Part shown: positions 1 through 64,000 of the stretch, in pieces
Layout of the letters: the number at the start of each line of letters is the position of its first letter
How positions within the stretch are numbered: position 1 is the stretch's first letter
Assembly (NCBI RefSeq): GCF_963921235.1
Contig: NC_086097.1
Coordinates: 152,522,001 to 152,586,000 of the forward strand
Direction: 5' to 3'
Length of the DNA: 64,000 nt
Origin: Mobula hypostoma
Taxonomy: Eukaryota
Program-made: the position numbers and the translations under genes
The notes under the pieces: model-generated
Told to the model about the DNA's origin: nothing
Databases searched by the model: none
The model's input: the letters and a program-made list of their open reading frames with translations, nothing else

Positions 1-329
1 AAACAGAGACATCTCTTTCTCCCTTAGTATGTCGAATACCAGGTGAACAAGTAGTTTTTGGAGTATTGCAAGTCTGTGTCTTTACTGTTGCTTTTCTCCT
101 GCTCGAGTGCTCTGTGGCGAGTGCTGATGCTTTTTTTTTAACCAGTGGGGGAAGGAAGTTGTTGCTTGCTGCTACCTTCGCATGGGAGAGAGAGGAGTTG
201 GGGGGACTTTAGGGTTCTAACATTTAATTGTCATTCATTCTTTGGGGCACTCCTCTGTTTTTGTTGATGGTTGTGAAGAAAAAGCATTTCAGGACATATA
301 TTGTATACATTTCTCTGACATTAAATGTA

Positions 330-720
330 CTTTTGAAACCTATCGAATGTTGAAAGGACTAGATAAGGTGGATGTGGAGATGATGTTTCCTCTGGTGGGG
401 GTATCCAGAACTAGTGGACACAGCATCAAAAACGAGGGGTGACCTTATAGAACAGAAATAAGGAAGACATTTTTTTTGTCAAAAGTCGTGAATCTGTGGA
501 ATGTTCTGCCACAGACTATGGTGGAAGCCATGACTGTGAGTATATTCAAAGTGGAAGTTGATAGTTTTCTGATTGGTCAGGGCATCAAGGGATATGGTGA
601 GAGGGCAGATGAATGGGGTTGAATGGGATCCAGGATCTGCCATGATTAAATGGCAGAGCAGTCTCGATGGGCTGAATGGCCTAATTCTGTTCCTATGTCT
701 TGTGCTTCTATGGTCTTATA
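330..720 (+). mobile_element. CR1 LINE 3' end fragment
   Basis: ETYRMLKGLDKVDVEMMFPLVGVSRTSGHS matches the ORF2 C-terminus of the younger CR1 copies in this window; followed by the CR1 3' UTR (ggctgaatggcctaattctg) and a short-repeat tail. Confidence 0.85.
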
Positions 721-1078
721 GTCGTAGATGGGTAAATAATGAAAGTATTTTTCCCATGATGAAAATGTCAGATAATAGAGGGATAGAGGGCCAAACTTTT
801 AGATGAGAAGGAGAAAATTTAAAAACGATTCATATGACAAGTTCTTTACATGGAGTTTGACAGGTGCCTGAAATGTATTCTCAGGGGAAGTGGTAGAAGC
901 AGATATGATAGCAACATTCAAGAGGAATTTAGGCAGGCACATGAGCAGGCAATGACATAGACCATGTGAAGGTGAGTAGGACTAGTCTGAATTGGCATTA
1001 TGGTCAGCACAGATAATGTGTGTGAATGGCAATGTTCGTATCTGGTGCTCTTCTGTTTTCCATGTCCTATGTTCTATA
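721..1078 (+). mobile_element. second, older CR1 3' end fragment
   Basis: Degenerate ORF2 end (gtggtagaagcagatatgatagcaacattcaagagg) ending in ctatgttctat. Confidence 0.7.
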
Positions 1079-1329
1079 AGGCAACCTGTTTCCTGTTCAG
1101 AAATCCATACTAGAAATATCAAAGTGCAAACATTCATCGAGAGTGGGATTATTTAAAATGGACAGTGGAACTATAAGAAGTGCAGTCAACCATTAGATTC
1201 CATGGCAGAATAAAGATATTTATTTGAAATGGTGGAATAACTGCAATTCCAGCAATCTGTTATATTTAATATTCTTCCCTGGTGGATACTGATCTTTTTG
1301 TTGATCTCCACATGAATGCTGGAAAGAAT

Positions 1330-1640
1330 GGTAGCATTGTGGTTAGCACAATTACATTACAGCACCAGCAGCACCCAGAGCTCAATTCCTATTACTGTCT
1401 GTAAGGAGTTTTACCTACTCCCCGTGATGGCATGGTTTTTCTCCAAGTGCTCTGGTTTCCTCGTACATTACTCACATATATAGTTGGTGTTGGTGGGTTG
1501 TGGGCTTGCTGTGTTAGCACTGGAACTGTGGTGACACTTGTTGGCTGCCCCCCCAGAACAATGGACCATGTTGATTGATGATGGAAAATGATGTATTTCA
1601 CTGACTGTTTCAATGTATGTGTGAAAAATAAAACTAATCA
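1330..1640 (+). mobile_element. V-SINE/HE1-like tRNA-derived SINE
   Basis: A-box-like tagcattgtggttagc, then the V-domain core ctccccgtga...ctccaagtgctctggtttcctc; related copy at 45395-45648. Confidence 0.7.
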
Positions 1641-2169
1641 TTTAAAAACAATATCAGCTTTTTTAAAGTGGCTTTCCAGGTGAAATTTTGCAACATTAAG
1701 AAAAAAGGTTTGCATTTATGATGTTCGCTGCTTTTAAATTGTAAGGCTTCCAAGGCACAATATCAGAGGTGGAAGTTAGATTTATCGAAACTCATTAACA
1801 TCCTCTTATTTCAAAGTGTCTGACTATCAGTAAAACTTCCTTGAAACAGTCTGCAGTACTGTATTGAAATACGGCGATCCATAAGCATTTAACAGCGTCT
1901 TTCTGACCTAGGTAAGTCAATAGATATTCTATTTTGAGAGCCATATTTCATTTATACTCTGTTATGGCACACTTAATGGGTTGTGTTAATGCTATAACGA
2001 CCTAAGTAAGACATTTCCCAGTTCTTTTATGTCCACTAAACCATTTGTTATTATCCATCCCTTCAAACAAGTTTTTGTTTACTTACTATGTAACTTTGTG
2101 TTAAATTTTAATTGATACTGCTTCCATTAAGAGAAGTATGTCCTTGTTATGTTAAAACACCAAAATTTC

Positions 2170-2965
2170 CCTACAGTGCTCAATTTTCCTACTGCTTCAA
2201 CAGGTCTACAGCAGATGCAATCTCACTGGCACTCCATTTGGCTTTGGAGCCCCTGGACACAAGTGAAACTTATGTCAAGCTGCTGTTTATTGATTCAACT
2301 CATGGTTCAATATCATCATCCCCTCACTACTAATCAACAAGCTTCAAAACCTGGGCCTTTGTACCTCCCTCTGCAACTGTATCCTTAACTTCCTTATTGA
2401 GAGAAAACAGTCAGTATAGATCAGAAATAACATCTTCTCCTCATTGACAGTCAACTAACTCATTGTTCTACTCTCCTTACACTCATGACTGTATGACTAG
2501 GAATAGCGCAAAGAGTACTTATTAATTGACCTATGACAGCATTGTTGTTAGCAGAGTCTCAGATGGCAACAAGAAGGCATACAGGAGTGGCATAGTTCAG
2601 CTGGTTGGGTGGTATACTCAAGATCAGCAAGACCAAGAGATTGTGTAAACTTCAGTAAGAATAAGTTGGGACAACAGACATCTGTCTTTATTGTAGAGTC
2701 AGCAGTGGAAAAGCTGAGTAACTTCAAGCTCTTGGGAGTTAGCATCTCAGACAATCTGTCCTGGGCCCAACTTTTTGAAGAAACCAGTGCCTCTGCTTCA
2801 TTTGAAGTTTGATGTTATTCAGTATGTTGCCAAAGATTAGCAAATTTCTACAGATATATAGTGGAGAACTTTCTGACTGGTTACATCACAGCTTGGTATG
2901 GAGCCTCCAAAGCACAGGATCTTAAGAATCTGCATAGGGTTGTAGACTAAGCCAGCCCTTCACGG
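2170..2965 (+). mobile_element. Rex1/Babar LINE RT fragment (left part, split by CR1)
   Basis: [31 protein letters not shown] and AVEKLSNFKLLGVSISDNLSW are Rex1-type RT motifs, paralogous to 42880-45178. Confidence 0.85.
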
Positions 2966-5267
2966 AAGCTGAGAAGCAGGAGCTCAAGGGTAGTAATCTT
3001 GGGATTGCAGCCTGTGCCACGCGACAGTGAGGATAGGAGTAGAATGAGCTGGCAGATAGATGTGTGGCTGAAGAATTGAAGCTGGGGCAGGGATTCAGAT
3101 TTCTGGATAATTGGGACCTTTCTGGGCAGGTGGGACTTGTACAAAAGGAACGGGTTGCAATTGATTCCAAGGGGGACCGATATTCTTGTAGGCAGATTTA
3201 CTAGAGCTGTTGGGAGTGGTTTAAACTGATATGGCAGGGCGATGGAAACCAGGATGATAGTGCTGAGGATGAGCCAGCAGGTTTACCGGTAGATGATGGG
3301 AATGTAAGGAAGGACAAGCCGGTGATTTGGTACAAATGTAGAGACAGCAAAGAGTTAAATTGTACCACAGAGGCAAAATTCAAAAGGGTGGAGAATACAG
3401 GACTGAAGGTGCTGTATTTAAATATGGGTAATATTCAGAATAAGGTGGACAAACCCGTTGGCACAATTAGAGATTGGTTGGTATGATGTTGAGGGCATCA
3501 CTGAGTCATGGCTGAAAGGCCATAGTTGAGAGCTTAACATCAAAGGTATACTTTGTATCGAAAGGGCCAGCAGGAAGGCATAGGTGGTCCTGTGGCTCTT
3601 TTGGTAAGAAGTGGCTTTACCTATTTAGTTAGAGGTGACATAGGGTCAGAGAATGTTGAACCTTTGTGGGTGGAGTTAAGAAATTGCAAAGGTACAAAAA
3701 AAAATTATGGGAATCATATATAGGCCTCCAAATAGCAAGCAAGCTGTGGGACAAGATTGCAAAGGGAGCTGGAAAAGACATATAATAAGGGTAATGACAC
3801 AATTGTAATTGAGAACTTCAATATGGAAAGGGATTGGAAAAATTCAGGTTGGTGTTCGATCGCGGGAGAGGAAATTTGTTGAATGCCTATGAGACGGCTT
3901 TTTAGAGCAGATTGTGCTTGACCTTACTTGAGGAAAGGCTATCTTAGATTGGGCGTTGTGTAATAACCCAGATCTTATTTGGGAGCTTAATGTAAAGGAA
4001 CCCTTAGGAGACAGTGATCACAACATGATTGAATTCATACTGCAATTTCAGAGGGAGAAGCATAAGTCACATGTATCAGTATTGCAATGGAATAAAGGGA
4101 ATTACAGCAGCATGAGAAAGGAGCTTGCCCAGATGGATTGGAGGAGGATACTGGCAGGGATGACGGCAGAACAGAGATGGCTGAAGTTTCTAGGAATAGT
4201 TCATAATGCGCAGGATAGATATAACCCACAGAAGAAGAAGTTCTCAGATAGTAGGAGTAGGCAACCGTAGCTGATAAAGGAAGTTTAGGACTGCATTAAA
4301 GCCAAAGAAAGGGCATATAAGGTAGCAAAAGTGAGTGGGAAGTTGGATGATTGAGAAGCTTTTAAAATCCAGTAAAAGGCAACTAAAAAAGCTATAAGAA
4401 GAAAAACGATAAAATATGAGGGCAAACTAGCCAATAATATAAAGTAGGATACCAAAAGTTTTTTCAGTTATATAAAGAGTAAAAGGGAGGTGAGAGTTGA
4501 TATTGGACCACTGGAAAATGATGCTGGTGAGGTAGTAATGGAAGAAAAAAAATGGCAGATGGGATACAGTATTGGGAAATGCATGATAATACATTCTGGT
4601 AAAAAAAACAATACTGTGGACTATTATCTAAATGAGGAGGAGGTTCAAACATAAGAGCTGTAGATAGACTTGGGAGTCCTCGTGCAAGACTCCCAGAAGG
4701 TTAGTTTACAAGTTGAGTCTGTGGTAAAGAAGGTAAATGCAATGTTGGCATTTATTTCAAGGGGAATAGAACATAGAAGCAAGGAAATAATGGTCAGTCT
4801 TTATAAGACACTAGTCAGGCTGCACTTAGAGCATAGTCAACAGTTTTGGCTCCCATAGCTGTGGACCTACACTCACTGGAATTTAGAAGAGTGCGGGGGG
4901 ATCTCATTGAAACCTTCTGAATATTGAAAGGATTAGTTAGGGTGCGTGTGGAGAGGATGATTCCTTTGGTGGGGGAATCAAGAACTAGAAGGCACAGCCT
5001 CAAAATTGAACAGAAGTAAGGAGAAATTATATTTAGCTAGAGAGTAGAAAACCTGTGGAATGCTCTGCCACAGACTATGGTGAAGGCCAGGTCTGTGCAT
5101 ATATTTAATCTGGATTGTTTCCTGATCGGTCAGAGCGTCAAAGGATATGGCGAGATGGCAGGTGTATGGGGTTGAGTGGTATATGGGATCAGCCATGATG
5201 GAATGCCAGGGCAAACTCAATCGGCTGAATGACCTAATTCTGCTCCTAATGGTATTATGGTATTATC
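2966..5267 (+). mobile_element. CR1 LINE with ORF1 esterase remnant, endonuclease, internally deleted RT and 3' end
   Basis: ORF1-like ttcagatttctggataattggg, endonuclease motif EPLGDSDHNMIEF (3956-4270), ORF2 C-terminal LYKTLVRLHLE, tail ggtattatggtattat. Confidence 0.9.
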
Positions 5268-5655
5268 ATAGACACAATCCTCCTCACCATAGAGGACGTC
5301 TACAAGAGGCAGAGGCTCAAGAAGTTGGCATCCATCATTAAAGATCCTCACCTCCTGGGACATTCCTTCTTCATTTTACTAACATTGAGGTGGAGGTACA
5401 GGAGCCTGAAGCCCTCAAAATTAATGTTTTAAGAACAGTTTCTTCTCCTCTGCCATAAGACTTATTGAAGATCCTTGAATCCATGAGCACCACCTCAATA
5501 TTTTCTATTGCATTATTTATTTCTGTAACTTAAAAAAATATATATTTATTAATTATTTTCATTAATAATGTTTTAATATATTGCATTCTACTGCTGCCAC
5601 AAAACAACAGATTTCACAACATGTGTCAGTGATAATAAACCTGACTGATTCTGAC
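5268..5655 (+). mobile_element. Rex1/Babar 3' end (right part)
   Basis: Resumes Rex1 sequence (accatagaggacgtctacaagagg) and ends in aataaacctgactgattctga, like the Rex1 end at 45178. Confidence 0.8.
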
Positions 5656-8119
5656 TGTAAATTATTTCAGTATAAATAATGACCTACAAAATGTAACAGT
5701 AGCACATACATGTGACATTGCCCTATGGTCACCCTTAGCTCTTCAAGTTAGAGATTCAACTCTTTTTCTTCTCAGCGGTGTTAGAGAAGGAAAATAAATT
5801 TTAGTAGTTGCCAATTAGCAATCAATCAAGAAATTTAAAATGGGATTTCAAGTGCAAATTAAACAGATTAGCTAATTATTTGAAATCACTTAACTCCAGT
5901 GCTAAAATACTGAGTACAGGAATACCATAAGGCCATATTTTGCATTAATTTTAATGGCTAGTGACAATTTCTGCCTTTGTGATTTAATTATTTTTTTCAG
6001 TTAGAAAGGGGTGATTTGATTTTTTTTTGCTGATTGTGTTTTTACCTTTCAAACATTTTACTTAATTTTTATTTCATTTCACATCCAAAATCATACATTT
6101 TACCCTACCATCAAAGATAAAATTGCAACAATCCTGAAATGCTTAAAATGCACAGACTGACCAAATATTATAAGAAAATGTACTTCTGTGCTCTTTACAA
6201 AATACAATTTTAATAATCTTATTTGATTTTATTTGATTACTAACTCTGCTGAAGAAGCAAACAAGACAATTGTTTAAAACATCTCATTCAAGTTTTTTTT
6301 TGCTTTCTGTGGACCTCTGGGGTTGATACCACCCAACCAGCTGAACAACATCACTCCTGTTCCATCACACTCACCATTCATTGTACATCCTGCCCTGGCT
6401 TGACCGTCCAAAATATGTCACCTTACACTATCACATTTGAAATCTATTTCCCATTCCTCAAACCTTCTCCCGAACTAATCAAGATCTCTTTGCAATTCAT
6501 TGTAACCTGCTTCATTATAAACAAGACCCCCACATTTGGTATCGTCTACAAACTTGATAATCATGCAATGTATATTCAAATTATTTACATAAATAATAAA
6601 TACTGTTGCTAATACTTCTGTGCTGTTATCTCAGATTTTGAGACATATCTAATAGACCAAATGCCACCTGTCTCCAAACACTCACTTCTTGGTCCTTAAC
6701 TATTGCATTTCCCATCTCTTTCCCCCAGCCCGCCATCACTACAGCAATATGACAATAGATCCAGACTGAGCCAGGGATTTGCAAGAGTCTTATTTGGTTA
6801 TCCAGCATTCTAATGCTACCGTTAGACTACAGTAGGTGGTGCTACACTGCTGAGTAGCAGGAGCTACCTCTTTGTATTCTCTGTCCCATCAAAACAGTGA
6901 ATGAATATTCAACTTTATTGACAAGCAACCAATTGGAAGGGGCCATCTCAATCATCAGCAAAGTTATTTTGCTGATCCACACATCTTTCAACCAAAAACA
7001 AAAATAAAGTCTGACAGTCACCCTTGTAACTACCAATCCATGGGGTGAATGATCCAACCTTGCAGTGTCCTTCACTAAAGACAGGGGCGGGGGGACAGGT
7101 AATGAGCCCCTCATATTTCACACCCCTCACATTGCCCTTGACCTTATCTCCTTTTGTGTTTGCTCCATTGCTTCCAAGACCCAATTCTTCTACACTTATT
7201 TGCTTCCTTAGTGAATATCCCAATGACCTAGTTTCCACAACCCTCCGGAGTCAAGATTTTAGAGATTCAACACCATCTACAAGAATTTACGGACTGTTTT
7301 CTCCTCTTATTTTCTCTCATCTATATCTTTTAAACTGAATTGCATCTTGATTTACATCTTGATTCCCCATTTAGTTGCATTCAGAAATTATTGCATCATT
7401 TATTGATAATAATCTGTCAAATACTGGATGTAGGCTTACCTGCCTTATTTTTCATTATGCATTGGTTAAGGTCAATGTGATGTCCAAATTTCTAAATGAA
7501 AGAGTGGAATTTCTAGGGTTTCCAGAATCTTAGTGTAATCAATGGAAGTACAAGGTAAACAACATAAATGGTTATTTACACTGTATCTCTAGAGCTTCAA
7601 TGATCTCTCACTGAGATTATGATACAAGTTTGCAAGAAACCTCACAGAATTAATTGTCTACCATGATGCAATATACTTCAATTGATCTCCTTAAGTTTTA
7701 CAACATAATTTCTTACAAGATGGTGGTGTCTGTGGGTGTCTAGTTTTACTGCAACATGTTTCACTCAGAATAAACAAAACTAAGAAAAAAGCTCCCTTAT
7801 TATAGGCAGCTATTCTCAATCTATTCCTAAATATCCAGTGCAATGTGGTACCCTGTGGTGAACTCATTCGTTAAAAATAACACACACTTAAAAATACTCT
7901 GCTTTCAAATTAAAAAGTAATAAACTCATGAAAACGATCAAAGTACATTAAGCTTTACCATCAAATGATATCTGTTTATATCAACTAATTATTTACAAAG
8001 CATATACAATATTTTATGCTCCACTATAAATTTAACCCTGTGCGAACTTACACTTTCTAATCTCTTGCCTACAAAATTTTCCGGCGTAAGTGGTACTTGA
8101 TATAGATGATTAAAGATAT

Positions 8120-9490
8120 AAACGTCTATATAGATTTCTTACTCTAGTGGAATTATGTCTTTCCTGACAAAGAGGAACACTCTACTTCAGATGTGAGACT
8201 TATGGCTGTAAAAAAACTCAGGTTCCAGGGCCTCCTCCGTGCTGGTTGTTGAAGCTGACTCTGGGACCGCAGGAAGCAGTTCTGACGGCGATGGACACCT
8301 TTCTTCTCTAACAATTGACCATCCATTTCCAAGGATGGAGGGGTTCTGCTGTTAGCATCTTCTGGATGTGCTGCCATCCCAAACAGTGCATGGCAAGCTG
8401 CTCAATGTGTTGATCTATCATTGTGACCACGCCTAGATGTTCAGAATGCAGTAAGCTCTCAGCATAAATTGTACAACAGCTCTCAAACTCCACATAAGGC
8501 AACCCCCGTCAAGGGCAGGTTCATCCTGGCTCTGGCAAAAATGGGGGAACTGGAATTTCTGCTGCATATTCTAGCCATTTTGGGTTGCAATGTGGACTTG
8601 AGAATGTGTGGGGTCTTTTCTGGTTTCCCATTGGATCATCTCTGCCCTAATAGACTTTTGATTTGCATTAGGGAAAATACATCAAGGGAAGAGTCTGCTT
8701 TTGTAATTTTTTCGTGTATTTCATTTTCAAAGGGCAAATGGGACTTTTGCAAATCATCAGCATTTCCATGATTAGTTGTCCTTTTGAATTTGATCTTGTA
8801 CTTAAGTTCTCCACGAAAACGAGCCCATCTCTGCATTTATGCTTCTACTGTTAGTAGAACACCCTTCTGTGGGTTGAAAATGGACCAAAGAGGTGAATAA
8901 TCAGTAATGAGAGTAAACTCTCTCCCACACAGGTACTGGTTGAAACAACTTACATCCCAAACCAGACTCAAGGCCTCTCTGTCAATCAGTGTAACGTTTT
9001 TGTCCGCTGCAGTTAGGGAACATGATGTAAAGGATATGGAGCGCTCACTTCTATCACTCATACATGTGACATGACTGCACCTATACCTTAAGACAAGGTG
9101 TCACAGGTAAGCTTCACTGGACAATGTGGATTGTATTGTGCGAGTACAGTGAGAGATGTCACCAATTCCTTTGCCTTTTAGAACGACACCTCAATCTGCT
9201 TTGTCCATTGCCATTTCTTCCCGATTTGTTGTAATGAGTTTAAGTGGTGGAGCACAGTAGCCAGGTTTGGCAAGAGCCTATTATGGTAATGGACAAATCC
9301 TAAAAAGGACCACAACTGTGATATCCACTGCTGCTTGAATTGTTATCAACAGTGTGCAGATTAGTGCTGTTTTAGAAACTGCAAACTGAATTTTTATCTT
9401 TTTCTTCTCCCTGTACAGTCCATTTACTTTTGTCTGTCTGATATGCACTTTGTACGTGTTCTACTTCGTAGCTTTTTCTGCAAGTTTGAT
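8120..9490 (-). mobile_element. Gypsy LTR retrotransposon, decayed gag C-terminus and pol
   Basis: RNase H motifs ERSISFTSCSLTAADKN..DREALSLVW..GREFTLITDY (8837-9061) and MQRWA..YKIKFKRTTNHGNAD (8636-8836); zinc-knuckle remnant near 9430-9490. Confidence 0.85.
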
Positions 9491-9643
9491 ACCCATATAG
9501 GTGAAGTCACAGGAAGTATTGAGGAAGCAGCAAGGCTGCAGAAGGACATTGATCGATTAGGAGAATGGGCAAAGGAGTGTCAAAATACAGTGTTGGGAAG
9601 TGAATGGTCATGAACTTTAGCAGAAGGAATAAAACCATAGACT

Positions 9644-10340
9644 TGTAAGGGGGTTTCGACTTTTATGTTACTACGGAGGCTAATTAAAATGGCGTCTTTG
9701 TTATGTTAATGTGGGGAATGCGGCTTTGTTGTGTTAAACGCTGAGAAAGTTTGTGCTAGTAGCTTGTTTTGGTTTAGAGGGTGATAAGAGGACACTATTA
9801 ACTAATTGGGATAGTTGTTATGGTTTTGGTGTATTTGAAGATACTGTATGCGCGGGGTTTTGGGGCAGAAGGCGGGAGAGCGAGACAGAGGATAGACCAG
9901 GTGCTGTGAGTCCGCTAGTGGGGTCGGACCCCGAGCGGGACGTTTGGCGAGGAGACGGAGACGGACTCGTGTGGAGCGTCTGGTCGACCACCGTTGTTGG
10001 TCCCAGGCAGCCGGTCGAGGTGGTCCGAGGGGTCGCAGGGTGAAGAAGAAGGTCCTTGAGCTCCAACGGTTTTTGTGCATGAAGAGATTGAACTTTGATA
10101 AGTGTGGCGCCTTTTATTTTCCTTTTATATTTTATTCTCTCTTAATTATATAGTTCCAGTAATATTTATAAACTGTAAATCATTTAATTGCATCTGGTGT
10201 ATTGTCCGTTATTTGGGCGGGGTGGGGTACCTCACACAGCATCCACACAAACGAATTACCCAGTTTGGCGGGGCCGAGGCTGTTTCCCTAGACGACAGCG
10301 AGCCGAGCGACCCTGAGGGTGGCCGGGGGGGGGGGCTACA
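9644..10340 (+). repeat. 5' LTR (697 bp)
   Basis: tgtaagggggtttcgac...ggggctaca, a direct repeat of 13044-13736. Confidence 0.95.
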
Positions 10341-10341
10341 T

Positions 10342-10363
10342 TGTGTGGGCTTTTGTCTGGGAT
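10342..10363 (+). promoter_or_regulatory. degenerate primer-binding site (tRNA-Pro-like)
   Basis: tgtgtgggcttttgtctgggat immediately after the LTR resembles TGGGGGCTCGTCCGGGAT. Confidence 0.5.
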
Positions 10364-10559
10364 TGGATCTACTGGTATGCTGTGTGGGTGCCCTGTTTAA
10401 ATCTGTAATGTGTGTCTCTGTGGGTTATTTGCTGGTTATTGCTGTATGTGTGGTGGGTGAGGTCTTTGTTCGAGTTCAGACTTGCATTGACGAGTTGGAG
10501 GTGGAACTCGGGGCTATCCATGCGGTTGGGAGAGAGAGGAAAGAGTGGTCTGATTTGGA

Positions 10560-11049
10560 GGTAGGATCTGCGAATAAATGTTCTAGCTCTGGCAGGCTCC
10601 GCCTGGCACTGCGGATAGTGTCCACCCCAAGAGGGGCAGAGGCGTGCAAGATGTGGGCGGAGCGGATCTCGCAGTTGTTAGATGAGTGGCAGTGCTCGGT
10701 TGAGGGAGAGCGACAGGGATTGGTTGAAAGTTTGAGTAGGCAGGCTGGTGACGGTGTTAGAGCTGTTAGGTTCACTTACACCGTAGTGACAGCTGTCAGT
10801 TATTTGAAAGAAGGGGGAAAGTTTTCAGTCTGTCTTCTCTGGCTAGGAGGGGGGCTAAATTGCTTGCAGTGCCAGGGGGATCATTTCAGGGAATCAGCCC
10901 CTCCTTCAGTTGTTCAGCTGATCAGAGAGGTGTCGGGAAACTTAGTGGAGGCCCAGTGGGGGAACGGCTTGGGGTCTCTGGGGAAGCACATTCCCAGCAA
11001 TGTACCGATGAACTTCCGAAAGGAAAACACCCTATTCCTGAAGGCTTAG
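10560..11049 (+). pseudogene. PNMA-like Gypsy gag remnant
   Basis: [37 protein letters not shown] resembles the PNMA/Gypsy capsid motif GEE.YE.W.EQ..QM..EWQCS..EKR.R..ESL; zinc-knuckle remnant CLQCQGDHF. Confidence 0.75.
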
Positions 11050-11243
11050 AGGGACCACGCCCCAAGGTGTCGCTATGGATAGAGGGAAGCAATGCTAAAG
11101 CTATCCTCGACCCCGAGTCACAGATCAAGTTGTTGTACAGTTCGTTTTACAACCTGTGTCTGAAGCATTTATCCTTGACAACCGCAAGGGCACCGGAGAC
11201 TTTGGGTACTAGTGGCAGTAGTTATCCAGAAGACGATGATTAG
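11030..11243 (+). pseudogene. dead aspartic protease
   Basis: [36 protein letters not shown] aligns to ALLDTGSQV, with the catalytic DTG changed to DPE. Confidence 0.75.
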
Positions 11244-11479
11244 TTAATGACCCTGGAAGTCATGGAGGCATTGTCTGGGCACCCAGCGTGTCAAGTTGCT
11301 TCTGAAGACGTGTGAAGCAGCCTTGAGCCAGTACCAAATTTAAGCGAGACCCAGCGGTGGTACGGCTTGGGGAAAGTAGCTGAGGGTGAGACCCTCTTAG
11401 TAGCTGCTCCGAACTACCACGAGGGAGGGGAGTTGACCGCTGAAGACACCTCAGTGAGAGAGAGGTCGCCGCAACTGGA

Positions 11480-11740
11480 CCCTAGTGGCGTGGAAAATGA
11501 AGGCAGCGTTTGTATGGATTATGCGATGTGGTTTAATGTGCTGAATCTGAGGGGTGGATGATCCTGACGAGTGCGGCTGTTGAGCTGAAGATGGCAGTTA
11601 CTAGTTCCCTAGGATTCTTCCGATCCAAAAAGATGCCCAAGGGCATATCCGGAGCCCCTGCATCCTTCCCGTGGGGCACGAGGAAGACCATGGGCAAGTG
11701 AGGGTGTGTGGAGTTTTGGCGTATGTGGATGACCGCCTAG
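11480..11740 (+). pseudogene. fragmented Gypsy reverse transcriptase motifs
   Basis: VCMDY, WFNVLNLRGG, MPKGISGAPASF and VLAYVDD occur in the correct order with the intervening sequence deleted. Confidence 0.75.
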
Positions 11741-11894
11741 AGCTTGGATTCGCCTGGGGGACTATGAGGCGAGGCGAGTGGCTGAGCCCGGGCGACCGAA
11801 GTGAAGTGTCAAATGTGGAGAAGTTTTTGGCCAGAGGAGTTTGGTGCAATGTGAGAAAAATGACCTGACATACCAGTTGAACTGCCTGGTGTTG

Positions 11895-12542
11895 GGACAG
11901 ATGGTGGTGGACCGGGGGATGGAAACCCAGGTCGTCAATCTGAATGAGACACAGGGGAGAGAGGGGATTTGCACCACACTGTGGTCATGTACTGATGAAT
12001 TAATCCAGCGAGAAGAAACAATGACCCACCTTCGAAGGGATCAGCAGAAACTCAAGACGTCCATTCAGAACAGATTGGAAGACTTACAAGTTAGGGAAGA
12101 TTAAGGAAATGTTCTGACTAAGGTCAACATAAAACTGAGAGCCCAGGGAGGGGAGTTTGACTACACTCCCGAGGAGGTGAAGACATAGAGGACAGATCTC
12201 GGAGAAGGGAGGCGGACGCTTGAGAGGAACCTGAAGGTGACTATCGCGAGTTTAAATGAAGAGGAATAACTGAAAGTTGACCTGGAAGACGTCCTCAGGA
12301 AGAAACAACCGGAGGCTGAATATTCTTTAACTGCTGCTTTTCAGGTCAGGATGGAAGAAGCTGGTGGGGTAACTGCATCCCAGATTGAGATGGCCAGGAA
12401 CCCTGAGTCAGAACTGCGGAGGCTGTGGCGAGAGTTGAAGGAGTCCCCGAAGAAGCTGACGTCTCGGCTGCAGGAGGCTGAAGGGGTAGCCCCGGCTAAC
12501 TGTTTCAGTTTGGAGAAACTCAAACAGCAGCTACTGATCGAG
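11895..12542 (+). pseudogene. MYH16: captured sarcomeric myosin heavy-chain rod fragments, MYH16-like
   Basis: One frame with 3 stops: [107 protein letters not shown]. These match myosin II motifs LDDLQAEEDKVN.LTK, RLEEAGGATSAQIE and RKLAARLQEAE..SLEK.KQRL. The paralog assignment is from memory and less certain than the family. Confidence 0.85.
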
Positions 12543-13030
12543 GGAATGAGGAAGGATATGGGTTCGAAGGATGATGTGCTGCACATGTGGTACATGCTGC
12601 CTTTCGCTAACTTCCCCGTGATTGAGGAAGAGACCTTTGGCCCTTCTCCCACTGAGTCAGGTGTAGTGGGGAGGGCTAGCTGTGGGCAGTCTGAGTTACG
12701 GCAGGATCAGGAAGGAAAAGAAGCGGGGCCCCGGACATGAGACAGGGGGCTCCGAGCTGTAATGGTGGCCTGAATGAGAGAGGAGTTGGCAAGCGGGCCC
12801 GAGGTATCCCTAGTAGTGTCTGAGCCTTTTGGGTTTAGGTGAGGGGGTACGGAGGTCTCGGAGGGTTAAGAAGCTCCCAGATAGGTTGGCCTATGTAGCG
12901 CCCGTGGGACGGGAGTAAGGTCCACTGTTTGGGGAGCACTGTCACTGTGTGTATCTGTGTATGTGTGTGTTGTGTGTCTGCAGGACTGGTTGGCGAGTTA
13001 TTTAGAAGTCATGAGGATATGACTTTATTT

Positions 13031-13043
13031 GGTGGGGGGAGAG
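13031..13043 (+). promoter_or_regulatory. polypurine tract
   Basis: ggtggggggagag abuts the 3' LTR. Confidence 0.8.
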
Positions 13044-25242: not shown

Positions 25243-25280
25243 CAGTCCTGACAAAGGGTTCCGGCCCGAAATGTTGACTG
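25243..25280 (+). ncRNA. hammerhead motif with mutated core
   Basis: CAGUC-CUGACAA-AGGGUUCCGGCCC-GAAAUGUU-GACUG. Confidence 0.6.
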
Positions 25281-28058
25281 ATCATTTCCACGGATGCTGC
25301 CCGACCTGCTGAGTTCCTCCAGCATGTCGTGAGTGTTGCATTGACCCCAGCATCTGCAGAGTATTTTGTGTTTATGAGAGGACACAGCATCTTCACTGTA
25401 GTGTCCAGGTTTGCCTTGAGAGCTGCTCCAGGAATGTCAATGGATGAGCTGCTTGACCATTGTTTAGCATCTTTATTTTTTCTGATCTCCTCTCTGGTAG
25501 GCCTGTTGCAGTCTACAGGCAGTTCAGTGTTGGCTGGGGGGGTGGGGTGACAGGCAGGTTTAGAGGTGTGCGTCTGTTCAGCAGATCTTCAAGATGTTCA
25601 GCCCACCTGTTCAGCTGTTTCTCTATTCCCGCTAGGCATTTCCATCCTTTCCTTGACTGGCTTCTCAGGCTAACCATACTTTCCAGACTGTTTCTTGGTG
25701 GTGTTGTACAGCTTCCTCATGTTGCTATACATAATTGCTTGTTCCGCTTTCTCTGCCAGCCATTTATATAATGACACTTGTCTCCTTTAATGTTCCTCTT
25801 CACGGCCCTGTAAGCCTCTGCTTGCTCTCCCTGTATTTTCACCTTTCCTGTTCTAGTGCTGCTGGTATTCATGACTGCTTTCTTCTGCCTCCTCATTTTG
25901 ATCTTGCATAATGTTTCAGCTGAGATCCATTCTTCCTGCTGGTTCTTTTTGTCACCTAGTACTCTTGACATGTTGAGATGAATGTATCCTTAAATTTCTG
26001 TCATTCATTGCATAACTCCTCTAATTGTGCATTTCTTCTAGCACTTGGAACTTGTTGCAGAGGACCAATTTGATTGCTTCCTGGGACTGCCATGTCTCTC
26101 AAAAGGTTGATATTGAATCTCTGCCTCGATGCTGATTCCATCCAATTCTTCTTCAGTTTGCGTTTCAGCTTCGCGACCAAGACGTGGTGGTCAGATGCAA
26201 CATCTGTTCCTCTCCTCACTCTGACATCCGAGATGACAGAAGGTTGATCAGTCCTGTGGCTTCCATAGATATGCAGCAATTACCACATGCTTTCCTATTG
26301 TCTTCTAGGTGAAGACCCTTCCTCACCCAGGGATTAGGTCTGTGGAGCTTCTGTACCTCTGGGTTTTTTCGGGATGCGATTGCTAGCCCCATCCTAACCG
26401 TCCTCCTTTCACAGCCAGGAGTTGAGAATTGGAATGTGTTTGTGGAAGAAAATAAACTAGGCTTGTGCAGATTGGATGAGCCAAATGGCCAAATTATGCC
26501 CCTATGTCTTATGATCTTACGTTACTTCTATTTAAACATTTCATGGGTTAACAGTTAAGAATCATATTCTGGAAGAGTTAAAGAACTTTTATTTACAGAA
26601 ATAAACAAACACAACTTAAACCCGCCACATGTTGATACATACTGGCAAACCCTGCGCATGCTCAGTGCTGTCCAATCAGGAACTGACATGTCATCGCACG
26701 TGATATCACCTCACTTAAGTGGTGGAAGAGTCTCAAGGGAGAACTTTCTGAAAGAATGCCCTTGAATTCAAAGCACTTTGTGGGTTTATGCTCTTCAAGT
26801 ACAAAGATAAGAGAAGGTGGCTAAATACTAAGATTCTATGAAGCTAACTGTATACTTTGGGAGTAGATTCTAACTCACAAAACCATTAAATATCTTTGTC
26901 AATACAATGTAATTCACATATATAGTCAAAAAGCTTTTGAGGCAGAAACCCAGAATAAATCCGATTAATGTTTGATGTGCTAAATGACAAACTAACTATT
27001 CAGGAATATTCCATGATCTCATCCTGGGGATTTCAATGTAGACCAATTATACATCTCTATTGTCTTTATGTTTGGCCAGTACATACAAAACATATTTTTA
27101 AGGTGGCTGCTGCTGTGAGTACGTACCCAGCTCTCTGGAGAGGGCGGTGTTTATTCATTCAGCTGTCCTTTCTTTTACTTCAAAACTGATTATTCTGCAG
27201 GTTAAACACAGAATAAAGGATTGGTTTTCATTTGAATTAATAGCTACTATATCTTACATTTTATACTTTTCAGCTGTATGTACCTATTCTTAGTAATTGA
27301 CACTTTATCAAAAATCTCTATCAAGGTATAAAAGAATTGCCTTTTAAAATTTACGTTGACTCTCTTTACTGAATCCATTGTCCAGATGACTGCTAATTCT
27401 ATCCTAATTATTATTAACAGAATTGTAGCAGTGCTGAAAATGGCCACTCTGCCCATTGAAGACTTGCTGGTTTACTATTGCAATGGAGGGACTTTCCTGG
27501 TTATAAGGCTTAAGGCTATGCAGTTGAAAGTGACTAAAAGTGATTTTAAGCAATGCACATATAATGAGCAATGGGCACCTTTAGCAAGATGTTCAGCTTT
27601 GTTGGCAAGTTACGGAAAAGGTTGAGCCCAAAAAAGGCTATTCTCTGGCGCAGCAGACCAAGGAGCAGCTGATATAAAAACACAACTTACCACCTACATT
27701 GCTGGAAGCCCTTAAAAATCTCTTTAGATGAAGGCTGGTCTGACATCCCCCGAAGATCCATTTTCTTTGAAAACTTTCCAGCTTTACCTGATGGCTCTGC
27801 TTAGTTTGCTTGAGCTTGTGACCATGAAGTGTTTTTTTTCTGTTAAACATTAAGATATCAGCTTGGTTTCTGAAATACACTCTTCACTGAGCATGTTCAA
27901 ACTTTTCAAATTCTCAGTATCTTTCCTTCCTCAGAGAGATTCATTGTAGCCTGCAGCTAATTCATTCAAACGACAGACTGCTGTATATCCCTTTTCTTCA
28001 AGTGTTTGTTCACTGTCGACATCTCAAAAATCACCTACAATAGGGCACCCAGGAGAGT

Positions 28059-28288
28059 TACACACAGAAAATACCGGAGGAATTCAACAGATCAGGCAGC
28101 ATATATGGAGAGGAATGAACAGCTACTGTTTCAGACCGACAACCTTCACCAGGACTGATGAAGGGTTTCGCTCCAAAATGTTAACTCTTTATTCCTCTTC
28201 AAGATACTGCCTGACGTGTTGAGTTCCTCCAGCATTTTATGTGTTTTATTCCATATTTCCAGCATCTGCAAATTTTCTTTTGTTTATA
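28059..28288. mobile_element. fold-back mini element of Penelope termini
   Basis: ~95-bp imperfect inverted arms centred near 28153; flanked by cacccaggagagt (28046-28058) and catccaggacagt (28289-28301). Confidence 0.75.
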
Positions 28289-28467
28289 CATCCAGGACAG
28301 TGTGCTTTCTGGATCCCCTCCATACTCAAGATTATAACTTTTCAAATAACTTTTCAACTTCTCAAACACAGTAACTTGATCCAGTCCTCTCTCATGGTTG
28401 CTGGTGCACGCAGATAATCCATTATTATGAAAGATAACTGGAACTAAATATTAAAGTTTCTGGTGAA

Positions 28468-29605
28468 TGCAGCAGGCCAGGCAGCATCTCTAAGAAGAGG
28501 TACAGTCGACGTTTCAGGCCGAGACCCTTCGTCAAGACTAACTGAAGGAAGAGTTAGTAAGAGATTTAAAAGTGGGAGGGGGAGGGGGAGATCCAAAATG
28601 ATAGGAGAAGACAGGAGGGGGGAGGGATGGAGCCAAGAGCCGAACAGGTGATTGGCAAAGGGGATATGAGAGGATCATCGGATGGGAGGCCCAGGGAGAA
28701 AGACAAAGGAGGGGGGAACCCAGAGGATGGGCAAAGGGTATAGTCAGAGGGACAGAGGGAGAAAAAGGAGTGTGAGAGAAAGAATGTGTGTATAAAAATA
28801 AATAACGGATGGGGTACGAGGGGGAGGTGGGGCATTAGTGGAAGTTAGAGAAGTCGATGTTCATGCCATCAGGTTAGAGGTTACCCAGATAAGGTGTTGT
28901 TCCTCCAACCTGAGCGTGGCTTCATCTTTACAGTAGAGGAGGCCGTGGATGGACATATCAGAATGGGAATGGGATGTGGAACTAAAATGTGTGGCCACTG
29001 GGAGATCCTGCTTTCTCTGGCGGACAGAGCGTAGGTGTTCAGCAAAGCGGTATCCCAGTCTGCGTCGGGTCTCACCAATATATAGAAGGTCACATCGAGA
29101 GCACCGGACGCAGTATATCACCCCAGCTGACTCACAGGTGAAGTGTCGCCTCACCTGGAAGGACTGTCTGGGGCCCTGAATGGTGGTAAGGGAGGAAGTG
29201 TAAGGGCATGCGTAGCACTTGTTCCGCTTACAAGGATAAGTGCCAGGAGGGAGATCAGTGGGGAGGGATGGGGGGGCTGAATGGACAAGGGAGTCGCGTA
29301 GGGAACGATCCCTGCGGAATGCGGGGGGGGGGGAGGGAAAGATGTGCTTAGTGGTGGGATCCCGTTGGAGGTGGCGGAAGTTACGGAGAATAATATGTTG
29401 GACCCGGAGGCTGGTGGGGTGGTAGCTGAGGACCAGGGGAACCCTATTCCTAGTGGGGTGGCGGGAGGATGGAGTGAGAGCAGATGTACGTGAAATGGGG
29501 GAGATGTATTTGAGAGCAGAGTTGATAGTGGAGGAAGGGAAGCCCCTCCACTATTTCCTGGACGAGGGAGATGTCCTCCTTTTTTAAAGAAAGGGGCTTC
29601 CCTTT
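28468..29605 (-). mobile_element. Penelope-like element 3' part with GIY-YIG endonuclease
   Basis: VIYCVRCSRCDLLYIGETRRRLGYRFAEH..VATHF..LRLEEQHLI (28861-29154); hammerhead-like motif at 28504-28539. Confidence 0.92.
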
Positions 29606-29834
29606 CTATTGTGCAAACAACTATGCTAACATGCTGCCCAAATAGGGAAATGGGGAAGTAAGAATTTCAGATAATCCACTTACATTGAAGCTTTGGCTGC
29701 CAATCATTGTTAAATCAGAATGACTGACAAATTACTTGATCCCTTCACTTCATCTCTATTCAGCAGTTGTTAAAATAGTTTAAATGTGGTTCAATAAACT
29801 CTAATATTTAGATTATGAGAACACTCAGTCCTCA

Positions 29835-31123
29835 TTTGTGAAAGGAAAATCATGTCTGACGAATCTCATAGAATTTTTTGAGGATGTAACTAGTAGAGTG
29901 GATAGGGGAGAACCAGTGGATGTGGTATATTTGGATTTTCAAAAGGCTTTTGACAAGGTCCCACACAGGAGATTAGTGTGCAAACTTAAAGCACACGGTA
30001 TTGGGGGTAAGGTATTGGTGTGGGTGGAGAATTGGTTAGCAGACAGGAAGCAAAGAGTGGGAATAAACGGGACCTTTTCAGAATGGCAGGCGGTGACTAG
30101 TGGGGTACCGCAAGGCTCAGTGCTGGGACCCCAGTTGTTTACAATATATATTAATGACTTGGATGAGGGAATTAAATGCAGCATCTCCAAGTTTGCGGAT
30201 GACACGAAGCTGGGTGGCAGTGTTAGCAGTGAGGAGGATGCTAAGAGGATGCAGGGTGACTTGGATAGGTTGGGTGAGTGGGCAAACTCATGGCAGATGC
30301 AATTTAATGTGGATAAATGTGAAGTTATCCACTTTGGTGGCAAAAATAGGAAAACAGATTATTATCTGAATGGTGGCCGATTAGGAAAAGGGGAGGTGCA
30401 ACGAGACCTGGGTGTCATTATACACCAGTCATTGAAAGTGGGCATGCAGGTACAGCAGGCGGTGAAAAAGGCGAACGGTATGCTGGCATTTATAGCGAGA
30501 GGATTCGAGTACAGGAGCAGGGAGGTACTACTGCAGTTGTACAAGGCCTTGGTGAGACCACACCTGGAGTATTGTGTGCAGTTTTGGTCCCCTAATCTGA
30601 GGAAAGACATCTTTGCCATAGAGGGAGTACAAAGAAGGTTCACCAGATTGATTCCTGGGATGGCAGGTCTTTCATATGAAGAAAGAATGGATGAACTGGG
30701 CTTGTACTCGTTGGAATTTAGAAGATTGAGGGGGGATCTGATTGAAACGTATAAGATCCTAAAAGGATTGGACAGGCTAGATGCGGGAAGATTGTTCCCG
30801 ATGTTGGGGAGGTCTAGAACGAGGGGTCACAGTTTGAGGATAGAGGGGAAGCCTTTTAGGACCGAGGTTAGGAAAAACTTCTTCACACAGAGAGTGGTGA
30901 ATCTGTGGAATTCTCTGCCACAGCAAACTGTTGAGGCCAGTTCATTAGCTATGTTTAAAAGGAAGTTAGATATGGCCCTTGTGGCTACAGGGGTCAGGGG
31001 GTATGGAGGGAAGGCTGGGTTCTGAGTTGGATGATCAGCCATGATCATAATAAATGGCGGTGCAGGCTCGAAGGGCCGAATGGCCTACTCCTGCACCTAT
31101 TTTCTATGTTTCTATGTTTCTAT
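29835..31123 (+). mobile_element. young 5'-truncated CR1 LINE with uninterrupted ORF2 C-terminal half
   Basis: 395-aa open frame 29838-31025 with SKFADD; highly similar to 20707-21999; tail (ctatgttt)n. Confidence 0.97.
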
Positions 31124-31720
31124 TAAGAAATGACACAATGTTCCTCCAGAGTGATATCACAGAAAAACAGGACAAACCAAAGACTAACACTGACAGAACC
31201 ACATAATTGTAATATATAGTTACAGCAGTGCAAAGCAATACCATAATTTGATAAAGAACAGACCATGGGCACAGTAAAAAAAAGTCTCAAAGTCCCGAGT
31301 CGATCGATTCCCGAGTCCCCGATAGCAGGCGGCAAAGGGAGAAACTCCCTCCCATAAACCTCCAGGCACCGACAACTGCCGATGCATTGGAAGCACCTGA
31401 CCACAGCCAACACTGAGTCTGTCTGTCCGAAAACTCCGAGCCTCTGACCAGCCCCTCCGATACAGCCTTCGAGCGCCTTCAACCTCGTCCTGGCCAACGA
31501 AAATGCAAAATTCAGGGCCTTCTCCTCTGGAGATTCCGGACCACACAGTGTCAGTGGCAACGAAGCGGGCATTTCAGAAGTTTCTCCAAATGTTCCTCCG
31601 TACTCTCATGTCTGTCTCCATCAAATCAGAATTGTGCATGGTCCCCTACTTGACAAATAACAGACATCACCACCGAAGCGGCCGCGCACTGTGTCACGTC
31701 GCCACCTTCTCCTCCTCCCA
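31124..31720 (-). repeat. unclassified GC/CpG-rich interspersed repeat
   Basis: CpG-rich block in an AT-rich background; minus strand starts ggaggaggagaaggtggcg, resembling retroposon 5' ends; no recognisable protein. Confidence 0.35.
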
Positions 31721-32104
31721 TATTTGAAATATTTGAAAACACATTTCCTATAAATTTTATTTCTCCAATTCTTCTTAAGAAAAGTGAGGAGTAACAACCA
31801 GTACAGTGAAAGATCAAAGCTCCATTATGAAGAGCCATGATCATAAATCACCGTTAGTCACTTTGGCACACAATTTTACTGATGGATGTGTTACAAACTT
31901 TTAGAGTAGAAGCAACATGAAGACAGGTAAACAGGTGAGAAGGGAAGCAAGGAAGCAAAATAGAGGAGGGTAAGGAAGAGAAAGAGGATCAATTAGCAGA
32001 GAATATGAAGCAAAGGGAAAGAAATATGTAAGGATTTATAAAAATGCAACAAGAGGAAGAATATGAAAGAAAAACATTAATAATGAAAGGAAAAGAAATG
32101 CATG

Positions 32105-32655
32105 TGTAACCCACAGGTTCGGCTGGTGGTGTTAGTCTAAGGGAAGACAGTCTCCAGCCCCACCAAATTTGTGAAATCTTGTTTGTGTGGATGCTGTGTG
32201 ATGTTTACCCCTGTTACAAATCAGTACCATGAAATAACAAACATATGCAATTAAACAATATAGCCTTATAATCCTTAATTTAACTAGAGGGTTACTAAAG
32301 AAAAACAAAAAGGGCCCATCTTAATGAAACAGTTTAATGTGCACGTTAGAGCTCATGGTTTTCCCATCCGTTAATCCTCCATCGATTTCCCCCGGGCGTC
32401 GTCGATACCTGGCCTCATTCCATATCCACTCTGTCCTGCAGTCTATGACCTCTCCATTCTGGCATCTTCTCTCCCCATCTTCCGCTAAACAAAACACCAT
32501 GAATACCTCAAGTCTCGGGCACACAAGAAAGAAAAACATTTCTGTCATTGGACGGTGCACATTCCACAGCCCCCGTTATCCTTATTCATACCCCAAACAC
32601 CACTGCTACAGAGAAACCATTACATTAACAGTGAAACCTTTCCCAGGGTGTTATA
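32105..32655. mobile_element. solo LTR
   Basis: Ends tgtaaccc...gggtgttata form a short inverted repeat; flanked by CATG on both sides (32101-32104, 32656-32659). Confidence 0.6.
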
Positions 32656-33759
32656 CATGTGATAGTTCCCTTTACAATCTTAGATATTTTACAATCTAGT
32701 AAGTATTTTTTTTCTGTCAGAGATGTGGTGCAAAATAATCAGGTCGTACAGAGAAAATTTAACTAAGAAAATGAGTCATGGTACCACTTGGGATGTCAGT
32801 GAAGAATTGTGCTATGCTGACCAGGATAGCAGGAGAGTTCCACAACTCTAATTCAACTGATATTGCATTCATTTGATAGAATTAATGGGACCATAGTGGT
32901 TTAATGCTTCATGCAAGAAATGATTACCTAGATAATCAAATTTCCTGCTTTGTTGTGTTAAATGGTTCATGTTAATGCAGACACAAACCTTGGGTTATTT
33001 ATAGAAATGTCTAGGATCAAAAGTGGAGACAGCAGGATCAATTGAGGTGTAGGGGTGTCAAGGCATGGACCAATTGGTAGAGGAGCTGGGATTGATTAAT
33101 AGGGTCAGATTACTAAATAGATTGTGGCCTATTGACACAGAGTTTGAGATTAGGATAGGTAAAATAACTAGGCAGATAGAGGTCAGCAAATGGATAAACA
33201 ACATTCTGTAGTGGGGAGTCAGGTTGCTGATCAAATGCGTGAGATAGGATGAAGGGAGATTGTAGGACAAGGTGACATCATGTCAGTTGTAAATAGGGGG
33301 TTGATTATCTCAACAGTTATGGTGGAAAGTGCATCAAGAAATTTGCAGGTGACTAGAATGTTGATTTGAAAGATTGAGAAATGAGGTGTGAGGTGAGTGA
33401 ATAAGTGTGGACTTGGAAGGAAGAACAGCATAGAATTCTGAGAGAGAGGTACAATCACCTAAAGTGGGACAGGTTTGCCATACAACACACCAAGGCTGGC
33501 TATCATTCAGGTCACTGAGGTGCATCTCATAAGTAGTGTGAGAGCCCATTCCAACAAGAGAGGCCAATGGCTAGTGTAGGCTCTTCATGCATGAACAAAA
33601 GACCCCATATGTAACTGATGGATGCCACTGTGCACTGATCTCATTAAAAGTAGAGAAAATAGAAGTGAAAACAACATTGGACTATAAGAATTAGAAGCAG
33701 GAACTCCCTTTATGCTCTATAATCCTGTTTTCCATTCATTAACTACATGGCTAAACAAA

Positions 33760-34188
33760 GAATCAGAAACAGAATCTACTTTATCATTATTCATATGTGT
33801 TGTGAAATTTGTTGTTTTGTGGCAGCAGTGCAGTATAAGACAAAAATTAATGTAAGTAATTAATATAAACATATAAATAAATAGAGCAAAATATTGTTCA
33901 TGGACCATTCAGAAATTGGATTGCAGAGGGAAAAAAGCTGTTCTGAAAACACTGAGTGTGGAACTTCCGGTTTCCGTACTTCCTCCCTGATGTGGTAATA
34001 AGGAGAAGGCATGTCCTGGGTGGTGAATGTCCTTGAAACACCGCTTTTTGATGCTGTCCTTGATAGTGCGGAGGCTTATGCCCGTGATGCAGTCAACCGA
34101 GTATACACTTCCTGCAAACTCCTTTGATCCTGTGCATTGGAGCCTCCACACCAGGCAGTGATGCAACCAGTCAGAATGCTCTCCACGG
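33760..34188 (-). mobile_element. Rex1/Babar 3' end
   Basis: Reverse-complement tail aatcagaaacagaatc and coding end KDIHHPGHAFSLLP. Confidence 0.8.
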
Positions 34189-34189
34189 T

Positions 34190-35450
34190 CATAGAACAGC
34201 ACATGAACAGCCCATTTGGACCACAATGTTGTCATGAACCTGCTAAAAAACAGATCAAAGCATTCAAACACTAATCGCTCCTACCTACACAATGTCCATT
34301 TTCCTTTCTTGTTCCTTACATCCATGTGCCTATCCAAATGTCTCTTAAAAGCCTCCATTGTATTTGCCTATACCAGGCAGCGCATTCCAGGCATCCACAA
34401 CTCTCTGAATAATAAACTTACCCCTCACATCCCCTTTGAACCTACACCCACCCCCCTCACCTTCAATGCATGTCCATTAATATTAGTGGTTTCAACTCTG
34501 GGAAGCAGATACTCTCTGTCCACTTTATCTATGCCTCTCAATTTTGTAAATCTCTATCAGATCTCCCCTCAGTATCCAGTGCTCCATAGAAAACAATCCA
34601 AGTTTATCCAGCCCCTCAAGATAGCACATGCCATCTAAATCAGGCAGCATCCTGGTTAAACCTCTTGTGCATCCTCTCCAAAGCCTCAACCTTCATCCTG
34701 TAGTGGGGTTACCAGAACTGTATGCAATTCTCCAGATGTAGAGCTTTATAAAGTTGCAACATAACCTCTTGACTAATAAAAGCAAGCATTCTATAAACCT
34801 TCTTAACCATCTTATCAACTTCGGTAGACCTTTTTAAGGAGCTATGAACTTGGACTCCAAGATCTCTCTGCTCAACAACACTATTAAGGACAAAATCATG
34901 CCATTAACAATGTACTCTCTCCTTTCATTTGCCCTACTATCTTGCAACACCTCATATTTATCTGGGTTTTCTTTGCCCATATCTGCAACTGATCCATATC
35001 ATGCTGTGTTCTTTGCCAGTCTTCTATACTATCTGCAACTACACCAATCTTGGTATCATCCACAAACTTTCTACATTTTCTTCCATTTATATAGATCACA
35101 AACAGTAGAGGTCCTAGCACAGATCCTTGCTGAACACCACTAATTATAGACCTCCAGTCCAGATAAATCCCTTCAGCCTCTACCCAGTTCTGAACCCAAA
35201 GAGGCAATTTGCCGCAGATGCCATGCATCTTGATCTTCTTGATTAGCCTCCCATGAGGGACTTTGCCAAATGCCTTACTAAAATCCATGTGTACAATATC
35301 CACTGCCCTACCCTCATCAATCTCAATCATCACCTTGTCAAAAGAACTCAATCAAGTTGGTAAGGCTTGACCTGCTATGCACAAAGCTATGCTGGCTCTC
35401 CCTAATTAAGCCATGGATTTCCAAATGATCATAAATCCTATCCCCATCAT
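34190..35450 (-). mobile_element. decayed CR1 RT and 3' end
   Basis: VDIVHMDFSKAFGKVPHGRL..GVQQGSVLGP..KFVDDTKI. Confidence 0.88.
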
Positions 35451-36858
35451 CTGTTGACATTTGCTAGAGTCTTTCATAAAGTAGAGTCATCTACCTTAAG
35501 TACCATGTTCCTTTTCCATCCTGACATCCCATTATTGCTTAATCATGAAGTCATTTTAAAATCTGTTTTAAATGCAATTAATGACCGAGTCTCTACAGTC
35601 ATATTACACTACTTTCTGAGTGAAAAGAAAAATTATCCTCTTCTAAATGTTTAATAGGCTTCATCTTACTCTGGAAAGCTTGCACTGAGCTCTAATCTCT
35701 TCAGTGAGTGGAAACATTTTCCTCATGTCTTATGTATTGAGTATTTTCAACTTTTCATGGGGATTACTTGTCATTGTTCTAAATTCTAGAAAATAGAAGC
35801 CTAGCCTCATGATACATTGTCATGCTATGAATCAGTCTATACTATGAGTGTATTTCCAACACGCCTTTTGCAAAGTGTGTGTTTTGGGGGGAAGGAGTAA
35901 AACTGTGCACTTTGCTGTGTATATCATCATCAAGATCTTACATAATCGAAATAAGATGTCTTTATTCCTGTACTCAAACCCTCTTGCAATAGTGGCCAGA
36001 ATACCTTTTGCCTTTCTAATTGCTTGTCCTACCAGGTATCAGATTCAGTTACTTGTGTACGTAGATACCCAAGTCCTTCTTTAAAATTTTAACCGTAGTG
36101 GATAATTTCATGGACTTGCTGTGTTTTTCCATCATATTTTATTTGGCATTGAAATTGAATCAGTTACCAATAAAAAAAAACATGACCTTACTCAATCAAA
36201 TTTGCAAACAGATGTCATCTCTCATTCTTGAATGTGATGTCAGACTATGTGGGACATTTGACTCAGAAGCAAATACATTTCCAAGGAGGAGAATGCGAAA
36301 CTGAACGTAGTGAACTAACAGGATAGAGAAAGTGAGAGAAAGGAGAGGCAGGAGACACAAGAGAGCGAAGAGAGAGAGGAGGGAGGAGAGAGGGAGAGAG
36401 GAACTGTGAGGGTAAGGGAGAGGGAGAGAGAGAGAGAAAGACCAAAACCAAAAGGAGGAGAACAAAATTTGTTTATGTTTTTTCATTAAGAATGGAAGAA
36501 CTGGAAGTAAGGCTACTATTTTATTATTCAGCAAATCACATTATTTGCATTAATGTTGTACCAAAATGGCTCTTGTCAAAGTCACAAATGACATCTTCTA
36601 TGATAAGAACAACCTATTGTTCCTCTCAACCACAGTCTTGGACTACAGTATTCTCTTCCAGTAACTTTTCATACTGGCCAAGCAGGTTACAACTGCACTT
36701 ACCTGGTTTCATTACTTTCTAATTAGTGTCCTTCAATGACTTTTTCTTGCCTAGTGTCACAAAAAACCATGGGTCAATTGTTTAAGAAAAATAACCAGAT
36801 AGCTTGAGTCATAGCCACCCTCAGACTAAACACAAAAGAAAACTAACCCCCAAAGCCT

Positions 36859-36969
36859 GTCTGTTTGTATCTTGTTTTACGGCGGTCAGCATCCAGCTTA
36901 ATGGTGCATTACCGCCACCCTCTGCTCCAGAATGTGCACTAGACATATATTCCAAATCCCTTCACCCAA

Positions 36970-37013
<44 letters not shown>

Positions 37014-37531
37014 CTACACTTTACCCTCCCATCTTTGACCCTCGTAGTACCCTATTCCTGTTTATCTGTCATATCCTATAAAAAACCCCTGTACCCCTTA
37101 AAAACACTAAAAATACCCGGACTTGTGCTCTCTCACCCATGACCAGCAACCCTTTTAATGTGAATTCCTGCACCCCCCAACTCCCTTAATTTAATTCTCA
37201 TCATCTCTCTGTATCCCATACTTCCTGCAACACAAAATCCACATGTTCTACTGACTTCTCTTCCTGACATTCCTCACACAATCCTGTCTGGTGTTTCCCT
37301 ATCATTTTCAATGTTTTGTTTAATGCACAATGCCCCAGCCTTAACCTAGTCCACACAATTTCCTCTCTTCTGTTTCCATTACCTACCCTAGTACCTGCAA
37401 TTCTCTTTTGTATTTGATATAAATGCCTCCCTTTCCCCTCCCTGTCCCATCTTTCTTGCCACATTCAGTTGTCTTTTTCCCAGATTACACACTTAACCTC
37501 TGCTTTACTAGTACTAATGTGCATTTCCACA
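36859..37531 (-). mobile_element. I/Nimb-clade LINE 3' end inserted in the 3' LTR
   Basis: WTRLRLGHCALNKTL..GLCEECQEEKSVEHV (C-terminal zinc knuckle); ~14-bp TSD taaccccaaagcct at 36844-36858 and 37532-37545. Confidence 0.85.
36971..37010. repeat. (CA)n microsatellite
   Basis: About 20 perfect CA units inside the LINE 3' UTR. Confidence 0.95.
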
Positions 37532-38198
37532 TAACCCCAAAGCCTTGATAAGCAGAGGCTTATAACTGCTAAGCCCCTCCCCCTAGACCAACCAAAAGCT
37601 AATTAACTCAATTATCCAATTAAAGATGGTATCCTCCACCATCAGCACACCCGTGCAGGTTGCTGCTGTCTCTATATGAGACAGCTCCATGCAGCAGCTC
37701 TGGGTCAGACCCAGTCACTATTACTGTAGGGGATGAGTGTTTTACCGAGTGCGCCATGTGCCATCCGTAGTCAGTGACGGGCCTCCGTCACATTACCACC
37801 CTCCTCTCCTTCAGCGGCAATGTTTGGCAGTCTTGACAGGAAGTCCGCTGTGATGTTCTCCTTGCCTGCTTTGTGCCGCACACAGAACCTGAAAGGTTGA
37901 AGTTCCAGGTACCACCTAGTCACCCTGGCATTCTGGTCTCTCATTGTCTGGATCCAGGTCAGGGCTCTGTGGTCCGTCTGAAGGTCAAACTACCCCCCAA
38001 GAAGGTAGTACTTGAGGCTGTCCAATGCCCACTTGATTGCCAGACACTCCTTCTCGATTGTGGAGTACTGGGTTTCACGGGGCAGAAGTTTCCTGCTGAG
38101 ATATAACACAGGACATTCCTCACCTGGCTCTCCTTGAGTCAGTACTGCCCCGATGCCTACACCTGAGGCATCCACCTGCACCAGGAAGCGGCATTGAA

Positions 38199-39413
38199 CA
38201 TAGAACATAGAATAGTACAGCACAGTACAGGCCCTTCGGCCCACAATGTTGTGCCGACCCTCAAACCCTGCCTCTCCTATAAGCCCCCACCTTAGATTCC
38301 TCCGTATACCTGTCTAGTAGTCTCTTAAACTTCACTAGTGTATCTGCCTCCACCACTGACTCAGGCAGTGCATTCCACACACCAACCACTCTCTGAGTAA
38401 AAAACCTTCCTCTAATATCCTCCTTGAACTTCCCACCCCTTACCTTAAAGCCATGTCCTCTTGTATTGAGCAGTGGTGCCCTGGGGAAGAGGCGCTGGCT
38501 ATCCACTCTATCTATTCCTCTTATTATCTTGTACACCTCTATCATGTCTCCTCTCATCCTCCTTCTCTCCAAAGAGTAAAGCCCTAGCTCCCTTAATCTC
38601 TGATCATAATGCATACTTTCTAAACCAGGCAGCATCCTGGTAAATCTCCTCTGTACCCTTTCCAATACTTCCACATCCTTCCTATAGAGAGGTGACCAGA
38701 ACTGGACACAATACTCCAGGTGTGGTCTAACCAGACTTTTATAGAGCTGCATCATTACCTCGCAACTTTTAAACTCTATCCCTCGACTTATGAAAGCTAA
38801 CACCCCATAACCTTTCTTAACTACCCTATCCACCTGTGGCAACTTTCAGGGATCTGTGGACATGTACCCAGAGATCCCTCTGCTCCTCCACACTACCAAG
38901 TATCCTGCCATTGACTTTGTACTCTGCCTTGGAGTTTGTCCTTCCAAAGTGTACCACCTCACACTTCTCCAGGTTGAACTCCATCTGCCAATTCTCAGCC
39001 CACTTCTGCATCCTATCAATGTCTCTCTGCAATCTTTGACAATCCTCTACACTATCTACAACACCACCAACCTTTGTGTCATCTGCAAACTTGCCAACCC
39101 ACCCTTCTACCCCCACATCCAGGTCATTAATAAAAATCACGAAAAGTAGAGGTCCCAGAACAGATCCTTGTGGGACACCACTAGTCACAATCCTCCAATC
39201 TGAATGTACTCCCTCCACCACTACCCTCTGCCTTCTGCAGGCAAGCCAATTCTGAATCCACCTGGCCAAACTTCCCTGGATCCCATGCTTTCTAACTTTC
39301 TGAATAAGCCTACCAAGTGGTACCTTGTCAAATGCCTTACTAAAATCCATATAGATCACGTCCACTGTACTACCCTCATCTATATGTCTGGTCACCTCCT
39401 CAAAGTCACCTCC
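38199..39413 (-). mobile_element. young CR1 LINE nested in Gmr1-like pol
   Basis: [45 protein letters not shown]; flanked by ttgaa (38194-38198, 39414-39418). Confidence 0.95.
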
Positions 39414-39723
39414 TTGAAAGTCAGGCCTCTGCAACACAGGGGAAGAGCATAATTCCTCCTTCAGGCCCTGGAAAGCACTTTCACACTCCTCACTCCATTC
39501 CACAGGATTACAGGCCAATTTGCAGGTGAGGTTGGTCAATGGGGCTGCCAGGGTTGAAAAGTGAGGTGATGGAAGGAGGGCTGCTTCTTTCCTCCCAGGC
39601 TTTCAAAAGGTTCACATGGTACATTTGCTTTTGTTTCCCCTTCTCTGGATGCAGGATCTCATATGTTGTAAGCCCCAGGGCTTTCCCGGTCAGCAGGGGA
39701 ATTAGTCGACAGGGCCACTCCTC

Positions 39724-40305
39724 CTAGGGCCACTGCCATATTCTTGCCATGCATTCAAAACGTAGAAGGTAATTTTCAATGTCCTCACCTTGTTGATACA
39801 CTAGTATCTTGGGATCCTTACGCTGGACTGCTGGGGAGTGAACAGAAGGATTACCCAGTCTGCCAGGGGAAGACACCAACGATTGCCCAATGTCGGGGGT
39901 GTCAGGTGGGCCTCCCCTTCTGGGCACTGGAGTTGAAAGTTCCAGTCTAAGGCTCCCACCTTCTGCTGTGGGGGACTGCCCTGCTGGGGATGGCTGTAGG
40001 ACAGGCTGCTGGGAGACCTCCAGTGAGATCCACAGGCCCCGGAGCCCTTCTTGAAGAATATCATCTCTCTTCTGCTGGGCGGCTAAAAAGTCCCTGAAGA
40101 GATTTACCACCTCTAGGGTTGAGGGACTCCCTTCCGGCGATGGCCCAGGTTGCAGCTGTCGGGTTTTGGACGTTGCCCCTTCTGCCTCTTCCTCTGATGT
40201 TGCTGCTGTCTCCCACTCATCCTCATTCTTCATCTGAAGTTGCTGGTTTTGAGACCGTAGCCCAGTTCGTTTCTTAAAAGCACGCTTAGTTTTGCGACTG
40301 GCCAT
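39724..40305 (-). pseudogene. gag N-terminus of the Gmr1-like element
   Basis: ATG overlapping the PBS (MASRKTKR...); a stop interrupts the conserved WQWP*EEWPCRLIPLLTGKA motif. Confidence 0.75.
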
Positions 40306-40321
40306 CCCACCACTGCCACCA
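40304..40321 (-). promoter_or_regulatory. tRNA-Leu primer-binding site
   Basis: TGGTGGCAGTGGTGGGAT, 2 nt from the 5' LTR, is complementary to the vertebrate tRNA-Leu 3' end ATCCCACC(A/G)CTGCCA-CCA. Confidence 0.85.
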
Positions 40322-41097
40322 TATGTCACAAAAAACCGTGGGTCAATTGTTTAAGAAAAATAACCAGATGGCTTGAGTGGCAAAAGTAGGTTGAGGTGCT
40401 TTTACCTCAAAACAAGACAAAAACTGGAAAAAGAAACAGTATATATATAGCCACCCTCAGACTAAACACAAAAGAAAACTAACCCCAAAGCCTTGGTAAC
40501 CTGAGGCTTACAACTGCTAAGCCCCTCCCCCTAGACCAACCAAAAGCTAATTAACTCAATTATCCAATTAAAGATGGTATCCTCCACCATCAGCACACCT
40601 GTGCAGGTTGCTGCTGTCTCTATATGAGACACTCCATGCAGCAGCTCTGGGTCAGACCCAGTCACTATTACTGCTGGGGATGAGTGTTTTACCGAGTGCG
40701 CCATGTGTCGTCTGTAGTTAGTGATGGGCCTTTGTCACACCTAGCTTTCTCTTTTTTTGGGACTACTATTATGTCAGCTGAAAATAAAAAGAAACAATCT
40801 GTGTATGCCAGATATCTGAAATAAAAACAGGCAATGCTGGAAATATTCTAGAGATCAGGTAGCATCTCAGAAAGAGAAATTACCTGCTGTCCACGTGGGA
40901 TCAGTCCGTACCCTTGCTGCTCTTCCAGCCTTGATTCCTAGTTCTCAACTTCATGATGCACCTTGACAATGCCAACTAAAACCATAGCAGAGTTCCACAA
41001 GCAGGCCATGAACATCTTAGATCCTTTCCCACTCATCTCTTTAGCCTCCTTATTCAATCCTCAGTGAAAATCCAACATCCATTCATCTCTTGAACTC

Positions 41098-41540
41098 CTA
41101 GTGGCACATCTAGTGGAACTGCTGCCTCACTGTGCCAGGGCCTAGGTTCAATCCTTACCTCAGATGCTATCTGCTTGGAGTTTTCACGTTCTTTCTGTAA
41201 TTACATTGATTCCCTCTAGGTGCTCCAGTTTCCTCATACATTCTACATGGATAGGAGTGGTTTAGAGTGATATGGGCTAAATCCAGTCAAATGGAACTTG
41301 TATAGGAAGACACCTTGGATTACATTTACAAGTTGGGCTGAATGGTCTGTTTCTGTGCTGCATGATATATATGTCATGTGGGTTGGTATCATTGCAAATT
41401 GCTCCTAGAGAGTATGTGAGCGGTAGAATCAGGAGAGAATTGTGGAGACAATGGGATTAATATAGTGGGTAGCGGATCTCAGTGTGAGCTTGGTGGGCTG
41501 ACAAGTGTACCTATTTCTGTGATGTATTTCTCTATGTCTC
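41098..41540 (+). mobile_element. old V-SINE with an internal CR1-tail piece
   Basis: ggttcaatcc B-box, ggagttttcacgttct...ggtgctccagtttcctc core. Confidence 0.6.
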
Positions 41541-42879
41541 CATTCTCACTGTTAATTTCCATCACTGACTTACCCTGACCTCTCCCCATTTGTCTAGTTA
41601 CCCCACACAGACATGCAAACCTATCCTCACCCATCCTACTGATTATTATTCAACATTCCTCAAACTGATCCGCTGTCACCAGTATCTAGATTCAGGAGAA
41701 TATGGAGGAAAGGCCTTGATGTATGATAGTTTGTTGAAAATATCCCACTGTGCATCTGTGCCTTGTATCTCGTGTCTCGTTTTCATTCCTAGCTCCAATT
41801 TTGAACTGTTGTGGCATCTATACTATACACAGGGTCAATTCAGAGGAACCTTTGGAGTGTGAATGATGGGATATCTGGCAATGGCAATGTTAGCCATCCC
41901 TTCTGAACTTGCTTTCAAGGCAGATGATTATTTTGGACTTCACTTGCATTGTTTTCAAATTTAGCTAGTTTCATGATTTTGTTATTTGCACTGCACTGGG
42001 GCAGTGAAGGGATAATTTAACCATTAAGCCCTGAAACAAAGCCGAAATGAACAACAAACCACTAAGTAAGACTCAGTGTGTTACTTCATACAATGTGTTA
42101 CACACTATAAGATATCCTCATGCTATTTTTTATGGAGTCTCTCAATTCCAAGTGTATTGTTCTCCTCTGTGGCATTATTATTGCCATTTTATAACACCTA
42201 AATCATGGTTTGCAGTAGACTACAGGAATAGCCTGAAGTATTATAATCAAATCAAATTTTGCCTCTGCCAATGTCAGGATAATTACTCCCCATAACTGGA
42301 TTCAGAGTGAAAAGAAACTTTCCAATAAAATTTAACAGTTCTTTTTTTAATGGTAATTGCATAAGATTATTTCTTGACAGAATACCCAAATCCACAGCCC
42401 TAAACAAATGCCTGCTGCATTTCAAAATGTGCTCCAAAAATAAACACAGCATTGATAGCTGTGGGTGAAAATCATTAAAGTTGTTTTATTTTTCTCCAGT
42501 TCGCCTATATGCTTGCATCTCCTGTTCTCTGCCAAAGCATCTTTCATTGTGGCTGGCATTTAGCCTATTACTTGAGTTAGAAAAGTTTAACTTTCTAATT
42601 GTTAAAATTAAGCAATATAAACTGGTAGATGTAGAAAATTTAAAGCAAATTGCAAAAATAAAGTTGGATTGAAATGATTGAGAATTATATGAAATGGGGT
42701 TTAGATACTTAATTTTAATATTTGTATTTAATAGTTGTTTGACCTCTATTTGAATATTAATGCATTATCAATGTTTAATCCAGCATCACTAAACTTGAGG
42801 CAAAAATAACAGACTCAGCTAAAATTAATAAATTAGCTACAATTAATTTTTAGGCCAGCCTGAAAAAAATCACTAAATA

Positions 42880-45178
42880 ATTCCCATCAACAAATCAATT
42901 GCTATACCAGAGGAAACAACACACTGGACCACTGTTACACCACCATCAAGAATGCCTACCATGCTATTCCACACCCTCATTTTGGAAAGTCTGATCACTT
43001 GGCTGTACTTCTACTCCCTGAGTATAGGCAGAGACTGAAAACTGCAACACCAGTAGTAAGGACCAAGAAGGTATGGACAAGGGAAGCTCAGGAGCACTTA
43101 CAAGACGGCTTTGAATCAGTGGACTGGACTGTATTCAGGGATTCATTTTCAAATCTGGATGAGTATGCCACAGTTGTTACCGACTTCATTAAAACCTATG
43201 TGGATGAGTGTGTTCCTACAAAAACTTCCCAAATCAAAAGCTGTGGATGAACCAAAAGATACGTCATCTGCTGTGGGCTAGATCTGTGACACTTAAGTCT
43301 GATGCCCTAGGTCTGTTAAAGAAAACCAGGTATGACTTGCGGGGGGCTATTTCAAGAGTGAAGAGAAAACTATGAATGAACTTGGAGGCGGTATCAGATG
43401 TATATCAACACTGACAGGGTTTTCAAGACATTATGTCCTACAATGCAAAACCCAATAGAATGAATAGCAGCGATGCTTCACTACCAGGTGAGCTCAACGG
43501 CTTCTATGCTTGCTTTGAAAGGGAGAACACAACTACAGCTGTGAAGATCCCTGCTGCAACTGATGACCCCGTGATCTCTGTCTCAGAGACCTATGTTTGG
43601 CTGTCTTTAAGGAAGGTGAACCCTCACAAGGTGGCAGGCCCCAATGGAGTACCTGGTAAGACTCTGAAAACTTGTACCAACCAACCTGGCAGGAGTATTC
43701 AAGGACATTTTCAAACTCTCATTAGTACGGTCAGAAGCTCCCACCTGCTTCAAAAAGGCAATAATTATACCAATGCCTAAGAAGAATAGTTTGAGCTGCC
43801 TTAATGACTATTGCCTGGTAGCACTCACATCTGAGGTGATGAAATGCTTTGAGAGTTTGGTTATGGCTAGAATGAATGCCTGCCTCAGCAAGGAAGGACC
43901 TGGACCCATTGCAATTTGCCTATCACCACAATAGGTCCATGGCAGCTGCAATCTCAATAGCTCTTCGTACAGTCTTAGATCACCTAGACAATACAAACAC
44001 CTATGTCAGGACACAGTTCATCAACTATAGCTCAGCGCTTAACACCACAATTCCCACAGTCCTGATTAATAAGCTACAGAGAGCTACAAAGCCTAGGCCT
44101 CTGTACCTCTCTTGGCAACTGGATCCTTGATTTTCTAACTGGAAGAGTACAATCTGTGTGGATTGGTGATAATATCTCCTCCTCACTGACGATCAACACT
44201 GGTACACCTCAGGGATCTGTGCTTAGCCCACTGTTCTACCCTCTCTATACCTGTGTGGATAGGTATAGCTCAAGTACCATCTATAAAATGGCTGATGATA
44301 CAACCATTGTTGGTAGAACCTCAGATGGAAATGAGAGGGCGTACAGGAGAGAAATATACCGGCTGATTGAGTGGTGTCGCAGCAACAACCTTGTGCTCAA
44401 TGTCAGTAGGATGAAAGAGCTGATTGTGGACTTCAGGAAGAGTAAGACGAGGGAAAGTGAACCAGTCCTCATAGAGGGATCAGAAGTGGAGAGAGTGAGC
44501 AATTTCAAGTTCCTGGGGTCAAGATCTCTGAGGATCTAACCTAGTCCCAACATATTGATGCAGCTATGAGGAAGGCAAGACGGCGACTATATTTCATTAG
44601 GAGTTTAAAGAGATTTGGTTTGTCAACTAAAACACTCAAAAGCTTCTATAGATGTAGCATGGATAGAATTCTGACAGGCTGCATCATGGTCTGGTATTGG
44701 GGGGGAGTGTGGGGGCTACTGCACAGGATGGAAAGGAGCTACAGAAAATTGTAAAGTAAGTCAGCTCTATCTTGGGTACTAGCCTCCATAGTACCCAAGA
44801 CCTCTTCAAGGAGTGGTGCATCAGAAAGTTGACGTCCATTATTAAGGACCCATCACCCAGGGCATGCCTTCTTCTCATTGTTACCATCAGGAAAGGGGTA
44901 CAGAAGCCTGAAGGTCCAGACTCACCGATTCAGGAACAGCTTCTTCACCTCTGCCATTTGATTCCCAAATAGACATCGAATCCCTGAACACCACCTCACT
45001 TTTTAAAAATATATACTATTTCTATTTTTGCACTACTTTTAATCTGTTCAAATATATAGACATATAATGTTATTTATTTAATTATTTCTATATTATCATG
45101 CATTGCATTGTACCGCTACTGTTAAGTTAACATATTTCACGACACATGCTTGTGATGATAAACCTGATTCTGATTCCA
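42880..45178 (+). mobile_element. Rex1/Babar LINE, 5'-truncated and decayed
   Basis: GKSDH end of endonuclease, [40 protein letters not shown]; tail ctgattctgatt. Confidence 0.93.
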
Positions 45179-45394
45179 ATTAATTTAAGGGTTAATTTTC
45201 AGGGGAAGAGAATTTTTGGACCTACAGAAGCATTTTAAGGATTAATTCTGACCAGTAATAACCATAAAATTAACTTTTTGCCACATAGATAAACCTTACT
45301 TAATAGGAAGTTACTAGCAAGCCTCAAAAACATGGGAGAGCACAAAATTGTCCATTGTGGAACTGGGGATTTGAAACATATTCTGTTACTAACA

Positions 45395-45648
45395 ATAAAC
45401 TAGCGTAGCAATCAGAATAACTCTATCACTGGTCCTGTGACCCTGGTTCAAATTCCCACCGCTGTCTGTAAGGAGCTTGTACGTTCTGCCTCGTGACTGC
45501 GAGGGCTTGCTCCGGGTAGCCTGGTTTTCCTTCCACATCCTAAAGACATACAAGTTAATAGGTTAATTGGCTTCATGTATATAATTAGATGGCATGGACT
45601 CATTGGATTGGGAGGCCTGTTACTGTGGTGTATCTCTAAATAAACAAA
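45395..45648 (+). mobile_element. V-SINE/HE1-like SINE
   Basis: ggttcaaattcc B-box, gtctgtaaggagcttgtacgttct core, taaataaac tail. Confidence 0.75.
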
Positions 45649-47339
45649 TAGACAGCTCACCGGCAACCCCACAAATCTTGCATTATCATCCCACAGCACT
45701 TCATTATATATCCTCCATTTGTGTTACTCAAGACACCAACATTGTCTCAACAAAACAGACTGTAGATTAATCAGGAAGAGGAAGAATCAATGATAGGCTA
45801 CAACCCCTTTCTATGCCCTGGTTCTGCTAAGATCTTCCCTTAAATGAACTATAGGTTAATTTTCTCACTAAATATAGACTTCATAATTTACACACTGTCC
45901 CTATTCCTGTGCAATTGGCTTCAGTACTTGTTCCAGGTCATGGGTTGCTGGCCTTCAACCATTAATTTGCTAATGCTACCCTAATCTGCCCTTCATTCCT
46001 TTCAGTATTGTTTGTTCTCATTGGAGAGGCTGCATGACCTTTAATCAAATATGCATGTGTTGTTTGCAGCAGGATTCTGTCAAGAGGAAGTCAGCTGTGA
46101 TTAGGATAGGAGCTCAAGTGGAACAACCTGTTAAAGGAGGCAAATTAATCGGTTGCAGAGGATATGATCTTAAGTTATTATTGAACAAAAGGTTTCAGTT
46201 ACGTGTTTCATCTCAGCTCCCTTAATGAATAGAGGTGTCGAGGAAATATGGAAAGCCATTGCAGGAGAACAGGAATATAATTTAATATGACGTGAATCAT
46301 TTATTGACCAAATAGTGGATATTTGATGACAGGCATAAAGAATTACATGTATAGGTTGTTGCAGTAACACACGTAAACAATCCTTATACCTAACATAAAC
46401 TGTATTTTAAAAGAAGAAATATGTCTACATACTTATTCATATATTTAATTTAGGCAATCAATGTGAATATATTCTGTACAGTTCATTTAACTGGAATATA
46501 CAAATAGCTTAAAAACACTGCAGTTAAGCGAACTTTATGGATCCAATTGAATCAACTCTGTGTAACATCCTTCTTAATGCACATTAGTGTCACAATGTTC
46601 TTTAAGTCAACCATTTAACTGATGTATGTTCACTGAAGTGTGGCCTCCACTGCTCTATCATGTACTTGCAATGGTGTTCATCTGATGCCAACACGCTTTA
46701 TGTTTCTTGTTTTAAAAACTTTCTTTCCTTCCTCTTTTTTCTCCCCAGTGCTTTTCTCCACTTCTTTTTGAAAGAAATTTGGAGCCTCTCAGGATTCAAA
46801 TAGATCTCAGCAGCTTGCTAAGATACCATTTTTCCTGCGAAGCATAGATGAGTGTCAATAATTCATTGTGTATGTGGAAATATTGATTCTGAACCCCAAA
46901 TCTATTTGCATTCATGCATGCTGCGTGTGGAGAGCAGACTAATTACAAGACCCACCACCTTAGATATACAGTACTCAGTTAATATTAAAAAAGGATACAA
47001 CCTCTGGCTGAACAATTTCCCCAGACTCAGTGGGAAACTGTCTGGTCTGTGGTTGAGTAGCAAGGATCATTCAAGATCTTTACAGAGAGCTTTGGAAGAT
47101 CTACAATCCCCTGCCCAATACCTCTTGATTATACCAAGTCATGCACTGAAAGTGTATTACAGGGTACAGACTCTGGGGGAGAGACTCAACATAAAATTTG
47201 GATAAAATTACATTTCTGTATTTTACTTTTGGATCCCAAGCTAGCACAAGGGACCCAAGCTATAATGGTTAGTTCTGTAGCCAAGTAAACTGATTCATTT
47301 CACTAATAATTAATTATGACAACGCAAGAGAAGATATGT

Positions 47340-48440
47340 ATTTGAATCTGTGGACTGACAAGAATAGTGAAGGACCTTCTCAAATTCGGCTGCCCTCAGA
47401 AATGTGATAGATCTACTAAATAATAATATGACTGGAATGATTTTAATAAATGGTTGCACTGGAGACCCAATCTCCATTTTGAGTAGCATCAAGCAAGGCT
47501 GCATATCAAATTAATACGATTCCCAAAATGTCACCTCAAATCCAGTAAGTTGCATAATGGAGGGGAGTTAGTTTACAGGCGGAATGGGAAAATGATCCAT
47601 CTACATCGCTTCCATACAGAAAGCAAGAACACTCCAAGCTCTGTCATGAAGCTTCACTGCACAGGTGACACTAATTTCTGTGTATGCTTGCACGACAAAG
47701 TCCAAGTCTTCTTTCATTTGTACGCTGAATTATAAGAGAAAATTAGCCTCACATTAAATAAATGGAAATCAAACTTGTGCAACTAACTTTCCGTCTCCCC
47801 ACAATGGTGCAAACTGACAATAGAAAATCCAAGGAAGCCCTGTAAAGGTGAATGATTTTCTTTATCTTAGGAGGAGGATCAAGCAAACTCAGAAACAGAT
47901 GATGAAATTCACCATTGCCTTTACTGTGTCAATCTGCCTTTGGCCATTTGAGGGAAGGAAAATTTGAAGATTAAGACCTCAAAATCAACACCAAGCATTT
48001 TGTCTGTCAGGCAGCCATCATCTCTGGCTGCCTGTGCATTTCTGAGCCAAGGAAAACCTACTGCAAGCACCTCTGAAAGTCTTGTGAGAGTTCCAGCAGC
48101 CTACCTGATACAACCTAAAGCTGAAACTGTGTCTCCCATGAAAGATGTCTCCACAAAATCCGTCATCTCCACCATCAGGAGAAAAGAATCGGTGGTGACG
48201 TCAACTGCAGCATTGTAGCTCTGCTTATATTCAGCCAGCTCCAATGAGTGGATATCATTGTTCACAAGTCTGATACGAGACTCATGAAACACACACATTA
48301 TCCCTGCTCCACCTCATCATGAAGCTGATGGGAAATTAGAAAAGACGCATCAAGTATGCTCTCAAAGTCATCTGGAAAGTGCACACCTTAATCTACTTGT
48401 AGGAATGCTTGGACTCTCCCTGAAATGGAAGGCAGCAAGA
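47340..48440 (+). mobile_element. ancient RTE (BovB-like) RT fragment
   Basis: GDPISILSSIKQGC, GELVYRRNGKMIHLHRF..KLHCTGD (cf. GV.L.YRTDGKLFNLRRL..ELQYADD), DDEIHHCL. Confidence 0.7.
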
Positions 48441-50619
48441 ACCTTGGCTCTCCTTGTCGTATGCACACTAATATCTTCTGTAAATCATAAAGGGTAGGTA
48501 CTACCTCTATTTACCCACAATTCGGTCCATTTTGCTCTTCCTCCACCAACATGATAGATTTTGCAGATCTTAAGTAGCATACCACCTAGAACTGGACTGG
48601 ATAAAATTCATCCCCTCTCCTCTGGGATGTGTTAAAGCATGCCACCTCTGGTTTGTGTGTCTCACTCCCCTTCCAATGTTCGGTAAGTAATAACTGTGTA
48701 GAACAAATTTTCAGTGAAAAACCATTGTGGTGAAAGGAACAAAGATATTCAGAAATAATGGTATGTGTCTCTGGAGTGAGGTGATTTAAGAGACAGTAAA
48801 AGTGATCCCGTTGAGTCAGCAGCATTTTTGTCTGTCACCAGGATGTCATTGTCATTACTGCCTCCTGTGGCACCTGCAGTGGCTATACGGAATATCGGCA
48901 ACTCTTGTAATTGGAGCTTTAGTAGTGAATACAGACTGCCCTTTAATTCTGCTTCCTAGATGCCTCCTATGGAGAAATTGACTAACTAGACAATGCTTGA
49001 AGTGAATTAAAGCAAAATTGTTATTTTCGAAAGACATTTGTCCTGTTTGCAGCTGCAAAAAAATCTCGGGCTCCTCCCTTTGGGGAGATGGCAGGTTACA
49101 AGGTCAGTAACACATGCAGAAAATTATCTTTATTATCAGCTTGTAAGTACTGTGAAATGTCGCTAAAGTACAATTCAGGACAATTAGTTACACGGAAGGT
49201 ACGTACCTTGTAAGTGTGACAAAACATAATGATTTTATCCATAATACTGGGAGATGTGTTAGCATAAGGTAGACATAAGAATTAGGATTTTACAACACAG
49301 CAGGAGGTTATTCAATTCATCCTGCCTTTGCTAAATCTCAGTGAAAGCTCCCTGCATCATCCCAACTTGTTTATACAGAGGTACGAATCATTATCAGAAT
49401 TGCATCAATTTAGCATGGATTATGAAGCTATCATTTGATTCAAATTGCCATAATACTGTCAGCCACTAATGTTTCAAACTGAGGCTGAGTTGGTTGTTGC
49501 ATAGACAGAGCTTCTGAACTGCCATTTATTAATGTGTATGCCAATGCAGACTGTCTTCAAAACAGAACCTGTTTGTGAATTATCAAGCACAAATTTGTAT
49601 TGTGCATGATTTTACAAACATTTATAATGCAATTGTCTGCCTTCTCATCAAACTATGACCTTCCTTTTGGAACAGACTGTCTTTGGATTGTGATCAAAAT
49701 TTTACTCAGTGTAGATAGTGTTTCCATAATTCATGAGTATTTTAAAAGATTGCTAGCTGGCCTTGAAACACCAACAATTCACTTATTTAACGGCATATTA
49801 GTACTGAATATGGATTGCTTATAGAAAATTGAGAATGTACGTATCTTCTGAATTTCTATTTATTGTTCACTGAATAACAAACCAGTAAGGGCCTGTGCTG
49901 GTGTATTACACAGACTAAAGGAGCTGTTTTTAACTGAATACTTTTATGAGGGAATGGATGTCCTCACTTCCTCCACCTTCACTACATTTGTGATGCATCA
50001 TTATCTTCTGTCAGCTCCACCACTGATGTTTTGTTGGATCGCTGTTTATCTGGAGCACCCTTCCCCAACCTTGCCACATCGGATGACCCCAATAGGAGCT
50101 AAGCTCCAGGCGGCATCACTTTTAGGATCACAGGAACTCACACAACTCTCCACCTCAACAGAGCGATGATCCTCAGAAAAGGCTAGCTCAAATCATCTCC
50201 ATTAAAATCTGAATGAAATAATAACAGAAAGTTCTATAAATACTCAGCAGTCAGGCACCATCTGTGGAGAGAGAATAGCAATAAATCTTTCATTAATAGC
50301 AGAAAAATAAAATATAAAAGATGTTTGGTTTTGGAAAAATCTCAATTACCTGGACAGTGTTCACCCCATATGCAGTTAGCTTCTCCAATGCAAAAGAAAC
50401 CACATTATGAACACCAAATGATGAACACCAAATTAGAAAAAAATGCACGTGAAAATTATTACACCTGGAAGGATTGTTCGCATCCATTTATTGAAGCAGT
50501 TGTTACCCCCTTCTCCTCCTGCAAGGGGAAGTGTTATAAGAGTGAGGTGGTAATTAAAAGTGAAACTGGGAATCATGAATGAAATAGTCCTTTCCAAATG
50601 CTGAAAGGGGAGAGGAGGT

Positions 50620-50972
50620 TAAGACCATAAGACAAAGGAGCAGAAGTCAGCCATTCAGCCCATCGAGTCTGCTTCACCATTTTATCATGATCTGATCCAT
50701 TTAGTCCCACTGCCCCACCTTCTCACCATAACCTTTGATGCCCTGGCTACTCAGAAACCTATCAATCTCTGCTTTAAATACCTCCAATGATTTGGCCTCC
50801 ACTGCCGCCCGTGGCAACAAATTCCATAGATTCACCACCCTCTGGCTAAAAAAATTTCTTCGCATTTCTGTTCTGAATGGGCTCCCTTCATTCCTTAATT
50901 CATGCCCTCTCATACTAGACTTTCCCATTATGGGAAGCAACTTTGCCACATCCACTCTGTCCATGCCTTTTA
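50620..50972 (-). mobile_element. CR1 3' end
   Basis: MDRVDVAKLLPIMG..NFFSQRVVNLWN; tail taagaccataagac. Confidence 0.88.
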
Positions 50973-51204
50973 AGTATCGCTAGTGGTAGAATTTAATTGA
51001 AGGAGGCAGGAATTGCAAAGGTGAATAACTTGAATCTGGAGGCTGGTAGCTGGAACAGCGGTTGAGAGAGACCTTGTCTTCACTCTGGATTGGAAGTGAG
51101 GGGGTTGATGGCAAAGAATCCTTGGCTTCCTTATCAGGAGACTACAGTCTACGTGAATTGCTAATAACATCCCCTCTTTGCTGATAATCAGCAGAAGCAC
51201 ACTT

Positions 51205-51390
51205 AAGGATCTGTGCCTAACCCACTGCTCTAACCTTTCTACACGCAGGTACAACTCAAATTCCATCTATAAATTTGCAGATGACACCATTGTTGTTGGT
51301 AGAATCTTAGATGATGATGAGGTGGCATACAGAAATGAAATAGATCAGCTGGTTGAGTGGTGTTGTGACAATAACCTCATAGTCAATAAT
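51205..51390 (+). mobile_element. Rex1 RT fragment
   Basis: NSIYKFADDTIVVGRILDDDEVAYRNEIDQLVEWC. Confidence 0.8.
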
Positions 51391-53439
51391 GGTGAAGTAC
51401 TCTTTATTTTATGGTCCTGGTTTATGCACTCGAGATTGTCAATGGCACTGCAATGGCCCTTATCCAATTTAAATACTCATGTGCCAGGGATTCCCAGAGG
51501 TCAGTGGAAATGTTGCATTATAGAGTGCAAGGGTAATGCTAATATTAAGAACTTTCAGGGGAAAACTGAATAATCAGATGCACAACTTGTTTGACAAAAC
51601 ATTACAAGATGTCCTGTCTGCCATCTTGGGTGGAAATGTTACATGTATGTGGCAATATTTTCTTATTCTATCCATTCTCTCTCAGCCTTTCCCAACACTG
51701 AGTATAAGTTGTTAGCTTCTGATCTGCTTGGCAATATTTTCATTCAGTCCTTAAGTGGCAGACTCCTTGTAATTTGCAATTTAGTTTTCTGTAATGTTTG
51801 ATTCCGGACACAGTCGTCCATTCAGACAAGTATAGGGCACCCTAGCCAGCAGTCCACAAAAAAAATCCTAAGAATTTTTATGTGAGACCAACAAGAACAG
51901 GAAAGTAGGAAGATATGTTTTAACCCCATCCTCTAGGCAACTGGTGACTCCCAATTCAACCTTTAATATCAATGCTTCATCCAAACCACCAAAAGCTGTA
52001 AACATCCCAGGAACACTAGTTTGAAACATTAAGTATCTGAGGCCACGACTGATCTAGGCAGTGGCTCACACACACAAGAATTCTGGAGGAATTCAGCAAG
52101 TGAGGCAATATGTTTGGAAGGGAATAAGCAGACAGAGGTGTAGACATTATATGGAAATGATGATAGCAAGGTCTATCACACACCCAAAAATAAATTCATT
52201 CTGAACTAAGATAGATCATAAGTTTGGTAGCTATGCAACACACTAATGTTGCCCTAGTGAATAAAGAGCATCTTTTCAGACTGACAAAACATGATTGATT
52301 AGCTTGGAAGATCTTAGTGTCTGCAAGTGTCTTCTGCTAGATTTCAACCTGTGGTCCTTCATCACCAAGTATATCACTTGTTGCAAAAAGAAAATATATT
52401 TAAAGCAATTTCTTTATCAAAGGATCTGAAGTAATTTATCTTGCCTCTGAACCTGTTCCTATCTTCTCTATCCCACTGCTATTTTGAAAAATGTTATTAT
52501 AATTCTTTCAAAGTAATTAATAGGGAAGAGGCACAATTTTTTCATTGTCATTAGCTCTATTTACTGCCACTTTTACTTGTGAGTCAGAGGTTTTGGGTGC
52601 ACAACCACCTACAACATTTGGGCAGATATCACATCATATGCAAAATAAATGAATTCATTTGATACCATAACTTAGGTTGCTTTCAATTGTTTGACAATGC
52701 TGGTCCCTATCCTGGACTTTGTTCAATTTAAAAAAAAAGATTTTTTATTTCAGTTCAATGCTGAGATAGTGCTTCTTGACAGGAAGAGATAAAATGTTAA
52801 TTTCCTCTGCAAACATGCCCTCTTTTTCAGTTCCAACACCTTTCCACCACATACCTGCACACTTCTATTGTTTAATTCCTTGTCATTGTGTCATTTTAAT
52901 TCAACAATATCACAGACATGCCTTGAACTGCCAGGTACCTATGCTCTGGAATTTCTTTTTAACCTTTTCAGCTTCCCTTGTTTTTTTTCCTTTAAGAAAC
53001 GCCTTCAAAAACCTACCTTTTTGAGCAAGGTTTTGTTTTTCTCATATCTTAAATGGTTCAATGTCAAATTATGTTTCATAATACTTCTGCAAAGTGAGTT
53101 TTAGTTTTTTACTATATTGATGATACTTAAGAAATACTTGGTGATGCTGCCAATGTTAAATCTAGGCTCTGTCAAAACTATTTTGTTGAAGATTAAACTC
53201 AACTTGCAAGACACAAGAAATTGCAAATATTGGAATTTGCAATAACAAGCAAATGTTTCGGGGAACTCAGTGGCCTGAATGTCATCTGCAGAGTAAGTAA
53301 AATGCTGATGTTTCATTTTGAGAGCCTGCATCAGTAATGATAGTGGAGGGGGAAGATAGCCAGCATAAAGCGAAAAGAGCAGCATTGAAATTTCCAATTT
53401 TTGCTAACCACTAATTCCTATGTTGTTTTTGTGGCTTTC

Positions 53440-53845
53440 TTCTCTCCCCCACTCTCCCTCTCTCCCCCTCTCGCTCTTTCACCCCCTCCCCCTCTATGGC
53501 TGTGTTGCTCTCTCTTACTCCCCCTCCCCTCACACCCACACACAAACACACATGCTCTCCACTTTCTCCATCTACATCAGTCACTCTCTCTCTCACTCTC
53601 TCTCTCTCCACACCTCTCTCTCTACACCCCTCTATCTGCCTTTCTCTCTCTACACACTCTCTCTGCCCCTCTCTCTCTACACACCCTCTCTCTGTCTTTC
53701 TCTCTCTACATCAGTCACTCTCTCTCTCTCTTGCTCTCTCTCTCTCTACACCCCTCTCTCTGTCTTTCTCCTTTCTCTCTCTACTCTCTCTCTCTACACA
53801 TCCTCTCTCTCTCTCCACCCTTCCTCCCTTCCCTCTCTCTGATCC
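53440..53845. repeat. CT-rich degenerate tandem repeat
   Basis: (CT)n runs punctuated by repeated ctacacacc and ctacatcagtcactctc units. Confidence 0.9.
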
Positions 53846-54769
53846 GCCTCTGATTATTTCCTTTTCTCAGTCTCCTTCCCCAGCTCTCCCACTACCACTT
53901 TACGCCCTTTCCACTCCCAGTTCCATCCACCTACCAGGTACACATTTCACCACTTCCTTACCAGATACCATCTGCCCTTCACCTTTTCCCTAATGTCTCC
54001 TATTCTCATCTTCCTTTACAGCTGTACTCCAGCACTGGTGACGGTTACTCCTTCCCCGTTCATCACCCTCAAGCAGCTGTCTCCATCTTCACCCACCCCA
54101 CTTCTGATCTGGTTCCTGATGTGCCCCATCTGCTTTTCTGTCCCTTGTTTGCTTTCACCTTTCACCTGCTCTGTCTCCCCCCACCTCCATTTAGCTTCAT
54201 CTGTTCATCATCCTTTACCCCTCTTTGATCAGCTACTGGCCCCTGTCTCACATCTCCTCTGCTGCTCCTTATAGTGGACATCTCCTTTATCTACTCTCAG
54301 ATCTGCTGCAGAGTTTTGACCTGAAACATCAACGACTTCTTCAACCCCGCACCTCTCAGATGCTTCGTGAGCCACTGGGTTCCTTTAAACAGTTTGTTTG
54401 TTACATTAAATCTGCTGCTAGGTCATGAATAGACACGTTTATTCCTCCTGGCATTCCTTGCTGAATACCAATCCTTCGACGTCAGATTAAAACTAAAACA
54501 CAAATAAAATAAATATACTTATTATTTCAATTTGTGGGGCCAAGTTCAAATTCAACTTGATTATCTAGATAACAGCAACCAATTCACTTAAGGATGTTTT
54601 GTAATTTATTCGTTCAAGTGATATAGAAAATGCTGGCAAGCATTCGGCAGAAGGCTAGAATTACATGCAGCCCATACCCAGTGGAACTGGCACACTTCTA
54701 TTTTTTGAAGGTTATGCGTGAATGTGTTAGATATTCAACTAAATACTCACATTCATAGTCCCACAAATT

Positions 54770-55370
54770 AGAACGTAAGAAATAGGAACAGCAAGAGGTT
54801 CTTTGGCCTTTAGTACCCGCTCCACCATCCAATGAGATCATAATTGATCCTTTACCTTCGCTCGACTTTCCTCTACCAACCTCATATCTCTTGATTCTCT
54901 TAATGTATAAAAATCTATCAGTCTCTGTCTTGAAGTCACTCAGCAGCAGAGCCACCACCTTCTTGGGGAAGAGAATTCAAAAGGTTTATTCTGCTTTGGT
55001 GAAGATACAATATCTGCTTTTCTTCCTTTTGAATGGCAGATCATTTACCTTGAGACTCCAGCCCTTCGTTCTATGCACCAGACTCAGAACAAACCACAAG
55101 TCTGTCAAAGCCTGTAAGACTTCTGTCTGTTGCAATGACATCGATTGTCATCCCTTTAAACATTAGAGTATCATCCCAATTTGATTGACCTCCCTTAAAA
55201 GGGCAAACCTCTCACATCAGGAACAAATATGATGAACCTTAGCTGCACTCCATCTCCTGCAATATACAGTATATCCTTCCTTATATAAACTGACAAGTCT
55301 GTGCATCATATTCCAGATGCAGTCACTGCATAACTGGAAAAAGACATCTCCACTCTTACATTCAAATCCC
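54770..55370 (-). mobile_element. old CR1 3' fragment
   Basis: tagaacgtaagaaatagg tail; FKTETDRFLYIKRIKRY. Confidence 0.7.
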
Positions 55371-55486
55371 ACAAATTAAATTTCTTTTTCAAAATTCAGA
55401 TTAACAATTTGCTCTACAGGGTGTTGAATTCAAGATTTATTCTGAGTTATTCATACAGAATCATAACCAGTTCTTTAACTAATATC

Positions 55487-56052
55487 TCCCATTCTGACAT
55501 GTTGGTCCAAGGCCTCCTCTACTGCCATGATGAGACCACATTCAGGTTGGAGGAATAACACCTCATCCTGTCTGTGTAACCTACAACCTTATGGCATGAT
55601 CATCGATTTCTCCATCTTCTAGTAATTTCCATCCTTTCCTTCTTCCTCTTTTTCCGTTCCCCATTCTGGCTCCCCTCTCACCTCTTCTCTTCTCCTCACC
55701 TCTCCATCAGCTCCCTCTGATGCCTTCTCCTTCCCTTTCTTCCTATCAGATTTGTTATTCTTCAGCTCTTTACCTCTTCCATCTATCGCCTCCTAGATTG
55801 TTACATCTTCCCCTCCCCCACCCACCCACCTCTCCTTTCACTTGGTTTCACCATTCACCAGCCAGCTTGTACTTCTTCCCCTTGCCACACCTTCTTCTTC
55901 TGGATTCTGCCTCCTTCCTTTCCAGACCTGATGAAGGCTCTCAGCCCAAAACGTCGACTGTTATTCCCCTCCATTGATACTGCCTGATTTCCTCTAGCAT
56001 TTTCTGTGCGTAACTCAGTGTCTCCAGTATCTGCAGAGCCTCTTCTGTTTAT
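55487..56052 (+). mobile_element. Penelope-like 3' end with hammerhead motif (55923-55960)
   Basis: ggcctcctctactgccatgatgag..aggttggagga GIY-YIG end, pyrimidine-rich UTR, ctgatga-aggctctcagccc-aaaacgtc. Confidence 0.82.
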
Positions 56053-59000
56053 ACACACAATTGAATCAACCTTAGCTTGATTATATTCAATAACGTTCTG
56101 TATAATTATTAAATCTTCCCTTATCCGTAACAGCAAAAAAGCTCAAAATATTAAATGATATCGCATTTAGAACATAGAAAATTGGAAATGCTGTGACTTT
56201 CAATAAATAGGCAAAAATTGTGGCATTCTTCACTGCAATCAGTAAAATGATATATGGCCATACTTTTTTCTTCTTTTTGTTTTTTTAGTTGATCAAGGAT
56301 TCTAGGTCCAGCACACCAGAATAACATGTCTCTCTGAACAGGTAGCATAACTTAATGCTGGGTAAGATCTTGGGACATTCCCAAGATGGTGCTGGCAGCA
56401 TTCAATAGTGTTTTGCGGGCAGCTCACAAATCTACTAGATACTCTACAATATATATTTATTCTGAACTACGATCACTGCAATCTGCAGTCTGTCATTTCC
56501 TTTAAGAAATGTACTTTCGAAATGACTAAATTAACTAGCGATTGTAGGATCTCCTGAAAGACGGTGAACTTCAATCTCAAGAATGCAGAAATGACTGGGG
56601 AGGCCATCACTGGAGGCAGACACTCTGTCGAGGGCCAAGAGAGCAAAATGAACCCATGCTCATGTCAATTAAAATGTCAAGCTAGATTAAAAGCATTGAG
56701 ACTGAGAGCGGAAAGCGGGTGTTTCAGTGTCATCTGCCTACGTTTGAACATCTCTCTCACTCTCTCTCTCATTGTCTTCTTGCTGCTGCCATCAGGTGAG
56801 AGATGCAGGAGTCTTGGGTCTCACACCTCCTGCTTCGGGAGCAGTTATTGCCCTGCAGCCATGGGGCTCCTCGAGAGGCTTCACTTGCCTCAGTGCTGAA
56901 CTCACTCCACAGTTGTGGGGTCACTTTCCGCACCACTCTGCATAATCTGTTCACTTTGTTTTTACTATTTGCATGAGAAGAATAATATCTTAATGCTTTG
57001 ATTATTTGTCTGTCCTAATATGCTACGGTGAGCCTATTGCAATATTCTTTTCACCTTACCCTCGAAGGAAATATGCAATTAAGCTTCAGCTGAGATCTGT
57101 TTAGTTAGATCTTTATCTCATCAATATTTTGTTCATATTTTGTCAAGCCCAGAGTTGGAGAGATTTGAGACACAAACATTTACAGATGCTTTGGCCAAAC
57201 AGACCATAAAGTCAAACGCACTGCAGCCTGACCCGCAACCTGCCTTTCCAGAGGTTAGTCGAGATTTATTTATAGAAATAAATAGCTCGAAGCCATTGAT
57301 TGCATTTCAAATTCTAAACAGTAAACAAAGAAACACTTAAAAATAAATATAATAATCAGATTCCTATCTGTTTTACTAAGTGTTAACATAACTAGGCTGA
57401 AGCATCTTTTACCTCACTCTGGGGTTGGAGACACAGTGGACCTATACTTAAGTCCGAATAATGCAAAATGTCTCAGCTCAGATGTCTAGTGCTAGGTTCT
57501 AATGTCTAGGAGTTCATTGTATTAATAGATGTTACACTTCCTCTCAGTGTGGTTATGGCTGGGGTTCCAATGTCATCAAATTACCTAACCACTGATTACG
57601 TCTGATTGATTTGCCCCTAGCTTGTAGACATGTGTTTAGTCAAGCCATCAAGCTTCCTTGTATGTGTTACATACTGGAGGTAATCAAAGCATTAGGATAT
57701 TACTCTTCTCGTGCAAAAAGTTTTTTAAAAAATGAACAAATTATGCAGAGTGATACAAAAAGTCAGTCTACAGTTGTGGAGTAAGTTCAGAACTGAGGCA
57801 AGTGAAGAGGGCAATCTGATAAAATAAAAAATGCACATTTTGTTCTTCACTCCTGTATCTCTCATATGTGTGTTTTTTAGTACAACAAAATTAACAATAT
57901 CTTTCTTAAAGTTTTGTACAAGGATTAAGTATTTTTTGTCAGTTTCTGAAGCATATGAGTTTGTTCTCCTGTGTTGACACACCCACATACTTTGCTCATC
58001 CCAGCATCATATAAATTCACCTCTTCTCTTCCACCTTTTCTTTCCATCAATGCTATCTCAATTCTTATTCAGCTCTGACTTGCTTCTCTGATTCTCTTAA
58101 GCTTCTTCCAATAAGATCATTATCTTCTCTTCATCCAGTACGTTGAAAATGTTAGACCTAATTTCTGTTCTCAGAATTGTGCTGCCCTCCCTCATCTCTT
58201 CAACCATTCCATTCAAATCTTATTGCAGACATTGTAGGCAGTGTTATTGATAGTTCAATAATCATCTCCCCAAAATTATCCCATCACACCGTCTCTCCAA
58301 AAGTATTTAATCCATCATATGAAGAAATAACTCCTTTTAAGCCCTGCTGAATGAAAAAAACATTTATTGTGAATACCATTAATTAAAAAGAATGTTTTAA
58401 ATATAATCTCGACAGAACTTCAGAATGAAATTCAAATTAAGGTTAACAAATTTTAAACCGGCTCATTAAAAAAGTGTCCTTTAGCAATGTCTGTAATTTG
58501 ATTTTTTTGGGTTAATTTGATAAATTCAACAAAGGTATGGTAGAAACCTTATTGTTTAACTACACTGAGACTGCCTGTTGCTAATTACATTATTTCACTC
58601 TGTCAGGGGTGGCCTAGTTCCATATTTTAATGTTCACAAACAGTGAAGCATAAGGGAAGAACACAAACTATTGACAGGCATCTAATATCCTCAATTTTAA
58701 ATCAACATTTTATTTACATAATAATGTTCACCACATGAAAGAAAAAAAACAGTTGCTTCTGACTGTATCTCTTCCCTACTTCCTTGAAGTTATTGCATCA
58801 CTCTATGGAGATTGTTACAAGCCAGATGGATGAAGAATGCTGAATTTTCAGGTGGCTTGTCTTTTCAGACCATAACATTAACATTGCTGGACAGTAACAT
58901 GTTTGATCCCTGAACTTTTTAATATCTAATTTTACGTATTCATTCACAAAACAGGAACATTACCAGCAAGACTGACACTTATTGTCCATCCCCAAACTGT

Positions 59001-59899
59001 TCACTGAACAGGGGTTGTTTGCTGGCGCACAAAGTTAGAACAGGTAAAGATGACAAAAGGACATTAAATAACCAGATAGGTTTTTGATGACAATCAGGTT
59101 ACCATTACCAATTCGCAGTATTTATTCTAGATTTATTTAAGCTCTTGGATAGGTATTCTCCAGCTCTTGCAATGTGATTCAAACTCTGAGGAATATTGAG
59201 ATCAATAGTCCAGATGTGTAGAGATATTGATAATTTAACTACAAATTTCACACACTTGTACTTGATCTCCCAATCTACCTTACTGTGGTCCTTGGACTTT
59301 ATCTGTCTGCCTGTACTGCACTTTTTCTGTAGTTGTAACAAAATATTTTGCATTCTCGTTTCCTTTTCCTACCTCAATGTCCTTATGAATGGCATGATCT
59401 GCCTGAATAGCATGCAGATAAGGTTTTGCACTATATGCCAGTAAACGTGCAGTGAGAGACGGTAAGTTCAAAGGAAAAGTGTGGAGCAGGGTTTTCACGA
59501 TGTGGGTGACTGGAGTGAACTGCCAGGGCTGGTGGTGGTGGCAGGTACCACAGTGGTGTTTAAGAGGCTCTTAGGTACATCCAGGAATATGGTGGCACAC
59601 TCAGACACAGCAGCCTCCCTGGGTCCAAACAAAAGAACAATTGTTCTTCTTTTATGCCTTATTCACAATCACAAGACACTGAGGTCATCAACAACATCAA
59701 GTGTTGCAGGTCTATCCCGCTAGCGGTGGAGCTGGATTTGATGCGTACTGTGTTGCACTCTGCTTCAGCCACACAGGGAGAAAACATCGTCACTGGCGCT
59801 GTGTGATCCTATGGACAGTGCGGGTGGTTGTCTTGGTTGTTTTTGTTGTGGTCACGAGATCTTGTTGGATATTGGTAATGTGAGTCAAATTCATTGGCA

Positions 59900-62837
59900 A
59901 GACCAACAGTAGGGGAGCTGCACGGACCAGGCCTCATTTGGGGACATGATGTTTTAAAGGGGAAGAGTGAACAGCCAGAAGTCCTGATAATTATTGGCAC
60001 CAATGACATAGGTAGAAATACGAGGAGATCCTGAAAAGAGAACTTAGGGAGCCAGGTAGAAAGCTGAAAAGCAGGACCACTGTGGATTTTTCTGGATTTC
60101 TGCCTGTGCCACGTGCCAATGAAGGAAGGAACAGGATGATTTGAAAGATGCATGCATGGCTAAGAAGCTGGTGCAAGGGACAGGGTTTCAGATTTCTGGA
60201 TCACTGGAATCTCCTCTGGGAAATTACGACCTGTACAAAAGGGATGGGTTACGTCTGAACCCAAAGGGAACCAATATCCTTGTGGGCAGGTTCGCATGAG
60301 CTTTTGGAGAGGGTTTAAACTAATTTGGCAGGGGGATGAGAACCAGAGTAATAGGGCTGATGATGGGGCTGTTGGTTTACAAGCAGAGGTAGTGTGTAGT
60401 GAAACTTTCAGGAAGGACAGGCAGATGAGAGGGCAAAATTTCAGTTAGTAGAATATGTTTCAGTGTAAAAGGGGGGGGGCAAATTGAAAAGGGTGACAGA
60501 AACAGGATTGAAGGTTTGAAGGTGTTATATTTCAATGCGTGTAGTGTATGGAATAAGATAGATGATCTTGTAGCACAGTTAAAGATTGTCAGGTATGATG
60601 TTGTGGGCACTATTGAATCGTGGCTGTTAGAAGATTAATTTGGGAGTGTAACATCCAGAAGTACACATTGTATCAAACCGACAGGCAGAGGGGAGAAGTG
60701 GCTCTGTTGGTAAAAAATGAAATCAAATTCTTAAAAAAGGTGACATAGGATCGGAAGATGTAGAATCCTTGTGGGTAGAGTTAAGAAGCTGCAAGGGTAA
60801 AAAGACCCTGATGGGAGTTATATACAGGCCTCTGAACATTAGCCAGGATGTGGGCTACAAAATAGAATGGGAGATAGAAAAGGCATGTCAAAAAGTCAAT
60901 GTTGTAATAGTTATGGGAGATTTCAACATGCAGGTAGATTGGGAAAATCAGGTTTGTGCTGGATCCCAAGAGGGAGAATTTGTAGAATGCCTACAAGATA
61001 TCTGTTTAGAGCAACTTGTGGTTGAGCCCACTAGGGGATCAACTATTCTGGATTAAGTATTGTGCAATGATCTAGATTTGATTAGGGAGCTTAATGTAAA
61101 GGAACACTTTGGAGGCAGTGATAATGATATGATAGAATTCACCCTGAAATTTGAGAGGGAGAAGCTGGAGTCAGATGTATCAGTGTTACAGTGTAGTAAA
61201 GTCAGTTACAGAGGCATGAGAGAGGAGCTGGCTGAAGTTGCTTGGAAGATGACGCTATCAGGGATGGCAGCACAGCAGGAATGATTGCAGTTTCTGGGAG
61301 CAATTTGGAAAGTGTAGGATTTATACACTCCAAAGAAAAAGAAATATTTTAAAGGCAGGATGATGAAATCATAGCTGACAAGGGAAGTCAAAGCTAACAT
61401 AAACTCAAAAGAGATGGCAAATAATAGACAAAAAAAAATTGGAAGTTCAAAGATTGAAAAAGTTTTAAAAATCAGCAGAACACAACTAAAAAAGCCATAA
61501 GGAGGAAAAAGATGAAATATGAAGGTAAGCTTGTTGACAATATCAAAGATGATACCAAACTTATTTTTCAAATATTTTAGGAATAAAAGAGAAGCAACAG
61601 TAGATATTGAACCACTGAAAAAATGATGCTGGAGAGGTAGCATTGGGGGACAAGGAAATGGCAGAAAAACTGAATAAGTATTTTACGTCAGCCTTCACTG
61701 TGGAAAACACCAGCAGTATTCTGGAATTTCAAGAGTGTCAGGGGCAGATGTGAGTGCAGTTGCTATTAACAGGGAGAAGGTGCTTGGGAAACTGAAAGGG
61801 CTGACGGTAGATAAGACAATCGGACCAGATGTACTACACACCAGAGTTCTGAAAGAGGTAGCTGAAGAGATTGTGGAGGAATTAGTAATGATCTTTCAAG
61901 AATCAAGAATCACTAGATTCTGGGATTGTTCCGGAGGATTGGCAATTTGCAAATGTCACTCTGCTCGTCAAGAAGGGAGAGAGGCAAAAGAGAGGAAACT
62001 ATAGACCAGTTAGTCTGACTTCAGTGGTTGAGAAAATGTTTGAGTTGATTGTTAAAGATGTGGTTTTGGAGTATTTGGAGGTACATGATAACATAGGCCA
62101 AAGTCAGCATGGTTTCCTTAAGGGAAAATCTTGCCTGATAAATCTTCTGGAATTCTTTGAGGAAATAACAAGCAAGATAGATGAAGAAGAATAGGTGAAT
62201 GTTGTGTACATTCACCTATCCGTGGTGCAAAGGAACTTGGAAGTCTTCGTGCAGGTTTCTCTAAAGGTTAATTTGCAGGTTGAGTCGATGGTGAGGAAGG
62301 TGGTAGAATATGATGTTAGTATTCTGTTTGAGAGGACTAGAATATAAATGAAGGATATACTGCTGAGGCTTAAGGCACTGATGAAGTCTCACTTGGAGTA
62401 TTCTGAATAGTTTTAGGTCCCTGACTTTAAAAAGAATATGTTGACATCGGAGAGGGTTTAGAGAAGGTTCACAAGAATGATTCCTGGAATGAAAGGATTA
62501 TTGTTGACGCTGGGCCTTTATTCACTGGATAGAATAGATGTGGAAATAATGTTTCCGATGGTGGAGGAGTCTAGGTCTGAAGGCATAGCAGGGGAATTTC
62601 CATTTAAAATGAAGTTGAGAACCAATTTCTTTGGCAGAAGGTGTGGAATCTGTGGAATTTGTTGCCACAGGCAGCTGCGGAGGTTTTTGATTAGTCAAGG
62701 CATGAAAGTTATGGGGAGAAGGCAGGAGAATGGAGCTGAAAGGGAAATGGATTTGCTATGATGAAATGGCAGAACAGACTCAATGGGTCAAATGGCCTAA
62801 TCCTACTCCTACGTCTGATAGTTTTATGGTATTATGG
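59900..62837 (+). mobile_element. CR1 LINE with ORF1 esterase, endonuclease and partly deleted RT
   Basis: IGTNDIG (SGNH ORF1), GVIYRP..MGDFN, GGSDNDMIEF, GPDVLHTRVLKE; tail ttatggtattatggt. Confidence 0.9.
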
Positions 62838-63354
62838 TTTCATGCCTGTTGCAGCCACCGAGGATGGAGATGTTGGAGCTGGCTGTATGCCAGTGGATTC
62901 CACGCTGGGTTGGAGGCTGACATCTCCCATCGGTGCTACACTGCAGTGTTTGTTCAGAGGGAGACCAATTGTATTGTGGTTGTCTGCTGCTGTACTACAC
63001 CATATAAGGAACTGCTGTGTGTTGTCCTTTGCAGAAACGAGGCCCCAGATCAACATCCATGAACCATCAATCTTCAGGCCGTGACACTCAGGGAAGTTGA
63101 AGATACATTATTATTTTTTACTATCTTTTGTAACTATGTTTTTCTGTTATCATAATGACTCAGTTTCTGGTTTTATTTTACATTGTCTGATTCAAATGAT
63201 GATAAATTTTTGTTGACTTTGTTATTTCTTTTGGATCAGTGGAAATTACTTTGCTGGAAGATAACGTGGTTGAGGTTGAGAGTCCCTTTCAATTTTCTCT
63301 TTTAGTTGATTTCATTTTGGTGTCTGTACCCCTCTTTTCCTACGTTACATCACA

Positions 63355-64000
63355 ACTGCTTCCTGCACCCATGCCGAGCTCATCAACTTCACCAACTTTG
63401 CCTCCAACTTCCACCCTGCCCTCAAATTTACCTGGTCCATTTCCGACACCTCCTTCCCCTTTCTTGATCTCACTGTCTATCTCTGGATGTCTACTGATTT
63501 CTATTATAAACCCACGGACTCACACAGCTACCAGGACTATACCTCTTCCCATCCTGTTGTAAAAATACCACCCCCCTTCTCCCAATTCCTTCAACTCTGC
63601 TACATCTGCTCTCAGGATGAGGCTTTCCATTCTAGAATAAAGGAGATGTTCTCCTTTTTCAAAGAAAGAGGTTTCCCTTCCTCCACCATCAACACTACCC
63701 TCAACCACATCTCTTCCATTTTACGCATGTTTGCCCTCACCCCATCCTCCTGCCACCCTATCAGGGATAGTGTTCCTCTTGTTCTCACCTACCACCCCAC
63801 CAGCCTCTGAGTCCAGCACATAATTCTCCGGAACTTCTGCTACCTCCAACTGGATCCCACCACCAAGCACATCCTTCCCTCCCCTCATTTTCTGTTTTCC
63901 GCAGGGATCTCTCCCTATGCGACTCCCTTGTCCATTCGTCCCTCCCTATTGATCTCCTTCCTGGCACTTATCCTTGCAAGCAGAACAAGGTGCTACACTT
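63355..64000 (+). mobile_element. Penelope-like RT C-terminal region (runs off the window)
   Basis: NFHPALKFTWSISDTSFPFLDL and STDFYYKPTDSHSYQDYTSSH. Confidence 0.88.

Follow-up and report, generated by a model that had tools for sequence, protein, structure and literature searches.

Why should a piece of myosin rod, lying among the remnants of a retrotransposon, have lost several stretches of its coding sequence and still read in one frame? The question arises in a stretch of 64,000 nucleotides of the Mobula hypostoma genome (NC_086097.1, positions 152,522,001 to 152,586,000), hereafter the window. A first-pass annotation of the window had described 11841-12740 as a single frame broken by point stops at 12102, 12186 and 12267, and the sequence bears this out. 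The anatomy of the element, its single frame, the lesions private to the window copy, the one origin of the cargo, the many different in-frame deletions and the near-neutral drift are established here. In this family a long frame survived many deletions as its amino acids drifted, and it is likely that being translated, and not the protein made, helps the copying of the element.

By its structure, the interval 9644-13736 holds a non-autonomous Ty3/Gypsy LTR element of rays, now decayed and probably of the PNMA-gag lineage, with a myosin cargo (Table 1). The intact relative P0015 (1522 aa, with the order RT-RNase H-integrase) served as the map for the pol remnants. The protease, RT, RNase H and tail remnants of the window copy are colinear with P0015, and the integrase is absent. 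The gag remnant is matched by Pfam PF14893 (E 5e-5; 23.1 bits, below the curated cut-off of 25) and by the gag of the Takifugu element P0014 (27/92 identical; E 4e-5). In the window copy the pol-like frame lies one base behind the gag frame, and the fold downstream of the slippery heptamer is no better than that of shuffled sequences (z -0.29). The RNase H identity is clearer in relatives: P0141 matches P0015 699-731 at 15/33 positions, and P0164 matches 713-746 at 9/12 and 11/22. A Hypanus ORF matches the RT of Ty3 (E 4e-10). The tail and the last myosin block together match Hypanus P0011 641-726 (52/86 identical), and a further tail match lies at 12929-13045 (52% of 40, E 0.001). The long frame ends about 300 bases from the 3' LTR.

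Table 1. Features of the element and its target site, in window coordinates.
Feature	Coordinates	Strand	Remarks
Left target-site duplication	9640..9643		4 bp, identical to 13737-13740
5' LTR, TG...CA	9644..10340	+	against 3' LTR: 655/697 columns match, 38 mismatches, 4 gap columns
PNMA-like gag remnant, separate frame	10522..11049	+	open in window copy until stop at 11047
Slippery heptamer, gag frame	10935..10941	+	-1 shift would lead into pol-myosin frame
Protease and spacer remnant, in-frame deletions	10962..11440	+	50/106 identical to P0013 3-108, further blocks after gaps
Reverse-transcriptase remnant, in-frame deleted	11441..11820	+	frame breaks near 11559, 11691, 11755 in window copy
RNase H remnant, cargo frame	11835..11918	+	13/26 identical to P0015 705-730
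First myosin block, weakly aligned	11919..11975	+	ends at 40-codon gap; P0163 retains the 40 residues
Main rod block, gap-free, stops 12102/12186/12267	11976..12314	+	47/111 identical to P0051 968-1078; MYH7 977-1087
Short myosin block between 9- and 42-codon gaps	12315..12338	+	P0085 1091-1097
Myosin block before 208-codon gap	12339..12446	+	21/39 identical to P0051 1135-1173
Last myosin block, 3-codon gap	12447..12536	+	8/12 to P0051 1382-1393, 9/18 to 1397-1414
Post-integrase pol tail, in frame	12537..12740	+	15/43 identical to P0015 1333-1375 (matched tail region P0015 1327-1375)
Remaining pol tail beyond long frame, two other frames	12841..13043	+	12841-12903 13/21 to P0015 1454-1474
Polypurine tract	~13031-13043	+	directly before 3' LTR
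3' LTR	13044..13736	+	pairs with 5' LTR

The element split a LINE remnant (window 9500-9643 and 13737-13800), which we take to be of the CR1 type and whose frame resumes at 13737. Beside the element lies an older Gypsy RT-RNase H remnant on the minus strand (8744-9324; E 3e-11 to P0015). A second deleted LTR element occupies about 36760-40740 on the minus strand; it has a repeat pair (37532-37683 and 40480-40631, 97%), an RNase H match to P0015 at 38187-37831 (E 6e-19), LINE-like sequence inside (about 38200-39400), and no myosin match in that interval. Two sets of long inverted repeats (24696-25346 and 56879-57807; 82-90% complementary, a few hundred bases apart) are possibly DNA-transposon remnants.

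The whole of 11841-12740 had been read as myosin. This holds for about 11919-12536, but 11835-11918 belongs to RNase H and 12537-12740 to the pol tail. Placing 11835-11890 on myosin 879-893, where a shared five-residue word leads and where aligners place it likewise, was rejected because P0015, P0164 and the Mobula models show RNase H. The cargo aligns to the rod of sarcomeric myosin in several stretches, at MYH7 977-1097 (E 4e-7), near 1146-1184 and near 1390-1422. It occupies the place between P0015 731 and about 1327, the end of RNase H and all of the integrase being replaced, and it is in frame with the pol remnant at both ends. A Pfam search of the decayed cargo found no myosin domain, and a PDB search with the first 52 codons returned 0 matches. 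Of the roughly four frame-keeping gaps described earlier, the last put at about 200 codons, the kept frame and the large gap (208 codons) stand. The count changes to gaps of 40, 9, 42, 208 and 3 codons, measured against shark and chimaera MYH16-like proteins and a longer sister subfamily, and the first junction moves two codons earlier, to 11975/11976, where the contigs also diverge from the window sequence. P0157, P0159 and P0161 read through without the 9-codon gap, and near-identical repeats flank the 208-codon gap. Two of the gap 3' ends lie within about one codon of an exon junction (975 and 1390, the latter presumably a junction), which is indistinguishable from chance. Exon skipping as a general source of the gaps was rejected because their 5' ends lie in the middle of exons and the missing pieces are still present in longer sister subfamilies. 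The idea that the gaps preserve the coiled-coil register was also rejected, only 1/9 gap lengths being a multiple of 7 (skip residues left aside).

The cargo had also been taken to be intronless and hence to come from a spliced mRNA, and this origin is supported by the comparisons. The main block runs for 111 codons without a gap, and therefore has no intron. The ab initio myosin models P0172, P0175 and P0179 break at MYH7-equivalent positions 893, 975, 1082 and 1112, and the longer sisters P0163, P0157 and P0161 run through 975 and 1082 unbroken. The exon junction after QQVDD is our assumption; no MYH7 junction positions were found in the literature searched. The proposed donor, host MYH16, fits in part. 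Most of the 120 matches listed are myosin-16 by name, the MYH6/7-type scoring lower, but the cargo and the annotated ray MYH16 proteins do not fall together. In the tree, a single clade on long branches (99/94) unites six cargo rows; P0171 is its sister (100/99), and the myosin-16-like proteins of Mobula, Hypanus and Leucoraja stand apart, a placement that the long branches make unsure. Identity is 31/48 to P0171 versus 21-23/45 to the annotated ray myosin-16-like proteins. A single origin of the cargo is evident from these comparisons. Because the cargo groups with P0171 and apart from the annotated ray proteins, the donor was probably another MYH16-like paralogue. P0171 itself is a rod fragment much nearer the cargo than annotated ray MYH16, and it may mark an unannotated MYH16-like paralogue.

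The window copy carries six stops and three frame breaks between 10938 and 12737, and 1.8 stops are expected from its LTR age (99th percentile 6). Contigs aligned to the element numbered 7008, 7700 and 634 in the three runs that contain it (organisms A, B and C). Among the 40 of 226 rows listed, which do not include 12186, the summed depth of these contigs has a different letter in 99-100% at 12102 and in about 100% at 12267. In the same rows, most of the contig depth also lacks the stops at 12738/12740 and those near 11242 and 11802. A fourth run, X21 (raw reads), held no element sequence; 24 runs were listed for the element search, none of them RNA. Extra letters at the breaks 11559/11691/11755 make up 71/57/45% of the depth in X12; they make up 0.5/2/88% in X1 and 0.2/8/28% in X2, two runs whose short contigs are often clipped there and for which the data do not show the RT frame to be whole in the majority of copies.

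The gene models agree that the cargo stops vanish across the family, a check that the first-pass annotation had proposed. P0021, P0141 and P0156 read through 12102, 12186 and 12267, and P0140 passes the first cargo stop and then has a frameshift of its own. The Mobula birostris models P0021 (432 aa), P0140 (313) and P0141 (450) are 89-93% alike and start at window 11247, and all three (3/3 related Mobula models) read through the three RT breaks. An earlier contrast between a steady cargo frame and a frame-changing RT is wrong for the family, because these sister models read through stops and RT frameshifts alike. The alignments show that the stops and frameshifts of the window copy are private, and that in the family the pol-like region and the cargo make one frame. 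The excess of lesions may mean that broken templates are still copyable; CpG decay, LTR conversion or a broken template could produce it.

In our reading of the alignments, about 14 junctions from protease to tail are all in frame (seven in pol, two capture points and five in myosin), of which nine remain if the count is restricted to blocks that score alone. Past the end of the ORF both strong junctions (2/2) change frame (14:0 vs 0:2; Fisher p 0.008). Could such a record have arisen with no selection, codon-periodic microhomology or cryptic splicing giving in-frame deletions in a young, fast-copied master that had no time to gather stops? The predicted in-frame share is indeed raised in the cargo, at 0.36-0.41 (0.40) for microhomology and 0.40-0.48 for cryptic GT-AG pairs, both nulls being computed on the decayed window copy and thus perhaps low; the repeats around the 208-codon gap point the same way. 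Rare contig deletions are multiples of three in 5/6 events in the cargo versus 2/7 outside (p 0.10), among 15 of 48 joints listed, with two row pairs merged as one event each and a row straddling the cargo end counted as outside. This pattern may reflect a mutation bias above the null, or the rows may be old selected subfamilies. Yet this leaves unexplained the in-frame pol gaps, with a null share of 0.34-0.37, and the lack of stops in two branches that have accumulated about 0.25 substitutions per site. For the junctions as a whole, 0.41^14 = 4e-6 and 0.48^9 is about 1e-3. Microhomology as a full account of the gaps, which the annotation had named as a refutation of its reading, is too weak alone and silent on the missing stops; it may contribute. 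We consider an origin free of selection very improbable. Two further deletions were seen. Another copy (X1) has a 219-base in-frame deletion (window 12232-12452) with GT..AG ends, as if spliced element RNA had been copied back, and P0012 has a 68-codon gap between similar words.

Stop-free frames are found in relatives that have drifted far. The Hypanus sabinus sister branch has 10 clustered models, 3/10 of which are 729-codon ORFs that read gag-PR-RT-RNase H-myosin-tail. In this type the deletions are different (4 and 304 rod codons), and the 3' capture point is that of the window copy. In the 5/10 Hypanus models tested, 61-66 of the 150-151 pol sites invariant in P0015 vs P0014 have changed (40-44%), and the changed sites score a mean BLOSUM of -0.77 to -0.92, compared with -0.73 +/- 0.2 in neutral simulation and +0.19 in the intact pair. 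Drift of this depth predicts 16-18 stops, and 0/200 simulations stayed stop-free. For the 450-codon Mobula ORF, stop-free outcomes were 0/500 at d 0.25, 1/500 at 0.15-0.2 and 5/500 at 0.1. The protein records, among them the RefSeq ORFs XP_059820679.1, XP_059823747.1, XP_072134064.1 and XP_072103657.1, are gene models selected for open frames and possibly spliced, a bias of which the window and contig data are free. The aligned Hypanus PR/RT blocks are gap-free against P0015, and therefore splicing cannot have concealed scattered stops there. Among the 26 proteins that a profile-free search returned are 14 further family members. These show at least six deletion patterns, each in one predicted frame in a set biased to open frames. 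Family models lie on several chromosomes of two species. Related DNA was sought in JGI metagenome and IMG/VR contigs and none was found, the 4 pattern matches being unrelated; an ESM Atlas search gave RT clusters only, below 0.9.

Some of these models have further peculiarities. Compared with window 10579-10960, the ORFs of Hypanus P0002, P0006 and P0011 begin in the gag frame and cross into that of pol before the slippery site is reached; a gag-pol join fixed in this way would hardly be tolerable for an autonomous element. The RefSeq records 'TMEM192 isoform X1' and 'GSTT2 isoform X1' consist entirely of element ORF. Several models (among P0002, P0141, P0009, P0012, P0156 and P0159) leave the element or end at one spot in the tail, window ~12585-12595, which suggests a splice donor into host sequence.

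The protein encoded by these frames is for the most part not conserved. Hypanus has lost the catalytic Asp of the protease, and the Mobula models the first Asp of RT. The rod has changed at 38-41% of its invariant sites, with scores of -0.23 to +0.16 versus -0.27 to -0.41 (SD 0.23-0.38) under neutrality and +0.29 to +0.65 in real myosins. Prolines number 5-7 over 156-174 aligned residues of the Mobula type, against 0 in five myosins and none in the Hypanus type. Three Mobula RT blocks lie 1-1.6 SD above neutral, on the more conservative side. Against P0171, an imperfect donor proxy, all 10 cargo copies lie above the neutral mean, two of them clearly (P0157 +0.59, P0159 +0.86). Weak constraint at the protein level may exist.

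These figures bear on the earlier suggestion that a short coiled-coil fusion protein was once selected, or that heptad-codon microhomologies favoured in-frame deletions. Selection of the frame stands, extended to the entire pol-myosin-tail frame; the near-neutral drift, the prolines, the differing rod pieces and the gap lengths (1/9 a multiple of 7) speak against a selected coiled-coil protein. A version in which the myosin coiled coil has its own job, such as oligomerising or localising the fusion, under protein-level selection, would explain why every subfamily seen keeps some rod, why those reaching the last block (about 1390-1413) keep it, and why substitutions are slightly conservative. 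We nevertheless judge it improbable, as the lost block differs from one subfamily to another (most of the main block in P0158 and P0163, the middle block in P0162, P0164 and the Hypanus 729-aa type) and dead pol pieces keep frame equally. A bolder form, in which the fusion coiled coil would bind in cis and recruit helper particles, and would be the reason that the cargo lineage radiated across stingrays and devil rays, seems to us just as doubtful. That selection acted on the frame rather than on the protein is what we hold with good confidence.

How might translation as such help an element of this kind? The cargo would have been captured by template switching in the particle, and the element would be copied by the enzymes of an intact relative. 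Lacking working enzymes, it must win packaging by a helper. Ribosomes would enter the long frame by -1 frameshifting in the Mobula type or through the fixed gag-pol join in the Hypanus type. An open frame reaching near the 3' LTR would then aid its own RNA in cis, with selection also in cis, as translation would shield the RNA from nonsense-mediated decay before packaging. The myosin piece would be stop-free filler and the fusion product a by-product. Such a route has precedents in viruses and reporters. Excerpts of the RSV source report that stops in gag reduce RNA to ~10%, also in virions (PMC9143442), and excerpts of another that reporters are protected by readthrough as low as 1.5% and by -1 frameshift elements (PMC6277124). 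The slippery site kept in the window copy and the fixed Hypanus join both fit decay escape. Against it, the Mobula-type gag ends at 11047, ~2 kb before the 3' LTR, and therefore only rare frameshifting ribosomes would traverse the long frame. This gag stop, the ordinary fold and the lesion excess count against a neat version of decay escape, which as the likeliest specific cause we put forward tentatively, at somewhat under even confidence.

The main rival is that the long ORF was kept since a nascent or finished Gag-remnant fusion acts in cis and ties its own RNA to helper particles, with most of the chain serving as spacer. It rests on the same frame evidence as decay escape, and the N-terminal part of gag is retained in both branches. 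A precedent exists in the mouse IAP 1-delta-1 element, where, in the portions of the sources available, a 1.9-kb deletion gives a gag-pol fusion that works in cis (PMC6466679, PMC7411935). Yet the ray gag is deleted and has drifted (27/92 to P0014), the Hypanus ORF exits the gag frame after ~90-120 residues and so is without the C-terminal part of gag, and a tether has no obvious need of a frame that reaches the far tail. We regard this rival as unlikely. The complete account that we prefer, a helper-dependent ray Gypsy element with an MYH16-like rod in the place of its integrase, whose frame would be selected since translation shields its RNA from nonsense-mediated decay before packaging, we regard as evenly balanced between right and wrong.

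If right, the family is a natural, many-copy vertebrate record of selection for translatability without selection on the protein. Genomes could then test whether ribosomes have to stay on the RNA of helper-dependent LTR elements, and whether a filter (sense, in frame, stop-free) determines the captured host pieces that spread. A long open frame in a repeat cannot be taken as evidence that its protein has a function, and this myosin-carrying element accounts for several RefSeq ray models, named as TMEM192 or GSTT2 isoforms or uncharacterized. Gene capture by LTR elements and the need for translation in cis are already known; what the present analysis adds is evidence that the frame and not the protein persists. 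No paper on a myosin-carrying ray family was found in the literature searched, most subscription papers being beyond reach.

Defective interfering RNAs of the kind studied by van der Most et al. 1995 reportedly need an open frame. As far as partial accounts of these and of RSV RNA decay go (PMC9143442), they resemble the ray element in being helper-dependent RNA whose success hangs on translation and not on the encoded sequence. They differ in that the viruses offer experimental proof, whereas here the case is made from sequence and concerns a germ-line retrotransposon. Maize Bs1 is, in the excerpts of its source, an LTR element with three transduced donors joined in a hybrid ORF that is transcribed, translated and possibly functional (PMC13317346). 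It is like the ray element in carrying transduced host gene pieces in a hybrid ORF, and unlike it in that the latter has one donor, is known from sequence alone and bears signs against protein function. In the LTR-mediated retrocopies of animals, as partly summarised from Tan et al. 2016 (PMC5131818), a piece of host mRNA replaces an internal part of the ORF and is recopied non-autonomously. The ray cargo likewise replaces an internal ORF part between LTRs, lacks introns and went through further rounds of copying; those retrocopies are recent and few-copy, whereas the ray cargo is old, occurs in several ray lineages and subfamilies, and is fused in frame at both ends. A further likeness is to mouse IAP 1-delta-1 (Saito et al. 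2008), whose translation product is reported, in excerpts of PMC6466679 and PMC7411935, to act in cis. There an internal deletion made a non-autonomous LTR element with one fused gag-pol ORF that was very successful, and in the ray element too deletions fuse internal genes into one open frame. By the same excerpts, the IAP belongs to the endogenous retroviruses, has undergone one recent deletion and carries no host cargo, whereas the ray element is of the Gypsy lineage and combines a piece of host myosin with deep amino-acid drift and at least a dozen in-frame deletions, one after another.
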